DNA from: Candidatus Nomurabacteria bacterium UBA5155
GTDB taxonomy: Bacteria > Patescibacteriota > Minisyncoccia > Phycocordibacterales > UBA9973
DNA length: 64,000 bases
Assembly: GCA_002413705.1 (NCBI GenBank)
Contig: DHXN01000011.1
Coordinates: 162 to 64,161 of the forward strand
Direction of reading: 5' to 3'
In this document: piece by piece, positions 1-64,000 of the stretch
Layout of the letters: every line of letters starts with the position of its first letter
Numbering within the stretch: the first letter of the stretch is position 1
Notes under the pieces: model-generated
What the model saw: only the letters and a program-made list of their open reading frames with translations
Databases searched by the model: none
Told to the model about the DNA's origin: nothing
Program-made: the position numbers and the translations under genes

Positions 1-2
1 GA

Positions 3-111
3 TACATTCTGCTGATATTTATTATATTGTTTGGTCTGGCAATGTGGGGACTTATTACTGCGCTCAATCAAAACACGCCAACATTAAATCAGGGATTAAC
101 AATCAGTTGAT
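3..111 (+). CDS. 3-prime end of an upstream gene (partial; start lies outside window), hydrophobic C-terminus
   Basis: Open frame from window edge to TGA at 109-111; translation ...YILLIFIILFGLAMWGLITALNQNTPTLNQGLTIS. Confidence 0.3.
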
Positions 112-146
112 TGACAAGGTGGTTACAATAAAAGTACAGTAAAGGT

Positions 147-920
147 ATGAAAAGCACACCAGTCTCAAAAATAATTCTTATACTGTTACTCATTGCTGTT
201 TTGGCAGTGGTTGGTTTCTTTTTTTACTCTCATCAATCAAAAACCGCCATACCTGTCACTGTTTCAGAAAACACGCCGGTACCTTCTGCTGCAGACTGGC
301 CTTCTACTAAAGTCAGTGATGCAAATACAAACGATATCGGCAACTACTACACGATCCATACTACTTATCCTGTCACAAAAGACACAACGATCAACAACCA
401 TGTTAAAACATTTGTTGACAACAGTATTGCAGAGTTCAAGTCGGATACTTCATGGGCGGCAAACAATGGTGCAAATCAGGCACCGGCTGAAGCTTCGGGA
501 TTGCAGCTTACTATTACCTATACAGAACAGAAAAGTACCAATGCTGATAACTATATATTTTCCACCACTACCTATACTGGCGGAGCGCATGACCTGCAGG
601 CGACTAAAACATTTTCATTTTCTCCGATGGGACAAGTCATCAATATTGCTGCATTGTTTATCAATGGTGATGTTGGTTTGAAAACGATAGCTCCGTATGT
701 GAAAGCACAGCTCTCGACCATGTCAGACGCAGATGCAACCATGATCAGTGACGGCACTATGCCGACAGAAGCAAACTACGAAAACTTCACTGTGCAAAAT
801 GACGGTGTGACATTTATCTTCGATCCGTATCAAGTCGCTCCGTATTCAGACGGACAGCAAACAGTGAAGGTGCCGCTGTCAGTTTTCAAGAGTATCGCAA
901 GTACTGATTTGTTTAAATAG
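147..920 (+). CDS. Membrane-anchored DUF3298/DUF4163-like (RsiV C-terminal-like) protein
   Basis: N-terminal TM helix; TYTGGAH motif typical of DUF3298. Confidence 0.6.
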   Translation: MKSTPVSKIILILLLIAVLAVVGFFFYSHQSKTAIPVTVSENTPVPSAADWPSTKVSDANTNDIGNYYTIHTTYPVTKDTTINNHVKTFVDNSIAEFKSDTSWAANNGANQAPAEASGLQLTITYTEQKSTNADNYIFSTTTYTGGAHDLQATKTFSFSPMGQVINIAALFINGDVGLKTIAPYVKAQLSTMSDADATMISDGTMPTEANYENFTVQNDGVTFIFDPYQVAPYSDGQQTVKVPLSVFKSIASTDLFK

Positions 921-1988
921 TTATTCGGTGGTGCGTTCGATCGGTGAGATATCCACGAGCAACGGTTCAATTTCATTGCCGGTACCGGTGATACGCATGA
1001 CATCTTTGTCCACTTTTTTCAATTCTTTTCCAGCGCTGCTGTAGTGATTTATCACGGTCGTGAGTGAGCCGCCAATTTTATTATGGTATTCCTCATACGC
1101 TTTCATATGTTTGCCGAGTTCTTCGACGCGCTTCACGATATCCTTGGCGCTCTCTTCGATCTGCATTGCACGCAGTCCTTGCAACACTGTTTGCAGGTAC
1201 GCCAAAAATGAAGTGGGGGAAACGATGATCACTTTCTTTTCAAATGCATATTGCACCAGGTCTTGCGTGTTGACTTTGATGCTGCCGACTTCTGCCACCA
1301 ACAAGTCATAGTAAATAGACTCGTGGGGGATAAACATAAATGCAAAGTCGAGCGTATTTTCTGCCGGACGAATATACTTTGAAGTTTCGTCGATACGTTT
1401 TTTGATGTCTTTGCGAAATTCATTGACGAATTGTTCCGGATCGCCACCGGCTTGATTGGTCTCGATGATGCGATTGTAATTTTCTAGAGAGAACTTGGAG
1501 TCGATGGGAATGATTTTATCTTTCACCATCACCACAGCGTCAACGATCTCACCATTGGCAAATTTGTATTGTGTCTGAAACGTTTTTGGCGGCAGCACTT
1601 TTGAAAGAATGGTTTCTAAATAGTATTCACCCAGGATTGTGCCACGTTGTTTTGGATTTTTCAGAATGTCTTGCAAATTGCGTAACTGGTCGGCGAAGTT
1701 CAAGACCTGTTTGTTACCTTCATCCAGACGCGTCAAACGCTCGGTGATATCACTGATGATGCTGGCTGACTGCGATGACTGATGCATCATTGATTCGCGA
1801 ATCGATTTTTCGGATTCACCGAGTTTTTGGTCGACAGTTTTTTGCAGTTCGGATACTTGCTGCATCAGTAATTGAAAGCCGGTGTTAGTATCTTCTTTCG
1901 CAGTTGGTTCATTTTTTTTGCTTTCTGCAAATAAGTAAACGATTACACCCCCAACCAATACTCCCAGCAAAATAAAAATAAATTCCAT
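921..1988 (-). CDS. rmuC: DNA recombination protein RmuC family
   Basis: N-terminal TM, coiled-coil middle, conserved C-terminal RmuC region (FMFIPHESIYYDLL). Confidence 0.8.
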   Translation of the reverse strand: MEFIFILLGVLVGGVIVYLFAESKKNEPTAKEDTNTGFQLLMQQVSELQKTVDQKLGESEKSIRESMMHQSSQSASIISDITERLTRLDEGNKQVLNFADQLRNLQDILKNPKQRGTILGEYYLETILSKVLPPKTFQTQYKFANGEIVDAVVMVKDKIIPIDSKFSLENYNRIIETNQAGGDPEQFVNEFRKDIKKRIDETSKYIRPAENTLDFAFMFIPHESIYYDLLVAEVGSIKVNTQDLVQYAFEKKVIIVSPTSFLAYLQTVLQGLRAMQIEESAKDIVKRVEELGKHMKAYEEYHNKIGGSLTTVINHYSSAGKELKKVDKDVMRITGTGNEIEPLLVDISPIERTTE

Positions 1989-1990
1989 AG

Positions 1991-2710
1991 TTAACTCACG
2001 TATTTTTCTAATGTATAAATCCAGTCTCTTTCATCCTTGTCACTTTTTCTTTTTTGATCGAGCAGCCATGACAGATAGCCGATATCGATACTTGCAACTT
2101 CAGCAATAGTTTTGCCGTTGTATTTGCCAAAATTGATGGTTTTGATTGCCAAAGGTTCGCTGCTGAGTTCAATCATTTTTGCAATCGCAGTTTCTTCATC
2201 GCAACTCCATTTCTTCATCGCTTCTTGAAGCTCATATTCAAAGATATGTTCAAGCACAAGTACATCGGCAAATGCTTCATGAGCAGAGACATCGAGATCA
2301 ATATCAAGCGCATAGCGAAGATATTGCAGTTTATGCATGGCAAATTTTCCTTCGTCATCAAGTGTTCGAATTGTTTTAAATGTGCACAAAAGATTTTTGA
2401 TCACAATGTCGTCATTTTTTAAAATCTGTTCATCAAATGTGGCATTGTGCGCAACGCAAATGGTGTTGTCATCTTCAAACAGTGCTTTGAGACCGGCATA
2501 CTCGGGCGCGTCTTTAAATGATGGTCGATCAGCAACCATTTTGTTTGAAATGTGGTGAATGGCTGAACATTCAAATGGAATCGGTACTGGTGGTTTATAT
2601 AGTGCGTCAATAATAGCTTCGGCCGCACCGCGTTCTTTCACTGCCAGCTGGCAAAGAAAGTCTTTCGGACCGTTGCCAGTTGTTTCTGTATCAAAAAAGA
2701 TTATTTTCAT
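1991..2710 (-). CDS. DnaQ-like (DEDD) 3-prime-5-prime exonuclease with C-terminal DUF3820-like domain
   Basis: MKIIFFDTETTG Exo I motif; C-terminal FGKYNGKTIAEV...YLSWLL. ORF track extends to 3148, but that extension is antisense to yqeY, so the start was moved to ATG at 2710. Confidence 0.75.
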   Translation of the reverse strand: MKIIFFDTETTGNGPKDFLCQLAVKERGAAEAIIDALYKPPVPIPFECSAIHHISNKMVADRPSFKDAPEYAGLKALFEDDNTICVAHNATFDEQILKNDDIVIKNLLCTFKTIRTLDDEGKFAMHKLQYLRYALDIDLDVSAHEAFADVLVLEHIFEYELQEAMKKWSCDEETAIAKMIELSSEPLAIKTINFGKYNGKTIAEVASIDIGYLSWLLDQKRKSDKDERDWIYTLEKYVS

Positions 2711-2734
2711 AGTGCTATTATACCATGCTATAAT

Positions 2735-3193
2735 TTGCATATGATTATTGCCACAGAAGTACGCGAAGGAATGAAACAAGCCATGCGAGACAAGGATCAA
2801 GTTGCGCTTGATACCTATCGAGGAGTGCTCAGTGCATTTACCAATGAATTGGTCAGCACAGGTAAAACTCCGCAAGATGAAGTGACCGATGACATGGCAT
2901 TGAAAGTGATTTTGAAGCTGATCAAACAGCGCAAAGATGCGATCACGCAATTTGAAGCCGGCGGTCGCGCAGACCTGGCTGCTGAAGAAAAAGCGCAGCT
3001 GGCACTGCTTGAAAAATTCCAGCCGGCACAAATGAGCGAAGCGGATATTCGTGTCATTGCAGAGCGCAAAAAAGCCGAGCTTAATGTTACCGATCCGTCG
3101 AAGTCGGGCATTCTGACCGGCGCTGTGATGAAAGAAGTTGCAGGGCAAGCCGATGGCGGTATTGTTAAATTAATCGTTGATTCACTTTTTTAA
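2735..3193 (+). CDS. GatB/YqeY domain protein
   Basis: Full-length similarity pattern to YqeY family (~150 aa, MKxAMRxKD, C-terminal helical bundle). Confidence 0.8.
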   Translation: MHMIIATEVREGMKQAMRDKDQVALDTYRGVLSAFTNELVSTGKTPQDEVTDDMALKVILKLIKQRKDAITQFEAGGRADLAAEEKAQLALLEKFQPAQMSEADIRVIAERKKAELNVTDPSKSGILTGAVMKEVAGQADGGIVKLIVDSLF

Positions 3194-3196
3194 CAT

Positions 3197-3529
3197 ATGA
3201 TTTTACTTCGTTGGTTCATCACAACACTGGCAATATTTGCACTACCATATTTTGTCGCAGGTATCAGTGTGCATAGTATCCTCACCGCAGTGATTGTTGC
3301 GGCCTGTTTGGTGTTTTTGAATATGGTGGTGAAGCCTGTCGTCACACTGCTGACACTTCCGTTGAATATTCTGACATTGGGACTGTTCTCTATTATTATC
3401 AACGGCGCATTCTTTTGGTTTGTCGCGCAAATCATCACCGGCTTCACTGTTGCAAACTTCATCGCGGCGATTGTCGGCGCATTGGTTATCTCTATTATCA
3501 ATTGGATCATCGGTCACTTTATCGACTAA
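3197..3529 (+). CDS. 4-TM phage-holin-family-like (PF04020-like) small membrane protein
   Basis: 110 aa, four hydrophobic helices, resembles holin family 4 proteins common in small genomes. Confidence 0.5.
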   Translation: MILLRWFITTLAIFALPYFVAGISVHSILTAVIVAACLVFLNMVVKPVVTLLTLPLNILTLGLFSIIINGAFFWFVAQIITGFTVANFIAAIVGALVISIINWIIGHFID

Positions 3530-3531
3530 AT

Positions 3532-4416
3532 ATGGAACCGATCACTATCGTCACGCATGACGGCACATTTCATACCGATGATGTTTTTGCCTGCGCAACG
3601 CTGTCGCTTTTTTTCAAAGACAGAGAGGTTGAAATTACTCGCTCACGTTTGGAAAATAGTATCGAAGCCGCAGATATCGTCGTTGATGTCGGAGGAATCT
3701 ATGATGCAAGCAAAGGACGATTTGATCATCATCAAAAAGGCGGCGCGGCAATGCGAAACAACGGCATACCATACGCATCGTTTGGTTTGGTTTGGAAAGA
3801 ATACGGACAGGCGCTGACAGGAAATATTGAGTCAGCAAAATTTATTGATGAGCAGTTGGTGCAAGGCATTGATGGTGCTGACAATGGCGTGTTGAACAAA
3901 GTTGCTGACAACGGTGTCTATTGCTATTCAGTCATCGACATCATCAGCTCGATGCGAAAGACGTGGGAAGAAACACATACCATGGACGAAGCATTTATGG
4001 ATGCGGTCAATATGGCGACAATAATTTTGGAACGCATGCTCGCTCATGCGCAGAGTTATGCTCAAGCGCAGGACATATTGGAAACTGCCTATGTGCAATC
4101 CGTCGATAAACAGATCATTGATATTGGTACTGAATATCCTGGATGGTATGAATTGATGGCAAATCATCCGGAACCATTGTTTGTGGTCTATCAGCGAGAA
4201 GACGGCAAGTGGAGTGCCAAAGCGGTGCGAAGCAATCCGATCGAGTTTGCTGCCCGAAAACCATTTCCTGAAGCCTGGGCAGGACTTCGTGATGAAGAAT
4301 TACAACAAATCTCCGGGGTGGTGGATGCAATTTTCTGTCACAATGGTCGTTTTATTGCAGTGGCGCAAAGTCGAGCAGGGGTCATAGAACTTGCTCAAAA
4401 GGCAATAATCCTATAG
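3532..4416 (+). CDS. MYG1/UPF0160 family metal-dependent hydrolase
   Basis: MEPITIVTHDGTFHTDDVFACATL N-terminus typical of MYG1; start moved from 3415 to 3532. Confidence 0.8.
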   Translation: MEPITIVTHDGTFHTDDVFACATLSLFFKDREVEITRSRLENSIEAADIVVDVGGIYDASKGRFDHHQKGGAAMRNNGIPYASFGLVWKEYGQALTGNIESAKFIDEQLVQGIDGADNGVLNKVADNGVYCYSVIDIISSMRKTWEETHTMDEAFMDAVNMATIILERMLAHAQSYAQAQDILETAYVQSVDKQIIDIGTEYPGWYELMANHPEPLFVVYQREDGKWSAKAVRSNPIEFAARKPFPEAWAGLRDEELQQISGVVDAIFCHNGRFIAVAQSRAGVIELAQKAIIL

Positions 4417-4440
4417 GATGTCAACTCAAGTAACAACACT

Positions 4441-5427
4441 ATGGCATTTTTAGATGAAATAACAATTGAAGCAGCTGCAGGGAAAGGCGGAGACGGTGTC
4501 GTGCAATGGCGTCGTGAGAAGTTCATTGCCAAGGGCGGACCAAACGGCGGTGACGGAGGACGCGGTGGGCATGTCTATATTCGTGCCGTGCGCAGCTTTC
4601 GCGTACTCGACCAGTATCGCAGCAAAAAAGAATTTTTAGCAGAAGATGGCAAACCGGGCGGCAGTCGCAGCTTCACTGGTGCTGACGGTGATCGTCTGAC
4701 GATTGATTTTCCGGTAGGGTCTCTGGTGACCAATGTGACGACCGGCGCGACATACGATCTCAATAAAGAAGGATTGGAATTTAAAATCCTCACAGGCGGT
4801 AACGGCGGTTTTGGTAACGAGCACTTCAAAAGTTCTACCAATCAGGCACCTGACAAAGCGACGAAAGGATGGCCGGGCGATCGCGCCGAGCTGCATATTG
4901 TCATTTCACTGATCGCTGATGTGGGGTTGATTGGCTTTCCCAATGCTGGTAAATCAAGTCTTTTAAATATTATTACCAATGCTCAAGCCAAAGTTGGCGA
5001 CTATCCGTTTACGACACTTGATCCGAACCTTGGTGATTTGTACGGCTACATCATCGCTGATATTCCAGGATTGATTGAAGGTGCAAGTGAGGGTAAAGGT
5101 CTTGGTCACAAATTCTTGCGACACATTTCAAAAACAAAAGTGTTGGTGCATCTTGTGTCATTTGAACAAGCCAACATGATGAAGTCATACGAAACCATTC
5201 GCAGCGAACTTGAAAAGTTTGACGGCAAGCTTGATGAAAAAGAAGAAATTATTTTGCTGACCAAAACTGACACTGTGTCAGAAGAAGTGGTTGAAGCAAC
5301 CATAAAGAAATTTAAAAAACTCGGCAAACCGGTCTTTGCTGTGACATTGTTTGATGACAGCAGTATCAAAGTGTTCAGTGACGAGCTGGTACGATTTTTG
5401 AAGAAAGATAACGAAACAGAGCAATAA
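4441..5427 (+). CDS. obg: GTPase Obg
   Basis: Gly-rich Obg fold (GGDGGRGG), G1-G4 GTPase motifs. Confidence 0.95.
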
Positions 5428-5458
5428 AAAAGCCTTCGCATGTGCGAAGGCTTTTTTG
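5428..5458 (+). terminator. Rho-independent terminator after obg
   Basis: gccttcgca-tg-tgcgaaggc stem followed by TTTTTT. Confidence 0.7.
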
Positions 5459-5732
5459 TTTTTTGCAAGCTTTTTGGTTAGGTAGACTTTTTTCTTCGCT
5501 GCCTATAACCATTTTTACCGACTCGTACATCAATATAAAACGGGTCGTCAATTTCAATTTTGCCTGGATTTTCCAGCGACTGGTCTATTGCTGGGCCAAA
5601 TGTCAAAAAAGCAGCGAGTGCCTGACTCATGGAGTCGGCATTCAGAATTAAGTGTTGAGCTACTTGCATAAGTGTTTGGTTTTAAAATGTTTTTCTTAAT
5701 CCTACTACTTTCACCACATCCGTCAATACCCG

Positions 5733-5760
5733 CTGAATATTTTTAATTTTCATGTATAAT
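5733..5760 (+). promoter_or_regulatory. gatB promoter (extended -10 TGTATAAT at 5753-5760); leaderless
   Basis: TGnTATAAT 7 nt upstream of ATG 5768, no SD. Confidence 0.4.
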
Positions 5761-5767
5761 CATTTCC

Positions 5768-7180
5768 ATGAGTAAAATCTACTATCCTGTCATTGGTCTG
5801 GAAATTCACGCAGAATTGAACACAAAAAGTAAGATGTTTTGTGCTTGCAAAAACGATCCTGACGAGACATCTCCCAATGTAAATATTTGTCCGATTTGTA
5901 TGGCGCACCCCGGCACGCTACCGGTGGCGAACAAGCAGGCTGTGCAGTCAGTCATCAAAGTTGGTTTAGCGCTTGGCGCAAACGTTGCCGACTTCACCGA
6001 ATTTGATCGCAAGAACTATTTTTATCCGGACATTCCCAAAGGCTATCAGATTTCTCAATATAAATATCCGATCGTATCGGGTGGGGAACTAAACGGTTTT
6101 GGCATCACTCGCGTGCATCTTGAAGAAGACACAGGACTTTCAAAACATGATCGCGGTAACTTCACGCTCGTCGACTACAACCGCGCCGGTGTGCCATTGA
6201 TGGAGCTGGTGACAGAGCCGGTGATTCACAGTGCCAAAGATGCGGCTGACTTTGCAAAAGAATTGCAATTACTCCTGCGCGCGCTTGGCGTATCGGAAGC
6301 AAATTTGGAAAAAGGCGAAATGCGTGTGGAACCGAACATCTCTGTTTCGGATACCGAGGGAGTATTTGGCACAAAAGTTGAGGTGAAAAATTTGAACTCA
6401 TTTAGAAGTGTCGAGCGCGCGATTGAGCATGAGCTGGCACGCATGATCGCGCTATATGAAGCCGGACGCGCAGATGAGATTGTACAGGAGACACGCGGTT
6501 GGGATGAAACCAAGCAAACAACATTCTCACAGCGATCAAAAGAAAATGCTCACGACTATCGCTATTTCCCGGATCCTGACCTGCCAAAAATGAAACTGCA
6601 CAGTGCGTTTGATATTGATACGATGCGCGCAACATTACCAGAATTGCCATGGAGCAAGCGTGTTCGCTATGCTAAAGATTTTGGCATCAAAGAAAACGAT
6701 ATTGAATTGTATGTATCCGATCCGACACTGTCTGCATATTTTGAATCTGTAGTAGAAGGCAAAGATGCTGCATTTGCGCAATTAGCTTCAAACTATTTGA
6801 GCAGTGATGTCATTGGTTTGATGAAAAAAGATGCTGAAGCAAAACTGCCAAATAAAGATCACTTCATTGAGCTGATTGTGATGGTAACAGATGGACAGGT
6901 GACTTCTCGCGGAGCAAAAGATATTTTGGCAGTGATTGTGAAAAATCTTGAGATCAGTCCAAAAGCGATTGCAGAAAAAGAAGGTCTATTGCAGCAAAAT
7001 GATGAAGGATCACTGAAGCCAATCATTGAACAAGTCATCAAAGAAAATGCCACGATGGTGACTCAATATAAAGAGGGTAAAGAGGCTGTGCTGCAAGCCC
7101 TTGTTGGTATGGTGATGAAAATCACAAAAGGAAGTGCTAATCCGGCAGTGACCGCAAAACTTCTGAAAGAGATAATGTAA
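5768..7180 (+). CDS. gatB: Asp-tRNA(Asn)/Glu-tRNA(Gln) amidotransferase subunit B
   Basis: N-terminal MSKIYYPVIGLEIHAELNT, full-length GatB similarity incl. C-terminal YqeY-like domain. Confidence 0.95.
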   Translation: MSKIYYPVIGLEIHAELNTKSKMFCACKNDPDETSPNVNICPICMAHPGTLPVANKQAVQSVIKVGLALGANVADFTEFDRKNYFYPDIPKGYQISQYKYPIVSGGELNGFGITRVHLEEDTGLSKHDRGNFTLVDYNRAGVPLMELVTEPVIHSAKDAADFAKELQLLLRALGVSEANLEKGEMRVEPNISVSDTEGVFGTKVEVKNLNSFRSVERAIEHELARMIALYEAGRADEIVQETRGWDETKQTTFSQRSKENAHDYRYFPDPDLPKMKLHSAFDIDTMRATLPELPWSKRVRYAKDFGIKENDIELYVSDPTLSAYFESVVEGKDAAFAQLASNYLSSDVIGLMKKDAEAKLPNKDHFIELIVMVTDGQVTSRGAKDILAVIVKNLEISPKAIAEKEGLLQQNDEGSLKPIIEQVIKENATMVTQYKEGKEAVLQALVGMVMKITKGSANPAVTAKLLKEIM

Positions 7181-7191
7181 TTATTGGGAAA

Positions 7192-7227
7192 TAAAAAAAG
7201 GGTCGCAACATATTGCGACCCTTTTTG
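7192..7227. terminator. Bidirectional intrinsic terminator between gatB and convergent hypothetical gene
   Basis: A-run, gggtcgcaa-cata-ttgcgaccc, T-run. Confidence 0.7.
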
Positions 7228-7231
7228 TGTA

Positions 7232-7792
7232 TCAATGACACACAAGGTTTTTTTCAATAAAGGTCAGAGTGAGTAATGTACCGTTTGATCTTGATCTTAT
7301 CTCCATAAAATCTTTGAAAAAATAAAAAGCATCTTCAAAATGCATTAAAAATTCGCCCTGCGTGATTTGGAATTTTTTAAGATGTTTTTCCGAAATTGTT
7401 ACGCTGGGGATGTATTGTCTACCTTCGAGATACCGTGTAAAGACGGTATCACTTATCAGTTCTAATGCAGTTTTATGTCTAGCCTTATATAATTCAGCGG
7501 ACAGAAATTTTTTTACGAAGACTGACGGAATACTTTGAAGGATGCTTGCATGGAACGGTCGGAAAAAATACTTTTCAATTTCTTGCTCGTACAAGGTTTT
7601 GTCTTCATCGTGAAGGAATCGCAGTTCTTTCGCATGTTCCCATAATGCTGCTGACCACCTTTGGTCGCAAGGCGGAAATTCTTTAATCATTATCTCATTC
7701 ATTTTTATAAGTGCTTTTTCTTTTACCTTACCATACAAGCACGGTATGTCAATAACAAGGGTACGTTCACGTGGGTGATATACTGTTGCCAT
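7232..7792 (-). CDS. Hypothetical protein (186 aa), no recognisable domain
   Basis: Long ORF; start taken at MATVYHP (ORF track extends to 7930 antisense to gap). Confidence 0.45.
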   Translation of the reverse strand: MATVYHPRERTLVIDIPCLYGKVKEKALIKMNEIMIKEFPPCDQRWSAALWEHAKELRFLHDEDKTLYEQEIEKYFFRPFHASILQSIPSVFVKKFLSAELYKARHKTALELISDTVFTRYLEGRQYIPSVTISEKHLKKFQITQGEFLMHFEDAFYFFKDFMEIRSRSNGTLLTLTFIEKNLVCH

Positions 7793-7832
7793 GGATACAA
7801 CAACAAACACAACAACAAATGGAGTTATTAGA

Positions 7833-8846
7833 GTGGCGATTAATGGATTTGGAAGAATTGGTCGAGCATTTTTGAAAATCGCATGGCTACGACCAGAAAT
7901 TGAAATCGTGGCAGTAAATGATCTCGGCACATTGGAAAGTTTGGCATACTTGTTGCGTCACGATACTGTCTATCGCAATTGGGAACATGATGTGAAGATC
8001 GTTGATGGCGGGCTGTCCATCGATGGCAAGATGGTGAAATTCGTTTCCGAAAAGGACACGACCAAGCTGCCGTGGAAAGATCTCGGCATCGATGTTGTTG
8101 TCGAATCAACCGGATTGTTCACTTCATATGACAAGGCCAAGTTCCATATTGAGGACGGCGCAAAGCGCGTGGTGATCTCAGCACCAGCCAAAGACGAAGC
8201 CGGAGCACAGCAGGCAGCTACTATCTTGCTCGGCGTGAACGAGGAAAAGTTCGGCACCTGTGATATCACTTCCAACGCTTCATGTACTACAAACGCCTCA
8301 AGTCCACTGATCGGCATCATGAACGAAGCGATCGGCATCGAGAAGGCAATCTTGAACACCGTACACGGCTACACTGCGTCTCAGGCGCTCGTTGACGGGC
8401 CAAGCAAGAAAGACTTGCGCGAAGGCCGTGCAGCAGCGCAAAACATCGTGCCAAGCTCTACCGGCGCGGCGATTGCTGTCACTCAGGCATATCCGGCACT
8501 GCAGGGATTGTTCGATGGTATCTCTATCCGCGTGCCAGTGCCAGCCGGCTCTATCGTTGATGTCACGTTTATCGCGAAGCGCGACACGACCGCTGAAGAA
8601 GTAAACCAAATTCTTATCAAGGCGGCAGCAGACCCTCGCTGGGCCGGAGTATTTTCTGTCACTGACGAGCCGCTCGTCTCAAGCGACATTCTTGGCAATC
8701 GCCACGCATCGATCGCCGACCTTGCCATGACGCGCGTCGTTGGCGGCAACCTCGTGAAGGTCATGGGCTGGTATGACAATGAGATGGGGTATACGTACAC
8801 GCTCGTGGATCACGTGATCAAGACAGGGAAGACGATACAGAAGTAG
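7833..8846 (+). CDS. gap: Glyceraldehyde-3-phosphate dehydrogenase, type I
   Basis: INGFGRIGR NAD-binding motif, SNASCTTN active-site region; GTG 7833 preceded by GGAG RBS gives canonical N-terminus (alt. ATG 7791 adds Thr/Asn-rich extension). Confidence 0.9.
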   Translation: MAINGFGRIGRAFLKIAWLRPEIEIVAVNDLGTLESLAYLLRHDTVYRNWEHDVKIVDGGLSIDGKMVKFVSEKDTTKLPWKDLGIDVVVESTGLFTSYDKAKFHIEDGAKRVVISAPAKDEAGAQQAATILLGVNEEKFGTCDITSNASCTTNASSPLIGIMNEAIGIEKAILNTVHGYTASQALVDGPSKKDLREGRAAAQNIVPSSTGAAIAVTQAYPALQGLFDGISIRVPVPAGSIVDVTFIAKRDTTAEEVNQILIKAAADPRWAGVFSVTDEPLVSSDILGNRHASIADLAMTRVVGGNLVKVMGWYDNEMGYTYTLVDHVIKTGKTIQK

Positions 8847-8863
8847 TTTTCACAATATTGATG

Positions 8864-8889
8864 TAAAAAGCCCTAAATAGGGCTTTTTA
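8864..8889 (+). terminator. Intrinsic terminator after gap
   Basis: agccctaaatagggct hairpin + TTTTT. Confidence 0.7.
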
Positions 8890-8896
8890 CATTGCC

Positions 8897-8925
8897 ATTG
8901 ACTTTTATCTACAATTGTGCTATTA
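8897..8925 (+). promoter_or_regulatory. Near-consensus sigma70-type promoter (TTGACT-17-TATTAT)
   Basis: -35 8897-8902, 17-nt spacer containing ACAATTGT, -10 8920-8925. Confidence 0.5.
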
Positions 8926-9010
8926 TATAAACATAGTTCTTTACAATGTTTTATGGTTTTTCCAGAAATTCTTATCTCACGCAGGAATTTGCGGTAAAAC
9001 CATAAAGCAC

Positions 9011-9406
9011 ATGAAAACTCAAAAATTAGTACTTATCGCAGTATTTACATTACTTTTTGCCACCACTGTTAAGGCTCAAAGATATACAACAAGTGTTGTA
9101 TCCAGCCGAATGACCTTTAATGAAGTCGTTGTAAATTATCCAGTTGTTGCATTTAGCTATAACTCTCAAAATTTACAATTACTTTCTGACTTGATGAAAG
9201 CTCAGTCAGGTGGGAGAGCTGGTGCTCTGAATACTGGAAAGGGAAACCTCTTCATCTTTCAGAGAAAAAATGACGATGGGTCAACTTATCTTGAAATGCG
9301 TTTTGTGTTTTGGTCAGCCAGATCAAATGCATGGCGTATCGCTATCGATGATGCGACTCACATCACTCATATTAATCCTGGGGTGATAATCTTCAGTAAG
9401 GCCTAA
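9011..9406 (+). CDS. Small secreted hypothetical protein (signal peptide)
   Basis: MKTQKLVLIAVFTLLFATTVKAQ signal peptide; start moved to 9011. Confidence 0.55.
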   Translation: MKTQKLVLIAVFTLLFATTVKAQRYTTSVVSSRMTFNEVVVNYPVVAFSYNSQNLQLLSDLMKAQSGGRAGALNTGKGNLFIFQRKNDDGSTYLEMRFVFWSARSNAWRIAIDDATHITHINPGVIIFSKA

Positions 9407-9478
9407 GTAAAATGTACCGATAGAAATATCATGAGCCACATATACATAATATGTGGTTTTTTTGTTATAATCTTATAT

Positions 9479-10195
9479 ATGGAAAATATGGGATTAAACA
9501 ATGGATTTGAAAAACTAAAAGATGATGCAAAGAAGGTTGTTGCTGGGGCAGCGGTATTGGTGTCCATGGGAAGTCCTGCATTTGCTCAAAATACTACTGT
9601 TGAGAATGGGGAACATGCTAATACGATTGAAACAAAAGCATATGCCCAAGAGTCTGATAGTATTCTCTTAAAACAAATAACTAATATTGAAAAGCATTGG
9701 GAAGGACTATCAGATGGAAGGCGAGGAATTGATAATCCAAAAAGCTTCACTATCATTTCTCGATCTGAAATTGAAAAAACAATAAGTCCTTTTTCCTCTC
9801 CTTTAAATGATCGGTATGTGGCTCAGGATGTAATAACTGACTTAAGCGAGCATTATCAAATAACAAGCAGACAGGCAGCAGTTCAGCATGCATTTGATTC
9901 GGAACATTTGCTTGCTACCGAAGGATTCTCAAAAGATTCTCATTTTGAATATACCAAACCGGCATATTATTTTGTTATTGAAGAACAGGCCAATACCGAT
10001 GGGGGTGTAGAATTTGTCGCAAAAATGATTTCATTGGATAATAAAACCGCTGAAACCATTGGATCGGTAAAGACTGATAGTACTATCGACACCGTTGAAA
10101 AGGAAAATTTTTTTGATGACACAATTATTCCTACACTACGAGCAAGCATAGAAGAGAAAATAAAAGAATTAGGACTTGCAAGTCAAAAGCACTAA
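9479..10195 (+). CDS. Secreted hypothetical protein
   Basis: N-terminal hydrophobic segment ending AFAQ; no known domain. Confidence 0.55.
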   Translation: MENMGLNNGFEKLKDDAKKVVAGAAVLVSMGSPAFAQNTTVENGEHANTIETKAYAQESDSILLKQITNIEKHWEGLSDGRRGIDNPKSFTIISRSEIEKTISPFSSPLNDRYVAQDVITDLSEHYQITSRQAAVQHAFDSEHLLATEGFSKDSHFEYTKPAYYFVIEEQANTDGGVEFVAKMISLDNKTAETIGSVKTDSTIDTVEKENFFDDTIIPTLRASIEEKIKELGLASQKH

Positions 10196-10315
10196 TAAAC
10201 ACCTTAAGCGTAACCGGTAGTTATTCACTTTCCAGTTTTGCTATATAAGGCCGTACTTGGTAAAATGGGCGGGTAAGCCAAATGGCATTTTAATACTAAA
10301 ATAATCAATAAATAT

Positions 10316-10504
10316 ATGGAAAATCAAGAAGGACACTTTGAATTGAGCGAAAAACAGCAATTGCGGGAGAAATATGATTCATTGCAGATGAAGTATCTTG
10401 CGGCACTTGAAGTAGGTAATGACGCTGAGGTGTTGGAAATTAAAAGCGAAATGGATGAAGTTGCTAAGGAACTTGGAATAGACGAAGCGAAGCTTGCCGC
10501 GTAG
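10316..10504 (+). CDS. Small acidic helical protein (62 aa)
   Basis: ORF 2 nt upstream of rpiB; promoter-like TTGCTA-17-TAAAAT at ~10233-10262. Confidence 0.4.
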   Translation: MENQEGHFELSEKQQLREKYDSLQMKYLAALEVGNDAEVLEIKSEMDEVAKELGIDEAKLAA

Positions 10505-10506
10505 GT

Positions 10507-10959
10507 ATGATAATACATCTTGCCAGTGATCATGCCGGCTTTGAACATAAGGAAGCTGTGAAAGAATATCTTATCGCCCAAGGGCTTGAGGTTATTGATC
10601 ATGGGGCGGTGATGTTTGATGGCAGGGATGACTATCCGGATTTTATTGCGCCCGCTGCACAGGCAGTTGGTTTAAGTGGAGGACCGGAGATGAATACTGA
10701 TGTTGGTATTATTTTCGGCGCATCAGGACAAGGTGAAGCCATGGTGGCCAATCGCGTGCCGGGTGTGCGCGCTGCCGTGTACTATGGCGGACCAACCGAG
10801 ATCCTGACATTGTCACGAGCGCATAACAATGCTAACTTGCTATCGATCGGCGCGATGTTTGTCACTGTTGAAGAAGCGATCGCCGCTATCAGCATTTGGT
10901 CAGAAATTCCATTCTCAAATGACGAGCGCGACATTCGCCGCCTCTCAAAATTTAACTAA
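10507..10959 (+). CDS. rpiB: Ribose-5-phosphate isomerase B (RpiB/LacAB family)
   Basis: IHLASDHAGFE N-terminus, ANRVPGVRAA, RAHNNANLLSIGA motifs. Confidence 0.9.
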   Translation: MIIHLASDHAGFEHKEAVKEYLIAQGLEVIDHGAVMFDGRDDYPDFIAPAAQAVGLSGGPEMNTDVGIIFGASGQGEAMVANRVPGVRAAVYYGGPTEILTLSRAHNNANLLSIGAMFVTVEEAIAAISIWSEIPFSNDERDIRRLSKFN

Positions 10960-11684
10960 TGAACGATATCAAAATCACACCCGCAATATTGCCGCACTCA
11001 TACAAAGGAATTGAAATCCCCGTTGAACGAGTACTTGGTGCGGTCACTAATATTCAGATCGATATTGTCGATGGACATTTTTCGCCAAACCGAACCTGGC
11101 TTTTTAATAATAAAGATGAGGACACGCTTGAAGCTATTTATGAACAAGAAAAAGGCATGCCGTATTGGGAAGAATTGAATTATGAATTCGACTTGATGGT
11201 CAAAGACCCAGTCAAGGAAATGGAAATGTTTATTGCTCTGGGGCCGGCCAAAATGATTTTGCATGTAGAAGGACTTGAACAAGAAAAAACAGTTGCCTTT
11301 TTTGAGGGACTACCGGAAATTATTCGCAGTGCTATTGCCTTTGGTATTGCTATCAATATTGATACTGACCCGGTGGACATCGCGCCATATCTTCCCTATA
11401 TCGAAAGCATTCAATGCATGGGTATCAAGAATGTCGGCTATCAAGGACAAGTATTTGATGAAAGAGTGTTTGATCAAATTGAAAAAGTTCGTAGCATGTA
11501 TCCTGACAAATTTATCACCGTTGATGGAGGAGTATCTCTTGATAATGCCGCACAACTTGTCGAAGCTGGCGCAAGAGAACTTGTTATCGGTTCTGCACTC
11601 TTTCTCAATACTGATTCACGCGGTACAATAGATGCATTCAGACAGCTATGCAACAACGTGGTGATTTCACAATCAGGGAACTAG
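10959..11684 (+). CDS. rpe: Ribulose-phosphate 3-epimerase family
   Basis: DIVDGHFSPN and C-terminal VDGGVSL...GSALF TIM-barrel motifs. Confidence 0.8.
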   Translation: MNDIKITPAILPHSYKGIEIPVERVLGAVTNIQIDIVDGHFSPNRTWLFNNKDEDTLEAIYEQEKGMPYWEELNYEFDLMVKDPVKEMEMFIALGPAKMILHVEGLEQEKTVAFFEGLPEIIRSAIAFGIAINIDTDPVDIAPYLPYIESIQCMGIKNVGYQGQVFDERVFDQIEKVRSMYPDKFITVDGGVSLDNAAQLVEAGARELVIGSALFLNTDSRGTIDAFRQLCNNVVISQSGN

Positions 11685-12517
11685 AACTAAAAGCCAACGA
11701 TATCCGTCAGTCGATTATTTCAATGCTGCTCGAAGCGGGAAGTGGGCACACTGCCGGACCGCTTGGCATGTCCGACGTCTTCACTGCATTGTATTTTGAA
11801 TTACTTCGTCATGATCCTCAAAATCCCACATGGCCAGAACGCGATCGTCTTGTGCTTTCAAATGGACATATCTGTCCTGTCTTGTACGCCACCATGGCGC
11901 ACTCAGGATATTTCCCGGTAGAGGAATTACTCACGCTTCGCAAATTTGGGTCACGATTGCAAGGCCATCCGCATCGAGATTTCCTGCCATACTTGGAAAA
12001 CTCTTCCGGACCGCTTGGCTCCGGCCTTTCGCAGGCAGTCGGCATGGCGATTGCTGATCGCATGGACAATGGCGCAGCAACACCTCGGACAATATATTGT
12101 CTGCTTGGTGACGGCGAGCTCGATGAAGGTAATAACTGGGAAGCTATCATGCTGGGAGGAAAAGAAAAACTGCACAACTTGCTCGCAATCGTTGATCGCA
12201 ATAACATTCAGATCGACGGCTACACAGAAGATATCATGCCGCTTGATTCATTGAATGAAAAATGGGCAAGCTTCAATTGGCATGTCCAAGAAATTGATGG
12301 CAATAACATCCAGGCAGTGATAGATGCCGTGAACAAGGCAAAAGCTGTTTTTGAAAAACCCTCAGTCATCATCGCGCGTACCATTCCTGGCAAGGGCGTG
12401 AAGGAATTCGAACGAAAATTTGAATGGCACGGCAAGACACCCAACAAAGATGAAGCAAAGATGGCACTCGATGAACTTCGCACATTAGGAGGAAAAATTA
12501 AGAGTGAGCACCAATAG
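11648..12517 (+). CDS. Transketolase, N-terminal (TPP-binding) subunit (split tkt)
   Basis: GSGHTAGPLGMSDV, HPHRDFLPYLENSSGPLGSGL motifs. Confidence 0.9.
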   Translation: MQQRGDFTIRELELKANDIRQSIISMLLEAGSGHTAGPLGMSDVFTALYFELLRHDPQNPTWPERDRLVLSNGHICPVLYATMAHSGYFPVEELLTLRKFGSRLQGHPHRDFLPYLENSSGPLGSGLSQAVGMAIADRMDNGAATPRTIYCLLGDGELDEGNNWEAIMLGGKEKLHNLLAIVDRNNIQIDGYTEDIMPLDSLNEKWASFNWHVQEIDGNNIQAVIDAVNKAKAVFEKPSVIIARTIPGKGVKEFERKFEWHGKTPNKDEAKMALDELRTLGGKIKSEHQ

Positions 12518-13511
12518 TATGTTAAATGCTGAATTAAAACTGAATGTAAAGATTTTCTCTGACGATGTCGAGCAGATGCCGATTCGCAAGGGATTTGGTG
12601 AAGGTTTGGCACAAGCCGGGGAGAGTAATAAAAATATCGTGGCATTGTGCGCAGACCTGACCGAATCGACGCAAATACATATCTTCAAAGGAAAGTTTCC
12701 TGAGCGCTTCGTGGAAATTGGTGTGGCGGAACAAAATTTGGCAGCAGTGGCTTCTGGCATGGCTGCCATGGGCAAGTATCCATTCTTCTCTTCGTATGCC
12801 ATGTTCAACCCAGGCAGAAATTGGGAACAGATTCGTACCACTATTTGTTATAATGATCGCCCTGCTGTCATTGTGGGTAGTCATGCTGGCGTCTCAGTCG
12901 GACCTGATGGCGGCACGCATCAAGCTATCGAAGATATTGCCATCACTCGCGTGCTGCCAAACATGACAGTGATTTCTCCTTGTGATGCAATCCAGGCAAA
13001 AAAGGCAACACTTGCACTATCTGCAGCTCCTCGCATTGCATACCTTCGTCTTGCTCGTGAGAAAACGCCGATCATCACTACTGAAGAAACATCATTTGAA
13101 ATTGGCAAAGGACAAATTTTATACAGACCCGATGGGATTGCTCAGGTAGCGATTATTGCGACGGGCGCGCTTGTTGCCAATGCACTTCGCGCTGCAAAAG
13201 ATTTAGATAAGAAAGGCGTAAGAGTGATCGTGGCAAATATTCATACCATCAAACCTATTGATACTGAATTACTCGTGCAGTTGGCAAAAGAAACTAAAGC
13301 CATTGTGTCAGTGGAAGAACATCAGGTTGCAGGTGGACTCGGCAGTGTCATTGCAGAAACGCTTGCGAAAATATATCCCGTGGCAATGGAATTCATCGGT
13401 GTCCAAGATCGTTTTGGTCAGTCAGGCACGCCACAAGAACTTATTGAAAAATACGGCATGGGTCAGGATGCCATCACTGCAGCAGTCGTAAAAATTATTG
13501 ATCGCAAATAA
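12504..13511 (+). CDS. Transketolase, C-terminal (pyrimidine-binding) subunit
   Basis: FVEIGVAEQNLAAVASGMA motif; overlaps N-subunit by 14 nt. Confidence 0.9.
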   Translation: MSTNSMLNAELKLNVKIFSDDVEQMPIRKGFGEGLAQAGESNKNIVALCADLTESTQIHIFKGKFPERFVEIGVAEQNLAAVASGMAAMGKYPFFSSYAMFNPGRNWEQIRTTICYNDRPAVIVGSHAGVSVGPDGGTHQAIEDIAITRVLPNMTVISPCDAIQAKKATLALSAAPRIAYLRLAREKTPIITTEETSFEIGKGQILYRPDGIAQVAIIATGALVANALRAAKDLDKKGVRVIVANIHTIKPIDTELLVQLAKETKAIVSVEEHQVAGGLGSVIAETLAKIYPVAMEFIGVQDRFGQSGTPQELIEKYGMGQDAITAAVVKIIDRK

Positions 13512-13513
13512 AT

Positions 13514-14551
13514 TTATATTTGTTTTGGCTGATAGTCTGCCGGAGCATTCATTAGATATTGATTGAGAGCTTCAGTGGTTAGCAAGCCTTTTTGCGCGCC
13601 GACATACTGCACGACCGACATAGAATTGATTGGTCCCCAACGCAATGCTTCAGAAAGTGATTTGCCCATCAAGAGTGCGGCGGAGACTGTCGATGCAAAA
13701 GCATCACCTGCACCGGTACGTTCGTAGGGGTCATGAGGATAGATTTCCATAAACCACAACTCAGTACCGTCAGATGCATACGCACCTTTGATACTGTCAG
13801 TGATAAAGACGAGTTTTGGTCCAAGCGCATGTAAGGCTTTTGCCAAATCCTTCACTTTCTCAGCAGCAGGCTTTTCCATATTTGCAGCAGGATATGCCGT
13901 GATTAGCTCTGCTTCTTCTAAATTACAGAAAAATGCATATGTGTTGGCATAAATATCTTTTAATACCTCTATACCAAGCTTTATTTGAAATGTGCCTGGT
14001 TGAAAGACCACTTTCATTTCAGGATGTTCTTTTATAAATGTAGCAATTTCGTGATGATAGGCTTCGGTATGGTCACCCAGTGAAGACAAATAGAGCATTT
14101 TTGGCGCCGTAGGAATGAGCGGCATAGAAACAGGAAACGCCGCGTGCTTTACGAGGATCGTGCGTTCAACACCATACCAAAGTACATAATGATAGTTTGT
14201 TGAAAAACCTTCATTGGTAAATATATATTGTGTCTGTACATTATTTTTTTTCAGTTCTTCCACACATGCTGCACCTTGTAAATCTTTTCCAATGTGCGCG
14301 AGCAGCGCACTTTTCAAACCAAATCGCGCAGCTGCCACGGCGGCATTGGCACTATTTCCCACAGCTTTTATTTCTTCCATTGATTCATAAGGAACCTTGT
14401 CACCATATTTGAAACAGAGCATCTGATTTGATCCGTCTGCATCCGCCGTTACTTTTGCATCGTTTACTCTGATAAAAGCATCGGTCACGATATCGCCGAT
14501 AGCGAGGAAATCCAGCTGCAAATTTGTTTCGGGGTTTGTTTGATTGTCCAT
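13514..14551 (-). CDS. PfkB-family carbohydrate kinase
   Basis: Ribokinase-like fold with TGAGDAF signature. Confidence 0.85.
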   Translation of the reverse strand: MDNQTNPETNLQLDFLAIGDIVTDAFIRVNDAKVTADADGSNQMLCFKYGDKVPYESMEEIKAVGNSANAAVAAARFGLKSALLAHIGKDLQGAACVEELKKNNVQTQYIFTNEGFSTNYHYVLWYGVERTILVKHAAFPVSMPLIPTAPKMLYLSSLGDHTEAYHHEIATFIKEHPEMKVVFQPGTFQIKLGIEVLKDIYANTYAFFCNLEEAELITAYPAANMEKPAAEKVKDLAKALHALGPKLVFITDSIKGAYASDGTELWFMEIYPHDPYERTGAGDAFASTVSAALLMGKSLSEALRWGPINSMSVVQYVGAQKGLLTTEALNQYLMNAPADYQPKQI

Positions 14552-14569
14552 ATGTTACAATTGTAACAT
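14552..14569. promoter_or_regulatory. Perfect 18-bp palindrome ATGTTACAATTGTAACAT (candidate operator)
   Basis: Exact reverse-complement symmetry; fills the gap between the divergent start codons. Confidence 0.4.
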
Positions 14570-15434
14570 GAATACTTTAAAGGAATATCTGGCACAAGTG
14601 CGCAATGAGAAGAAGGCTATTGGTCATTTTAATTTTTCGAATATTGAAGGTTTGTATGCCATTGCCCGAGCGGCAAAAGCTCTCGGTGTTCCGGTCATCG
14701 TAGGTACGGCTGAAGGTGAAGAAGAAGCGGTAGGCACAAAAGAAGCAGTTGCATTGGTGAAAATCATTCGCGAGGATTGGCAAATTCCAATATTCTTGAA
14801 TGCTGACCATCATTACAGTTTTGCCGCAGTGAAAGCGTGCATTGATGCTGGCTATGACAGTGTGATTTATGATGGCGCGAAACTGACATTTGAAGAAAAT
14901 GTTGCTATCTCAAAACAGTGCGTGGAGTATGCTCGACAAGTTAGTGCTGCAACGGGTCGAGAAATTCTGGTAGAAGTAGAAATTGGCTACATTGGCGAAG
15001 GCTCAAAATTGCGTGATGTTGCCCCAGAGGGACTGAGTGCCGTGACGAGTCCTGAAGAAGCCAAACTATTTTTGGAGCAAACTGGCGCTGACATGCTCGC
15101 TCCTGCGGTCGGCAACTTCCACGGCATGTTGAAGACCGCTGAAAAACCACGACTTCATATTGATACTATCCAAGGCATTGCAGCAATTACCGACAAGCCT
15201 CTCGTATTGCATGGTGGCAGTGGGGAAGAAGCGGACTTTGCTGCCGCTATTGATGCTGGCATCAACATCATCCATGTGAACACCGAACTTCGCCGTGCCT
15301 TCACCGGTGCCATCCGCGATTTCCTTGCCAAAAACCCCGACGAAATCGCACCCTACAAATACACTGCGCCCGCATCACTCGCTATGGAAGCTGTCGTGAC
15401 AGAAAAATTAAAAATTTTCAGTCGAATGCAGTAA
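14568..15434 (+). CDS. fba: Class II fructose-bisphosphate aldolase family
   Basis: MNTLKEYL...GHFNF N-terminus, LVLHGGSG motif; ATG 14568 preferred over TTG 14544. Confidence 0.85.
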   Translation: MNTLKEYLAQVRNEKKAIGHFNFSNIEGLYAIARAAKALGVPVIVGTAEGEEEAVGTKEAVALVKIIREDWQIPIFLNADHHYSFAAVKACIDAGYDSVIYDGAKLTFEENVAISKQCVEYARQVSAATGREILVEVEIGYIGEGSKLRDVAPEGLSAVTSPEEAKLFLEQTGADMLAPAVGNFHGMLKTAEKPRLHIDTIQGIAAITDKPLVLHGGSGEEADFAAAIDAGINIIHVNTELRRAFTGAIRDFLAKNPDEIAPYKYTAPASLAMEAVVTEKLKIFSRMQ

Positions 15435-15436
15435 TT

Positions 15437-17101
15437 ATGGTAAACGTTTCAGACCTACAAAAAAATGTGAATGGGGAAGTGATGGCTGATGATGCGACAT
15501 TGGTGAAGTATTCGAGAGATGCGAGTTTGTTTGAGGTGCGACCGGAAGCGGTGGTATTTCCGAAAGATGCTAGTGATGTGGAAGCAGTGGTGAAATACGT
15601 GGCAGAACACAAAGCAAATGATCCAACTATTTCTGTGACGGCCAGATCTGCAGGTACTGACATGTCAGGCGGGCCATTGAACGAAAGTATCATCATGGAC
15701 TTCACGAAGTACATGGGTGCGCTTATTTCTATCGATGACAACAAAGGCATTGCCCAGCCAGGCTTGTATTATCGTGATTTTGAAAAGGAAACATTGAAGC
15801 GTCAGCGTATTTTGCCGTCATATACCGCATCAAAGGATTTGAATACTGTCGGTGGTATGAATGCCAACAATTCCGGTGGGGAAAAGTCCATCAAATATGG
15901 CAAAACTGAACGCTATGTCTTGCGACAAAAAGTGGTGCTTTCAGACGGAAAGGAATACAACATTTTCCCTTTGAACAAAGAACAGCTTGATGCAAAAATG
16001 GCGCAAGGTGATTTCGAAGGAAATGTATATAAGCAGATTTATGATCTGATCGACATGCACTATGACGAGATCGAAGCAGCTAAGCCGCATGTTTCAAAAA
16101 ATTCTGCCGGATATTATTTGTGGAATGTTTGGGACAAGGAAAAAGGTATGTTTGATTTGAATAAATTGATTTGTGGATCGCAAGGGACATTGGCTATGAC
16201 AACGGAAGTAGAACTCGGTCTCGTGCCAGTGCCAAAGTTCTCAAAAATGGTTGTCATGTATCTTCCCACTATCGATCGTCTTGGCGAAGTGGTGGATGTG
16301 GTCATGAAATACAATCCCGAAAGTTTTGAATCATACGATGACTACAGCATGAAGCTGGCGATTAAGTTTTCTTTTGATTTCTTTTCACAACTAGGATTTT
16401 GGGGTGCGATCAAACTCGGTATTCAATTTATTCCCGACATCTGGAAGATTATCACTGGTGGCATACCAAAACTAATTCTGATGATAGAGGTCACTGGAGA
16501 TGATGAGAAAAAAGTTTTGGCGCAAGCTGACGAGATTAAACAGGCAGTGAAGCTGTTTAAATACAATACTCACGTGGCACGCAGTGCAGCCGAAGTTGAA
16601 AAATACTGGAAGATTCGTCGCGAGAGTTTCAATCTGCTTCGCAAACATGTGAAGGGAAAGCAAACAGCGCCGTTCATCGATGACATTATTGTTGATCCTC
16701 ATCAAATGCCAAAATTTCTCCCTGAGCTTGAGGCTATACTTTCGCAATATAAACTTATCTACACCATTGCTGGACATGCCGGAAATGGCAACTTTCACAT
16801 CATTCCTTTGATGGATCTGAACAATCCTATTTCGAGCGATATCATCTTGGAGCTTTCTAAAAAAGTGTACACACTGGTGACTGACTTTGGTGGTTCCATC
16901 ACCGCAGAACATAATGATGGCATTATTCGCACACCATTTCTCTCATATATGTATAAGCCGGACATTATCCAGTATTTCCAAAAAGTGAAAGATATCTTTG
17001 ACCCTCACAATATCTTCAACCCTGGCAAAAAAGTCGGCGGTTCGTTTGATTACATCAAGTCGCACCTTGTTCAATCTCACAACGTAGAACACGGCTCATA
17101 A
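15437..17101 (+). CDS. FAD-linked oxidase (GlcD/D-lactate dehydrogenase-like)
   Basis: FAD-binding PCMH domain (ARSAGTDMSGGPL) plus C-terminal oxidase domain. Confidence 0.8.
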   Translation: MVNVSDLQKNVNGEVMADDATLVKYSRDASLFEVRPEAVVFPKDASDVEAVVKYVAEHKANDPTISVTARSAGTDMSGGPLNESIIMDFTKYMGALISIDDNKGIAQPGLYYRDFEKETLKRQRILPSYTASKDLNTVGGMNANNSGGEKSIKYGKTERYVLRQKVVLSDGKEYNIFPLNKEQLDAKMAQGDFEGNVYKQIYDLIDMHYDEIEAAKPHVSKNSAGYYLWNVWDKEKGMFDLNKLICGSQGTLAMTTEVELGLVPVPKFSKMVVMYLPTIDRLGEVVDVVMKYNPESFESYDDYSMKLAIKFSFDFFSQLGFWGAIKLGIQFIPDIWKIITGGIPKLILMIEVTGDDEKKVLAQADEIKQAVKLFKYNTHVARSAAEVEKYWKIRRESFNLLRKHVKGKQTAPFIDDIIVDPHQMPKFLPELEAILSQYKLIYTIAGHAGNGNFHIIPLMDLNNPISSDIILELSKKVYTLVTDFGGSITAEHNDGIIRTPFLSYMYKPDIIQYFQKVKDIFDPHNIFNPGKKVGGSFDYIKSHLVQSHNVEHGS

Positions 17102-17149
17102 ATAAGGCAATTCTTGCGTATTTTGTGATTTTCAGTATACTAAGTGCCT

Positions 17150-17767
17150 ATGATTACCCTAGAAGCAAAGCAACGCACAGGTTCTCCAGCAGAACTTCGT
17201 GAACAAGACATGATCCCAGCTGTGTACTATGGCGCCGGAAAGGACGCTGTATCTATTTCAGTTAATGCAAAAGAGTTTACAAAAGTATTGAAAGAAGCGG
17301 GGGAAACTACTGCAGTTATTCTTACTATTGGTGGTGAAAAGATCAGTACTATCATCCATGACATGCAGCACAACCATATTACTGGTGTTGTTACTCATGT
17401 GGACTTCTTGATCATCGACATGAAGAAAGAAATCGAAGTGTCTGTACCGCTTGAATTCACCGGTCTTGCAGAGGCTGAAAAGAACGGTCTCGGCACACTG
17501 ACAAAGGCCATGCACGAAGTTCAAGTGTCTGCACTTCCTGCAAACTTGCCACACAACTTTGAAATTGATGTCACAAGCCTTGCTACACTTGAAGATCAAA
17601 TTCGTGTCAAAGACATCAAACTGCCAAAAGGCGTGACGATGATCACTGACGGCGAAGACGTTATTGCAATGATCGCTCACTTCGTTGAAGAAGTAGAAGA
17701 AGCTCCAGCACTCGACCTCTCTGCTATTGAAGTAGAAAAGAAAGGCAAGACGGAAGACGAAGAATAA
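17150..17767 (+). CDS. rplY: 50S ribosomal protein L25/general stress protein Ctc
   Basis: MITLEAKQRT...; TATACT -10 at 17136-17141 directly precedes ATG (leaderless). Confidence 0.85.
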   Translation: MITLEAKQRTGSPAELREQDMIPAVYYGAGKDAVSISVNAKEFTKVLKEAGETTAVILTIGGEKISTIIHDMQHNHITGVVTHVDFLIIDMKKEIEVSVPLEFTGLAEAEKNGLGTLTKAMHEVQVSALPANLPHNFEIDVTSLATLEDQIRVKDIKLPKGVTMITDGEDVIAMIAHFVEEVEEAPALDLSAIEVEKKGKTEDEE

Positions 17768-17797
17768 GATTTCTGGTATAATAGGAATCTTATTGTT

Positions 17798-19213
17798 ATG
17801 CACAAAAAGCAATCAAAAAAAACACCTAAACATATACTCGGTCTCGTTTTAATACTATTATTTAGTATTGCGCCTATTGTTGACGCGCAGACAGCCTCTG
17901 CTACACCGGCTGTATGTACCAACCCAAGCAGTGCCGATATTGCTCAAGCTTGTGCTGATTATGCCGCAGAAAACAAGGTATTAGCGCAACTTCAGACTCA
18001 ATTGACGCAACAAAAAAACAAAAGTGGTTCATTGCAAAAAAACGTTAATGCTCTAGTGTCTCAAATTACCAACACACAATCAAAAATTTCTGGTGAAATT
18101 AACACCATCAACAGTCTCAGTCTACAAATCACTCAAAAACAAAGAGCAGTGGGGGATTTGAACGCTCAACTTGATCGTGAAAACGCTTCAATGGCTCAGC
18201 TCATCACTCACACTGATGAAATTGACCAAAAGGGAGCAGTATATGTGTTATTGAGTGCCAATTCCATTTCTAATTTCTATCAAGATCTTGATGATTTCTT
18301 TTCTATTAAACAATCGCTGTATTCAACATTGAATCGTGTGAAGCAAATTAAAACCACTACTCAAGGACAAGAACAACAATTGCAAGATGCGCAATCTCAA
18401 GCACTTGATGCCAAAAATGCATTGCAACAGCAAAAGAGTCAGCTTGCGACTTCACAACAACAAGTGCGACAACTTTTAAATACCAGTAAATCACAGGAAC
18501 AAACAGTGTCGACATTGGTTAAGCAGCAACAAGCAAAAGTCGCGGCAATTCAAAGCAAACTCTTCACTTTTGCCGGGGGCGCCACAAGCTCCATTCCATT
18601 TAGTCAGGCATATGCGTACGCTACCGCTGCTCAAAATTCTACAGGGGTCAGTGCCGCCTTTGTGCTTGCTATTCTTACACAAGAATCAAATCTTGGTAAA
18701 AATGTGGGAACATGTAACCGTCCTACTGATCCTCCTTCAAAAAGCTATACCAATATTATGCCGGGACCAACACAGAAGACATCAGGTGCATCTTCTCGCG
18801 ATGATCAGACAGCATTTTTAAAAATTACCAGCGCATTGGGTCTCAATCCAAACACCACACCATTGTCATGTCCGAGCGGCGGTGGTTGGGGCGGCGCTAT
18901 GGGTCCTGCGCAGTTTATCCCAACGACGTGGTTGTTGATTGCTCCACGAGTAGCATCTGCGTTAGGAGAATCTGCTGCCAATCCTTGGAATGCTCGCGAT
19001 GCGATTATGGCATCTGCCATTTATCTTGGAGATCGAGGAGCAAGCAGTGACCCGACAGCAGAGCGAAATGCGGCTTGTAAATATTACTCAGGACGCGCTT
19101 GCGACGGCAGGGCTCCGGCAAACAGTTTCTATGGTAACAGTGTGATGGCACTGACTCGCAGTATCCAAGCTGATATTGACTATTTGGTACAATATGGTGT
19201 TTCTAGACGTTAA
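17798..19213 (+). CDS. Secreted coiled-coil protein with C-terminal MltB/SLT_2-like lytic transglycosylase domain
   Basis: Signal peptide; Q-rich heptad region; TQESNLG catalytic Glu region and GPAQFIPTTW motif. Confidence 0.7.
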   Translation: MHKKQSKKTPKHILGLVLILLFSIAPIVDAQTASATPAVCTNPSSADIAQACADYAAENKVLAQLQTQLTQQKNKSGSLQKNVNALVSQITNTQSKISGEINTINSLSLQITQKQRAVGDLNAQLDRENASMAQLITHTDEIDQKGAVYVLLSANSISNFYQDLDDFFSIKQSLYSTLNRVKQIKTTTQGQEQQLQDAQSQALDAKNALQQQKSQLATSQQQVRQLLNTSKSQEQTVSTLVKQQQAKVAAIQSKLFTFAGGATSSIPFSQAYAYATAAQNSTGVSAAFVLAILTQESNLGKNVGTCNRPTDPPSKSYTNIMPGPTQKTSGASSRDDQTAFLKITSALGLNPNTTPLSCPSGGGWGGAMGPAQFIPTTWLLIAPRVASALGESAANPWNARDAIMASAIYLGDRGASSDPTAERNAACKYYSGRACDGRAPANSFYGNSVMALTRSIQADIDYLVQYGVSRR

Positions 19214-19222
19214 GTCGGACAC

Positions 19223-19250
19223 TTGAAATCCTTTTAATCTATGCTACAAT
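19223..19250 (+). promoter_or_regulatory. rpmE promoter TTGAAA-16-TACAAT, leaderless
   Basis: -10 ends 9 nt before ATG 19260. Confidence 0.45.
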
Positions 19251-19259
19251 AGACCAACT

Positions 19260-19532
19260 ATGAAAAAAGACATTCATCCAAAGAACTTTCGCGACGTGGT
19301 ATTTCACGATAACTCATCAGATGCTGAGTTTGTTATTGCGTCAACAGTTAAAACCACAGAAACCATCACCAAAGACGGTAAGGAGTATCCTTTGTTCCGT
19401 GTAGAAATTTCAAGTGCTTCACACCCGTTTTATACCGGTACTGAAAAGGTGATTGATACTGCCGGACGTGTTGATCGCTTCAAGCGTCGCGCTGCTGCTT
19501 CTTCTGCAGCGTCTACTTCTGCAAAGAAGTAA
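19260..19532 (+). CDS. rpmE: 50S ribosomal protein L31 (type B, no Zn ribbon)
   Basis: MKKDIHPK start, C-terminal GRVDRFKRR. Confidence 0.9.
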
Positions 19533-19538
19533 CTCGTT

Positions 19539-20468
19539 TTGATAGATCTCGAAGCATTAAAAAAGAATCACAAGACACAATTTCTCGCAGAACAATACGA
19601 GGGTCTTTTGAGGCAGGAAGTTGAAACCAATGCACTGGCTGAGAGTGATGAATCAATGAAAGAAATGGCGCAAGAAGAACTCCGTGTCATTGCAGTGCAA
19701 AAAAAAGCACTCGAAAATCAGTTTGTCTCCATTGAAGCATCTGAAAAAGAAGAGGAGGAATTTCCCAATGAAATTATTTTGGAAGCGCGTGCCGGTGCCG
19801 GTGGGGACGAAGCATTTCTTTTTGCACACCAGCTTGTCGATATGTACTGTCGGTTTGCCGAGCTGAAAGGTTGGCAATGGAAAATGACCGACGATCTCAG
19901 TATCGAAATCAAAGGCAAGGACGTGTATCGCTTACTTCGTTTTGAGACCGGTGTACATCGTGTACAGCGCGTGCCGGCGACAGAAAAAAATGGTCGTATT
20001 CACACATCAACTGCCTCAATCGCCATTCTGCCAATTAAAAAGAAAGTGAAATTCGTTATCAATCCCGTTGACTTGGACATGGAATATTCTCGCTCCGGTG
20101 GCGCTGGAGGACAGAATGTGAACAAAGTGGAAACAGCAGTGCGTTTGATCCACAAACCGACAGGTATCGATGTGCGCTCAACCAGTGAGCGCAGTCAGCT
20201 TGGTAACCGTGAAAAAGCGTTTGCCATTCTCACGGCCAAGTTGCAGCAAATGGAAGAAGAAAAAGAAGCCGCGCAATATGCCGGCAATCGCAAGAGTCAG
20301 ATCGGCACCGCCGATCGCAGTGAGAAGATCCGCACCTATAACTTTCCGCAAGATCGCGTCACTGACCATCGCATCAAACAGAACTTCTCAAACATCGAAG
20401 GTATTATGATCGGCAAGATTGATAAGCTTATTGAAGCACTCCAGAATGAGGAACTTGAGAATTATTGA
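19539..20468 (+). CDS. prfA: Peptide chain release factor 1
   Basis: GGQ motif ([18 protein letters not shown]), RF1-type PAT tripeptide region; TTG start. Confidence 0.9.
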
Positions 20469-20497
20469 AAATTTGGTATAGTAATCCAGCTACCCAC

Positions 20498-20569
20498 GCG
20501 TGCATAGTTCAGTGGTAGAACGCTGTCCTGATAAGACAGAGGTCCATGGTCCGATTCCATGTGCACGCA
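20498..20569 (+). tRNA. tRNA-Ile (anticodon GAT), CCA not encoded
   Basis: Manual cloverleaf: acceptor gcgtgca/tgcacgc, D-arm gttc-agtggta-gaac, anticodon loop ctGATaa, T-arm catgg-tccgatt-ccatg. Confidence 0.65.
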
Positions 20570-20577
20570 CAAAAAAT

Positions 20578-21273
20578 ATGATACTGAACGTGGTTGCAAC
20601 TCCTATAGGAAACCTGGCAGATTGCTCTCCACGAGCGAAGGAGGTTTTAAGTGAGGCAACATTGGTCATCGCCGAAGATACCAGAACAACTGGTCAGCTT
20701 TTGAAACTCCTTGGTATTGAAGGCAAGAAACATTTTCTTTCTTCTCATGCGCAAAGCAGTGAGAGTGCTTTGCAGAAAGCATTGGAAGCATGCACTGAAC
20801 ATGAAGTCATCGCACTTGTTACCGATGCAGGCACTCCCGCCATTTCTGACCCTGGTTCATTTTTCATCAGCCACTTTCGCGCAATGTATCCGCAAGCGCT
20901 GGTAGTGCCGATACCGGGACCTTCAGCCGTCATTGCGGCACTGTCCGTGTCGGGTTTTCCATCCAGTCATTTTGAATTTCTCGGTTTCATTCCTCATAAG
21001 AAAGGTCGTCAGACACTCTTTCAGTCGCTGACCACAAAAGAACATACCGTTGTACTCTATGAGTCACCGCATCGTATTATGAAAACTTTGGAATCGTTGG
21101 CAGAGGTACTTGATGAAAGTCGCTTAGTCATGGTGGGCAGAGAAATGACCAAAACATTTGAGGAATATCCTGTTAATTCGGCCAAAAATTTGTTGACATA
21201 CTACACTGAACATAGTGACAAGGTACGCGGTGAATTTGTGATTGTTATTAGTCCGACTGGTCTGGTACAATAG
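20578..21273 (+). CDS. rsmI: 16S rRNA (cytidine1402-2-prime-O)-methyltransferase RsmI
   Basis: Tetrapyrrole-methylase fold, DAGTPAISDPG motif; start moved to 20578 to clear tRNA. Confidence 0.85.
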   Translation: MILNVVATPIGNLADCSPRAKEVLSEATLVIAEDTRTTGQLLKLLGIEGKKHFLSSHAQSSESALQKALEACTEHEVIALVTDAGTPAISDPGSFFISHFRAMYPQALVVPIPGPSAVIAALSVSGFPSSHFEFLGFIPHKKGRQTLFQSLTTKEHTVVLYESPHRIMKTLESLAEVLDESRLVMVGREMTKTFEEYPVNSAKNLLTYYTEHSDKVRGEFVIVISPTGLVQ

Positions 21274-21277
21274 GGGA

Positions 21278-21472
21278 ATGATCGGCAAACTTCGACTTCT
21301 CTTTTGGCTGGGCATCGTGATGATGTTTTTACCATTTTTTGGTATTCCTAATACTTGGAAAACAGTTTTAGCGATATTGATCGGCATCGTGTTGATTGCA
21401 CTATCGTTTTCATTACGAGAGAAGCATCGTTTGTTGCGAACTATAATACGTAACCTGGAGCATCATGAATAG
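21278..21472 (+). CDS. Small 2-TM membrane protein
   Basis: 64-aa hydrophobic ORF between rsmI and ctp; weak. Confidence 0.3.
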   Translation: MIGKLRLLFWLGIVMMFLPFFGIPNTWKTVLAILIGIVLIALSFSLREKHRLLRTIIRNLEHHE

Positions 21473-22721
21473 TCTTTATAAAAAGTTTCCACCGCATATT
21501 AAAACAGGCATCAATATTTTAGCGGGGCTTATTTTAGTCGGACTAGTGTTCCTCGGGGGTGTTTATATTGGATATGGCAATCGTCCTGCTTTTGCGAAAG
21601 TGACTGGTCTAGTTCATCCTACTGATTCCAGTGTTGCGAGTAACACTGACTTTTCTCCATTTTGGCAAGCGTGGCAAATTGTTACTCAGAATTTTGCTCC
21701 AGGTACCACTACTGGTGGTGTACAGACTGCCGTTCCCACTGATCAAAATCGTGTCTACGGTGCTATACAGGGCATGGTAGCGTCATTTGGCGATCCTTAT
21801 ACTACATTCTTCCCACCGTCTCAGAATACGCAATTTCAGGCTCAAATAGCTGGTTCGTTTAGCGGTATCGGTATTGAAATTGGAGAGAAAAACGGTGTGC
21901 TTACGGTTATCTCCCCATTGAAAGGAACACCGGCAGAAGTTGCTGGAGTGAGGTCAGGTGACCAGGTCATTAAAATTGATTCTACGGTCACTTCAAATAT
22001 CACCGTTGACCAAGCTGTGACAATGATTCAGGGTAAGGATGGCTCAACTGTCACACTGACATTGGCTCGACAAGGCGTCGCTACACCTATTGTGATGCCG
22101 ATTACGCGCGGAACTATTTCACTTCCAACTGTTGATACAGAGACTCGTCCGGGCGGAGTGTTTATCATTCATTTGTACACATTTTCCGCTAACTCCGTGA
22201 CCTTGTTCAAAGCAGCAATGGATACATATCTTGCTTCTGGTGATCATAAGTTACTACTGGATCTACGAGGCAATCCCGGTGGCTATCTTGATGCAGCTGT
22301 GCACATTGGCAGTGAATTTATTCCACAAGGAGAAACGATTGTAAAAGAAATCGGCAAGACTGCGGCTGACACAACATCATACAAAAGTACTGGACCAAAA
22401 ATATTTCCCGCAAATGACAAACTGATTATTCTGGCAGACCAGGGTTCAGCATCAGCGGCAGAAATTCTGGCTGGCGCATTGAGTGAACAGAATATTGGCA
22501 CACTGGTTGGTCAGCAGACATTTGGCAAGGGATCGGTGCAACAAGTCATTCCTCTGACTGGTGACACTTCATTGAAAGTGACTGTAGCCCACTGGTACAC
22601 ACCAAATGGTATTTCTATCTCTGCCAAAGGTCTGACACCGAAGATTTTGATTCCGTTTGTTAGTACCGATAAGACTGACACACAGCTTCAAAAGGCAATT
22701 GATTTATTTAACACGCTATAA
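21465..22721 (+). CDS. S41 family C-terminal processing peptidase
   Basis: PDZ domain; LRGNPGGYL; catalytic GSASAAEI Ser and FGKGS Lys regions. Confidence 0.85.
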   Translation: MNSLYKKFPPHIKTGINILAGLILVGLVFLGGVYIGYGNRPAFAKVTGLVHPTDSSVASNTDFSPFWQAWQIVTQNFAPGTTTGGVQTAVPTDQNRVYGAIQGMVASFGDPYTTFFPPSQNTQFQAQIAGSFSGIGIEIGEKNGVLTVISPLKGTPAEVAGVRSGDQVIKIDSTVTSNITVDQAVTMIQGKDGSTVTLTLARQGVATPIVMPITRGTISLPTVDTETRPGGVFIIHLYTFSANSVTLFKAAMDTYLASGDHKLLLDLRGNPGGYLDAAVHIGSEFIPQGETIVKEIGKTAADTTSYKSTGPKIFPANDKLIILADQGSASAAEILAGALSEQNIGTLVGQQTFGKGSVQQVIPLTGDTSLKVTVAHWYTPNGISISAKGLTPKILIPFVSTDKTDTQLQKAIDLFNTL

Positions 22722-22727
22722 AAATAT

Positions 22728-23165
22728 ATGAAAGTCATACTATTAAAAACTGTTCCGAAAGTTGGTAAAAAAGACGATATTGTGACCGTACCAGATGGCT
22801 ACGCCCACAATGCGTTGTTTCCAAAAAAACTGGCGATACAAGCCACTGATCAAGCTATTGCTGCATTACAACGCACTCAGCAAAACAAGATTACTGAAAA
22901 AAATATTCAGCACGAACTATTGGACAAAGCTATTGAAAGTCTGGAAGGGAAGACACTGATCTACACTGCCAAGAAAAATGACAAAGGAAGTCTGTTCTCA
23001 AAAATTACTGAACAAGATATTAGCAAGGCACTGATGAGCCAACACCGTATTGCTATTGATGCTAAGCTGATGACGATTGGTGTCAGTATTAAACAAGTCG
23101 GTGACTACACTGTGACGGTAAAAGACGGGGAGTACACTTCTTCATTTGTTGTTTCAGTACAATAA
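22728..23165 (+). CDS. rplI: 50S ribosomal protein L9
   Basis: MKVILLKTVPKVGKKDDIVTV N-terminus. Confidence 0.9.
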   Translation: MKVILLKTVPKVGKKDDIVTVPDGYAHNALFPKKLAIQATDQAIAALQRTQQNKITEKNIQHELLDKAIESLEGKTLIYTAKKNDKGSLFSKITEQDISKALMSQHRIAIDAKLMTIGVSIKQVGDYTVTVKDGEYTSSFVVSVQ

Positions 23166-23192
23166 AAAAACTCCCATATGGGAGTTTTTTTA
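23164..23192. terminator. Bidirectional intrinsic terminator (rplI / rpmA)
   Basis: A-run, ctcccatatgggag, T-run. Confidence 0.7.
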
Positions 23193-23477
23193 CTATGCTC
23201 GCGCGTCGAGAATATTTACCATTTTACGAACGGTAGTAGTACCATCGAAGTTAAGCTTACGCTTTTGAGTGAATTTCACAAATCCGGGCTTCAATGCGTA
23301 CAGAGTGTGGTCTCTACCAATACCCACTGCTTTTCCAGCAAGGATCTTAGTACCGCGCTGACGCACGATGATAGAACCAGCAATCGCTGTCTGTCCGTCG
23401 TAAAGCTTGGTACCAAGATATTTTGGCTGTGAATCTGTTAGGTTTTTTGCTGCTCCTTGAGCTTTCTTATGTGCCAT
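23193..23477 (-). CDS. rpmA: 50S ribosomal protein L27
   Basis: MAHKKAQG...[12 protein letters not shown]...GRDHTLYA. Confidence 0.9.
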
Positions 23478-23533
23478 AGTGAGACTATGATAGCTCAAAT
23501 GGCTTTATGTGTCAATTAAGGTATACTGATGCA

Positions 23534-23896
23534 ATGCAGGCCTTTATCGCCCGACATCATCAGATTCTTTTTGGCGTAGCAATCACTTGTGCAGTGATTG
23601 CAGCCTTTTGCACAGGTTTCCTGGAAGGGAAGCATGCTTCGACTACAGCACCTGTTACTCTTGCCTGTTCAAGCAACATTTTAGATAAACTGTCAATACC
23701 TGTACAAGCCTTGGCAAATGGGGTAGTGGCGCATGCATCGAGTGTCCCACAAGGCATGTATGTCGGTTCCAAAAACAGTACCAAATATTATCTGCCGACA
23801 TGCAAAGCAGTGAAGCGTATCAAGCCAGCTAACTATCAATGGTTTGATAGTGCAGAGGATGCCCAGATCCAGGGCTATACCCCAGGAAAATGTTAA
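23534..23896 (+). CDS. Membrane-anchored protein with C-terminal Cys-containing Ada-like putative metal-binding domain
   Basis: One TM; C-terminal YVGSKNSTKYYLPTC...KRIKPANYQWFDSAEDAQIQGYTPGKC pattern. Confidence 0.45.
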   Translation: MQAFIARHHQILFGVAITCAVIAAFCTGFLEGKHASTTAPVTLACSSNILDKLSIPVQALANGVVAHASSVPQGMYVGSKNSTKYYLPTCKAVKRIKPANYQWFDSAEDAQIQGYTPGKC

Positions 23897-24816
23897 AATC
23901 AATTTTATCGCTATCTATAATGGCCGCGTTTGGATTGTTAGTCTTTGCGCTGGTACTTCCTACACAAGCCAATCAAGCAGCACAGACAGTGCTGGGAGAA
24001 ACAACGACAATCAATAGAGTAGCGGGTGTGAGTATTCCCGTGAATACTATTTCTCGTGCAATTTCATCGCTATTGCCAAATACAAAAAGTTCACAGGGAA
24101 CGACCCCTGTCACTGTTCCAAAAGATACCTCACCGCTATCGATAGAAAATATTATTGATGCCACCAATGCCGAACGTATCAAAGCAGGGTTGCCGCCACT
24201 AAAGACCAGTGTCAAACTTGAACAGTCAGCAAAAATAAAAACTGAAGATATGATTACTAATCAATACTTCGAACATACTTCGCCAACAGGTAAAACTGTT
24301 GCGGATTTGGGCAATGAAGTGGGGTATGACTATGTGGTAATGGGAGAAAATTTAGCGCTCGGTGATTTCACCAGCGCAGCTGATCTATTGCAAGCGTGGA
24401 TGAACAGTCCCGGTCATCGCGCAAATATTTTAAATACTTCGTACCAAGATATTGGTGTGTATGCGACACAAGGTACATACCAAGGTCGCACTGTTTGGTT
24501 TGCTGTTCAACATTTTGGCACTGAGCGGGGAGTCTGCCCTAGCATCGATAGCTCTTTGAAGAGTTCTATCGACAGTCTCAATGCGACTATCAAAAAAGAA
24601 GAGTCTGATATTAGTGCATTGCGTACGCAGATTGAGGATCCGAATCATCCGGACAATCAAAATTATGCCAATTTAATTTCACAATTTAATTCGCTTGTTG
24701 CAACATATAATGTAAACGTGACGACTTCTCAGCAAGAAATTTCTCAGTATAACAAAGAGGTGATTGCTTTCAATAAATGCCTCGGTCAGTATCAGGTTAC
24801 TCCTGTAAAAGAATAG
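23890..24816 (+). CDS. Secreted CAP/SCP/PR-1-like domain protein (YkwD-like) with C-terminal coiled coil
   Basis: Signal peptide; NAER...GENLALG...WMNSPGHRANIL CAP motifs. Confidence 0.75.
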   Translation: MLKSILSLSIMAAFGLLVFALVLPTQANQAAQTVLGETTTINRVAGVSIPVNTISRAISSLLPNTKSSQGTTPVTVPKDTSPLSIENIIDATNAERIKAGLPPLKTSVKLEQSAKIKTEDMITNQYFEHTSPTGKTVADLGNEVGYDYVVMGENLALGDFTSAADLLQAWMNSPGHRANILNTSYQDIGVYATQGTYQGRTVWFAVQHFGTERGVCPSIDSSLKSSIDSLNATIKKEESDISALRTQIEDPNHPDNQNYANLISQFNSLVATYNVNVTTSQQEISQYNKEVIAFNKCLGQYQVTPVKE

Positions 24817-24950
24817 GGGGTCTTCGAAATTATGTTAACGTCGTACAATATATCTTTTAAGACGTTAGATATGAAAATTAGCCTTTATATAGAAAATGTT
24901 GTAATTTATATCTAAATACTGATCATAACTTACCTTAAAAAAGAAATACC

Positions 24951-25598
24951 ATGGAAGAATCTATTATTTTCTCCGAAGCTTGGAGATATTTTCTCAGCAT
25001 CATTGCGAGTGTAATACTTATTGCAGGAGCCGCACGATACATTCGATCGATTGCAAAAAGAGTCGTGATTACCCGTCCCTTGGCTTGGTGCAGTATCACA
25101 TTACTCATGGCTGCTACATTGTACACTCAATTGATGATGATAGGATTTCAACCAAGTCTTATTGTATTGGCATCCTATGTGGCAGCCTGCGCAATGATCT
25201 GCTTGGTTTCTTTTTTTCAAAAAAGATATGATGACCACGCCAAACCACTAGAATGGATTTTTCTGTTGTGGAGTGTGATTGCAGTCTGCATTTATATCGT
25301 AACGAAAGATGTCTACGCCATCATGTGGTGCGCACTGTGCGGACATGTGTTCATTAGTGTTATAACATTTTTCAATGGTAGTAGCGCTACTCTGCTATCT
25401 CAATGTTCGAGTATGTGGTGCTGCACAATGATCGCGCAATGTCTTGTAATTTTTACCTGCATAGACCAAAATTATTTGTATGCAATAGTGCCAGCATATC
25501 TCTTGTTGTTCAATGCGATAATGACAGTGACAACATCGAGAAAAATTCTTCATAAGTGGCGAATCAAACTCATTCGTAAACCAAAATGCCAAACATAA
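24951..25598 (+). CDS. Polytopic Cys-rich membrane protein, unknown function
   Basis: ~6 hydrophobic segments, many Cys (CALCGH, MWCC). Confidence 0.5.
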   Translation: MEESIIFSEAWRYFLSIIASVILIAGAARYIRSIAKRVVITRPLAWCSITLLMAATLYTQLMMIGFQPSLIVLASYVAACAMICLVSFFQKRYDDHAKPLEWIFLLWSVIAVCIYIVTKDVYAIMWCALCGHVFISVITFFNGSSATLLSQCSSMWCCTMIAQCLVIFTCIDQNYLYAIVPAYLLLFNAIMTVTTSRKILHKWRIKLIRKPKCQT

Positions 25599-25613
25599 CG
25601 TTTGGCATTTTTT
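25582..25613. terminator. Bidirectional intrinsic terminator
   Basis: atgccaaac-ataac-gtttggcat + TTTTT. Confidence 0.7.
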
Positions 25614-25989
25614 ATTTATCTAACAGTTCCAGAATTTTATCGAGCTTTTGGTTTTCTATCACATCCAAACGTTTGATAATATCCTCAATCTTTTTTTCAG
25701 ACTCCACATTTGTCTCGTAGTCTGCATCAGCACGCAGCTCCGAGTGGCGACTTTGCAGGTTTTGACCCACCATAATAATAGATAGCAGAACGAGTTGCAA
25801 GAATGTTTGTGCTGTCCAAGAAACAATTGTTGCAGTTCCACCGGCTATTGCTTGCGGCAAACTGATCAATGCCAAAATGGTGAATGCAATTGCGCACCAC
25901 ATAGTGCCAACAATGCTGGTGATAAATACTGCGGCTTTGTCGAGCGGACTAAGATTTTCTTTGTGTTCTTTGTTGATGTTGCGAACCAT
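25612..25989 (-). CDS. DUF1003-like small membrane protein
   Basis: Two TM helices followed by DADYETNVESEKKIEDI pattern. Confidence 0.45.
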   Translation of the reverse strand: MVRNINKEHKENLSPLDKAAVFITSIVGTMWCAIAFTILALISLPQAIAGGTATIVSWTAQTFLQLVLLSIIMVGQNLQSRHSELRADADYETNVESEKKIEDIIKRLDVIENQKLDKILELLDK

Positions 25990-25992
25990 ATG

Positions 25993-26697
25993 TTACTCGT
26001 GTGCCATTACTTCTGCGCGCTCTGATTCGATCGCGTGCAATATGCGCTCGGCGACGTATTCTGCACTATCTGCTTCAGGCATGTCCTCTCGATTAAACGG
26101 AGCTACTCCCCCTACTTTAATAGAGTTTTTGCTAAATCCCGTGTCAGTCAAACCTGGGTGCATGACATTGACGATGATATTATCTTTTTCTAGTTCTGCT
26201 CGGGCGGTAAGACTGAGACAATTTAATGCATATTTTGTGGAAGCATAGGCGCCAAGATTGGGAAAATAATTTTTTGACACTAGTGAACTAATATTTAAAA
26301 TGTGTCCGCTTCCCTGCTCGCGCATAATGGGAATTACCCGTTGCATCGCAATTAACGGGCCGATGATATTCAGATCAATTATTTTCTGGTATTCATGAAT
26401 GGCGACATGTTCAATCGGAGCATACAGTCCTTTACCGGCATTGTTTACCAATACATCAATTCTACCAAAATGTTCTTTCACTTTGTGAATCATTTCTTTA
26501 ACATCAGTTTCCTTTGCCATATCAGTCGGCACTGCAAATGATCCTGGGATTTCATTTACCAATGTTTCTAATACCTCAACTGATCGTGCCGCCAGTGCTA
26601 CCTTTGCGCCGTGTTGTGCCAGTAATCGCGCAGTTGCCAGACCGATCCCGCCGGTCGCTCCAGTAATAATGATCACTTTTCCGTCTACTTTTTTCAT
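25993..26697 (-). CDS. SDR family oxidoreductase
   Basis: TGATGGIG, NNAG, YxxxK (YASTK) motifs. Confidence 0.85.
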   Translation of the reverse strand: MKKVDGKVIIITGATGGIGLATARLLAQHGAKVALAARSVEVLETLVNEIPGSFAVPTDMAKETDVKEMIHKVKEHFGRIDVLVNNAGKGLYAPIEHVAIHEYQKIIDLNIIGPLIAMQRVIPIMREQGSGHILNISSLVSKNYFPNLGAYASTKYALNCLSLTARAELEKDNIIVNVMHPGLTDTGFSKNSIKVGGVAPFNREDMPEADSAEYVAERILHAIESERAEVMAHE

Positions 26698-26748
26698 ATG
26701 TATAGTATACCGCAACAGTACTGCTTTGATCTACTCGGTTAGGCTTTT

Positions 26749-27996
26749 TTATGCATTACTTCCTGCCACGAAACCTGTTGTCCAACAGAGTTGTAGGGAG
26801 AACCCGCCGGAAGGGCGCGTGATGTGAAGGAGATCGCCGGTGATGTAGAGGTTAGAGTAGAGTTTGGAACGCATAGTTTTCATGTCCATTTCGGTCAGAG
26901 GGATGCCGCCGTCTGCCACTACTGCTCGGTCAAAACCCATGAGTCCAGTGATAGTCATTGGCAATGTCTTTAGAGTATCAACTATGAGCTTGCGCTGTTC
27001 CTTTGTCACGCTGTGCACTTTTGTTTCTGGATCAACGGTAGGTAGTAATGAAAAGACTGCTTCGATCATGCCATGTGGCACGATGTCATCCATGATATTT
27101 TTTAAAAGCTTGTTCTTGTTATTTTCAAATACTGAAAGAATTTTTTGCTCCAATGCCGCGTGATCTGTATCTGGATAGGCATCGATGACTGCTGTTACTC
27201 TCCCTTCCTGCAGCAAGTCTCCCACCATGACTGCAGAATTTAAAATCAACGGGCCTGACAGTCCAAAGTGTGTGAAGAGCAGCTTGCCTGTCTTTGAGAA
27301 TTTCTTTTTTCCTTCCACGGAGAATGTAATTTTCATAAATGTCAGCGACGTACCCGACAATGATTTCACCCATGATTCTTTCACTGCCAACGGTACGATG
27401 CTTGGCGTCGGTGCAGTCACACTGTGCCCTAGAGCTTTGAGCCAATTGAAGCCATCACCTGTAGAGCCGGTTTCTGCATGTGACACGCCGCCTGTAGCCA
27501 GAATGTAGGTTTTGGCAGTAAGCGTTTCCTCGCCTGCTATCACTCCTTGTATAGCGCCATCTGACGCTAGTATCCGCTCCACTGGACTGCTAGTCTTCAC
27601 CGTGACATTTCCCTCTTTCATATATTGCTCTAGTGTATTGAATACATCGATAGATTTTTCCGTATGAGGAAATGCGCGCTTGCGAGCTTGCACCACCAGT
27701 GGCAATCCTCTTTTTTCAAAAAATTCAAACGTGGTCTTGTTGCTAAATTGCGCGAACACCGAATATAAGAATTGCTCGGCTTTGCCATAGTGTTTTAGAA
27801 ACAATCTTGTGTCTTCCTCAGCGTTTGTGATATTACATCGCCCGCCACCACTGATCTTCAATTTTTCCCCAAGCTTTTTATTCTTTTCTAGCAATAATAC
27901 TTTTTTACCGCACTCCGCTGCACGTCCTGCTGCCATAATGCCTGCAGGACCTCCTCCTACCACAATGACATCATATTGTTGTGTCGTCGTAGTCAT
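26749..27996 (-). CDS. HI0933-like (BaiN/aminoacetone oxidase family) flavoprotein
   Basis: DVIVVGGGPAG Rossmann start; GGGRCNITN motif. Confidence 0.85.
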   Translation of the reverse strand: MTTTTQQYDVIVVGGGPAGIMAAGRAAECGKKVLLLEKNKKLGEKLKISGGGRCNITNAEEDTRLFLKHYGKAEQFLYSVFAQFSNKTTFEFFEKRGLPLVVQARKRAFPHTEKSIDVFNTLEQYMKEGNVTVKTSSPVERILASDGAIQGVIAGEETLTAKTYILATGGVSHAETGSTGDGFNWLKALGHSVTAPTPSIVPLAVKESWVKSLSGTSLTFMKITFSVEGKKKFSKTGKLLFTHFGLSGPLILNSAVMVGDLLQEGRVTAVIDAYPDTDHAALEQKILSVFENNKNKLLKNIMDDIVPHGMIEAVFSLLPTVDPETKVHSVTKEQRKLIVDTLKTLPMTITGLMGFDRAVVADGGIPLTEMDMKTMRSKLYSNLYITGDLLHITRPSGGFSLQLCWTTGFVAGSNA

Positions 27997-27997
27997 A

Positions 27998-29467
27998 TTA
28001 CTTATCCAAATCTAATACTTCATCAATGCGAATCTGATGCACGAATTCCGGTACATGAGATACCACAATCATGGCACCAGCAAATGTACTCAAGGCTTTG
28101 GCAATGATCGGTAAATGGCGAAAATTGATATGGTTTGTAGGTTCATCAAGAATAAGCAATCCTGGTTCCATCAATACCAATGTTGCAAATGCCACCAATC
28201 CTTTTTGTCCTTCTGAAAGACTGCCAACTTTGGTATTGATAATATCTGAAGTGATAAGAAATGTTGATGCGGTGGAACGAATACGTTCTTCATTGGGACG
28301 CAAGCCAGACGATGCCATAGCTTTTTTCAATGATTCGTATGCAGTATCATTGAAATCGAGTGTTGAGAAATCTTGTCGATAATATCCCACGCGCACATTT
28401 TTACCGATCACTGATCCCTTGGCAGTGCCATTGGCAATAGATTCAAGCAATGTGCTTTTGCCGATACCGTTTGGTCCGCGAAGCAGAAGGTGTTGATTTT
28501 TCTTCAATGAGATAGCAGCTTTGCGTTCCGTGACTTTATGATTTTTTAAGACGGTAAACGAAGTGATGTTGATAATTTCTCCAATGGTGTCGTGTTGGGC
28601 AGGAATGGTAAACGGACGAATAGTCTTGTCTTCTTTTCGAACATCAACAATATCCTCTTCAAGTTCTTCAGCTTTCTCGCGCATGCGTTTAGCCACCAAA
28701 CGCATTTGGCCACCTTTATAAGCGAACTGATTAGCTTTCTCTTTCTTGGCTTGAATTTCTTTTGCCAACATAGCATTTTTCATGTTTTCTCTTTCGATAC
28801 GCACTGAGATATCGCGCACTACATCGGTATAGTTACCGACATATTGTTCAATCTTGCGAGTGAAGATATCTAAGTATAAGACACCTTCAGTGAAGGCATT
28901 CAGGAATGCCGCATCATGAGAAATAACCAGAACAGTTTTTTTATAATCAATCAAAAACTTTGTCAGGTGTTCAATGCCGGCAGTATCCAAATTGTTTGTT
29001 GGCTCATCGAGTAATAATAGGTCAGGATCTTGAATCAACGCAGATGCTAGCAGTAGGCGCGCTTGCTGTCCGCCAGAAAAACTTTTGATAATTTTTTCAT
29101 GAACATGTTTGACGTTGAGATTGACCGCTTCCAACACTGCATCAATGCGCGGGTCAATATCATACATCTTTTCTTTGAATTGTGATTCGAAATATTCTCG
29201 TACCGTCAGTTCCATCTGTTCACGAGCGATGACCTGGCGTGCAGTGGCTACTGTGGTGCCTTTGACGATATTGATACTACCTTCTTCTGGTTTGAAGACC
29301 CCAGTTAGCAGATTGAAAATAGTACTTTTGCCGGCACCATTTTGCCCCATCAGTGTTAGCTTTGCACCTTTACGAATTGAAAAAGACACCTCTTCCAAGA
29401 TGGGTTTTGTGGCACTATATTCAAATGATACGGCATCAAAGCGTACGATTGCTTCCCCTTTTGACAT
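27998..29467 (-). CDS. ABC-F family ATPase (two tandem ABC domains, no TMD)
   Basis: Two Walker A/LSGGQ-type signatures (LSGGQQARL, LSEGQKGL) with linker. Confidence 0.85.
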   Translation of the reverse strand: MSKGEAIVRFDAVSFEYSATKPILEEVSFSIRKGAKLTLMGQNGAGKSTIFNLLTGVFKPEEGSINIVKGTTVATARQVIAREQMELTVREYFESQFKEKMYDIDPRIDAVLEAVNLNVKHVHEKIIKSFSGGQQARLLLASALIQDPDLLLLDEPTNNLDTAGIEHLTKFLIDYKKTVLVISHDAAFLNAFTEGVLYLDIFTRKIEQYVGNYTDVVRDISVRIERENMKNAMLAKEIQAKKEKANQFAYKGGQMRLVAKRMREKAEELEEDIVDVRKEDKTIRPFTIPAQHDTIGEIINITSFTVLKNHKVTERKAAISLKKNQHLLLRGPNGIGKSTLLESIANGTAKGSVIGKNVRVGYYRQDFSTLDFNDTAYESLKKAMASSGLRPNEERIRSTASTFLITSDIINTKVGSLSEGQKGLVAFATLVLMEPGLLILDEPTNHINFRHLPIIAKALSTFAGAMIVVSHVPEFVHQIRIDEVLDLDK

Positions 29468-29470
29468 ATA

Positions 29471-29496
29471 CAATAAAAGTGTTATGAGTATAACAC
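29471..29496 (-). terminator. Weak intrinsic terminator after lexA
   Basis: gtgttat-gagt-ataacac then T-rich on minus strand. Confidence 0.3.
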
Positions 29497-29520
29497 AGAT
29501 ATCATATATATAAAGGAGAT

Positions 29521-30084
29521 TTAGTATTTTCTCATCACACTGCGGACAACTGCAACAATCGTGAGTTCGTATTCAGGATGAATAGGTTTGTAGTGTTTGT
29601 TCGCTGGCTCAAGCCAAAGTTTATTATTTTTACTCCGCAAGAATTTCATTGTGAATTCTCCGTCCACTTGAGCAATGACAATATCGCCATCTTTGGCGGT
29701 ATTGGTTCGTTCTGCAATGACAATATCGCCATCAGCAATATGAGCTTCGATCATGGAGTCGCCGTCCACTTCAAAAAGATAGGTACTGGCTTTTTTTGGT
29801 ACGAGATATTCTTCAATATTGAGTGTGTCGGTCAACATTTCGCCAGGAGATGGTAGTCCGGCTTTAATAAAACCAACCATTGGTATGTCGTTGAAACCAT
29901 CGCTGGGAATAAGTTTTCCCAGTTTGTCTTTGGTCACTATGCCCGCTGCAATGAGTTTGGTTACTACGCGATACACAGCATTCTTGGATTTGAAACCAAA
30001 AATAGTCATCATCTCAGTGTAGGTCGGCATGCGTCGTTTTGATTGATAGAATGAGAGAAGTTTTTCTTTGTAATCTGGAGTCAT
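29521..30084 (-). CDS. lexA: LexA repressor (S24 peptidase)
   Basis: N-terminal wHTH; VDGDSM Ser and GEFTMKFL Lys catalytic regions. Confidence 0.85.
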   Translation of the reverse strand: MTPDYKEKLLSFYQSKRRMPTYTEMMTIFGFKSKNAVYRVVTKLIAAGIVTKDKLGKLIPSDGFNDIPMVGFIKAGLPSPGEMLTDTLNIEEYLVPKKASTYLFEVDGDSMIEAHIADGDIVIAERTNTAKDGDIVIAQVDGEFTMKFLRSKNNKLWLEPANKHYKPIHPEYELTIVAVVRSVMRKY

Positions 30085-30100
30085 ATGTTAGAAATGGATA

Positions 30101-30283
30101 TTAGAAACTAAGCACTTGCTGAAAGAATTGTAACAGAAAATGCTTATTCTTTGTAGGTTTGTGTCGTCCAAAAGAACGTGACAACGAAAGCAATGAAAAA
30201 GAAGTGCGGTCATTGTCGTAACTTAATCGCTCAAGACGACTAAGTTCATTTTTGAGAGTGAGCTGGAATGGAGTGGTTTTCAT
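30101..30283 (-). CDS. Small ORF 2 (60 aa), translationally coupled (ATGA overlap) to small ORF 1
   Basis: Start ATG overlaps stop of upstream sORF; basic, no TM. Confidence 0.35.
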   Translation of the reverse strand: MKTTPFQLTLKNELSRLERLSYDNDRTSFSLLSLSRSFGRHKPTKNKHFLLQFFQQVLSF

Positions 30284-30468
30284 GCAAATACTCGGCCGAA
30301 GAAACCTCCTTTTTGATCATACTTTTGAGCGCGAAGCTTTCGAAGCAACATACGATGCTTTTGAGCCTCTGCCATGTATTGCTGCCCGCTGACAATCTTT
30401 GCGTCGATACGCTCATTTAATGTATGTATCTGACGTTCTAGTGTTGTGATGTATTGATTTTTTGACAT
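30280..30468 (-). CDS. Small ORF 1 (62 aa, coiled-coil, basic), first gene of SOS-box-controlled lexA operon
   Basis: ORF begins ~30 nt downstream of predicted TSS of SOS-box promoter. Confidence 0.45.
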   Translation of the reverse strand: MSKNQYITTLERQIHTLNERIDAKIVSGQQYMAEAQKHRMLLRKLRAQKYDQKGGFFGRVFA

Positions 30469-30512
30469 ATATATTCTAAATAATTACTCCTCTTGTAACT
30501 TCTTTAGTATAT

Positions 30513-30528
30513 GTGAACGAACGTTCAC
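30513..30528. promoter_or_regulatory. Cheo-type SOS box GTGAAC-GAAC-GTTCAC inside spacer of promoter TTGCAT-17-TATACT (minus strand, -35 30534..30529, -10 30511..30506)
   Basis: Matches Gram-positive LexA consensus GAAC-N4-GTTC; perfect 6-bp arms. Confidence 0.65.
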
Positions 30529-30556
30529 ATGCAAGCAAATACTTGTGGATAACTAT

Positions 30557-31180
30557 TTACCTAGTCTTTATTTCCTCTTTAGCTAAATTGTTGATGATTT
30601 TCTTCCAAAATAATGCTACCCCAAGTGCAATAGCAAGGAAAAACACAATACTAAAATTACCAATAAGATCATTTACTGCCTGCCAACTGTCACCGAACAG
30701 ATATCCCACCATTGCATAGAAAAATGTGTCAGCAAATGCACCCATCGCTTCAAATAACAGAAACTTTCTATAGCGAACATTTCCCATGCCGCAAATCAGA
30801 TTGGTGGTCAGTGTCGCAATCACTTCAAAGCGAGTGATGAAAATAATAAAACCTGGTCGTTTATTGATTCTTTTTTCAATCAAGATGAAATTCCTTGATG
30901 TTAAAATCTTTTTAAGAAATCCTACTCGATACAATAACTTTTTTCCATATATTCGCGCTAACCAAAATGACAGGTTGTCCCCCGCCATGTTTGCAATTGT
31001 GACAACAATAATCAGTACGACAATATTAAAATACCCCTGACTGGCGAAAGCGGCAGATGCAACAAGCAATGTTCCGGCAGGGATTGGAATAGCCAGCGCC
31101 GCTAAAAAGGTAATGACGAACAATGCTGTATATTTATAGAGCAAGATGTACGGCAGTATTGTTTGCGCCAAGAAGCTCAT
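30557..31180 (-). CDS. DedA/VTT-domain membrane protein
   Basis: Characteristic DedA hydrophobic profile and motif region. Confidence 0.75.
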   Translation of the reverse strand: MSFLAQTILPYILLYKYTALFVITFLAALAIPIPAGTLLVASAAFASQGYFNIVVLIIVVTIANMAGDNLSFWLARIYGKKLLYRVGFLKKILTSRNFILIEKRINKRPGFIIFITRFEVIATLTTNLICGMGNVRYRKFLLFEAMGAFADTFFYAMVGYLFGDSWQAVNDLIGNFSIVFFLAIALGVALFWKKIINNLAKEEIKTR

Positions 31181-31181
31181 G

Positions 31182-31571
31182 TTATTTATTGGTGTAGCTA
31201 GTGATAACCTGCTTAACACCAGTGAAGAAAACAGTTGAGTTTAATTTGTGCCGCTTGATATAGGTATCAATGCGAATATTGGGGTATGAAGGGTCAATAA
31301 TACCGAGACCGTTCTGAAGATATGATGCGGGCATGTTGAATACCACATTGAGATAGTTGAATGTCATCCACGGCTGGATAGTGTCTATTGTCACACGATG
31401 ATTGACGCGCTCTGAACCATGTATACTGTATATAGGATGTAACTCGCCCGCTTTATAGATTTTTTTAAAGGTGGCGGTAAACGAAATGATTGAAGCAAGA
31501 CAAATGAGTGCTAAAATAGCGACTCCTAGTATCTTTAGAACCTTCTTTTGCTCATGGCTAATGGTATACAT
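31182..31571 (-). CDS. Membrane-anchored hypothetical protein
   Basis: N-terminal TM; no known domain. Confidence 0.5.
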   Translation of the reverse strand: MYTISHEQKKVLKILGVAILALICLASIISFTATFKKIYKAGELHPIYSIHGSERVNHRVTIDTIQPWMTFNYLNVVFNMPASYLQNGLGIIDPSYPNIRIDTYIKRHKLNSTVFFTGVKQVITSYTNK

Positions 31572-31598
31572 ACCGGGCTAGTATAACATTTCTAGACC

Positions 31599-31631
31599 AA
31601 AAACTTCTCTTACTGAGTAAGAGAAGTTTTT
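31599..31631. terminator. Bidirectional intrinsic terminator (14-bp perfect stem)
   Basis: AAAACTTCTCTTAC-TGA-GTAAGAGAAGTTTT flanked by A- and T-runs. Confidence 0.6.
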
Positions 31632-31743
31632 GTGAGAAAACTGTCATTTATATTTATTTTTTTGAGGTACGGTAATTGTAATGATTGTGTATAATATTTT
31701 TTTAAGGCTAGGCGAATAATAATTCAATCACTCTTCAATCATG

Positions 31744-32079
31744 TTATTCTATTGTGTTTGGGGCTGTTATGCCCGCGTGTTGTAAAAGTATTTGTGCCTG
31801 ACTGTCTTTGCCCACTTCGTGAAGTGCGCGTGCAGCCACAAGGGCATCAAACTGTTCTTGTGTTATTGCTTGGGCTCCCGGTCTTCCTTTTATAGCAGAG
31901 GCAAAAGCATTGTAGTCGTCATCTTCAATGGTTTTACCAAGTACTTCATGTAATACGGGCACGCTCATGTGTTGTACCCACTCTGGTGGCTGTGCTGCAT
32001 AACTTGTAGCAGCAATCACTCCAGCTGATGCAATCCCCAGAAGCCCCGAAAGCAATATTTTTCGTGTTGCTACCGTCAT
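31744..32079 (-). CDS. Small secreted protein
   Basis: Signal peptide MTVATRKILLSGLLGIASAGVIAATSYA. Confidence 0.5.
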   Translation of the reverse strand: MTVATRKILLSGLLGIASAGVIAATSYAAQPPEWVQHMSVPVLHEVLGKTIEDDDYNAFASAIKGRPGAQAITQEQFDALVAARALHEVGKDSQAQILLQHAGITAPNTIE

Positions 32080-32126
32080 TACGTTTAACTTTTGTGCAAA
32101 TTACTAATAAGTGGAATCACTCCACT

Positions 32127-32597
32127 CTAATTTATACGTAGCGTGGAATAATTTCTTTCAAAAAAATCATTTTGATGTTCTGTCGGGTATCGATAATATG
32201 TTTTCATGTTGTTATCGTTGGCATCTTGGGTAATTGCATAAAAAAGCAGTCCTAATATGATGCTACTGGCAACACTGATCAATAACAATTGCAAGGTAGT
32301 ATGGCGATAGCCGCTATGGGTTTTGCGCAGCAGGGATATTGTAATCATCGAAAACAACATAAATGAGATAACCCAAAGTAATGGAATAGCCGCGATTAAA
32401 AACAGAGGATTTGGATGAGGATGTAATACTCCGTATAAAAGCCCTGCAACAGTGTATGCACCGAGTAGTGTGGTAATAATGCCTGGCACCCAAAAAAGAC
32501 TGTTACGCAAGGTGAAATACCATGTCGGGCGTGGTGTTACCCTCTGGCTTTCGATAGCCGTCAATATTTTTTCAGTTGTGTCAGTTGTTGGTTTCAT
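32127..32597 (-). CDS. Putative membrane anti-sigma factor
   Basis: Overlaps ECF sigma gene by 17 nt; 3-4 TM. Confidence 0.45.
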   Translation of the reverse strand: MKPTTDTTEKILTAIESQRVTPRPTWYFTLRNSLFWVPGIITTLLGAYTVAGLLYGVLHPHPNPLFLIAAIPLLWVISFMLFSMITISLLRKTHSGYRHTTLQLLLISVASSIILGLLFYAITQDANDNNMKTYYRYPTEHQNDFFERNYSTLRIN

Positions 32598-33159
32598 AGT
32601 CTTTGAGGGCTTGTTGTAATTGCTTTTTTGCTCGATTGATTCGCACTGCTACCGTGCCGGATGGGATTTTTAGAATATCGGCGATCTCCTCGTATGATTT
32701 TTCTTCGAAGAATCGCAGTAGCAGGATTTCTTTGTATTTCTCGCCTAACGTGTTAAGTGTTTTAATAATGTACTGTTTTTGTTCATCATGACTGAAACGA
32801 GCGGTCATATCTTCTTCAGTGATCAATTTTGAGACAATATCTTGAGCCTCATCATCGAGCGAGAGTGTCGCCCGCCGTTTTTCTCGGCGATACCAATCAA
32901 TCATCTCATTATGAGCAATACGGTAGATCCATGAAGAAAATAACAACGAGGTATCGTATTCATTGATGTTTCGATACACCTTGATGAAAATATTCTGCAA
33001 TAAATCATCAATATCATCACTCGTCGCCAAAGAACGCCGCTTGATATACTTCGTTAGTTTTGGCACATAGCGCTCCACAAGCACAGCAAAGTGTTTTTGA
33101 TCCTTCTTGCACTCAATGACCAATGCCTCATCAGTAAAATCATCAGTGTTTGGCGGCAT
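32581..33159 (-). CDS. ECF (sigma-70 family group 4) RNA polymerase sigma factor
   Basis: Region 2 (IDWYRREKRR) and region 4 HTH (YEEIADILKIPSGTVAVRINRAKKQL). Confidence 0.85.
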   Translation of the reverse strand: MPPNTDDFTDEALVIECKKDQKHFAVLVERYVPKLTKYIKRRSLATSDDIDDLLQNIFIKVYRNINEYDTSLLFSSWIYRIAHNEMIDWYRREKRRATLSLDDEAQDIVSKLITEEDMTARFSHDEQKQYIIKTLNTLGEKYKEILLLRFFEEKSYEEIADILKIPSGTVAVRINRAKKQLQQALKDYETNN

Positions 33160-33213
33160 TCTCTTATTATACGCTTATTCATCTCAAAATCTTACTTATG
33201 ATATACTGCTGCC

Positions 33214-33666
33214 ATGAATAGTAAAAAAGTTTTGATCAGTCTGGCAACGGTTGTTGCTGTTGCTGCAGGTATTATCGGCATTTCATCAAGTAGTCACAAC
33301 AATAGTGTAAGTACTACTCCTGTTCCTGTGGCGGATACACCCACTATATCAAAGACAAATGCAACACAGAAATATAAAGACGGTTCATACACAGCCACTG
33401 GATCATATAGATCACCAGGCGGTATCGACAATGTCGGCGTAACCGTGACGTTGAAAAAAGATATTGTAACTAATGTATCAATAACACCAATGCCTCACGA
33501 CTCGACTTCATCGACCTATCAACATCTGTTTTTGGGCGGTTATCAATCACTGGTTGTTGGTAAGAGTATTGATAGTATTAAACTCGGTGCTGTTTCCGGT
33601 TCTTCTCTGACCGGCATTGGTTTCAATGATGCTATTACTCAGATCAAGGCACAAGCTAGAATATAG
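33214..33666 (+). CDS. Secreted FMN-binding (FMN_bind) domain protein
   Basis: Signal peptide; YKDGSYTATG...VGVTVTLKK...DAITQ pattern, predicted flavinylation Thr in LGAVSGSSLT. Confidence 0.7.
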   Translation: MNSKKVLISLATVVAVAAGIIGISSSSHNNSVSTTPVPVADTPTISKTNATQKYKDGSYTATGSYRSPGGIDNVGVTVTLKKDIVTNVSITPMPHDSTSSTYQHLFLGGYQSLVVGKSIDSIKLGAVSGSSLTGIGFNDAITQIKAQARI

Positions 33667-33671
33667 TCACT

Positions 33672-34544
33672 ATGAACGAGAGCTTTGATTTTAAGGCTAT
33701 CGGCACATCATGGCATATTGAATTCAATATCTCTGAATCAATTGCGACTGAAAAAATAATCTTGCTCGTCAAAGATCGCATTGAACTCTTTGAACAACAC
33801 TATTCTCGCTTTCGCGAGGATTCTTTCGTTGGGCGTATTGCGCAACAGGCGGGTGTGTACGAACTGCCCGCGGATGCGGAAAACATGCTCGCTCTGTATC
33901 GTAGGCTGTACGACATTACTGAGGGAAAAGTAACACCACTGATTGGTGAAGTATTGGTAGCCGTCGGGTATGATAAAGACTATTCGCTCACCCCTCAACA
34001 AGACATCAAAAAAGCGCCATTATGGGATGATGTAATGAGCTACAATGCACCGTTATTGACCGCACAACGCCCGCTACAGCTCGACTTTGGTGCATTGGGT
34101 AAAGGATACATTGTAGATATTATTGCTGCTCTATTTCAAATATATGACATACGAGACTATATGATCAATGCCGGCGGAGATATTGCGTATAGTACCACTA
34201 TACAAAACGTTTTTAGTGTCGGTTTGGAAGATCCGGCAGATCAAACCAAGATAATTGGCGTGGCGGAACTGATCAATAAAAGTATTGCCGGTTCATCTGG
34301 TAACCGTCGCGCATGGAATAAATATCACCATATTATTGACCCGGAACTTGTTGAATCCCCTCGCCATATTGCCGCAGTGTGGGTCGTGGCGGATACCACA
34401 CTTCTGGCAGATGCACTCACCACGGCACTCTTTTTCACAACGCCAGAAATATTGAAACAGTATTTTGATTTTGAACATGTCATTGTCTACAATGATCGCT
34501 CTGCGCAAAAATCTGACAATTTTCCCGGTATGTTATACTCGTAA
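33672..34544 (+). CDS. apbE: FAD:protein FMN transferase ApbE
   Basis: LDFGALGKGYIVD and INAGGDI motifs. Confidence 0.85.
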   Translation: MNESFDFKAIGTSWHIEFNISESIATEKIILLVKDRIELFEQHYSRFREDSFVGRIAQQAGVYELPADAENMLALYRRLYDITEGKVTPLIGEVLVAVGYDKDYSLTPQQDIKKAPLWDDVMSYNAPLLTAQRPLQLDFGALGKGYIVDIIAALFQIYDIRDYMINAGGDIAYSTTIQNVFSVGLEDPADQTKIIGVAELINKSIAGSSGNRRAWNKYHHIIDPELVESPRHIAAVWVVADTTLLADALTTALFFTTPEILKQYFDFEHVIVYNDRSAQKSDNFPGMLYS

Positions 34545-34545
34545 C

Positions 34546-34926
34546 ATGATGAAACAATATGCATCCACTATTCTTCGCATTGGTCTGGCCGGGGTATTTC
34601 TTTGGTTCGGAATAAATCAAATCATCGATCCGTCAGCGTGGTTTGGATATATTCCGCAATCAATTGTTAGTTTAACAGGCATGACTGTCGCTACCCTTGT
34701 GCACTACAATGCACTCTTTGAAATACTCGCCGGCACTATGTTGCTATTGGGGCTATTCACTCGCGTTGTGGCATTTATTCTTTTCTTGCACATTCTCGAT
34801 ATCTCGTTGGTTGTTGGACTAAATGACAGTATTGGCATTCGCGATCTTGGACTCAGTGTTGCTACCTTTGTCATCTTTCTCAATGGAATGGATACGTGGA
34901 CGCTGGATCGGTATATAAGAAGCTAG
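34546..34926 (+). CDS. DoxX family membrane protein
   Basis: 4-TM, GLAGVFLWFGINQI region; start moved to 34546. Confidence 0.6.
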   Translation: MMKQYASTILRIGLAGVFLWFGINQIIDPSAWFGYIPQSIVSLTGMTVATLVHYNALFEILAGTMLLLGLFTRVVAFILFLHILDISLVVGLNDSIGIRDLGLSVATFVIFLNGMDTWTLDRYIRS

Positions 34927-37380
34927 TAAAACTTTGATCAGGTCAATACTAAAGAAGTACAGAATCATTGTCACAAGAATGGTAATTACTGCCGACAGTG
35001 GCAATGCGGTGAAATGAAACCAATGTTGAAAGATAGGAATATAAATGACTACCAATGCTCCGACAAACGCCAAAAAAAATGAAACATTGAGAAGTAGTGA
35101 TGGACGTTTGGCATTCCAGAAGAAGCCTTTGTTACGAAGCGCATAGAACACAATAAGCGCGATAAATGTAAAGAATATATAGAGGCTGGTTTGTATCACA
35201 ATGACTGACTGATAACGAATGATTGCAAAATACAGCAATTCAAATGCGGCGGTAGGAATACCGAATACTAGTGACACGAGTAGCAGTTGTTTTGATTGTT
35301 GTTTTTCCGGCTTGACTACATCACTATCCTCAACAGTATCAGAATAAATGGTGATAAGTGGCAGGTCAGTTAAAACATTGGTAAACAAAATTTGAATCGG
35401 TAAGAGCGGCAAATTTTTTGAAAAAAGGTACAGTGCGGCGAGTGCCACAAATGTGCCAAAATTACTGACCATGGTGTACGTGATATATTTATTGATATTT
35501 ACAAAAATCGTGCGGCCATATTTGATGCCGTTGATGATCACTTCCAAATCTTTATTAAGCAGCACGATATCGGCATTTTCTTTGGCGATATCAGTTGCTG
35601 AGTTGACCGCAATCGCCACATCGGCCAACTTCAGTGCTGGTGCATCATTGATGCCGTCACCTTGATAGCCAACAACAAAATTTTCCTTTAATACCTTGAT
35701 AATGTTGTATTTTTGCGTTGGTGATACTCGCGCAAAGACATTGCACGCCATCACAGCAGTCTTAAATGCTTGTGGTGACATTGCTTCAAGCTCATCACCC
35801 AAATAAACGATATCGCCATCTTTGACCAGGCCAACCTGTGTGCCGATATAGTGAGCCACCTCTTTGCTATCCCCTGTCAGAATTTTGATTTGTATACCGA
35901 GCGCTTCAGCATGTTCAATCGTTGTTTTAGCACTTTCACGCAATGGGTCAGTCAAGCTGACATAGCCGAGAAATTGCAGATCATATTCGTCGGCCAGCAT
36001 GTCATAACTGTCGGAATAGCTGCTGATTTGTTTGTATGCCAGAGAAATATGATGCAGACCTGTGCTGCCTTCTTGAGAAATTATTTTTAACACATCTTCT
36101 TTTTTTGTGTCATTGGTGAGATTTAAAAGAATTTCCGGAGCGCCAATAATTATTAAAAAATACTGATCAGTTTTTGTATGGTGCAATACCACTCGTCGGC
36201 GTTTGTCATCAGGATCAAATGGTAATTCTTTCACTATAGAATAATCAGCGGCTTTAGCTTCCAGTTCTTTTGAAACATACTGAATGAATGCATCATCATA
36301 TGAATTTGGCATCCTATGTTTTCTATTCTTTAAGACAGCGATTGTGGCGTAGGAAAAAATTTGAAAAAGGTCTGTATCACTCGACTCAATATGTTGAATA
36401 ACCATTTTATTTTCGGTGATGGTGCCCGTCTTATCAGTGCAAAGCATAGTGATATTACCGAGATCTTCGACAGAAGACAGTCGCTTCACCACCACATGCT
36501 TCTTGGCTAATTTCAAAGCGCCACTGGAAAGCGATACTGTCGCAATCACCGGCAACACTTCCGGTACCACTGCAATCGCCATTGAGATCACAAAAAGCAA
36601 AAGGTCAGTGATTGGCAATTGTCCTTTTGCGATTAGTACCTTGGCCACAAACACTACAATCAATGCCGCTACCACAATTTTGATCAGCATCGAGCTAAAA
36701 CTTTTTAATGACTTTTCATATTCAGTCTCTTTCCTCGTGTTTATCGATAGGGCCACAATAGATCCAAACTCTGTTTCAGCTCCGGTTGCATAAACTACAC
36801 CGACTGCCTCGCCTTTTCCAACCGTGCTGCCGGTGAAAATCAAATCCCCATTTTTCTTTGTGACAGGCATTGATTCACCGGTCAGTGTTGACTCATCAAC
36901 TTGCACATTATCAGCTTCAAACAATCTCATATCGGCAGGAGCAATGTCACCTTCGCGCAAAATCAACACATCTCCGGGAACAATCTCTGTCTCGTCCAAC
37001 AGAGATATCACGCCATTGCGCTTCACACGCACAATCTTGGTGATAAATCGCGAAAGCTTTTCAATGATTTTTTCTGATTTGAATTCTTGGAAAAATCCAA
37101 GCAGTGTATTTAAAAGCAAGATCGCCAAAATAACCGTTCCATCCGAGTAATCTTTGATGCTGTATGAAATAAGACTGGCGATGACGAGCAGGTACACCAG
37201 AGTATTTTGAAATTGCCGTCCAAGCACAGAAAATGCGCTCACGGTTTTTTGCGGGAGCGCATTTCTGCCGTACACGCCAAAACGGCTACTGGCTTCTTGT
37301 GTAGTCAGGCCGTTTTGAGAAGAATGTAGTGTCGCAAATAACTGATCCAGATCACTGGCAACAACATCTTTTTTTAGCAT
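34819..37380 (-). CDS. Cation-transporting P-type ATPase (P2/P3-type, Mg2+/Ca2+-like)
   Basis: DKTGTITENKM phosphorylation site, GDGINDAPALK, TGES-like actuator region, 10 TM. Confidence 0.9.
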   Translation of the reverse strand: MLKKDVVASDLDQLFATLHSSQNGLTTQEASSRFGVYGRNALPQKTVSAFSVLGRQFQNTLVYLLVIASLISYSIKDYSDGTVILAILLLNTLLGFFQEFKSEKIIEKLSRFITKIVRVKRNGVISLLDETEIVPGDVLILREGDIAPADMRLFEADNVQVDESTLTGESMPVTKKNGDLIFTGSTVGKGEAVGVVYATGAETEFGSIVALSINTRKETEYEKSLKSFSSMLIKIVVAALIVVFVAKVLIAKGQLPITDLLLFVISMAIAVVPEVLPVIATVSLSSGALKLAKKHVVVKRLSSVEDLGNITMLCTDKTGTITENKMVIQHIESSDTDLFQIFSYATIAVLKNRKHRMPNSYDDAFIQYVSKELEAKAADYSIVKELPFDPDDKRRRVVLHHTKTDQYFLIIIGAPEILLNLTNDTKKEDVLKIISQEGSTGLHHISLAYKQISSYSDSYDMLADEYDLQFLGYVSLTDPLRESAKTTIEHAEALGIQIKILTGDSKEVAHYIGTQVGLVKDGDIVYLGDELEAMSPQAFKTAVMACNVFARVSPTQKYNIIKVLKENFVVGYQGDGINDAPALKLADVAIAVNSATDIAKENADIVLLNKDLEVIINGIKYGRTIFVNINKYITYTMVSNFGTFVALAALYLFSKNLPLLPIQILFTNVLTDLPLITIYSDTVEDSDVVKPEKQQSKQLLLVSLVFGIPTAAFELLYFAIIRYQSVIVIQTSLYIFFTFIALIVFYALRNKGFFWNAKRPSLLLNVSFFLAFVGALVVIYIPIFQHWFHFTALPLSAVITILVTMILYFFSIDLIKVLLASYIPIQRPRIHSIEKDDKGSNTESKIANANTVI

Positions 37381-37495
37381 ATACTCTAGTATATCAGAGT
37401 GTTTTCAATCCTGAACGAATTGAAGCAATATTTTTTCGTGCAGCGGTAAGGTCAGCACTATTGATGAAATAAAGAGTTTTTTCATGATTAATTTT

Positions 37496-37969
37496 TTATT
37501 CCACCGACACACTGTTGATCACCACCGCCTCTAGTGGTCGATCTGAACCGTTTACTGCAGTAGTTTCAATATTTTTTACCACATCCATACCGTCAACAAT
37601 TTTGCCAAACACTGTGTGCTTGGTATCAAGAAATACATTGTCATTGGTATTGATAAAAAATTGACTGCCATTAGTGTTAGGGCCTGAGTTAGCCATGGAA
37701 ATAGTGCCGGTAATATTATTATTTTCTGGATGAATTTCATCTGCAAATGCATATCCCGGTCCGCCAGTTCCCCACATACCCATCTGGCTATCATCTTTAG
37801 TCAATGGATCACCACCTTGAATCATAAATCCTTCAATCACGCGATGAAATTTCACCCCATCATAAAAACCTTCTTTGGCTAACTTGATAAAATTTGCCGC
37901 AGTGTTTGGTGTTTGCTCGCTAAATTTAATAATAATATTTCCTTTGTTTGTATGTAATGTTGTTTTCAT
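37496..37969 (-). CDS. Cyclophilin-type peptidyl-prolyl cis-trans isomerase
   Basis: HRVIEGFMIQGGDP, NGSQFFI motifs. Confidence 0.9.
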   Translation of the reverse strand: MKTTLHTNKGNIIIKFSEQTPNTAANFIKLAKEGFYDGVKFHRVIEGFMIQGGDPLTKDDSQMGMWGTGGPGYAFADEIHPENNNITGTISMANSGPNTNGSQFFINTNDNVFLDTKHTVFGKIVDGMDVVKNIETTAVNGSDRPLEAVVINSVSVE

Positions 37970-38081
37970 AGTTCTAGTATATCAAAAAATTATAAAGATT
38001 TTGCGGGACTTATTCAGGTTTTAATTGGTTATTTAGTAAGCATTTTCGTATAATAATCTCATAATAATTTTATATTTTTTT

Positions 38082-38756
38082 ATGCGAATCCTTATTATTG
38101 AAGATGACACTGACACGCAAGAGTTTTTGGAAGACAGATTGAAAGCAAAAGGAGTTGCAGTGGATTGCGCCAGCACAGGCACTCGCGGTATTTATCTTGC
38201 CCAAATGAATGACTATGATGTGATATTGCTTGATCATGGATTGCCGGAGAAAAATGGTTTTATTGTTTGCGAAGAAATTCGTGCCAGTGGTAAAAACACT
38301 CCAATCATTATGATTTCGGTCAGTGATGCGGTGAGTTATAAAATTAGAGGACTGACAATCGGCGCAGATGACTACGTGACCAAACCGTTTTCTTTTGAAG
38401 AAGTGTATGCGCGAATAGAGGCGGTACTTCGTCGTCCCAATAAAGTACAGAGCAAAATACTTACTATTGATGATTTGGTATTGGATATCACGAAACAAAT
38501 CGTCACTCGTGATAGTAAGCCGATTTATCTGACACGTAAAGAGTTTGCCGTGCTTGAATATTTGCTCAAACACAAAAGTCAGGTCATCACGCGCGGCATG
38601 CTGATGGAGCATGTCTGGGACGTCAGTCTTGATCCATTTTCCAACACTATTGAAACGCATATTTTGAATGTCCGTCGCAAAATAGAGACACCCGATAAGT
38701 TGAAGTTGATTCATAGTGTTTCCGGACGAGGCTACAAGATCGATCTTGAGAAATAA
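38082..38756 (+). CDS. OmpR-family response regulator
   Basis: Receiver domain Asp, C-terminal winged-helix. Confidence 0.9.
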   Translation: MRILIIEDDTDTQEFLEDRLKAKGVAVDCASTGTRGIYLAQMNDYDVILLDHGLPEKNGFIVCEEIRASGKNTPIIMISVSDAVSYKIRGLTIGADDYVTKPFSFEEVYARIEAVLRRPNKVQSKILTIDDLVLDITKQIVTRDSKPIYLTRKEFAVLEYLLKHKSQVITRGMLMEHVWDVSLDPFSNTIETHILNVRRKIETPDKLKLIHSVSGRGYKIDLEK

Positions 38757-38858
38757 TTTATCAAAACTTTGGATATATTTGACCATCTATTATTTATACT
38801 AAAGATGAGCTATAGTAATCGAATAGCTCAACATTAGACCTACTAATCTTATATATCT

Positions 38859-38966
38859 ATGAAAAAAATAATGGAAACCCTACTCACCACACCAGAGGCT
38901 CGTGACGAAGCGTCAGCGAAAAACAGTGCCTACGAGCAAACCACTTTCACCCCTTGGGCTGACTAA
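38859..38966 (+). CDS. Possible 35-aa small ORF between RR and HK
   Basis: Promoter-like TTGACC...TATACT and 7-bp inverted repeat upstream; very tentative. Confidence 0.2.
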   Translation: MKKIMETLLTTPEARDEASAKNSAYEQTTFTPWAD

Positions 38967-38993
38967 ACATAGTCCGCATCTCTCCTACATACC

Positions 38994-40499
38994 ATGAATA
39001 CTCGTCCTCGAATAAGCACTACTACACATTCCGATCCATATTCCCTCAGTTTATTCGGGCGTAGTATTCATGGCGTGTATGAACATTGCATTGCGGCAAA
39101 ATCTGAAAATGAAGACATTAAACGCCAAGAATTTATTCTGAATGTTATTCTTTGTTGCATTATTCCCTTTCTGATCGCGCTCGACGTTGTCGTTGCCACA
39201 AATACCATCCGAGAAGGTGTGCAGTATCACGGCATTTCATTTTTGAAATTTAGTAGCATTGTATTGGTCGCCATGTACTTGCTGTTACTTTCTCGAAAAG
39301 GATTCTATAGAATAGCTATCTACGTTTTCTTGACATTGTATTTCATTGCAACCACCTACGGAGCAGCACATTGGGGCGTGGAACTTCCCATGGTTGCCAT
39401 CAGTTACACGGTCATGATTGTCATCTCCAGTATATTAGTCTCAACTCGATTTGCTTTTTTGTTCACCACTATTATTTCATTGACCATTGTATTGATAACG
39501 TATTTGCAAATACATAATGTACTTCATCCGATACTGCATTGGAAAATTGCCACTATTCAAAATACAGATTCAATCGAGTTGGCAATCATTTTCTTTTTGG
39601 TAGTGGGCATATCTTGGCTTTCTAATAGAGAAATTGAACGTTCTTTAAAACGTGCCCATGCTTCCGAAAAAGCACTGCTCGAAGAGCGAGATTTATTGGA
39701 AATAAAAGTTGAAGAGCGCACAAGAAAATTGAAAGAAACACAAGGAGATAAAATATCGCAACTCTATAAATTTGCAGAATTCGGTAAACTCTCATCAGGT
39801 ATATTTCATGATCTTATGAATACGTTGAATGTTGTAGTGATCAACGCGACTCGAGTCGAGGACTCTCCTGAGCATTTACCTGAATTTAAAAATTATCTCC
39901 ATAAAACGGTGGCCGCCAGTAAGCGAATGGGTATCTATATCGACAGTGTGCGAAAACAAATTGCTGATAACAATGCTCTTACGGCATTTTCTTTAGAACA
40001 TGAAATCAGTGATGCAATTGATATCTTGCACTATCGTGCTCGTGAAGCGCAGGTGGTTTTCAATCTGCATGCAAAAGATGACATTGTTATCAATGGTAAT
40101 GCATTTAAATTTTATCAAGTTGTGTTAAATCTTTTATCCAATGCAGTAGATGCCTGTGAACACACCGGTCGCCAAAATACCATTAATATAATCATTGCCA
40201 TGGGATCTGATAAAAAGAGTGCCACGCTGATTATTCGAGATAACGGTTGTGGTATTCCCATCTCTAATATCGACACCATCTTCAATCAGTTCTTCACGAC
40301 CAAATCATACGGCAAAGGTATGGGGCTAGGACTCTCTCAAACAAAACAAATAGTTGAACAAGAATTTGACGGTACCATCAAAGTTACTAGTACTGAACAC
40401 AAAGGCAGCACATTTATTATTACTTTCCCATTTATATCTAATGATGCATCAGAAATTCAAGAATCCAAATCAGAAACAAATACAAATAGCATGTCATAA
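38994..40499 (+). CDS. Intramembrane-sensing sensor histidine kinase
   Basis: ~6 TM N-terminus, HDLMNTLN H-box, N/G1/G2 ATPase boxes. Confidence 0.85.
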   Translation: MNTRPRISTTTHSDPYSLSLFGRSIHGVYEHCIAAKSENEDIKRQEFILNVILCCIIPFLIALDVVVATNTIREGVQYHGISFLKFSSIVLVAMYLLLLSRKGFYRIAIYVFLTLYFIATTYGAAHWGVELPMVAISYTVMIVISSILVSTRFAFLFTTIISLTIVLITYLQIHNVLHPILHWKIATIQNTDSIELAIIFFLVVGISWLSNREIERSLKRAHASEKALLEERDLLEIKVEERTRKLKETQGDKISQLYKFAEFGKLSSGIFHDLMNTLNVVVINATRVEDSPEHLPEFKNYLHKTVAASKRMGIYIDSVRKQIADNNALTAFSLEHEISDAIDILHYRAREAQVVFNLHAKDDIVINGNAFKFYQVVLNLLSNAVDACEHTGRQNTINIIIAMGSDKKSATLIIRDNGCGIPISNIDTIFNQFFTTKSYGKGMGLGLSQTKQIVEQEFDGTIKVTSTEHKGSTFIITFPFISNDASEIQESKSETNTNSMS

Positions 40500-42306
40500 C
40501 GCGCTTCAATTCATAGGATCACAATCAGAGCAGTCAGTATTTTACAACGGCCTTATTGTTGCCGCGCTTAAACATATAGACACTGAAGGAAGTCGCTTTA
40601 TAAAACAAAAAGCTGTAGCGATACTGTTAGCAAAAAAGAGTGTTGCGTGGTCATTTAGCTACGGCGATTCATACCCCGATGATTTGGATGACACTTGTAT
40701 TGCCTTGAATGCTATGTATCAAGTTACTCCGGAAATTATCACCGAAGAAGTCTTGGCATCCATCACCTCGATACTTATCGCAAATGAATATGCAGCCGGT
40801 GGTCCGTATCAAACATGGATACTGCCCGATCACCCGCAACAGTGGCACGATATTGATGTGGTAGTAAATAGCAATATCGCTTTATTTTTATCACAGTTTG
40901 GTATCGTTCTTCCGAAACTGCAAGAATATTTTGATGATCTAATTTTGCAAAAAAAATGTACATCACAGTATTATTATCATGAGATCATTGTTATATATTT
41001 TCTGGCGCGAGCCTATACTGGTGTACACAAAGACCTGCTTATTAGCACTATTTTGCAAAGCCAATCTGTTAACGGCAATTGGGGAAATCCCCTCTTCACC
41101 GCATTGGCAGTTAGTTCGCTCATACAACTTGGCGTACCGGCCGATAGGCTCGATGCTGCCATAGCATATCTGTTAGAAAGTGAAACTGATGGCAGATGGT
41201 CATCTCAGCCATTTTTTATTGAGTCTGTATACAATGATGAAATTACTTACAGCAGTTGTGATGCTCATGTCAGCGCTTGTTGTGTTGAAGCATTGACATT
41301 ATATCTCCGTGAAATGAGGAGAAATCAGCACACCGATAAAAAAATTGATTTAGAACACAAAATGAATACTTTCATCACCGCAGTTCTGCATACATGTCAA
41401 AAAGTTTTTTCGCACACCTCACTTTTATTGCAAACACAATTTTATCATTCATACACATTACTGACAGCAAAAGATCCCACTGATGAAATAACAATGTTAT
41501 CGTATAATTTTACATATGCATTGCGATCCACATTCAGTATCGAAGAACAAACACTTGTTGATTTGGCGGCATTGAATATATTGGGATGGGTTGGATATAG
41601 CACTTATGACGCCATACTCGACGGAGAAAATCAGATCGGCTATTTACCTATGGCAGGCTTGTGCATCCGCACAGTGTCAGATATCACTCATCATCTGATC
41701 AAAAATGATGATGATTACATGTATATTGATCGTATTCTTAGTGGTATTGCCACAAGTACAGCATGGGAATATGAACATTGTAAAATCAACAGCACTCTTC
41801 CTGATTATGGTTCATATGCGTGTTTGGCAGAAAAATCTCTCGGTCATGCATTGGGGCCTATCATTATCTGCTTGCTGTGCGGGCAATATGACCAAGCATA
41901 TGTCGTGGAAAAATTCTTTTTACATTATCTCATCGCGCGACAGCTCAATGACGACGCACATGATTGGGTTGAAGATCTGGAAAATGGATATATCAATAGT
42001 GTAAGCACAGATATTCTCAAAGCTTTCCAGCTACAGAGCGGTCAAACAGAGCTTGATCTTGCAAAACATATGCAATGGTTGCGAGATTATTTTTGGCAGC
42101 ATCACATAGATATTGTCTCCGAAACTATCATCGACCATTGTGCCACTGCTCGAGAACAATTAAAAAAGATCACCATCTTGAGAGATGTGACCTTTTTGGA
42201 ACAATTTCTTGTGCGACTTGAACATTCAGCGTTGCAAGCAGTCAGTGAACGAGACAGCACTAGAATTTTTCTCGCTCATTTCCTGAATACTACTGTGTTG
42301 AGGTAG
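40441..42306 (+). CDS. Large cytoplasmic protein with terpene-cyclase/prenyltransferase-like alpha/alpha-toroid motifs and a C-terminal Asp-rich motif
   Basis: DDLDDTC (cf. class II DxDDTA), QSVNGNWG and ETDGRW QW-like repeats, later NDDAHDWVE (DDxxD). Overlaps HK 3-prime end; ORF track start 40354. Confidence 0.5.
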   Translation: MMHQKFKNPNQKQIQIACHNALQFIGSQSEQSVFYNGLIVAALKHIDTEGSRFIKQKAVAILLAKKSVAWSFSYGDSYPDDLDDTCIALNAMYQVTPEIITEEVLASITSILIANEYAAGGPYQTWILPDHPQQWHDIDVVVNSNIALFLSQFGIVLPKLQEYFDDLILQKKCTSQYYYHEIIVIYFLARAYTGVHKDLLISTILQSQSVNGNWGNPLFTALAVSSLIQLGVPADRLDAAIAYLLESETDGRWSSQPFFIESVYNDEITYSSCDAHVSACCVEALTLYLREMRRNQHTDKKIDLEHKMNTFITAVLHTCQKVFSHTSLLLQTQFYHSYTLLTAKDPTDEITMLSYNFTYALRSTFSIEEQTLVDLAALNILGWVGYSTYDAILDGENQIGYLPMAGLCIRTVSDITHHLIKNDDDYMYIDRILSGIATSTAWEYEHCKINSTLPDYGSYACLAEKSLGHALGPIIICLLCGQYDQAYVVEKFFLHYLIARQLNDDAHDWVEDLENGYINSVSTDILKAFQLQSGQTELDLAKHMQWLRDYFWQHHIDIVSETIIDHCATAREQLKKITILRDVTFLEQFLVRLEHSALQAVSERDSTRIFLAHFLNTTVLR

Positions 42307-42538
42307 TATGAGAACTGTCAGTGGTTGTAGTAGTGGTTTGCTGATAGCTCGTCACCGGAGTAGTGGTGGTATACACATGTGTTGTTCCTGAAATCGGCAT
42401 AGTTTGCTCCACTTGCGTAGTGCCAGTAGTTGTGGGGAAATAATAATAAATACCGTGTGGCAATAAGTACACCACGGCGATAATGATAAGGATGATAATC
42501 ATTACAATAATAAGGGCTCGATTTGTGTGATCATGCAT
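42290..42538 (-). CDS. Single-TM small protein with Thr-rich extracellular tail
   Basis: IIVMIIILIIIAVVYLL helix then TTTGTT.../TTTTTTD low-complexity. Confidence 0.4.
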   Translation of the reverse strand: MHDHTNRALIIVMIIILIIIAVVYLLPHGIYYYFPTTTGTTQVEQTMPISGTTHVYTTTTPVTSYQQTTTTTTDSSHTTSTQ

Positions 42539-42588
42539 ATAATACAGTAAAGCACGTTTTGCGATTTTCGTATATACTATAAATTCAG

Positions 42589-43455
42589 ATGGGAAATAAA
42601 CATCTCAATTTAATTAAAGAAACTTTTTCACACTGGCAGGACAAAGAGGCTTCACGAATGGGAGCAGCTATTTCTTACTATGCGATTTTTTCTATTGCCC
42701 CGTTACTTATCTTACTGATGGCCGTTGGTAGAATTATTTTTGACAGAAATACTACCACGACAACCATTGCTCGTGTACTAAATATAAGTGTTGGAAAAAA
42801 TCTTTCGTCTGTTATCCAAACACTTATTAACAACAGCTACCCTGTTCATACCGGGATCATCACCGCTATTGTCAGTGGTGTTGTCATCATCATCGCCGCA
42901 CTCGGTGTCATTGCTGAACTTAACAATGATCTTGATGAGCTGTGGAAAATTCCTTCGGCTACACAAACGGTTCAAACAACAAGCCAAACAATATGGAATT
43001 TTGTAAAAAACCGACTGATCGCAGTGTTACTGATTTTGTTATTTGGCATATTATTTATTTTTCTTGCGGCATTTGGTGTGTTCACTTCATTCTTTCATTA
43101 TTCATTGCCGGTTTTGCTGCAAAGTGGGTTAGCAATCAATATCCTGAACGGCATCGTTACCCTATTGGGTGGGACATTTTTATTTGCAATTATTTATCGC
43201 ATCTTGCCCGATACCAAGCTTCCTTGGAAAGAGCTAATTTGGGGCGCATTTATAACTTCGATTTTATTTCTGATCGGTAAATACTTAATCAGTTGGTACA
43301 TCGAATCATTTGGTGGCACAGCTGAATATGGTGCAGCAGGTTCACTGGTAGGTTTATTGCTATGGGTATACTACTCCGCACAAGTATTCTTCATTGGCAC
43401 GGCAGGAACATTTGTCTATTCAAAATTGTACGGACATCTTTCTAAAAGAGAATAA
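42589..43455 (+). CDS. YihY/BrkB family membrane protein
   Basis: Six TM, characteristic YihY profile. Confidence 0.8.
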   Translation: MGNKHLNLIKETFSHWQDKEASRMGAAISYYAIFSIAPLLILLMAVGRIIFDRNTTTTTIARVLNISVGKNLSSVIQTLINNSYPVHTGIITAIVSGVVIIIAALGVIAELNNDLDELWKIPSATQTVQTTSQTIWNFVKNRLIAVLLILLFGILFIFLAAFGVFTSFFHYSLPVLLQSGLAINILNGIVTLLGGTFLFAIIYRILPDTKLPWKELIWGAFITSILFLIGKYLISWYIESFGGTAEYGAAGSLVGLLLWVYYSAQVFFIGTAGTFVYSKLYGHLSKRE

Positions 43456-43461
43456 CCGTCA

Positions 43462-45216
43462 TTAGCTGGTGCGTTTTGCGTGCATCAACATATCGACAGC
43501 ATTTGTCAGCGATCCAGCTGGGGTGATAGCACCGCCATTCACAAAAAATATTTCATCAGCATTTTGAATCGTGTTCAAACGATGAGCGATAATGACTTTA
43601 GTGGTTTGTTTTGGCAATTTCTCAATCACCTCTTCAAGCAACCGCTCTGTCACGGTATCAATATTTGCAGTCGCTTCATCCAAAATGATCAGGTCAGGTT
43701 TTCGCAATACGGCACGCATAAATGCGATAAGTTGTCGCTGTCCGAGACTGATACTTTCTCCGTTTTGATTGACTGGAGTTTTTAACCCATTTTCGAATTG
43801 CGCTAACAGGGGTAGCAGCTCTGTTTCTTTCAAGACTTCCACCAGTTGTTCAGATGTTGAGTCTTTATAAAGCGGATTGGAGTAAAAAATATTATCCCCC
43901 AGTGTTCCGGTGAACAAAAACGGTTCTTGTAAAATAAACCCGATCTTTTGCGCGCGCGTGGCAGGATCGAGTGTCCGAATGTCGTTTCCTTCAAATAAAA
44001 TAGTGCCTCCTGTCGGATCATACAGTCGTGCCATCAGTGAAGCAGTTGTTGTTTTACCTCCTCCTGTTGGTCCAACCAACGCATAGGTTTCTCCGGGATT
44101 GAGCGATACAGAAACATCGCGTAATACTTCCTTTCCATCCACATAGGTGAACCCCACCGTTTGAAATGATAAACGTGGCCCTGACAATGAATGTGCGGCA
44201 GATCCTGCGAGTAACGGCATGTCATTTTGCAATGAGACAATGGCCGAAATACGATCCCAACTGGCCATAGCGGTTTGAAATGTTGCCCACAATGATGCCA
44301 TTTGACGCAATGGGTCATAGAGACGATTAGCATAAGTGATATAACTGATCAGAAAACCCAATGTGAAGTCACCGATTAAAATAAGATGGATACCGTACAC
44401 CAACACGATCAGTTGTGCAGCATTGGATGCAAAACTATAAATAGTGACAAAGACATTGTTGGCAATTCCTGCTTTCACTGAGGTAATAAAATTTTTGTAA
44501 TTTGCCGCTTCAAATTTTTCACGGAAATAGTCACGGCGATTAAACGCCACAATCACTTTGAAATTTCCCAAACTTTCTTGAATCTCAGCACTCATACCAC
44601 CGACTTCTTTCAAACTTTTAGCATTTTGTCGCTTCACCCATGGAGACAGCACTTGCGTTAGAAGCAACACGATCACTAGCGGCACAAGCGCTGCCAAACC
44701 AAGACGAAAATTGATAGAAAGAATAAAAACAACCGCGCCAACAATCAAAAAGATATTACCAACGAATTGCATCAATGACTGCGAGAAAAATTGATTGAGA
44801 TTATCAGTATCATTGTTGATACGAGAAATCAAATCACCGGCTTTGTTTTGATTGAAGAATGCAATGGGAAGTTGTTGCAGTTTTTCAAACACAGTGTTGC
44901 GCAACGAGAACAACAAACGCTGTCCAACACCACCCATCGTTTTGGTTTGAATATACGTTGCAATAAATGAACCAATATAAATAAGAAGCACAGTTGCGCT
45001 TGCCACTAACAATCCGTGAACCTGTTTTGTTTCGATATATTTGTTTACCGCTTCACCAATCAACAATGGCGCAACCAATGTCAGCCCGGAGTTTATGATA
45101 ATGGCAGCAAAGGTTATAAATAAACGCTGTCGCTCATACTTCAATAACGGCAGCAATTTTTTAAGCGCCGCAAGCACTGACCCATTTTTCTTTTCTGTGT
45201 TAAGAGTGTAATTCAT
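43462..45216 (-). CDS. ABC transporter, fused permease/ATP-binding (type I exporter half-transporter)
   Basis: 6 TM + Walker A GPTGGGKTT, signature LSLGQRQ. Confidence 0.9.
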   Translation of the reverse strand: MNYTLNTEKKNGSVLAALKKLLPLLKYERQRLFITFAAIIINSGLTLVAPLLIGEAVNKYIETKQVHGLLVASATVLLIYIGSFIATYIQTKTMGGVGQRLLFSLRNTVFEKLQQLPIAFFNQNKAGDLISRINNDTDNLNQFFSQSLMQFVGNIFLIVGAVVFILSINFRLGLAALVPLVIVLLLTQVLSPWVKRQNAKSLKEVGGMSAEIQESLGNFKVIVAFNRRDYFREKFEAANYKNFITSVKAGIANNVFVTIYSFASNAAQLIVLVYGIHLILIGDFTLGFLISYITYANRLYDPLRQMASLWATFQTAMASWDRISAIVSLQNDMPLLAGSAAHSLSGPRLSFQTVGFTYVDGKEVLRDVSVSLNPGETYALVGPTGGGKTTTASLMARLYDPTGGTILFEGNDIRTLDPATRAQKIGFILQEPFLFTGTLGDNIFYSNPLYKDSTSEQLVEVLKETELLPLLAQFENGLKTPVNQNGESISLGQRQLIAFMRAVLRKPDLIILDEATANIDTVTERLLEEVIEKLPKQTTKVIIAHRLNTIQNADEIFFVNGGAITPAGSLTNAVDMLMHAKRTS

Positions 45217-46945
45217 ATTTGTCAGTGCTTTGTTGCGATTGATAAATTTGCACGTATTCCGGAGACTGTTCCATCAGTGCTGCATGAGTTCCTTCGGCCA
45301 AGAGTTCTCCTTCCATCATCACGATAATATTGTCGTACTCGGTAATGGAGGAAATTTTTTGCGTAATAGAAATAAGCGTCAGATCCGGATAGTTCTTTCT
45401 GACATTTGCTAAAATACTTTCTTCAGTGCGGGTATCAACGCGTGCAGTGAAGTCATCCAAAAACAGAATACGCGGATTAAGTGCCAGAGCGCGCGCCAAC
45501 ATGATGCGCTGCTTCTGTCCTCCCGACAAACTGGCACCACGTTCTGAAACAACCGTCTCAAGTCCTTGTGGCAATGATGCAATCAACCCTTCAAGTTCTG
45601 CGGTAACAATTGCTTTGTCCAGGTCTGCATCAGTGACAGATGTGCTAAATGCAATATTTTCTCGAACTGTTGTGTTAAAAATTATACTGTCTTGAAACAC
45701 AAACCCTATTTGCGCGTGCAGGCTTTTTTGATCGTATTCTTTTAACGGTATGTCATCAAAAAATACAGTACCGTCAGTTGCAGCCAGCAATCCTGTCATA
45801 ACATACAGCAGTTGAGTTTTCCCGGCCGCAGTTGGTCCAATAATGGCATTTTTAGTGGTAGGTTTAATGTTAAATGACACGTCTTTCACTGCATGTTTTT
45901 CTCCGTACTGAACAGAAATATTTTTTACCGTGATAGCTCCGGTCAGCGGAGTGGTCACTGTGCCATTTTCTGTTGGTACTGGAGCATCAAGCACTTTATA
46001 CAAACGTTGGTATGAAGCATTGGCACGAGCGATGACATTACTCATAAAACCGATAACCAAGATCGGGAAAATAAGAATGGCAATATAACTGTTGAATGCA
46101 GTGAAGCTACCGATGGTCATACCTCCGACAATGACTGACTTTCCGCCGAAATACAACACCAACACAATAGCAACGTTGGCAACAAAACTAATAATTGGAA
46201 TAAGTCCCGCAAAAAAACCGACGATCTTCAAACCATTATCCTTGGCATCAGTGTTCACCTGTAAAAACTTTTCATATTCATGTTGCTGAGAATTCAAGAC
46301 ACGAATCAGTCCCGCACCCAAAATACTTTCATTAATGACATTATTCAGTCGATCGATAATCCCTTGTGTCTTCAAAAATAATGGACGTACTCTGCTCAAT
46401 GTAAAGAAAAATGTTCCACCAATTACTGGAATGATGAGTAAGACGTATAATGCCAAATGCCAATTTAATCCGATCAATAAAATACTTGCTCCGATAATAA
46501 TAAAAATAGAAGAGATGATTGACACCACTGCTTGCGAGACGAAAACTTTGATCGCATCTGCATCAGAAGTGATATTGGTGAGCAACACGGAAGGATTAGC
46601 GGTTTGAATATATGAAAATGCCTGCATTGAAATCTTGCGCATCAATTCCTTGCGAAGATCACGGGCCACTCGTTCCGAAGCATAGGTCTGCACAATATTT
46701 TGGGCATAGGTGAAAATAAAAATGCCGATAGTCGCAATAATAAATGTGATGATAGTGGTGTGGACCACCAGTGTGCCGTTAACAAAATGATCCAACGTGC
46801 TGGCAATAAGTTTTGGGATAAACAACGTAATTGCATTGCTAAATAAGGCTAAAATAATCAGCAAAATAAGCAAACTCCTGTATGGTATCAGGAGTGAAAA
46901 AATACTTGGCTGTTTTTGTGCTTCTGTTTTATTGTTCATGCTCAA
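45200..46945 (-). CDS. ABC transporter, fused permease/ATP-binding (partner of previous)
   Basis: LSGGQKQRIMLARAL; 17-nt overlap with downstream gene. Confidence 0.9.
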   Translation of the reverse strand: MSMNNKTEAQKQPSIFSLLIPYRSLLILLIILALFSNAITLFIPKLIASTLDHFVNGTLVVHTTIITFIIATIGIFIFTYAQNIVQTYASERVARDLRKELMRKISMQAFSYIQTANPSVLLTNITSDADAIKVFVSQAVVSIISSIFIIIGASILLIGLNWHLALYVLLIIPVIGGTFFFTLSRVRPLFLKTQGIIDRLNNVINESILGAGLIRVLNSQQHEYEKFLQVNTDAKDNGLKIVGFFAGLIPIISFVANVAIVLVLYFGGKSVIVGGMTIGSFTAFNSYIAILIFPILVIGFMSNVIARANASYQRLYKVLDAPVPTENGTVTTPLTGAITVKNISVQYGEKHAVKDVSFNIKPTTKNAIIGPTAAGKTQLLYVMTGLLAATDGTVFFDDIPLKEYDQKSLHAQIGFVFQDSIIFNTTVRENIAFSTSVTDADLDKAIVTAELEGLIASLPQGLETVVSERGASLSGGQKQRIMLARALALNPRILFLDDFTARVDTRTEESILANVRKNYPDLTLISITQKISSITEYDNIIVMMEGELLAEGTHAALMEQSPEYVQIYQSQQSTDKYELHS

Positions 46946-48062
46946 ACGCGATAGAAATAGCTTCTGTCGCGATCAATCGCGAAGCGTCCGGTTTATAGAA
47001 TCCTTTTGCTCGCGCGGACATGGCATCATATTGATCTTTGTGTTGAAGGATCAAATCAATTTCACTTTTCAATACTGATGCGGTGAGGTTGGCTTGTTCA
47101 ATGACCACACATGCGCCGGTACGAGCATAGTGATAAGCATTTTTGCGCTGATGGTCTCCATGATACACATCCGAACTGCCGGGAATAATAATAGAAGGTT
47201 TGCCCCAAGCAGCAATTTCATACAACATTGATCCTGCCCGAGAAATAATAATATCAGTTGCACCGCCAAACATTTTTGTTTGCAGATCATTTAAATAAGG
47301 AAACACTTTGTATCGTGTTCGTTTTGTGTCTTGACCCAATAAAACAGCGGCGTCAGTTTTTGTTTCTTCAAATGTTTTTGGCCCTGTTTGGTGAATAATT
47401 TGATACTGTTGCACCAGTTCAGGAAGCAGTGAAGTGATAGTGTCATTGATAATTTTTGCGCCAAGCGACCCGCCAATCACACCAATCACCGGCAATGTTG
47501 GATCAAGTTCAAAAAATTCTTTGGCGCCTTCGGTCGCAACAAACGCAATGGATTTGCGCACTGGCTGACCAGTGAGTGAAATCTTTTTTTCATCAAAAAA
47601 TTCTGCAGCTTCAGGGTATGACAGTGCCACGCGACGGGCAAACTTTCCTGACCACTTATTTACTCTGCCCGGCACAGTGTCAGACTCGTGAATGATGACC
47701 GGTATGCGCAAAATTTTTGCTGCCACCAAGACCGGAAATGCCGCATACCCCCCCTTACTAATAATCACATCGGGGTACAAACTGAATAATTTGAATATCG
47801 CTCCCACTGTGCCAAAAGCGGTTTTAAACATATCAACGAAATTCTGCCATGAAAAATACACGCGAAGTTTGCCGGCGGTGATGGGAATAAAAGTGATAAA
47901 TTGTTCATCAAGCTCTTTTTGATCGTATGGTCTGTCGGCCATATAATACAACTTGAAATTGGCAATTTTTTCCTCATCTGAAATACGGTTCAGTTCTTCA
48001 GCGATGGCAATCAGCGGATAAAAATGCCCTCCTGTTCCCCCACCTATCAGTAAAATCTTCAT
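46929..48062 (-). CDS. murG: Undecaprenyldiphospho-muramoylpentapeptide beta-N-acetylglucosaminyltransferase
   Basis: MKILLIGGGTGGHFYP N-terminus, GT28 fold. Confidence 0.9.
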   Translation of the reverse strand: MKILLIGGGTGGHFYPLIAIAEELNRISDEEKIANFKLYYMADRPYDQKELDEQFITFIPITAGKLRVYFSWQNFVDMFKTAFGTVGAIFKLFSLYPDVIISKGGYAAFPVLVAAKILRIPVIIHESDTVPGRVNKWSGKFARRVALSYPEAAEFFDEKKISLTGQPVRKSIAFVATEGAKEFFELDPTLPVIGVIGGSLGAKIINDTITSLLPELVQQYQIIHQTGPKTFEETKTDAAVLLGQDTKRTRYKVFPYLNDLQTKMFGGATDIIISRAGSMLYEIAAWGKPSIIIPGSSDVYHGDHQRKNAYHYARTGACVVIEQANLTASVLKSEIDLILQHKDQYDAMSARAKGFYKPDASRLIATEAISIAFEHEQ

Positions 48063-48074
48063 AATACCTCTATT

Positions 48075-49184
48075 TTACACTTTCTTTTCATATCTTGAAA
48101 CATTTAACACCATACCGGCAGCAAAGAGCGCAATGAAAAGCGAGGTGCCGCCTTGAGAAATAAAGACCAGGGGCACGCCAGTCAGTGGGAAAAGTCCGAC
48201 TAGAGACATCATATTAAGGAAAGATTGAGCCACCAGAATCGTGATGATACCAACAACCAGGTACTGTCCAAACATATCGCGCGACTGCAGCGCAATTTTG
48301 TATCCGCGAATGGCTAAGAAGACATAGAGTACGACAAGTGCTGCGCTGCCGAGAAAACCGAATTCTTCTCCGATCACCGCATAAATTGAGTCACCTTGCG
48401 GCTCTGGCAGATAGTTAAACTTCTGCACACTTTGCCCAAGGCCACGACCAAATATTCCACCACTACCAATCGCAATCAAACCTTGTTGCAGTTGATACGA
48501 TGAACCTTGCGAGTCACTTGATGGGTTGATATACGTTTTGATGCGTTGCATCAGATACGGACGCATCAATGCCAATATGACAATGCCGATCAATCCTATG
48601 CCGATAATACCGAGAATTTTTTTCCATGACACACCAGACACGAACAACATACTGCAGGCTGCGGCAGTGATAAGAATAAGACTTTTTGTATCAGGTTGTA
48701 ATAAAAGTGCTGCTGCCACCATACTCAACATGATGATCAACGGCAACAATTTGTATTTAAATTCTTGCTCTTTCTTGCTAGTCCACGCGAGCCAAGCGGC
48801 AAAATATGTCACAAAGCCGATCTTTAATAATTCTGCCGGCTGAAATGACACATGAAAAACAGAAATCCATCGCCGTGCCCCGCCGTGAGCAAAGCCAAGG
48901 TGCGGTATAAATACTGAAAACGTCAGTCCCAATGTAATGATAAAAATAGCCAACGCATTGTTACGCCAAAAATGATACGGGATTTTCATTGCGAACCACA
49001 AGCCTGCAAGTCCTCCAACAAAACCGAGTACGATCTGACCAAATAACACCGCATAAAATTTTGTCTCGCTTTGCGCCAACACTCCGAGTGATGCTGACAC
49101 AAATGAAAAAATGCCAATCAAAGAGATCAACAACACAATGCCAAAAAAATACGTATCAAATTGTTTTGGTTTAACGGTCGCCAT
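48075..49184 (-). CDS. ftsW: SEDS family peptidoglycan glycosyltransferase FtsW/RodA
   Basis: 10 TM, conserved SEDS loop GGARRWI...FQPAELLK. Confidence 0.85.
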   Translation of the reverse strand: MATVKPKQFDTYFFGIVLLISLIGIFSFVSASLGVLAQSETKFYAVLFGQIVLGFVGGLAGLWFAMKIPYHFWRNNALAIFIITLGLTFSVFIPHLGFAHGGARRWISVFHVSFQPAELLKIGFVTYFAAWLAWTSKKEQEFKYKLLPLIIMLSMVAAALLLQPDTKSLILITAAACSMLFVSGVSWKKILGIIGIGLIGIVILALMRPYLMQRIKTYINPSSDSQGSSYQLQQGLIAIGSGGIFGRGLGQSVQKFNYLPEPQGDSIYAVIGEEFGFLGSAALVVLYVFLAIRGYKIALQSRDMFGQYLVVGIITILVAQSFLNMMSLVGLFPLTGVPLVFISQGGTSLFIALFAAGMVLNVSRYEKKV

Positions 49185-50252
49185 TTATTTACTGATGATC
49201 ACTAGTACCACACCAATAATAGCGGACATAATTGAAACGACCCAATATCGCATCACCACTTTTTCTTTAGACCATCCCATGGCGCGGAAATGATGATGCA
49301 GTGGCGCGATTTTAAACACGCGTCGTTTGCCGCAGTATTTATAACTTGTTACTTGTAAAATGACTGAGGCTGTTGTTGCTGTCAGTGGCAGTGCAATGAT
49401 CGGCAGCAAAAGTACGGTGTTGGTAAGAAACGCAATAACCGTCAGTACCAATGTTAGTCCCAACATACCGGTTTCTCCCATATAAAAACGTGCCGGCGGA
49501 ATATTAAACCAAAGAAATGCCAGTATTGCTCCAGAGATAACACCAGATAGTGCCGCAATATCTATTTGATGTTGCACAGCACCAATGACTGCATAGGCGG
49601 CAAAGACGATTGACAGCACTCCACCAGCCAGTCCATCCAGGCCATCGATCACTGAAGTGGAAAATACTCCTAAAAGTACCAGTATGAAAAAAGGAATGAA
49701 AAATACTTTCAAGTTGAAGAGTGAGTGAACAAATGGAATCGAAATGCCACTCACTCCCAGTTTGAAATAAAACCATGAACCAACAGCAATACCGATAATA
49801 ACGACCATAGCAATTTTCACCCAGCGATTACCCAATACATCACTGGATTTGTTGCCGATACCTCCTTTAACTTGAATTAAATCGTCGGCCAGTCCAATCC
49901 ATGATCCCAGCAACAGTGCTGCCAACGGCACCAATGTTTGATTCTTGCTAAAAAAGTCGAGCTTGGCAGACAGATCAGAAGGAACTATTTTAGAAATAAT
50001 CCAAATCAATGAAATACAAATCAAGACAGAGAGCCAAATGATTACACCTCCGACACGGGGTGTAGCGATTTCGGCAGCACCGTCATGTACACCGGCAAAG
50101 TGTGTGTTGGTGATGTCAGACTCTTGCGCGCGATTGTTTTTCTTCCACAGTTTGTGTTTGTACATGATATTGGTCAATGTCGGCGTAATCAAAATACCGA
50201 TGATGAACACCAATGTTGTGGGCAAGAAAATTTTGATGGCGTCGAGTAACAT
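49185..50252 (-). CDS. mraY: Phospho-N-acetylmuramoyl-pentapeptide transferase
   Basis: KIAPLHHHF motif; start moved to MLLDAIK. Confidence 0.9.
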   Translation of the reverse strand: MLLDAIKIFLPTTLVFIIGILITPTLTNIMYKHKLWKKNNRAQESDITNTHFAGVHDGAAEIATPRVGGVIIWLSVLICISLIWIISKIVPSDLSAKLDFFSKNQTLVPLAALLLGSWIGLADDLIQVKGGIGNKSSDVLGNRWVKIAMVVIIGIAVGSWFYFKLGVSGISIPFVHSLFNLKVFFIPFFILVLLGVFSTSVIDGLDGLAGGVLSIVFAAYAVIGAVQHQIDIAALSGVISGAILAFLWFNIPPARFYMGETGMLGLTLVLTVIAFLTNTVLLLPIIALPLTATTASVILQVTSYKYCGKRRVFKIAPLHHHFRAMGWSKEKVVMRYWVVSIMSAIIGVVLVIISK

Positions 50253-50253
50253 A

Positions 50254-50787
50254 CTATTGTTCGTCTTGTTGAGCCAGTAATGATGCAATCTTTTGTTTTG
50301 TTTCTGTGTATTGCGGTAGTTGCTCCACATCTGCCACGCCGTATGATTCAAGCAACGCCAGTGTTGGGTGATATGCAACAGAGCGACCATTGTATTTGAT
50401 CTCAATCAATCCGCGAATTTGCAATGCGCGAAGCGAATATGAAGCATTGACGCCACGCACCAATTCTATCTCTGCCTTGGTCGCACCTGGCTTGTACACA
50501 ATCACCGCCAATGTTTCAGCGCTGGCTTTGCTCAAATCTTTTTGCAATTCTTCCTTGCGTAATGTTTCCAATAGTTGCGCATGTTCTGGTCGTGTTGCAA
50601 GTGTCACTCTGTCACCTTGTCGCACCAGCATCATTGCATGATCGCTAAGCGATTCAGCCAGCATGCTCAATGCATTTTCAATTTCTTCATTCGAAACATT
50701 GGCGAGCTTTGCCAGCACTGCCACAGAATATTCTTCAGCTGTTGCAAAAAGAATACTTTCAATTGTTTGTGAGAGTGAATTATTCAT
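50254..50787 (-). CDS. scpB: Segregation and condensation protein B
   Basis: Tandem winged-helix pattern, SILFATAEE N-terminus. Confidence 0.85.
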   Translation of the reverse strand: MNNSLSQTIESILFATAEEYSVAVLAKLANVSNEEIENALSMLAESLSDHAMMLVRQGDRVTLATRPEHAQLLETLRKEELQKDLSKASAETLAVIVYKPGATKAEIELVRGVNASYSLRALQIRGLIEIKYNGRSVAYHPTLALLESYGVADVEQLPQYTETKQKIASLLAQQDEQ

Positions 50788-51529
50788 GTATAGTCTCTGT
50801 CGTATTATTTTTTTGAAGCGTGATATCTTCAAACAATTCACTTTGCTCCGCTGCAATCAGTCCGCGACGTACTAGCTCTAGCATACCAAGAAATGACACG
50901 ATAGTGTAGACCTTCTGGCTATGGTCATCTATATCGGGTGATGCCACACGAATTGCGTTAAAGCTGGTCGACATGGCACGTTCGATGCGTTCTTGCAGCG
51001 TGTTCAAGATTTCTGACATTGAAATTGTCTTGAACACACACGCCTCTGGTTTCTTTGCAACTGGCGGCGGCACTCGGCGTTGCATATCAGCGATCAATTC
51101 CGGAAGTTGATCAAGCGTCAGTTTTTCATCGGGCGCAAACACTACACCACTGAGTCGTCGCACGCCCTCAAACGATACTTTCTTATTATATTGTTTTATC
51201 AAATCCAACGAGACATGGCTGATGATTTGATACAATGCCACGCGTCGCTCCAGATCAGTGATTGACTCAGTTTCCTCTGGGCTAAGTTCAAGATTTGGCA
51301 ATAGTGATCGTGCTTTAATCAAGATCAATGTTGCTGCAACGGCTAAAAAGTTTGCTGTCTCCCCCGCCTGCATACCGACACTTTGCATGTACTGAATAAA
51401 ATCATCCGTCACTGCCGCCAATGACACATCATTTACAAACAATTTTCGTTTTTCAATCAGCTCAAGCAGGACCTCTACCGGTCCTTCAAACACTTCTTGT
51501 TTTACTTTGAAAATTGTTTCGGTTTCCAC
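50780..51529 (-). CDS. scpA: Segregation and condensation protein A
   Basis: FEGPVEVLLELIEKRKL N-terminus. Confidence 0.85.
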   Translation of the reverse strand: METETIFKVKQEVFEGPVEVLLELIEKRKLFVNDVSLAAVTDDFIQYMQSVGMQAGETANFLAVAATLILIKARSLLPNLELSPEETESITDLERRVALYQIISHVSLDLIKQYNKKVSFEGVRRLSGVVFAPDEKLTLDQLPELIADMQRRVPPPVAKKPEACVFKTISMSEILNTLQERIERAMSTSFNAIRVASPDIDDHSQKVYTIVSFLGMLELVRRGLIAAEQSELFEDITLQKNNTTETIHE

Positions 51530-51540
51530 ACTTATCTATG

Positions 51541-52965
51541 TTATTGCTTAGGTTTCTTTACTACGATATGCAGTTCTTCTACTTGCTTGTCACTAATAGT
51601 TGACGGCGCATTCATCATCGGATCGCGTCCTTCGCCTGTTTTTGGAAATGCCATCACTTCACGAATATTAGCTTCATCCAAAAGCAACATCATCAGACGA
51701 TCAAAACCCCAGGCAATGCCGCCGTGCGGAGGTGTGCCAACTTTGAATGCTTGCAACATGTGACCAAAATCTGACTCGATAGTTTCAATACTATGTCCCA
51801 ACAATTCAAATACTTTTGAAAGCGCTTCAAATGAGTGATTACGAATAGAACCGCCGCCAATTTCAAAACCGTTCAAGCAAATATCGTACTGAGTGGTGAG
51901 AATATCTCCAACATTTTCTTTATTCATCAAAGATTCCATATGTTCCTCAATCGGCCGTGAGAATGGGTTGTGCGTGTATGTCCATTCGCCCTGCGCATCA
52001 GGATTGTCACTCTTGCTCGTTGATTCAAAAAATGGAAAGTCCACTACCCAACAAAATGCCAGTAGGTCTGCATCATTTTTATCTTCACGAATGTCAGGAC
52101 GGTCATTGTCATACTGTTCCATTGCGTCCTTGTATGAAATGCGCGGAAACGGCATTTGCTGAATACGTTTGTGAGGGAAAAGCTGCTGCACGATTGCAAT
52201 CAGCAGCTTTTCATTGAGCTGCATCACTGCTTCACGATCGACAAAACTCATCTCCATATCGAGCTGTGTGAATTCCGGCTGGCGATCGCCGCGACCGTCT
52301 TCATCGCGCATGCATTTTGCAAATTGAAAATAGCGCTCAATGCCGGCAGTCATCAAAAGTTGTTTGTATTGCTGTGGAGATTGCGGGAGCGCATAAAAAT
52401 TTCCCGGATACAACCGTGAAGGAACCACATAGTCGCGCGCGCCTTCAGGTGTGGACTTGGTCAGGATCGGCGTTTCTACTTCGATAAATTTTTCATCATG
52501 CAAATAGTCACGAATAAATTTTTGTACCTGATCGCGCTTGCGCATGTTGCGCTGCATGCGAGCACTGCGAAGATCAAGATAGCGATGCTTCAGGCGAGTT
52601 TCTTCATTGATTTCTTTCGTGTCGGTATTGACTTCAAACGGTAACACTTCTGCTTTGTTCAAAATTGTCAGACCAGTGATTTCAAATTCAATATCACCGT
52701 TTTGCTTGTCGGTTTGCACATTGCGCTCTGGTCGCTTGTTGATAATACCGACAACTTCAACCACTGTTTCTGCGCGAGCGTCTTTTACCGCTTCAGCCAT
52801 TTCAGCCGCACGGTTTGGCAGGATTACTCCCTGGATATAGCCGGTCATGTCGCGAAAATCAAAAAACACCAACTTGCCCTGATCTCGACGAACATCAATC
52901 CACCCTTTGCATAAAATAGTTTCCCCTACATGCGCTCCCGCGTCTTCAATATATGTTCGTTCCAT
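51541..52965 (-). CDS. aspS: Aspartate--tRNA ligase (short, no GAD insertion; likely non-discriminating)
   Basis: Class II motifs; FYALPQSPQQYKQLLM, FAKCMRDED, QLDMEMSF. Confidence 0.9.
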   Translation of the reverse strand: MERTYIEDAGAHVGETILCKGWIDVRRDQGKLVFFDFRDMTGYIQGVILPNRAAEMAEAVKDARAETVVEVVGIINKRPERNVQTDKQNGDIEFEITGLTILNKAEVLPFEVNTDTKEINEETRLKHRYLDLRSARMQRNMRKRDQVQKFIRDYLHDEKFIEVETPILTKSTPEGARDYVVPSRLYPGNFYALPQSPQQYKQLLMTAGIERYFQFAKCMRDEDGRGDRQPEFTQLDMEMSFVDREAVMQLNEKLLIAIVQQLFPHKRIQQMPFPRISYKDAMEQYDNDRPDIREDKNDADLLAFCWVVDFPFFESTSKSDNPDAQGEWTYTHNPFSRPIEEHMESLMNKENVGDILTTQYDICLNGFEIGGGSIRNHSFEALSKVFELLGHSIETIESDFGHMLQAFKVGTPPHGGIAWGFDRLMMLLLDEANIREVMAFPKTGEGRDPMMNAPSTISDKQVEELHIVVKKPKQ

Positions 52966-52993
52966 AATCCATCCATTCTACCCGAAAAAAGGT

Positions 52994-53027
52994 AATAAAA
53001 AAAGCCCTGTCACATAGACAGGGCTTT
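52994..53027 (-). terminator. Intrinsic terminator after ABC exporter gene
   Basis: agccctgtc-tatgt-gacagggct + T-run on minus strand. Confidence 0.65.
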
Positions 53028-53035
53028 AGAATAAT

Positions 53036-54769
53036 TTAATGAGCAAACTGATGCTGAACTAATTCCGAGTATATACCGTCATGTTGCATTAATGCCTCAT
53101 GAGGACCATCTTCGGTAATCTTTCCATTATTCAAAACAATAATACGGTCACAGTGACGAACTGTGGCTAAACGGTGAGCGATGATGATCACAGTTCTCCC
53201 TTCCAGGTGATTTTGTAAAATGTCCTGGATATGAGTTTCTGTGATAGCATCGAGCGAACTAGTTGCTTCATCTAAGATGATGATTTTTGCCTCAATGAGC
53301 AATGCTCTGGCAATAGCGACACGTTGCCGCTGTCCACCAGAAAGCTTGATTCCCCGTTCACCAACGACTGTGTGATAGCCATTACTGAGAGACATGATTT
53401 CATCATGAATCTTAGCTTTTTTGGCTACAACAATGATTTCGTCAAGTGTTGTATCTTCCTTTCCATACGCAATATTTTCAAATATTGTTCGATGGAGTAG
53501 TGATACATCTTGTGGAACGATGGCAATTTGCCTGCGCAAAGAATCGTGTGCCATATCGGCAATGTCAGTTCCGCCGATTTCGATGATACCGCCAATCGGG
53601 TCTCGCAACTTCATGAGCATGGCAATCAAGGTTGATTTGCCAGCGCCAGTACTTCCCACCACACCAACATGTTGACCATGCTCGATGGTGAGATTCAGAC
53701 TGTCAAAAACATTCTTGCCAATAGAATAACTAAAGGTAAGGTTCTTGATCACGACTGAGCCGTCCATAATGTTTTGCTCTTCATAAATTTCTGCCATATC
53801 AACCTCGGGAATCTTTTCAAAGATCTCCACCATTTCGTAGGCATCGGTATTGTATTTTGTGAATCTCACAAATGTCCTGCCGACTTCCCACATAGTGTTA
53901 GAAATAATTTTCATGTACAGATACACGAGTGCGACATCCGCCACAATCATTTTACCTTTTGTCCACAGGAAGATTGCAATAAACAAGCTTCCCAGTTCAA
54001 GTGATACGGTAAGTACTCCTTGAATGGCATTTTGGAAATTACTCCATAACCATGAGCGCATTTGCGCGCCGGCATACAGTTTACTCTGATCATGGAAGTG
54101 GGCGATTTCCTTCTTGCGCTGTCCGAAGATCAATACCGTAATTGCATTACTGATAATGTCTGCGGTCACTGCTGTTAGTTCTGAACTCAGTTGAGCCTCC
54201 TTGGAATCAACAGGTATTCTGATTTTTGCCATTCTCATGCTAATAAAAACATAAATAACAGCCCATCCTAATAACATTGATCCCAATAGTGGAGATTTTG
54301 AGAACAGTACAAACGCAATGCCGACCACCTGAACGATCGAGAACAAAAATGTGTACGCCATGCTATCAAACATACCTTCAAAACTTTTTACAAAACGATT
54401 CATGCGGGCAATTAGTGCTCCCGAGTGATTGTTGGCAAAAAAGTAATGCGGCTGAGTAATAATGGTTTCGAGTGCTTTCTGTTGCAAAGCCACCATTGAC
54501 CGATTTTCAAAGGTGATCATAAAATAATCACCCAATCGATACAATATTTGCGAAACAACAACAGCACCCAGTAACCACCAGAACTCGCCTAAGATGTTCA
54601 TATCTTTCTTGGCCATTAGTGCCAGAAGTGAGGCTACAAACATTGGAGCCAGCACGTTTTGAATAAAGGTTGCAGAAGCGTAAGAAGTAATAGTTGCAAG
54701 TGCCCATCGTTGATGGGATCTTGTGTGTTTGCGATATATCGCAAACACTTTCCGTAAATTTTTGACCAT
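53036..54769 (-). CDS. ABC transporter, fused permease/ATP-binding
   Basis: LSGGQRQRVAIARAL, Walker A GSTGAGKST. Confidence 0.9.
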   Translation of the reverse strand: MVKNLRKVFAIYRKHTRSHQRWALATITSYASATFIQNVLAPMFVASLLALMAKKDMNILGEFWWLLGAVVVSQILYRLGDYFMITFENRSMVALQQKALETIITQPHYFFANNHSGALIARMNRFVKSFEGMFDSMAYTFLFSIVQVVGIAFVLFSKSPLLGSMLLGWAVIYVFISMRMAKIRIPVDSKEAQLSSELTAVTADIISNAITVLIFGQRKKEIAHFHDQSKLYAGAQMRSWLWSNFQNAIQGVLTVSLELGSLFIAIFLWTKGKMIVADVALVYLYMKIISNTMWEVGRTFVRFTKYNTDAYEMVEIFEKIPEVDMAEIYEEQNIMDGSVVIKNLTFSYSIGKNVFDSLNLTIEHGQHVGVVGSTGAGKSTLIAMLMKLRDPIGGIIEIGGTDIADMAHDSLRRQIAIVPQDVSLLHRTIFENIAYGKEDTTLDEIIVVAKKAKIHDEIMSLSNGYHTVVGERGIKLSGGQRQRVAIARALLIEAKIIILDEATSSLDAITETHIQDILQNHLEGRTVIIIAHRLATVRHCDRIIVLNNGKITEDGPHEALMQHDGIYSELVQHQFAH

Positions 54770-54896
54770 TATTGAGTTGATTAAGTTGTGAAAAACAATT
54801 TTTCTTTATTATAGCACATATTATATAAAAATCAATAACTATTCTTACGAAGTTACTGGCTTAGCACGTCATAGCGAAGATAAGACATATTTAGTT

Positions 54897-55070
54897 ATGT
54901 ATATCCCCCTTTACGACGCTCCGTGGTTACCGCCAGCACAATATTGTGTACGTCCGTTGGAACTGTTTTTTGAAAACGTAGAATACGACGGAAAAATAGT
55001 TCCGCGTTTTGTAAAAATTATTGATGAAGAAATAATTGCAATCCTTATGACATCAAAATCTGATTCTTGA
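54897..55070 (+). CDS. Possible 57-aa small ORF between the two ABC exporter genes
   Basis: ATG-initiated ORF MYIPLYDAPWLPPAQYCVRPLELFF...; overlaps 3-prime end of next ABC gene; tentative. Confidence 0.2.
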   Translation: MYIPLYDAPWLPPAQYCVRPLELFFENVEYDGKIVPRFVKIIDEEIIAILMTSKSDS

Positions 55071-56847
55071 TCAGTTCCTTGTAGTCTTCGGAGTTTTTTT
55101 CAAGCTCCTTGTGCGTGCCGTGTGCTACGATCTTTCCTTTTGCAACAACAAAAATAATGTCCGCATCCATAACTGTCGACAGACGATGTGCAATGATGAT
55201 AGTTGTACGTCCATGAGCGCTACGATTGATTGCATCATGAATAAGTTTTTCATTGATCGAGTCAAGCGCACTGGTAGCCTCATCGAAAATGAGAATCTTT
55301 GGATCTTTGATTAATGCACGTGCAATACCGATGCGCTGGCGTTCACCACCAGACACTTTGATACCACCCTCACCTATCACTGTTTCAAGTCCATGATCTT
55401 TAAGCTTCGTAATAAATTCTGTTAGCGACGCGTCCTCTACAGCTTTCTGCAATTTTTCTTCCGGCACGTCTGCATTCTTAGATAAACCAAATAAGATATT
55501 GTCTTTAATGCTGCGATCAAAGAGGTCGATTTTTTGTTCTACATTTCCAATACGAGAACGCAACCAGTGCAGGTTCATGTCTTTTAAGTTAACATCATCG
55601 ATCAATATTTCACCCTCGGTCGGATCATAAAAACGACGCATCAAGTTCACAATAGTACTCTTGCCAGATCCAGACACCCCGACAAAACCAATTTTTGCTG
55701 CTGCCGGAATAACAAAACTTATCTTGGAGACAGTATGTTCTTCTTTTTTATTCTCAGAAACATCGATTTCTTCTTCCTCTTCTTTTGCAGATTTGCGATA
55801 CGGATATGCAAAGCTTACATTTTTAAATTCAATCTTGCCTTGTAGATCATCTAGTACTATTCCATTTTCATTAATATCGATATCAGATACTATGTCGAAC
55901 ATACTGAACATTTTCTTAATCTCAACCACTTGAAACAGCATTTGCCGCTGAGTGCTCATGATTTGTGACAGATTGTTAAATATTGCACCTGTCCATGAAA
56001 AAAGTGTAACAAACATACCTGCCGTATGCTGTCCAATTAAAATAAGATAGACACCCAACGCGAGTGTGGCGTACTGTCCGGTGACAATAAAAAATTTATG
56101 GAAGTAGTACGGCGTTAGATATGTTAACCATCCGGTAGTAGCAAAATCTGTCACCCCTTCTGCGTAAGTATCAAAATCAGTTATTGTTTTCTCTTCTTGC
56201 CCCTCCGCAATAACCAGTGTGGCATTACGATACAGCTCAGACTGAATCTTTGATTGAGACTGATACTTTTTTCTGATTTGTTCGGCTTTTGGAAAAAATC
56301 TTTTATTTCTTCTTAAAGAGACAAAGATATATATTATGACAAAAAATAATGCTGTGCAGGCTACTCTCCAATCAAAAAATACCAGTACTATTAACGTTAC
56401 TAACACCTGTATTCCCGAGGGCAGAATATTGTACAACATGTTGTACATGAGATTTTGCAAAGAACTCTGTCCTTTACTCACGATACTTTGCTGAACTCCT
56501 GAATGTTCGTTAGTGTGTTGGCCAATGGAATAACCTAGAACTTTATTAATAGAGCTAATAGAAAAAGCTTTCTCTACATGGTCATCTAAATGTTTTAACT
56601 CAATGACTTCTTTAAGCCAGTACAATACCGTTGATTGAAAAAGTGATATAAGAAATGAAATGCCAAGAAAAATAAAAGTAAGACGACTATTCATATGAAT
56701 CACCGCATCTACCCCTTTCCCAAACAAATAAGGAGAAAGTGTACCTATCAACTGAATAAGAATAAGCATTCCTACAATAACGGAAAGGTAAAATCGAAAC
56801 GGCTTAAAAAATGCCAGTACTCTTTTGGTAAATATTTTATTATCCAT
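55045..56847 (-). CDS. ABC transporter, fused permease/ATP-binding
   Basis: VSGGERQRIGIARAL, Walker A GVSGSGKST; acidic insert EEEEEIDVSENKKEE in NBD. Confidence 0.9.
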   Translation of the reverse strand: MDNKIFTKRVLAFFKPFRFYLSVIVGMLILIQLIGTLSPYLFGKGVDAVIHMNSRLTFIFLGISFLISLFQSTVLYWLKEVIELKHLDDHVEKAFSISSINKVLGYSIGQHTNEHSGVQQSIVSKGQSSLQNLMYNMLYNILPSGIQVLVTLIVLVFFDWRVACTALFFVIIYIFVSLRRNKRFFPKAEQIRKKYQSQSKIQSELYRNATLVIAEGQEEKTITDFDTYAEGVTDFATTGWLTYLTPYYFHKFFIVTGQYATLALGVYLILIGQHTAGMFVTLFSWTGAIFNNLSQIMSTQRQMLFQVVEIKKMFSMFDIVSDIDINENGIVLDDLQGKIEFKNVSFAYPYRKSAKEEEEEIDVSENKKEEHTVSKISFVIPAAAKIGFVGVSGSGKSTIVNLMRRFYDPTEGEILIDDVNLKDMNLHWLRSRIGNVEQKIDLFDRSIKDNILFGLSKNADVPEEKLQKAVEDASLTEFITKLKDHGLETVIGEGGIKVSGGERQRIGIARALIKDPKILIFDEATSALDSINEKLIHDAINRSAHGRTTIIIAHRLSTVMDADIIFVVAKGKIVAHGTHKELEKNSEDYKELIKNQILMS

Positions 56848-56849
56848 AG

Positions 56850-57818
56850 TTAAGAAGTTAGTCCCACCGCCTCGTACACATCAAAGACTTTTTTCATGGC
56901 GATGTCGTTGGCTTTGTATGCGCCTTGAATCAAGATATCCTGCACAAGTTTTGGGTTGTTTGCAAAATGTTCACGACGTTCACGCATGGGAGTGACAAAA
57001 GTAATGATATCCTTGATCAATTGTTTTTTTGCATCGCCGTAGCCAAGCCCTTCAGCATACCAGTTTCGTAGTTCGACAGAATCATTAAAATATTTATGGA
57101 TCTGATACAACACCAACTCATCAGGATTTTTCACTTCATTGCGTTCGCGCGAGTCAGTCACAATGGACATCACTGCTTTGGTGATTTCTTCATCAGTCGC
57201 AAACAGTGGAATGGTATTACCGTAGCTCTTGGACATTTTTTGTCCGTCGGTGCCGGGAATGATACCGGTATCTTCGAGAATTAATTCCTTTGGCAGCTTG
57301 AACTGTTCACCATACTGGTGATTAAATTTTTCCGCAATGTCTCGAGCATATTCGACATGTTGTTTTTGGTCTTTGCCAACTGGTACAACATCTGTGTCAT
57401 AGAGCAAAATATCTGAAGCCATCAATACCGGGTAATCAAATGTGCCAGCATTGAGTTCTTTACCTTTCGCTTCTGCATCTTTGTACGCATGGGCGCGCAT
57501 CAAGTACGGCACAGTCACGAGATTATTAAACACCCAGGTCATACTGGCATGAGCGGGTACGTCGGACTGTTTGAACAGTGTCACTTTTTCTGGGTCGAGT
57601 CCGGCACCAAGATAGTCCAAAATTAGGTTGTTGGTGTCTTCAAGCAACTGATCCTTTGTCGGCAAAGTAGTCAATGCGTGCAAATTGGCGATGAAAATAA
57701 ATGTGTCGTGGGTATCTTGCAGGTCAACGAACTGTTTTAAGGCACCAAAATAGTTACCAATATGAATACGACCAGTTGGCTTCATGCCCGAAAATAAACG
57801 AAGTTTTGGGGATTTCAT
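56850..57818 (-). CDS. trpS: Tryptophan--tRNA ligase
   Basis: GMKPTGRIHIGNY (HIGH-type) and KMSKS motifs; start moved to MKSPK. Confidence 0.9.
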   Translation of the reverse strand: MKSPKLRLFSGMKPTGRIHIGNYFGALKQFVDLQDTHDTFIFIANLHALTTLPTKDQLLEDTNNLILDYLGAGLDPEKVTLFKQSDVPAHASMTWVFNNLVTVPYLMRAHAYKDAEAKGKELNAGTFDYPVLMASDILLYDTDVVPVGKDQKQHVEYARDIAEKFNHQYGEQFKLPKELILEDTGIIPGTDGQKMSKSYGNTIPLFATDEEITKAVMSIVTDSRERNEVKNPDELVLYQIHKYFNDSVELRNWYAEGLGYGDAKKQLIKDIITFVTPMRERREHFANNPKLVQDILIQGAYKANDIAMKKVFDVYEAVGLTS

Positions 57819-57870
57819 GTGGATATCATAGCAAAAAATAAGGTTTTTCTCAAGAAGTAATAGTGCTACA

Positions 57871-59262
57871 ATGACACCAATGGCAACTCCTATGGCAAAG
57901 CAAACACTTCGCATCCCTCCTCATGATCTTGAGGCTGAGCAGGCAGTACTTGGCGCGCTGATGCTGCGACCGGCGGCGATCCACGATATTGTCGACATGC
58001 TTATCCCGGAAATGTTTTATGCTAAAAAACATGCCATCCTCTACAAAACCGTCACCGAACTGTCTTTGAAGAATGAACCAATCGACGTATTGTCTGTGGC
58101 AGCAAAACTGAAGGAAAAAAAATCGCTCGATGAAATCGGCGGCAATGCCTATCTCAATGAACTGATGGGCAATGTGCCTTCAACCGTCAATATTCGCCAC
58201 TATGCTGAAATCGTCTACAAAAAATACGTGCTCCGATCATTGATCGACGCTTCAGAAAATATCGCGACTATAGCGTACGACCAAAATGAAATGGATGTTG
58301 CCGATATTCTTGATACTGCCGAGAAAAGTATTTTTCGTATTTCATCCGGCATGAACGTGAAGCATGCGTTCGTTTCTATCAAGTCTTCGTTGATTGAAAC
58401 AATGGAACAAACGATTCGCTTGAGTGAAAACAAAGACGAGCTTCGCGGTGTGCCAACAGGCTATGCCGACCTCGATGCGATCACTGCCGGTCTACAAAAC
58501 TCTGACCTGATCATTTTGGCTGCTCGTCCAAGTATGGGTAAGACAACATTTGCGCTTGATATGGCGCGCAACGTTGCGCTGTCCGGAATTCCGGTGGGAA
58601 TTTTTTCATTGGAAATGAGTGCGCAGCAACTGGTGCAACGCATGCTTTCTGCTGAAAGTCGTGTCGATGCTTGGAGTATTCGTACCGGTCACGGCCTGTC
58701 TGCTCAGCACTTCACCGCTCTGCAAGAAGCAGCCAGCCGCCTGCAAAAAGCCCCTATTTATATTGATGATCAAGCCGGCAACTCTATCGTGAAAATGCGT
58801 GCTGTTGCACGACGTTTGAAAAGCGAACACGGTTTGGGACTGATCGTCATCGATTATCTCCAGCTTATGACAACCAGCAAGAACTACGACAACATGGTGA
58901 ATCAAGTGACAGAAATTTCTCGTTCATTGAAACAGCTGGCTCGCGAACTTGATGTGCCGGTACTGGCACTGTCACAGCTTTCTCGTGCAGTGGAAGCTCG
59001 CGGCGGTCGCCCTCGCCTTTCCGACCTGCGTGACTCTGGCTCCATCGAGCAAGACGCAGACTTGGTAATGTTTATTCACCGCGAAGACCGCTACAAAGAA
59101 CAACATGAAAAAGATAATATCACTGAAATTTTGATTGAAAAACACCGTAACGGTGCTGTCGGTATGATACAACTGATGTTCGACGGCAAGACAACTTCAT
59201 TCTTGAACATGGATAAAGCTCACATGCCCGTTGCCAAAGCCGCTTCTCTTGACGACTTTTAA
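57871..59262 (+). CDS. dnaB: Replicative DNA helicase DnaB
   Basis: N-terminal DnaB domain (EAEQAVLGALM), Walker A ARPSMGKTTFAL, RecA-like fold. Confidence 0.9.
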   Translation: MTPMATPMAKQTLRIPPHDLEAEQAVLGALMLRPAAIHDIVDMLIPEMFYAKKHAILYKTVTELSLKNEPIDVLSVAAKLKEKKSLDEIGGNAYLNELMGNVPSTVNIRHYAEIVYKKYVLRSLIDASENIATIAYDQNEMDVADILDTAEKSIFRISSGMNVKHAFVSIKSSLIETMEQTIRLSENKDELRGVPTGYADLDAITAGLQNSDLIILAARPSMGKTTFALDMARNVALSGIPVGIFSLEMSAQQLVQRMLSAESRVDAWSIRTGHGLSAQHFTALQEAASRLQKAPIYIDDQAGNSIVKMRAVARRLKSEHGLGLIVIDYLQLMTTSKNYDNMVNQVTEISRSLKQLARELDVPVLALSQLSRAVEARGGRPRLSDLRDSGSIEQDADLVMFIHREDRYKEQHEKDNITEILIEKHRNGAVGMIQLMFDGKTTSFLNMDKAHMPVAKAASLDDF

Positions 59263-59265
59263 TAT

Positions 59266-59883
59266 ATGAACGATTCTGTTGACCGTCTGACAAAACTTTT
59301 TTTGAAATTTCCCGGTATTGGCGAACGACAAGCTCGCCGTTTTGCTTATTTTATTTTAACACAACAAGAAAGTTATGTGGACAATCTTGCACGCGCACTT
59401 GTTGCTGCTCGTGCTCATGCTTACATCTGCCCTCGCTGTCTGAGAATTTTTGAAGGTCTCTCTGAAACTTCTGCCGGCATATGCGGTATTTGCAGTGACG
59501 ATCGCCGCGATCAGGACAGTGTCTTGGTCTTGGAAAAAAGTCAGGATATCGAAAGTTTTTCTCGCACTGAATACAACGGTATTTTCTTTGTGTTGGGTGG
59601 ACTTATTCCTATCGTGCAAAAAGATATCATTCAGGGCACCAATGCTCAAAAGTTGATTGACCGTGTCAATAAAGAAAGTGTTGACGGCACGTTGCAAGAA
59701 ATTATTTTAGCATTTCCTATCACACCAAACGGCGAACATACTGACAGTGCGCTGCGCGAACTACTCGCTCCTGTTCAGCACGGTATCACTATCACCAGTT
59801 TGGGTCGCGGACTGTCCACTGGCGCTGAGCTGGAGTATGCCGATCCTGCATCACTGGATGCTTCACTTAAAAAGCGAGAATAA
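59266..59883 (+). CDS. recR: Recombination protein RecR
   Basis: HhH N-terminus, C4 zinc finger CPRC...CGIC, Toprim. Confidence 0.9.
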   Translation: MNDSVDRLTKLFLKFPGIGERQARRFAYFILTQQESYVDNLARALVAARAHAYICPRCLRIFEGLSETSAGICGICSDDRRDQDSVLVLEKSQDIESFSRTEYNGIFFVLGGLIPIVQKDIIQGTNAQKLIDRVNKESVDGTLQEIILAFPITPNGEHTDSALRELLAPVQHGITITSLGRGLSTGAELEYADPASLDASLKKRE

Positions 59884-59920
59884 AAAAACTCTTTAGAAAA
59901 AATCTAAAGAGTTTTTTTAT
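59882..59920. terminator. Bidirectional intrinsic terminator (recR / rplU)
   Basis: A-run, actctttaga-aaaaa-tctaaagagt, T-run. Confidence 0.7.
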
Positions 59921-60319
59921 TTATGCAATGGAAGTGATTTTCACTTTGATATATGGCTGACGATGACCATTTTTCTTCATGTAGCGGCTTTTCTGCTTGT
60001 ATTTGATCACGATCACTTTTGGAGCGCGGCCGATAACAGTAACTTCACCTGATACGATCACTCCATCAAGGAATGGTGTGCCAATGTTGGTAGTAGCACC
60101 ATCGTCAGTAAGCAACACTTCATTGAAAGAAACAATGTCGCCTTTAGTGCGTTCTTCCTTGAACTTTTCGATAGTGATGATGTCACCTACTGCTACACGG
60201 TACTGTTTACCACCAGTTTTGATAACTGCAAACATACCTTCTGAAGTCTTTTTTGCCTTAGCTGGAGTCTTTTTTACTGCAGTCTTTGCTGCTGGGGATG
60301 TTTTTGCTGTTGTTGCCAT
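59921..60319 (-). CDS. rplU: 50S ribosomal protein L21 with Ala/Lys-rich N-terminal extension
   Basis: MFAVIKTGGKQYRV...GHRQPYIKVKITSI. Confidence 0.9.
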   Translation of the reverse strand: MATTAKTSPAAKTAVKKTPAKAKKTSEGMFAVIKTGGKQYRVAVGDIITIEKFKEERTKGDIVSFNEVLLTDDGATTNIGTPFLDGVIVSGEVTVIGRAPKVIVIKYKQKSRYMKKNGHRQPYIKVKITSIA

Positions 60320-60358
60320 ATAAATATATTAGAACCACTAGTATACCGGTTTCTCGTG

Positions 60359-60402
60359 TTTTTGCAAGCACTTGCGGGCCAGCCCGCAAGTGCTTGCAAA
60401 AA
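60359..60402. promoter_or_regulatory. 44-nt perfect hairpin (21-bp stem) between divergent rplU and corA promoters
   Basis: TTTTTGCAAGCACTTGCGGGC-CA-GCCCGCAAGTGCTTGCAAAAA; right arm overlaps rplU -35 TTGCAA. Confidence 0.5.
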
Positions 60403-60459
60403 CCAATCCAACAGCGCAACTGTCTTATGGGTTAAATGAAAAAGTGCTATAATACCGCC

Positions 60460-61377
60460 ATGATTTCTCGTTATACGTATCACGGCCTAGCCTGGATTGA
60501 CCTCGAATCTCCAAATCGGGAGGAAATTCTCCATATTAGCGAAGAATTCAGCCTTTCAAAATTAGTTGAGGAGGAAATGTTTTCCGGCACTCTTCGATCA
60601 AAAGTTGATCTCTATGACAAATTCATTTATCTGATATTACACTTCCCTGTTTTCAATAAAAACAGCAATTTACGCAGCGATCAGGAATTGGACTTCATCA
60701 TTGGCAAACATTTTATCATTACCGTTCGATATGAGGTTGTTGAGCCTATACAGGCCTTTGCCGCATTGTTTGAAAATGTCGAGAAACTTGATCAGCATCA
60801 AAAAATAGCTGATGCCGGTGTAATGTTTATGGAAATGATGAAGCATCTCTACAAGGCTTCTGCAAAAGAACTGGATGATATCACCAGCCGCATCCCAGAA
60901 ATCGAACACAATATTTTCAATAACAAAGAAGAAGCTATGGTCAAGATTATTTCACAGACCAATCGCAAGTTGTTGGATTTTAAACAAGCCATCCGCTTCC
61001 ACAAAGATATTTTGCATTCATATGAAATAGTTAGTAAGCGTTTTTTTGGTGAAGACTATACCTACTATGCTGGACTGATTACTTCTGAATTTAACAAGGT
61101 AAATAACGTTCTTGAAGGCCACCATGATTTGTTGAAAGAATTGCAGCGCACCAATGATTCGTTACTTTCTGCCAAGTCAAACGAAATATTGCGAACATTC
61201 ACTATCTTGGCATTTATCATGCTGCCACTGACTCTCATTACTGGTATCTTTAGCATGAATACTATTCCTGGGTTGGTATTCATTAAAAACATCGCCGATT
61301 TTTACATTGTTATTGGTGCCATGACGTTGACCGGCATTGTCATGTTCATATTTTTCCGCATGCGAAAATGGATTTAA
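60460..61377 (+). CDS. corA: CorA-family divalent cation transporter (GMN replaced by SMN)
   Basis: Two C-terminal TM with LPLTLITGIFSMNT; leaderless: TATAAT 60448-60453 then ATG 60460. Confidence 0.8.
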   Translation: MISRYTYHGLAWIDLESPNREEILHISEEFSLSKLVEEEMFSGTLRSKVDLYDKFIYLILHFPVFNKNSNLRSDQELDFIIGKHFIITVRYEVVEPIQAFAALFENVEKLDQHQKIADAGVMFMEMMKHLYKASAKELDDITSRIPEIEHNIFNNKEEAMVKIISQTNRKLLDFKQAIRFHKDILHSYEIVSKRFFGEDYTYYAGLITSEFNKVNNVLEGHHDLLKELQRTNDSLLSAKSNEILRTFTILAFIMLPLTLITGIFSMNTIPGLVFIKNIADFYIVIGAMTLTGIVMFIFFRMRKWI

Positions 61378-62757
61378 ATGTTTATGAAACTCTATAATAC
61401 CAAGTCACGCACAATTGAAGATTTTGTTCCCATCAATGACAAAGTAGTCACGATGTATGCTTGCGGCCCTACTGTTTACGGCTACACGCACATCGGGCAT
61501 ATGCGCAAGTATATTGGCGATGACGTTTTGCGTCGCACGCTGTCATTGCTAGGGTACGAAGTGAAGCATGTCATGAATGTCACTGATGTCGGACATCTCA
61601 CTGGCGACCGTGACGAGACTGGTGAGGACAAAATGGAGAAGGGTGCCAAGAAGGAGAGCAAAACTGTGTGGGACATCGCGCAATTTTATACCGACTACTT
61701 CAATAACACCATGAGCAAGGTCAATGTTTTGTCACCGACTATCCAAGCCAAAGCCACCGACCACATTGCTGAAATGATCACACTGAACGAGCAGCTCGCT
61801 GCAAAAGGATTTGCGTATGAGACTGATCAGGCACTGTATTTCGATACCAGCAAGGACAGTCGCTACGGCGAGTTGTCAGGCCAGAAACTGTCCGACAAGG
61901 AAGTAGCGGTTCGTGATGACGTCATTATTGACCCTCAAAAGAAACACCCTGCTGATTTCTCCCTTTGGTTTAAGCGTGTGGGAAAATTTGCCGATCATGC
62001 CATGTATTGGCCCAGTCCATGGGGCGACGGTTTTCCTGGTTGGCATATTGAATGCTCCGCCATGGCCATGCACTATCTCGGAGAAACGATTGATATTCAT
62101 ACTGGTGGCATCGACCATATCCCCGTTCATCATGAGAACGAGATTGCTCAAAGTGAATGCGCTACCGGACATGACTTCGTCCACTATTGGGTACACTATG
62201 ATTTCTTGCTGGTGAATGGCGAAAAGATGGCCAAGAGCAAGCAGAATTTTTATACCGTCGACGATATTGTTGCGCACAACATAGACCCTATCGCTACTCG
62301 ATTGATGTTCATGCAAACCAACTATCGCAAGCCATTGAACTTCACCTGGGAATCTCTTGACGCTGCCGATCAGCAATTGAAAAAACTACAGAAATTTGCA
62401 GCCCATCATGAAGCAATTGGCACGATATCAGATACATACAAAAATAGTTTTGCAGAAGGACTGTCTGACGATTTAAATACTGCTAAAGCGTTGGCAATTG
62501 TATGGGAGTTACTTGGAGACAATAGTGTGTCTGAAGCTGACAAATGGGCAACACTATTGTATTTCGATCAGGTATTAGGATTGGATTTGAATGGTATTGA
62601 AAAATTCAGCATTTCAGTAGAAGCCCAAAAACTTTTGGAGATGCGTGATACTGCCCGCGCAGAAAAGGATTTTACTCAATCTGACGAATTGCGTCGGCAA
62701 TTGGAAGGACTTGGGTATGAAGTACTGGACACCGCTACTGGTACGAAATTGCAATAG
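61378..62757 (+). CDS. cysS: Cysteine--tRNA ligase
   Basis: HIGH (YTHIGH) and KMAKSKQN (KMSKS) motifs, Zn-binding Cys. Confidence 0.9.
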   Translation: MFMKLYNTKSRTIEDFVPINDKVVTMYACGPTVYGYTHIGHMRKYIGDDVLRRTLSLLGYEVKHVMNVTDVGHLTGDRDETGEDKMEKGAKKESKTVWDIAQFYTDYFNNTMSKVNVLSPTIQAKATDHIAEMITLNEQLAAKGFAYETDQALYFDTSKDSRYGELSGQKLSDKEVAVRDDVIIDPQKKHPADFSLWFKRVGKFADHAMYWPSPWGDGFPGWHIECSAMAMHYLGETIDIHTGGIDHIPVHHENEIAQSECATGHDFVHYWVHYDFLLVNGEKMAKSKQNFYTVDDIVAHNIDPIATRLMFMQTNYRKPLNFTWESLDAADQQLKKLQKFAAHHEAIGTISDTYKNSFAEGLSDDLNTAKALAIVWELLGDNSVSEADKWATLLYFDQVLGLDLNGIEKFSISVEAQKLLEMRDTARAEKDFTQSDELRRQLEGLGYEVLDTATGTKLQ

Positions 62758-62781
62758 CTCTATCATTTTGTTCTTATGTTA

Positions 62782-64000
62782 CTAGTCGTTTTTCGGTTTC
62801 AAAAGTGGAAACAGCTGCGTTTCGCGAAGTGGCTTGTCTACCAGAAAGGCAAAGAATCGCTCGCCCATGCCAAATCCAAAGGCTGGCGGCATGCCATGCT
62901 CGAGCATTTCCACAAATTCGTCGTCAGACATCATGGCTTCCCCGTCTCCTTCCTCGATCAATTTCTTTTGTACTGCAAAACGCTCTGCCTGATCGATTGG
63001 ATCATTCAATTCAGAAAAACCATTACTACATTCTGCTCCAGCTAAAATAAGTTGCACGCGCTCCGTCAGAAGAGGATTTTCAGGTTTGGCTTTTGCGAGC
63101 GGCGAGACGAGCTTTGGAATATCCACCAGCCAGACAGGACCACTGATTTGCTTGCGGCAATATTTCCACAATGTATCCGTTAAACGCTCGCGATTGGTAC
63201 CTTCATAGGTCACGCCAAGTTCAGTCAGTTTTGACTTCATAGTATCTTCAGTGGCAGTCAAAACATCCAATCCGGTCATTTCTTTTATGGTTTCAACATA
63301 CGCAATACGTTTCCATGTTTCTTCTGAAAGATCAAACGTGTGTCCGCGTGTTGTAAACTGCAATGTCCCAAATGTTTCTTGAACAACTTTTTTAATCATG
63401 CGTTCTGTCAGTTCAATACCTTTGTTGTAGTCCATGTATGCGGCGTAAAATTCAATATTGGTGAATTCTTGCAAATGCTCCGGACTTGAACCTTCATTGC
63501 GATAGACACGGCCAATTTCAAACGTGCGGGGAAAGCCTGCTGCCAGCAAACGCTTCTGCCATAATTCTCCGACAGAGATGCGGAGGTACACATTCATGGC
63601 AAAGTCATTATGAAATGACTGAAATGGCCGAGCCTCCGCGCCGCCTGTGGTTACTTCCAATGTTGGTGTTTCCACTTCCAAAAATCCTTCAGTGATCAAA
63701 AAGTTTCTAATAGTCTGCCAAAATTTTGCTTTCTTGATAAAAAGATCTCGCAGATCAGTATTTTGCAAAATATCCAAATATCGTCGGCGATATCGCTCTT
63801 CATCATCTTTCAAGCCATACCATGCGTCAGGAATCGGTCGCAATGTCTTGGCAAGCATATTCCAACCACTGACAAAAATACTCTGCGCGCCACGCTGCGT
63901 CACATATGCGATACCGCTAATCTCTACAAAGTCACCGATATCCACTGTGTCATTGAAAAGCGTATATGCTTCTCCATCCATTTCATCGGCTTTCAAAAAA
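62782..64000 (-). CDS. lysS: Lysine--tRNA ligase, class II (N-terminus beyond window end)
   Basis: Class II motifs FVEVETPTL, FEIGRVYRNEG, anticodon-binding N-domain partially present. Confidence 0.9.
   Translation of the reverse strand, partial: FLKADEMDGEAYTLFNDTVDIGDFVEISGIAYVTQRGAQSIFVSGWNMLAKTLRPIPDAWYGLKDDEERYRRRYLDILQNTDLRDLFIKKAKFWQTIRNFLITEGFLEVETPTLEVTTGGAEARPFQSFHNDFAMNVYLRISVGELWQKRLLAAGFPRTFEIGRVYRNEGSSPEHLQEFTNIEFYAAYMDYNKGIELTERMIKKVVQETFGTLQFTTRGHTFDLSEETWKRIAYVETIKEMTGLDVLTATEDTMKSKLTELGVTYEGTNRERLTDTLWKYCRKQISGPVWLVDIPKLVSPLAKAKPENPLLTERVQLILAGAECSNGFSELNDPIDQAERFAVQKKLIEEGDGEAMMSDDEFVEMLEHGMPPAFGFGMGERFFAFLVDKPLRETQLFPLLKPKND

Follow-up and report, generated by a model that had tools for sequence, protein, structure and literature searches.

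A probable autoregulated lexA operon led by a conserved small-protein gene in Paceibacteria

Why would a lexA gene lie behind two small open reading frames, at the end of a transcript whose promoter itself appears to carry a LexA-binding site? The question arises in the Patescibacteria (CPR), which are uncultured, ultra-small, and poorly understood, and for which, to our knowledge, almost nothing is known of cell-cycle checkpoints. A Gram-positive-type LexA box and the autoregulation of lexA are both textbook features. We studied such a locus in a 64,000-nucleotide (64-kb) stretch of DNA from Candidatus Nomurabacteria (called the window below; GC content ~42%), along with related loci. An earlier note on this DNA had placed a LexA box, a -35 hexamer, a spacer, a -10 hexamer, two small ORFs (here sORF1 and sORF2), and lexA on the minus strand, and all of these coordinates proved correct on re-reading. 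From its sequence, the locus as a whole is probably best explained as a lexA operon that is autoregulated, in a member of the Paceibacteria (Patescibacteria/CPR).

For comparison, GTDB species were scanned with one genome each, giving 398 loci with LexA relatives. The comparative sample consists of the best 80 of these 398 loci, whose LexA proteins are 57–88% identical to that of the window; all 80 are from Patescibacteria MAGs carrying Nomurabacteria, Paceibacterota, or Minisyncoccia labels. Loci with enough sequence upstream of lexA are termed informative, and the exceptions to detection of sORF1 are contig edges.

LexA, its operator, and the transcript

The lexA gene (29521..30084, minus strand) encodes a protein of 187 amino acids. 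The protein matches Peptidase_S24 (PF00717) with an E-value of 4.9e-25, and it aligns with TIGR00498 over residues 14–186 at 106.9 bits, slightly under the cutoff of 110.95. LexA repressors are its best matches in the PDB, over residues 19–171, with the E. coli LexA structures aligning from residue 19; the PDB matches include both LexA and UmuD. The translation contains the Ser-Lys dyad, with Ser110 in GDSM and Lys147 in TMK spaced 37 residues apart, and a cleavage site between Ala75 and Gly76 (GFIKA75-G76LPSPG) that lines up with the region around the cleavage site in T. maritima LexA. For the N-terminal winged-helix DNA-binding domain of the LexA type, PF01726 gives a match of only E = 0.18, and for this reason we treat the protein as host LexA with a divergent DNA-binding domain. 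An identical 187-amino acid protein occurs on metagenome contigs that carry the same 62- and 60-amino acid gene calls.

The putative promoter of the operon is composed of a -35 hexamer TTGCAT (30529..30534, minus strand), read directly from the sequence, a 17-nt spacer GTGAACGTTCGTTCACA (30528–30512, minus strand), and a -10 hexamer TATACT (30506..30511, minus strand). Relatives have TTGACA, TTGACT, or TTGCAT at the orthologous -35 positions and TATACT or TATAAT at the -10. The predicted LexA operator GTGAACGTTCGTTCAC (30513..30528), with its core GAAC-N4-GTTC, occupies 16 of the 17 spacer positions. A generic promoter scanner did not list the TTGCAT/TATACT pair, because the pair matches the consensus at only 8 of 12 positions.

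Counted by itself, the bare motif is at chance level: GAAC-N4-GTTC is observed once in the 64 kb against 0.87 expected. The 16-mer GTGAAC-N4-GTTCAC, with at most one mismatch, has an expectation of 0.19 in the same window. Because of the chance-level count, the case for the operator was rebuilt on conservation. G[A/T]AC-N4-GTTC is flanked by a -35 resembling TTGACA and a -10 reading TATACT or TATAAT in 75 of the 76 informative related loci; the 76th has Ns at the operator position. In these 75 Paceibacteria lexA loci, GTGAACGnnCGTTCAC occupies the -35/-10 spacer of a promoter 5' of the same small ORF. The flanking GT and AC, which are outside the search pattern, are invariant in all 74 of 74 sites, and the operator consensus across relatives is GTGAACG(A/C)(T/G)CGTTCAC. 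The operator is kept also in the divergent loci L084, L085, L088, and L090.

A weight matrix was built from the sites of other species, with the window's own species left out. It scores the window operator at 27.5 bits and the runner-up in the 64 kb at 5.1 bits, and a scan with this matrix found no second SOS box in the window. Related loci totaling 648 kb contain extra matches to the 12-mer, and these were put down to chance, as they occur at the expected rate, inside coding regions, and without the flanks. Judged by cross-species conservation, which is decisive here, the operator is real despite the chance-level bare motif. The earlier placement of a LexA box within the core promoter is borne out by the same box standing in register in 75 of 76 related loci. 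A Gram-positive-type SOS box is recognized by conservation of GAAC-N4-GTTC in orthologous SOS promoters, and such conservation was found, in register with the -35 and -10.

The arrangement resembles Cheo box systems in two respects: a palindromic GAAC-N4-GTTC core lies over lexA's own core promoter, and the LexA repressor has an S24 Ser-Lys dyad. It differs from them in that the conserved site is longer here (GTGAACGnnCGTTCAC, with invariant GT and AC flanks) and lies exactly within the -35/-10 spacer, and in that lexA would not be first in the transcript. The 16-bp operator model provides a clean basis for regulon prediction in Paceibacteria genomes. The box type is already known in Patescibacteria, the SOS network of which was analyzed by Sanchez-Osuna, Barbe, and Erill (Environ Microbiol 2017, 19:3465), as cited in PMC8565304.

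These elements suggest a mechanism. A LexA dimer on the 16-bp palindrome GTGAACGnnCGTTCAC would cover the entire spacer between the -35 and -10 and keep RNA polymerase off. Upon DNA damage, RecA*-ssDNA would bring about self-cleavage of LexA at Ala75-Gly76 by the Ser110/Lys147 dyad, freeing the promoter. One transcript, beginning near 30499, would then carry sORF1, followed in this sub-clade by sORF2, and finally LexA, and newly made LexA would close the loop. We infer LexA binding, the position of the transcription start, and co-transcription from the sequence.

The position of sORF1 relative to the promoter bears on where this transcript begins. In at least nine species (L016, L032, L038, L051, L056, L067, L072, L075, and L077), the ATG of sORF1 is located 7 nt after the -10, so the transcription start would lie upstream of sORF1; the lexA-operon mRNA in these species is probably leaderless. 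The window's species has a predicted leader of ~30 nt instead. That lexA is the last gene of a small-ORF operon is supported by the conserved arrangement, the tight gene spacing, and the leaderless sORF1 starts in several species. The same evidence supports the suggestion in the earlier note that lexA is autoregulated as the third gene of an operon. A stable RNA structure in the 5' UTR finds no support, the fold z-scores being near 0 in most species.

The sole Shine-Dalgarno-like sequences, GGAG(G), ahead of sORF1 and sORF2 are at 30487–30492 and 30305–30310 (minus strand), unusually far from the ATGs at 18 and 21 nt, respectively. The one ahead of sORF1 is kept in the closest relatives (..GGAGTAATTAT..). 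At predicted transcript positions +1 to +10, many relatives (e.g., L015, L024, L043, and L064) share a short motif, GGTCGC or AGTCGATT, unaccompanied by stable RNA structure (fold z-scores near 0).

Upstream of the lexA-operon promoter, a DedA/VTT gene on the minus strand ends at 30557. Downstream of lexA, no terminator-like hairpin was found (29474–29520, minus strand), and transcription from the SOS promoter may read through into the next gene, which encodes an ABC-F protein. The ABC-F gene has an extended -10 promoter-like site of its own, TTTATA-16-TATACT with TG (29487–29514, minus strand).

A DnaA-type site upstream of the promoter

An element absent from the earlier note, TTATCCACA, is located at 30544..30552 on the minus strand, ~-53 to -45 from the predicted transcription start. 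This 9-mer is a perfect match to the DnaA-box consensus (TTWTNCACA), which may not be the consensus of this group. TTATCCACA occurs as a single copy in the 64 kb. In 627 kb of related loci, 67 of its 78 copies are at this promoter, all in the same orientation, and most of the remaining loci have one-mismatch variants, such as TTTTCCACA.

The distance between TTATCCACA and the LexA box falls into three classes, namely 8–9 nt (7 loci), 15–19 nt (49 loci), and 26–28 nt (11 loci), with no intermediate spacings seen among these loci. The steps between classes are ~8.5 and ~9.6 bp, near one helical turn but not exactly 10.5. At least 13 changes of spacing class are needed on the LexA tree of 74 taxa, and the quantization is therefore not one inherited state. 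The enrichment, common orientation, and quantized spacing of TTATCCACA support its being a protein-binding site, and the steps of nearly one helical turn suggest that whatever protein binds has to be oriented toward RNA polymerase or LexA.

DnaA is the obvious candidate for this protein. We give roughly even chances to TTATCCACA being a high-affinity DnaA site that adds an input of replication status dependent on the helical face; the presence of only a single DnaA-like box at this promoter counts against DnaA. Neither dnaA nor oriC was found in the 64-kb window.

In E. coli, uvrB, recN, and dinJ are co-regulated by DnaA and LexA (PMC6015884; reviewed in PMC8203912). Similarly to the locus studied here, these genes have a consensus DnaA box and a LexA box at one promoter. 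The present case differs in that the dual-site promoter would drive lexA itself, and in that a single predicted box is found at quantized distances upstream of the -35. A DnaA-type site that is both conserved and constrained in spacing suggests the integration of replication status with DNA damage at the promoter of the master regulator itself; dual DnaA/LexA control is known to us from single SOS target genes of E. coli alone. The sda gene of B. subtilis is controlled by DnaA and encodes a small helical-hairpin checkpoint protein. The predicted product of sORF1 is also a small helical hairpin, but its sequence is not similar to that of Sda.

Copies of (a)gTTATCCACA(g) with the same flanks were also observed in intergenic positions away from lexA (L048 3192, L049 2714, L029 7087, L013 6880, and L035 5654), and these may be other targets of the same factor. 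The copies in L043 and L053 are inside conserved coding sequence (tentatively an atpD-like peptide, ELIHNI) and look coincidental.

The small ORFs

The sORF1 gene (30280..30468, minus strand; ATG at 30468 and TGA at 30280) encodes 62 amino acids. By tblastn, every one of the 76 informative loci has sORF1 directly upstream of lexA, and in most species the two genes adjoin with nothing between them. The gap between the two genes is typically 1–40 nt, and is -8 (an overlap) in two loci. In the divergent loci L084, L085–87, and L090, sORF1 is again followed by LexA, with entirely different flanking genes. In L088 (1913–2737), the order is swapped: lexA is first and sORF1 is 15 nt downstream, with the same TTATCCACA and LexA-box promoter sitting ahead of lexA. 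L089 was considered as a second lexA-first locus and was rejected, as its upstream "gene" is a read-through artifact and the locus is uninformative.

An alignment of relatives has invariant residues at M1, N18, I21, D22, Y31, and H38 of sORF1, and near-invariant residues at Y6, K24, I25, and G28. Among nine close species, pN is 0.24 and pS is 0.72 for sORF1, as compared with a pN of 0.10 and a pS of 0.76 for lexA. The resulting pN/pS of 0.33 for sORF1 is an overestimate, because synonymous sites are saturated. A profile search of a 5.8-billion-protein set returned 278 sORF1 homologues, all of them unannotated or hypothetical and without a Pfam domain; those with an organism name are all from Nomurabacteria, Paceibacterota, or unclassified bacteria. 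An exhaustive HMMER search yielded 357 representatives at 50% identity, essentially all of which are 50–130 amino acids in length. Searches of Pfam, NCBIfam, PHROGs, and PDB profiles returned nothing significant for sORF1 or sORF2. From its conservation, sORF1 is a genuine gene of an unannotated family.

An AF2 model of sORF1, calculated with a 63-sequence alignment, predicts a helical hairpin (H3–27 and H32–53) followed by a floppy tail, with pLDDT values >90 over residues 1–50. Proteins of the family are strongly basic (median pI 10.2), and Phe makes up 20% of the tail. Searching the PDB for fold relatives of the model returned generic helical hairpins only (SSV1 D-63, FrmR/CsoR, and the SerRS arm), all with E >1, and these were not taken further. 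No transmembrane-grade stretch was found, the maximal Kyte-Doolittle value over a 19-residue window being <1.0 in all 75 sORF1 and 18 sORF2 proteins.

Of 75 sORF1 tails, 49 contain the short motif [hydrophobic]2-x-[RK]-[hydrophobic]2 (e.g., FFNRFF, FFGRVF, and LFSKLF), as compared with 2.7% of control windows. The membrane-targeting tail of E. coli MinD, KGFLKRLFGG (PMC5471200), fits this pattern. The likeness lies in basic residues ahead of a hydrophobic-hydrophobic-x-[RK]-hydrophobic-hydrophobic stretch close to the C-terminus, and is seen in the same 49 of 75 sORF1 proteins and in 5 of 23 sORF2 proteins; it is limited to this short motif, the remainder of sORF1 being unrelated to MinD and the amphipathicity being without statistical support. 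The hydrophobic moment of the sORF1 tail is not above that of shuffled controls, by a metric that scored the genuine MinD tail low too.

The conservation of sORF1 bears on whether the small ORFs might be translated leaders only, which would load ribosomes onto a leaderless or weakly Shine-Dalgarno-led mRNA for coupled translation of lexA and yield functionless peptides. Leaders of this kind would fit the leaderless starts in several species, the lack of an obvious Shine-Dalgarno sequence for lexA in the window, and the tiny gaps from lexA to the upstream stop codon, but not the invariance of sORF1 residues across species with LexA proteins 57–88% identical to the window's. The low pN/pS with saturated synonymous sites and the confidently predicted fold likewise argue against them, as does L088, in which sORF1 is downstream of lexA and still conserved. 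We consider leaders without a function of their own to be highly unlikely.

The second small gene, sORF2 (30101..30283, minus strand; ATG at 30283), encodes 60 amino acids. It overlaps sORF1 by ATGA, and lexA follows after a 16-nt gap. An ORF of 54–71 amino acids fills a 180–230-nt gap between sORF1 and lexA in ~18 of 80 species; the others have no room for it. The window's sORF2 has a predicted N-terminal helix with the motif TPFQxxLxNELxRLE and a predicted hydrophobic C-terminal helix; across species the N-terminal motif is TPF(Q/K)xL(V/L)xxE(L/M)xRL(E/Q), and the C-terminus is again hydrophobic. In the AF2 model of sORF2, which is of low confidence (pLDDT 69), a linker joins helices at the two termini. 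Only 12 homologues were found in the 5.8-billion-protein database, and pN/pS is 0.48. As judged from these comparisons, sORF2 is a real gene under purifying selection, confined to a sub-clade and young. Homologous small ORFs beside lexA in relatives, which had been expected if the two ORFs were genuine, are thus on record for both sORF1 and sORF2, and the pN/pS values provide the coding signature for each.

Paralogy between sORF1 and sORF2 was considered and is not supported, the hhalign probability being 3%. In one lineage (P0278–P0282, L013), sORF2 ends in RKG(L/I)LARVFGN(Y), which is the sORF1/MinD tail motif, the two families not being detectably homologous.

The earlier note took the two small ORFs to be a coupled pair and a candidate toxin-antitoxin-like module. 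Coupling is seen in the window, in which two small genes overlap by ATGA under a putative stress promoter, as might be expected of an SOS-induced toxin-antitoxin-like pair. The pair is not obligate, however: most species with sORF1 have no sORF2, which is limited to the sub-clade, and the ATGA overlap is found in the window's species only, sORF2 beginning 10–30 nt past sORF1 in the closest relatives. Type II toxin-antitoxin systems are obligate pairs with recognizable domains and a patchy or mobile distribution. Here neither protein matches Pfam, NCBIfam, or PHROGs, no toxin or antitoxin domain is seen, and the distribution looks vertical and is syntenic with lexA rather than patchy or mobile. 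A toxin-antitoxin-like pair is extremely unlikely, and this part of the earlier proposal is not sustained.

Possible roles of sORF1

The other alternative raised in the earlier note, an SOS effector such as a division inhibitor, is plausible. We tentatively prefer to regard sORF1 as an SOS effector, not a leader peptide, and specifically as a peripheral-membrane checkpoint effector. This reading is drawn from analogy with non-homologous lexA-adjacent division inhibitors and from the MinD-like tail. The invariant polar residues of the hairpin (N18, D22, K24, Y31, and H38) suggest a specific partner, and the basic, Phe-containing C-terminal tail (FFxRFF-like) would, like that of MinD, take sORF1 to the membrane. 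Once there, the most plausible action of sORF1 would be to hold back division or the cell cycle pending completion of repair. It would thereby be a functional analogue of YneA, SosA, ChiZ, and DivS, with sORF2 a younger accessory of similar design.

YneA, SosA, ChiZ (Rv2719c), and DivS are non-homologous SOS division inhibitors located beside lexA in Gram-positive bacteria (PMC6851548). The likeness to sORF1 is that these proteins are small, fast-evolving, mutually non-homologous, lexA-adjacent, and controlled by a LexA box, and have hydrophobic or membrane-directed parts. Their genes diverge from lexA, whereas sORF1 is co-directional and predicted to be co-transcribed with lexA. They also have a transmembrane segment, often with LysM, whereas sORF1 is a predicted basic hairpin with a short MinD-like tail and has neither. 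Of the features that mark SOS division inhibitors, predicted LexA control and adjacency to lexA were thus found for sORF1, the latter in co-directional and not divergent form; a transmembrane segment, with or without LysM, was found in neither sORF1 nor sORF2. The absence of this segment sets both small proteins apart from YneA, SosA, ChiZ, and SidA. In addition, sORF1 lies ahead of lexA, often with seeming translational coupling, so that its basal synthesis should be appreciable, an awkward property in a division inhibitor.

Co-transcription ahead of lexA would suit a partner better than a toxic inhibitor. The main rival explanation is that sORF1 is an accessory of the SOS switch, made stoichiometrically with LexA, which binds either LexA (as a co-repressor or cleavage modulator) or RecA. 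Possible analogues are gp7 of phage GIL01 for LexA, and DinI and RecX for RecA. The strict linkage to lexA is in keeping with such a partner: the very short or overlapping gaps suggest translational coupling, and the linkage outlasts both the gene-order swap and the complete turnover of flanking genes. The linkage could, however, merely reflect the sharing of what is possibly the only nearby LexA-controlled promoter. Invariant polar residues on a small predicted hairpin likewise suggest a specific protein interface, but the MinD-like hydrophobic tail is left unexplained, and no natural sORF1-LexA fusions occur among the 357 representatives. We judge an accessory of this kind to be rather unlikely.

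The checkpoint effector and the LexA partner come together in a broader proposal, which we offer with some reserve. The locus may be a two-input SOS promoter, with a DnaA site and a LexA operator, whose first product is a small, lineage-wide basic hairpin with a MinD-like tail; this protein would be a checkpoint effector of a new class or else a partner that LexA requires, and sORF2 would be a recent add-on of the same design. In either case, a small protein that has remained with lexA in hundreds of species offers a concrete candidate, open to testing, for the missing SOS effector or a LexA partner in the Patescibacteria. Three features appear to be undescribed in the databases and literature searched: the family of sORF1, the linkage to lexA seen throughout the sampled loci, and the DnaA-type site with its constrained spacing. 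The 2017 study of SOS in Patescibacteria may mention an upstream ORF.

Public annotation of these loci contains an artifact that deserves flagging. The gene calls for proteins P0261, P0264, P0235, P0196, and P0177 and for gene 1 of L089 are over-extended at the 5' end. These calls translate the LexA box and the -10 into a spurious N-terminal "GER(S/V)FTYT," and the artifact also marks the operator.

Follow-up and report, generated by a model that had tools for sequence, protein, structure and literature searches.

The 64-kb window analysed here (64,000 nucleotides in all) contains a cassette of four genes, encoding in order a response regulator, a short Trp-containing peptide, a histidine kinase and a two-domain enzyme. 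The cassette is conserved and vertically maintained, its order recurs across Patescibacteria, and it is probably a peptide-pheromone system of the ComQXPA/PalPXQ kind, in which the enzyme would serve as maturase for a ribosomally made peptide signal. The cassette suggests that a terpene-decorated peptide signal is made and sensed, rather than a membrane lipid. A preliminary description of this DNA had proposed a free terpenoid under envelope-stress control; the Trp-peptide gene, together with the loss of the IPP motifs from the C-terminal domain and of the AsDMS arginines from the N-terminal one, points instead to a peptide-pheromone/RiPP cassette. CPR/Patescibacteria, to which a large part of bacterial diversity belongs, are host-dependent organisms with reduced genomes of about 1 Mb, and to our knowledge little is known of how they sense one another or these hosts. 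We found no signalling peptide of CPR/Patescibacteria described in the literature, nor any paper describing such a cassette in Patescibacteria.

The enzyme gene (40441-42306, + strand) encodes 621 aa, with an alternative start at 40444. Its longest open reading frame, 40354-42306 (+), begins with TTG, and the ATG at 40441 (or 40444) agrees with the N-termini of all homologues in the alignment. The public gene call P0001 is identical to the enzyme and starts at 40444 (620 aa). As the kinase gene ends at 40499, the two genes overlap by 59 nt (40441-40499; 56 nt if the start is 40444). Both the ~620-aa frame and the ~59-nt overlap had been seen in the preliminary description, and the tight coupling proposed there is real and conserved across loci. 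The enzyme family comprises ~1,500 clusters at 50% identity (E≤1e-30), with lengths of 620-670 aa, and has members in 298 GTDB species genomes. Of the loci listed, the best 80 are, by appearance, Patescibacteria MAGs, and the cassette is spread over labels such as Nomurabacteria, Saccharibacteria, Levybacteria and Doudnabacteria. In the AlphaFold model (pLDDT 94.6, pTM 0.87) the two domains of the enzyme are joined by a rigid helix of 49 residues. All residue conservation figures given below were computed over 198 family members.

The N-terminal half (residues ~1-290, 40441-41310, +) is the beta-domain of a class II terpene cyclase without gamma domain, and protonation-initiated cyclisation is predicted for it. 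Its fold is an alpha/alpha toroid nearest to known class II cyclases, as had been suspected, and the overall architecture is indeed that of no canonical SHC or diterpene cyclase. By sequence, its closest relatives are the HAD-TCbeta drimenol synthases (AsDMS, E 8e-14), whose HAD domain is absent from the enzyme according to Pfam profiles and the AlphaFold model. The segment DDLDDTC (residues 80-86, nt 40678-40698), rightly taken in the preliminary description for a class II acid motif, includes the DxDD general-acid motif D81-L-D83-D84 (40681-40692, +). PDDLDDT of the enzyme aligns with PDDLDTT of AsDMS (D331/D333) and with the DVDDT region of SHC, and is conserved family-wide (D81 99%, D83 99%, D84 98%, T85 99%). 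The proposed partner tyrosines of DxDD, Y177/Y178 (40969-40974, +), are 93-98% conserved and align to AsDMS Y426/Y427, which are essential by mutagenesis. Two QW-like repeats had also been claimed, QSVNGNW (residues 208-214) and ETDGRW (residues 248-253): both are present, but the second has E in place of the Q of the family consensus. This consensus consists of YLLxxQxxGxW, GxW and an N-terminal QxxDGSF; the tryptophans of the two G-x-W (W214 and W253) are retained in 74% and 87% of the members, and the third, N-terminal segment of most homologues is deleted in this enzyme. Finally, the diphosphate-binding arginines R378, R380, R425 and R513 of AsDMS are not conserved, and correspond to W135, D137 and variable positions, which fits a substrate other than a free prenyl diphosphate.

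The C-terminal domain (residues ~325-615, 41413-42285, +), which we propose to be a Trp prenyltransferase, has the all-alpha fold of trans-isoprenyl-diphosphate synthases (IPPS), with FARM and SARM on facing helices. The DDxxD-type motif reported earlier, NDDAHDWVE (residues 503-511, nt 41947-41973), is conserved and sits in this separate isoprenoid-synthase-fold domain. It is part of Q501-L-N-D504-D505-A-H-D508-W-V-E-D512 (41941-41976, +), which aligns to FQxxDDxxD, i.e. a Gln followed by the SARM; Q501, D504, H507, D508 and D512 are 100% conserved, and D505 98%. A first Asp-rich motif had been overlooked: YDAILD (residues 389-394; family consensus YDDFLD, i.e. DDFLD), whose D390-A-I-L-D394 (41608-41622, +) corresponds in the alignment to the FARM of the neighbouring polyprenyl synthases, with D390 and D394 100% conserved. 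FARM, Gln and SARM are collinear with those of true polyprenyl synthases (score 32.3, against at most 20.8 for controls). The IPP/diphosphate-binding GKxxR and the FARM-proximal RRG, present in 17/17 neighbouring synthases, are absent from the enzyme family; PF00348 matched none of 58 family members, and none of the curated ComQ/polyprenyl_synt models (including IPR033965/PF00348) matched the C-domain. Trp prenyltransferases of the ComQ/PalQ/ChrPC/Ord1 type reportedly have as their hallmark a Gln that precedes the (pseudo-)SARM, and the C-domain combines the features of the ComQ type, namely the IPPS fold, a FARM and a Gln before the SARM. However, the pseudo-SARM of ComQ/StheQ binds no metal, whereas the C-domain retains a full DDxxD SARM, an extra invariant D512 and His507. 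It could therefore perform class I ionisation, and not Trp transfer.

Such an activity is central to the alternative of a free-terpenoid synthase under two-component control, which we consider unlikely. The enzyme would then be a minimal beta-alpha bifunctional class II/class I enzyme: the beta-domain would cyclise FPP or GGPP, and the alpha-domain would ionise the diphosphate to give a cyclic terpene, e.g. a hopanoid-like membrane modifier. Expression would follow the state of the membrane through the intramembrane kinase, as in DesK/DesR, the six TM segments and short loops of the kinase being in keeping with this, and the small ORF would either have nothing to do with the enzyme or serve regulation only. 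The DxDD and the two intact Asp-rich motifs, the spacing of D504/D508/D512 (i, i+4, i+8, like an NSE/DTE metal triad) and the neighbouring polyprenyl synthases would all be accounted for. There are precedents for cyclisation followed by removal of the diphosphate, in plant and bacterial bifunctional cyclases and in AsDMS (HAD-TCbeta; PDB 9mhs, 9m7d), which resembles the present enzyme as a gamma-less class II beta-domain fused to a second catalytic domain, with the D-x-D acid and the Tyr-Tyr pair conserved. But the partner domain of AsDMS is an N-terminal HAD phosphatase, compared to a C-terminal IPPS-fold domain here, and the arginines that bind the diphosphate of FPP in AsDMS are lost. Nor does a free terpenoid explain the RiPP-like leader/core Trp-peptide gene found in 71/73 cassettes, and the invariant Gln before the SARM, as a Trp-prenyltransferase hallmark, argues against it.

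Structurally, the C-domain comes closest to chain-elongating trans-IPPS enzymes, among them the prenyltransferase domain of the fungal PvCPS (7s09, 8v0f), in which a cyclase is likewise N-terminal and a prenyltransferase C-terminal. A PvCPS-like assembly line, with an active, chain-elongating C-domain making FPP or GGPP for the fused class II cyclase to convert into a cyclic prenyl diphosphate, would use the FARM and SARM that are kept. It is nonetheless very unlikely: the family lacks the GKxxR and RRG of the neighbouring synthases as well as any PF00348 match, stand-alone synthases are encoded alongside, and the peptide gene would again have no explanation. The two architectures also differ. 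PvCPS (alpha~beta-gamma; general acid D313, prenyltransferase mutant S723T) has a beta-gamma cyclase, a flexible linker of 125 residues (L567-T692) and an active chain-elongating prenyltransferase, whereas the present enzyme has no gamma domain, a rigid connecting helix and no IPP-binding motifs.

Between the regulator and kinase genes, where the preliminary description had left out any gene, lies a conserved, unannotated ORF for a 35-aa precursor peptide with a Trp (38860-38967, +), MKKIMETLLTTPEARDEASAKNSAYEQTTFTPWAD. In the peptide, a conserved leader precedes a variable stretch, and the invariant Trp stands two residues from the C-terminal end. With a peptide HMM, the ORF was detected in 71/73 related loci with usable upstream DNA, once and only once per locus, in each case immediately 5′ of the kinase gene and in its orientation; it is the sole match in the window (E 1e-14). 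Family peptides are 28-59 aa long (median 37). Their Trp stands 1-6 residues before the C-terminus (mode 2) and, like Arg15 and Leu9, shows no or almost no variation across loci. The small ORF is a real gene, with a clear coding signature in its codon-position differences (1237/912/2061) and an invariant Arg encoded by all 6 codons. The peptide has no Pfam or NCBIfam match, and the ComX family PF05952 was not reached. A gene of 35 codons, missed by most annotations, can change the reading of a whole locus.

About 30 nt upstream of the peptide start, we found a palindrome, GAGCTAT-N9-ATAGCTC (38807-38829), which has a single match in the window and 0 matches in 100 shuffles. The same palindrome occurs at the same position in three related loci (L001, L008 and L010); it is a candidate operator or RNA hairpin. 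This conserved palindrome, the Pro-Trp conserved near the stop codon and the location of the ORF immediately 5′ of the kinase and enzyme genes are what would be expected if the small ORF were a regulatory leader, i.e. a TnaC-like ribosome-arrest peptide with critical Trp and Pro controlling these two genes, and not a substrate. We attach little probability to this. Conservation is highest in the N-terminal 15 residues, and lowest in residues 16-30 and around the Trp, a pattern that is the opposite of that of arrest peptides and like that of RiPP and pheromone precursors. Moreover, 1 to 6 variable residues follow the Trp, and a scan between the ORF and the kinase gene detected no terminator-like site (G+C-rich stem-loop and T run).

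The kinase gene (38994-40499, +) encodes six TM segments with short loops (six hydrophobic segments within residues 51-209), followed by a DHp and a HATPase_c domain (E 2e-23); the DHp is generic, NtrB/AtoS/VirA-like, and not HisKA_3. We propose that this kinase is the receptor of the mature peptide, although the hypervariability that a pherotype receptor might show was not seen in its TM region. A kinase orthologue is found directly upstream of the enzyme gene in 79/84 loci (~95%). The five exceptions are three contigs cut at the enzyme gene, locus L018, where a kinase ORF lies ~750 nt upstream, and L057, the only one of the 84 without kinase. That the enzyme is a non-catalytic accessory, binding polyprenyl phosphate or lipid II and reporting the cell-wall precursor status to the kinase, would suit this near-invariant, overlapping pairing and the loss of the classical substrate-binding arginines and of the IPP site, but is highly improbable, as over ~200 sequences of ~35% overall identity the DxDD and its partner tyrosines, the Gln, both Asp-rich motifs and Lys/Arg-Ser reach 93-100% conservation, a pattern typical of active sites. 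The regulator gene (38082-38756, +) is of the OmpR type (Response_reg E 1e-25, Trans_reg_C E 3e-22; the GerE match is weak and under cut-off, with E 0.0012 and 18.9 bits versus 23.5), and an orthologue is present upstream of the kinase in 65/81 non-redundant related loci. In 17/81 loci the cassette has a canonical polyprenyl synthase as its direct neighbour, which in 4 of these 17 takes the place of the regulator (order synthase-peptide-kinase-enzyme). No conserved exporter or leader peptidase was found among the neighbours of related loci.

From these observations, we infer how the peptide-pheromone cassette might work. With its IPP site lost but its Gln and the two Asp-rich motifs retained, the C-domain would accept a prenyl diphosphate as donor, probably one of C15-C20 supplied by the polyprenyl synthase often encoded next door, and would transfer the prenyl group to the Trp of the peptide, like ComQ, PalQ and StheQ. 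The N-domain would use its DxDD acid and Tyr to cyclise the prenyl chain on the Trp, starting with protonation of the distal double bond; the ChrPC/NctPC maturases, and MstE on non-diphosphate substrates, are precedents for this. The lipopeptide would then be processed, exported and sensed by the co-encoded multi-TM kinase, and the regulator would adjust transcription, possibly of the cassette itself via the conserved palindrome. For the complete, self-contained CPR circuit, in which a ~37-aa peptide is prenylated on Trp, its chain is cyclised to a polycyclic terpene by a single fusion enzyme and a six-TM kinase senses the product, our confidence falls slightly short of an even chance.

The organisation resembles that of ComQXPA (polyprenyl-synthase-like ComQ, Trp peptide, multi-TM kinase and regulator, PMC4008528), whose loci were restricted to Firmicutes in a 2014 census (PMC4008528). 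In both, four adjacent same-strand genes encode a trans-IPPS-superfamily enzyme, a precursor with a Trp near its C-terminus, a multi-TM kinase and a regulator; the peptide gene is directly 5′ of the kinase gene, and the residues flanking the Trp are variable. However, the order is regulator-peptide-kinase-enzyme and not Q-X-P-A, the kinase is devoid of HisKA_3 (PF07730) and has 6 TM helices rather than the 8-10 of ComP, and the regulator is OmpR-type (Trans_reg_C) where ComA is GerE/LuxR-type (PF00196). The peptide (28-59 aa) is shorter than ComX (52-73 aa) and not PF05952, and the enzyme differs from ComQ by its 620-670 aa, its extra cyclase domain and the lack of a PF00348 match. PalP-PalX-PalQ of Paenibacillus (kinase, Trp peptide and prenyltransferase, PMC10853753) and StheQ-StheX of Sphaerobacter also have a trans-IPPS-fold Trp prenyltransferase beside a precursor whose Trp is C-terminal or penultimate (second from the end in StheX), and in the Pal system a histidine kinase is adjacent as well. 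PalQ and StheQ share the FARM and the Gln upstream of the (pseudo-)SARM, but are single-domain proteins without cyclase; PalX has a long NHLP leader, and StheQ a pseudo-SARM (NDxxD) that binds no metal, as opposed to the full DDxxD and D512 of the enzyme family.

According to its description in PMC13290415, ChrPC joins a trans-IDS-like P domain to an MstE-like cyclase domain, and Trp is prenylated before the prenyl group is cyclised; maturases of this type (Hubrich et al., Chem 2024, as summarised in PMC13290415) use C10-C20 donors. Compared with that description, the present enzyme likewise unites a trans-IDS-like domain and a gamma-less, MstE-like cyclase in one polypeptide, with a Trp precursor adjacent. 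Its cyclase is N-terminal and its prenyltransferase-like domain C-terminal. It differs in that the precursor is ~37 aa long with its own leader type, the gene belongs to a two-component cassette, the host is a patescibacterium and the activity is predicted. MstE itself, a monodomain class II meroterpenoid cyclase (PDB 6sbb), is a stand-alone protein of ~350 aa, with DxD instead of DxDD and a small molecule, not a peptide, as substrate.

Given that the cassette is conserved in 298 species-level genomes and ~1,500 clusters, these bacteria apparently invest scarce isoprenoid precursors in lipidating a peptide for which they keep a dedicated receptor. If our reading is correct, the ultra-small CPR episymbionts would have their first described intrinsic cell-cell signalling system, and ComX-type prenyl-Trp signalling would reach far beyond Firmicutes. 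ChrPC-like "terpene-RiPP" chemistry would gain a physiological role: cyclo-terpenylated Trp has so far been reported as a RiPP product only, never as a signal. Pherotype-like specificity would come from the variable residues that flank the Trp, the enzyme would be a compact cyclase-prenyltransferase for peptide lipidation, and a synthetic or heterologously produced pheromone would offer a tractable handle on the largely uncultivated CPR bacteria.

As for the surroundings of the cassette, the AT-rich islet proposed earlier is not real: the GC content is 0.38-0.40 versus ~0.42 overall, bins just as low are present elsewhere, and a 48%-identical relative has the same gene order. YihY/BrkB, the Thr-rich peptide and the ABC pair, previously included in the same unit, proved to be neighbours only in the close clade.

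The enzyme ORF that the preliminary description had placed at 40441-42306 on the forward strand, and likened to terpene cyclases, proved real, with correct coordinates, as judged from the N-termini of its homologues and a public gene call. The longest frame spans 40354-42306 and opens with a TTG. This start found no support in the homologue N-termini and was rejected; ATG 40441 (or 40444), in contrast, coincides with the N-termini of all homologues in the alignment, and P0001, an identical 620-aa public gene call, starts at 40444. The overlap with the kinase gene, which ends at 40499, is indeed 59 nt. The four motifs first noticed were all located, DDLDDTC at residues 80-86, QSVNGNW at 208-214, ETDGRW at 248-253 and NDDAHDWVE at 503-511, and one had been overlooked: YDAILD (residues 389-394), a first Asp-rich motif (FARM) with the family consensus YDDFLD, in which D390 and D394 are 100% conserved. 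In a family alignment of 198 sequences, D81, D83, D84 and T85 were conserved at 98-99%, D504, D508 and D512 at 100%, and the two G-x-W tryptophans at 74% and 87%. These motifs are not chance matches. A segment of about 16-22 residues that most homologues have, and that includes the first QW-like motif of the family (QxxDGSFLS...), is missing from the window enzyme. The deletion site lies in the region 40525-40540, around residues 29-33 (columns 48-70 of alignment A1), and the AlphaFold2 model is still confident there.

Single-sequence searches of the enzyme against Pfam, NCBIfam and the PDB gave no match; information came only from the family profile and the structure. The family is sizeable and of constant length (600-670 aa), with at least 348 matches in a word-indexed database, 1,496 clusters at 50% identity (E≤1e-30) among 1.84 billion representatives, and relatives in 298 of 185,579 GTDB species genomes. 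Among the best 80 loci, the named sources were all Patescibacteria-type MAGs, and the few labels reading 'Gammaproteobacteria', 'Vitreimonas' or 'Methylomirabilota' look like mislabelled MAGs. Three homologues (P0011, P0030 and P0040) carry the precomputed Pfam tag PF28380, absent from the Pfam release scanned, which may be a recent family covering part of the enzyme. An AlphaFold2 model built with 58 homologues (pLDDT 94.6, pTM 0.87) is all-helical, its two domains being linked by a continuous 49-residue helix (residues 274-322).

Fold, acid motif and QW repeats all place the N-terminal domain in the class II cyclase superfamily, as first suggested. In the drimenol synthase AsDMS, mutagenesis showed D331, D333, Y426 and Y427 to be essential (PMC12365925); their equivalents in the enzyme, D81, D83, Y177 and Y178, are conserved at 93-99%. 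The AsDMS arginines that bind the diphosphate of FPP (R378, R380, R425 and R513) have W135, D137 and variable positions as their counterparts. With the acid residues intact and these arginines replaced, the domain is a gamma-less class II cyclase beta-domain that keeps its acid machinery and would differ in its head-group site. The meroterpenoid cyclase MstE, which recognises a head group other than diphosphate, is comparable in that the N-terminal domain likewise lacks the diphosphate-binding arginines. The one match from a tblastn search against plasmids was a 1,218-aa Nostoc protein whose middle domain resembles a cyclase (locus L085, 5919-9575, on plasmid pC052_D of Nostoc sp. C052; annotated as a tetratricopeptide repeat, or TPR, protein), in which a region is 27% identical to the cyclase domain (E 6e-12). 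Its neighbours are glycosyltransferase, sulfotransferase and AMP-binding fragments. It has no bearing on the cassette, and is another unexplored fusion context of gamma-less class II cyclase domains.

The C-terminal domain had no sequence match among curated families, and its fold is that of the trans-isoprenyl diphosphate synthases (IPPS fold), with Foldseek target-normalised TM-scores of about 0.7. An hhalign comparison with one polyprenyl synthase was not significant; the relationship is interpretable only as a profile-profile alignment with controls, and the domain was compared in this way with 17 genuine polyprenyl synthases encoded by neighbouring genes. The score was weak (32.3, P 0.0017), with an alignment covering the whole domain, and all controls fell below it: at most 20.8 for 30 column-shuffled alignments, 17.1 for the reversed alignment and 16-20 for unrelated families. 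YDDFLD was aligned to the FARM, and ARQLNDDAHD to FQxxDDxxD, the Gln plus second Asp-rich motif (SARM). The IPP/diphosphate-binding motifs GKxxR and RRG, found in all 17 true synthases, have no counterpart in the enzyme family; near the position of the synthase 'KT' motif, though some 3 residues out of register, the family has an invariant Ser preceded by a basic residue (K/R465-S466). The domain is a member of the IPPS-fold superfamily, and neither a PF00348 protein nor a chain-elongating synthase; we read it as a domain that would bind and ionise a prenyl donor without elongating it.

The genomic context was then considered. Exact protein look-up gave four contexts, three of which kept the order regulator-kinase-enzyme, and this order persists even where identity is down to 32-35% and the remaining neighbours are unrelated. 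In a survey of 84 loci (81 non-redundant), an orthologous kinase gene, 38994-40499 in the window, lay directly upstream of the enzyme gene on the same strand in 79. Among the 5 exceptions, the contigs of L042, L063 and L067 break off at the enzyme gene and L018 has a kinase ORF about 750 nt upstream, which leaves L057 as the sole surveyed locus truly without a kinase. Of the 81 loci, 65 contain the OmpR-type regulator (38082-38756). The kinase contains six hydrophobic segments separated by short loops, and its catalytic core is generic and NtrB/AtoS-like. Its transmembrane region is not hypervariable, so that this test gave no support to a co-diversification of the pherotype-receptor kind.

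The 'spacer' of some 230 bp between regulator and kinase contains a small ORF, 38860-38967, encoding MKKIMETLLTTPEARDEASAKNSAYEQTTFTPWAD. An HMM of this peptide, run on 82 sources (the 81 loci and the window), gave exactly one match per locus in 71 of them, invariably at the same position and on the same strand; as 9 of the 11 misses were contigs truncated upstream, the peptide is present in 71 of 73 loci. In the 64-kb window the sole match had an E value of 1e-14, the next best being 2.2. The peptides measure 28-59 aa (median 37) and have a conserved leader, M-K-K-h-h-x-K-h-L-T-D-K-x-A-R, a variable middle, and an invariant single Trp 1-6 residues (mode 2) before the C-terminus, preceded by Pro in 55 of 71. 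By segment, conservation fell from 0.44 in the leader to 0.18 in the middle, and stood at about 0.1 in the residues on either side of the Trp. Substitutions by codon position (1237/912/2061) favour third positions, and the invariant Arg, Leu and Pro use 6, 6 and 4 codons, respectively. We conclude that the small ORF is a real gene. It was left uncalled in 2 of the 4 contigs with gene calls examined. A membrane protein was rejected, the window copy being hydrophilic. About 30 nt upstream of the peptide gene lies a perfect palindrome, GAGCTAT-N9-ATAGCTC (38807-38829), unique in the window and found in none of 100 shuffles. It occurs at the same position in L001 (6382-6401), L008 (5301-5320) and L010 (5377-5397), loci whose enzymes are only 43-48% identical to the window enzyme, and may serve as the regulator's operator or fold as an RNA hairpin. 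A scan for promoters and terminators found them no more numerous than in shuffled sequence.

Small peptides with a Trp near the C-terminus have precedents. In ComQXPA, the polyprenyl-synthase-like ComQ prenylates such a Trp in the small precursor ComX, and the product is sensed by the multi-TM kinase ComP and the regulator ComA (PMC4008528); the PalP-PalX-PalQ clusters of Paenibacillus likewise comprise kinase, precursor and prenyltransferase (PMC10853753). StheQ of Sphaerobacter prenylates the penultimate Trp of StheX; in its structure, which has an IPPS fold, the donor binds at the FARM, and a Gln lies one turn ahead of a pseudo-SARM. As described in a 2026 review (PMC13290415), a Gln before the (pseudo-)SARM is common to these Trp prenyltransferases, and ChrPC is a trans-IDS-like prenyltransferase domain fused to an MstE-like cyclase domain, which cyclises the prenyl group once transferred to Trp. 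By that description, the enzyme has the domain composition of ChrPC-type maturases, with an invariant Gln501 ahead of the SARM and the IPP site lost; its gene shares the cassette with the Trp-peptide gene, only the kinase gene lying between. These likenesses, together with the replaced arginines, lead us to propose three steps: the C-terminal domain would move a C15-C20 prenyl group onto the peptide Trp, the N-terminal domain would protonate and then cyclise the attached chain, and the matured peptide would be exported and then sensed by the kinase. We infer all three from fold, motifs, synteny and precedent. The cassette would work like ComQXPA or PalPXQ without being a member: its kinase and regulator belong to other families, the gene order is different, and neither peptide nor enzyme matches the Com models.

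The best surviving alternative is that the enzyme is a beta-alpha synthase of a free terpene under the control of membrane state. It is favoured by the complete DDxxD of the C-terminal domain, accompanied by D512 and H507, whereas StheQ has a metal-free pseudo-SARM, but it leaves the peptide gene unexplained and we hold it to be rather improbable. Less likely are an assembly line of the PvCPS type, a leader or arrest peptide encoded by the small ORF, and a function of the enzyme as a non-catalytic accessory protein. We class the locus, provisionally, as a cassette, conserved across Patescibacteria, that would serve prenyl-Trp peptide signalling and contains a cyclase-prenyltransferase fusion. 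A literature search for terpene cyclases in Patescibacteria returned a single paper, on algal bacterial communities and unrelated to the subject, SHC was not found in CPR by a survey of polycyclic triterpene synthesis (PMC7306690), the ComQXPA census reported no loci outside Firmicutes (PMC4008528), and the 2026 StheQ work presented Chloroflexi as an expansion; it is possible that Hubrich et al. have already listed CPR fusions of this kind.

A phmmer search of the window turned up no polyprenyl synthase. Elsewhere, a canonical polyprenyl synthase was the next commonest neighbour (17 of 81 loci), tied with ABC transporter genes; its gene invariably abuts the cassette, whereas the ABC genes lie 0.4-6 kb off. 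It stands directly downstream of the enzyme gene or, in 4 loci, replaces the regulator (L017 382-1419, L030 4193-5239, L064 4065-5102 and L083 4216-5268), giving an order synthase-peptide-kinase-enzyme that matches comQ-comX-comP. The SARM is degenerate (FQIWDDxMN) in the synthases of L017, L030 and L083, and reads FQIKNDILD in L064. These four may supply the prenyl donor or may themselves modify the peptide.

The other neighbours that the preliminary description had joined to the unit did not hold as members. BrkB/YihY (42589-43455, forward strand) recurred in 7 of 81 loci, all of a close Nomurabacteria-like clade. The heterodimeric ABC exporter pair downstream (43462-46945, reverse strand) is devoid of a C39 peptidase domain; ABC half-transporter or ABC ATPase genes occurred 0.4-6 kb away in 17 of 81 loci, mainly in the close clade and in several beyond it. 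The pair could export the peptide, though it is not among the conserved genes of the cassette. The Thr-rich 82-aa single-TM protein (42290-42538, reverse strand), convergent with the enzyme gene and overlapping its last 17 nt, has a weak DUF3139 match (E 0.003); its position is not kept in related loci, and it did not recur among neighbour clusters. The supposed AT-rich islet does not stand out in composition from the rest of the window, and an island origin was rejected with it. In L002 (3337-4712 and 6551-7995), a Doudnabacteria MAG locus on the same contig as L023, a diversity-generating-retroelement-like pair, RVT_1 reverse transcriptase and bAvd, lies with integrase genes 3-4 kb upstream of the cassette, and the kinase looks split into a 426-aa gene without Pfam hits and a short C-terminal fragment. 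In the window, Pfam scans of 30 other ORFs revealed no isoprenoid-pathway gene among ordinary CPR housekeeping genes (Obg, GatB, GAPDH, RPE, FBA, RF, MurG, FtsW, MraY, DnaB). A 238-aa antisense ORF (38070-38786, reverse strand) spanning the whole response-regulator gene almost certainly arises from the mechanical listing of ORFs in AT-rich sequence. The transketolase (11615-13511, forward strand) is encoded by two overlapping ORFs, one for the N-terminal TPP-binding part and the other for the pyrimidine-binding and C-terminal parts.
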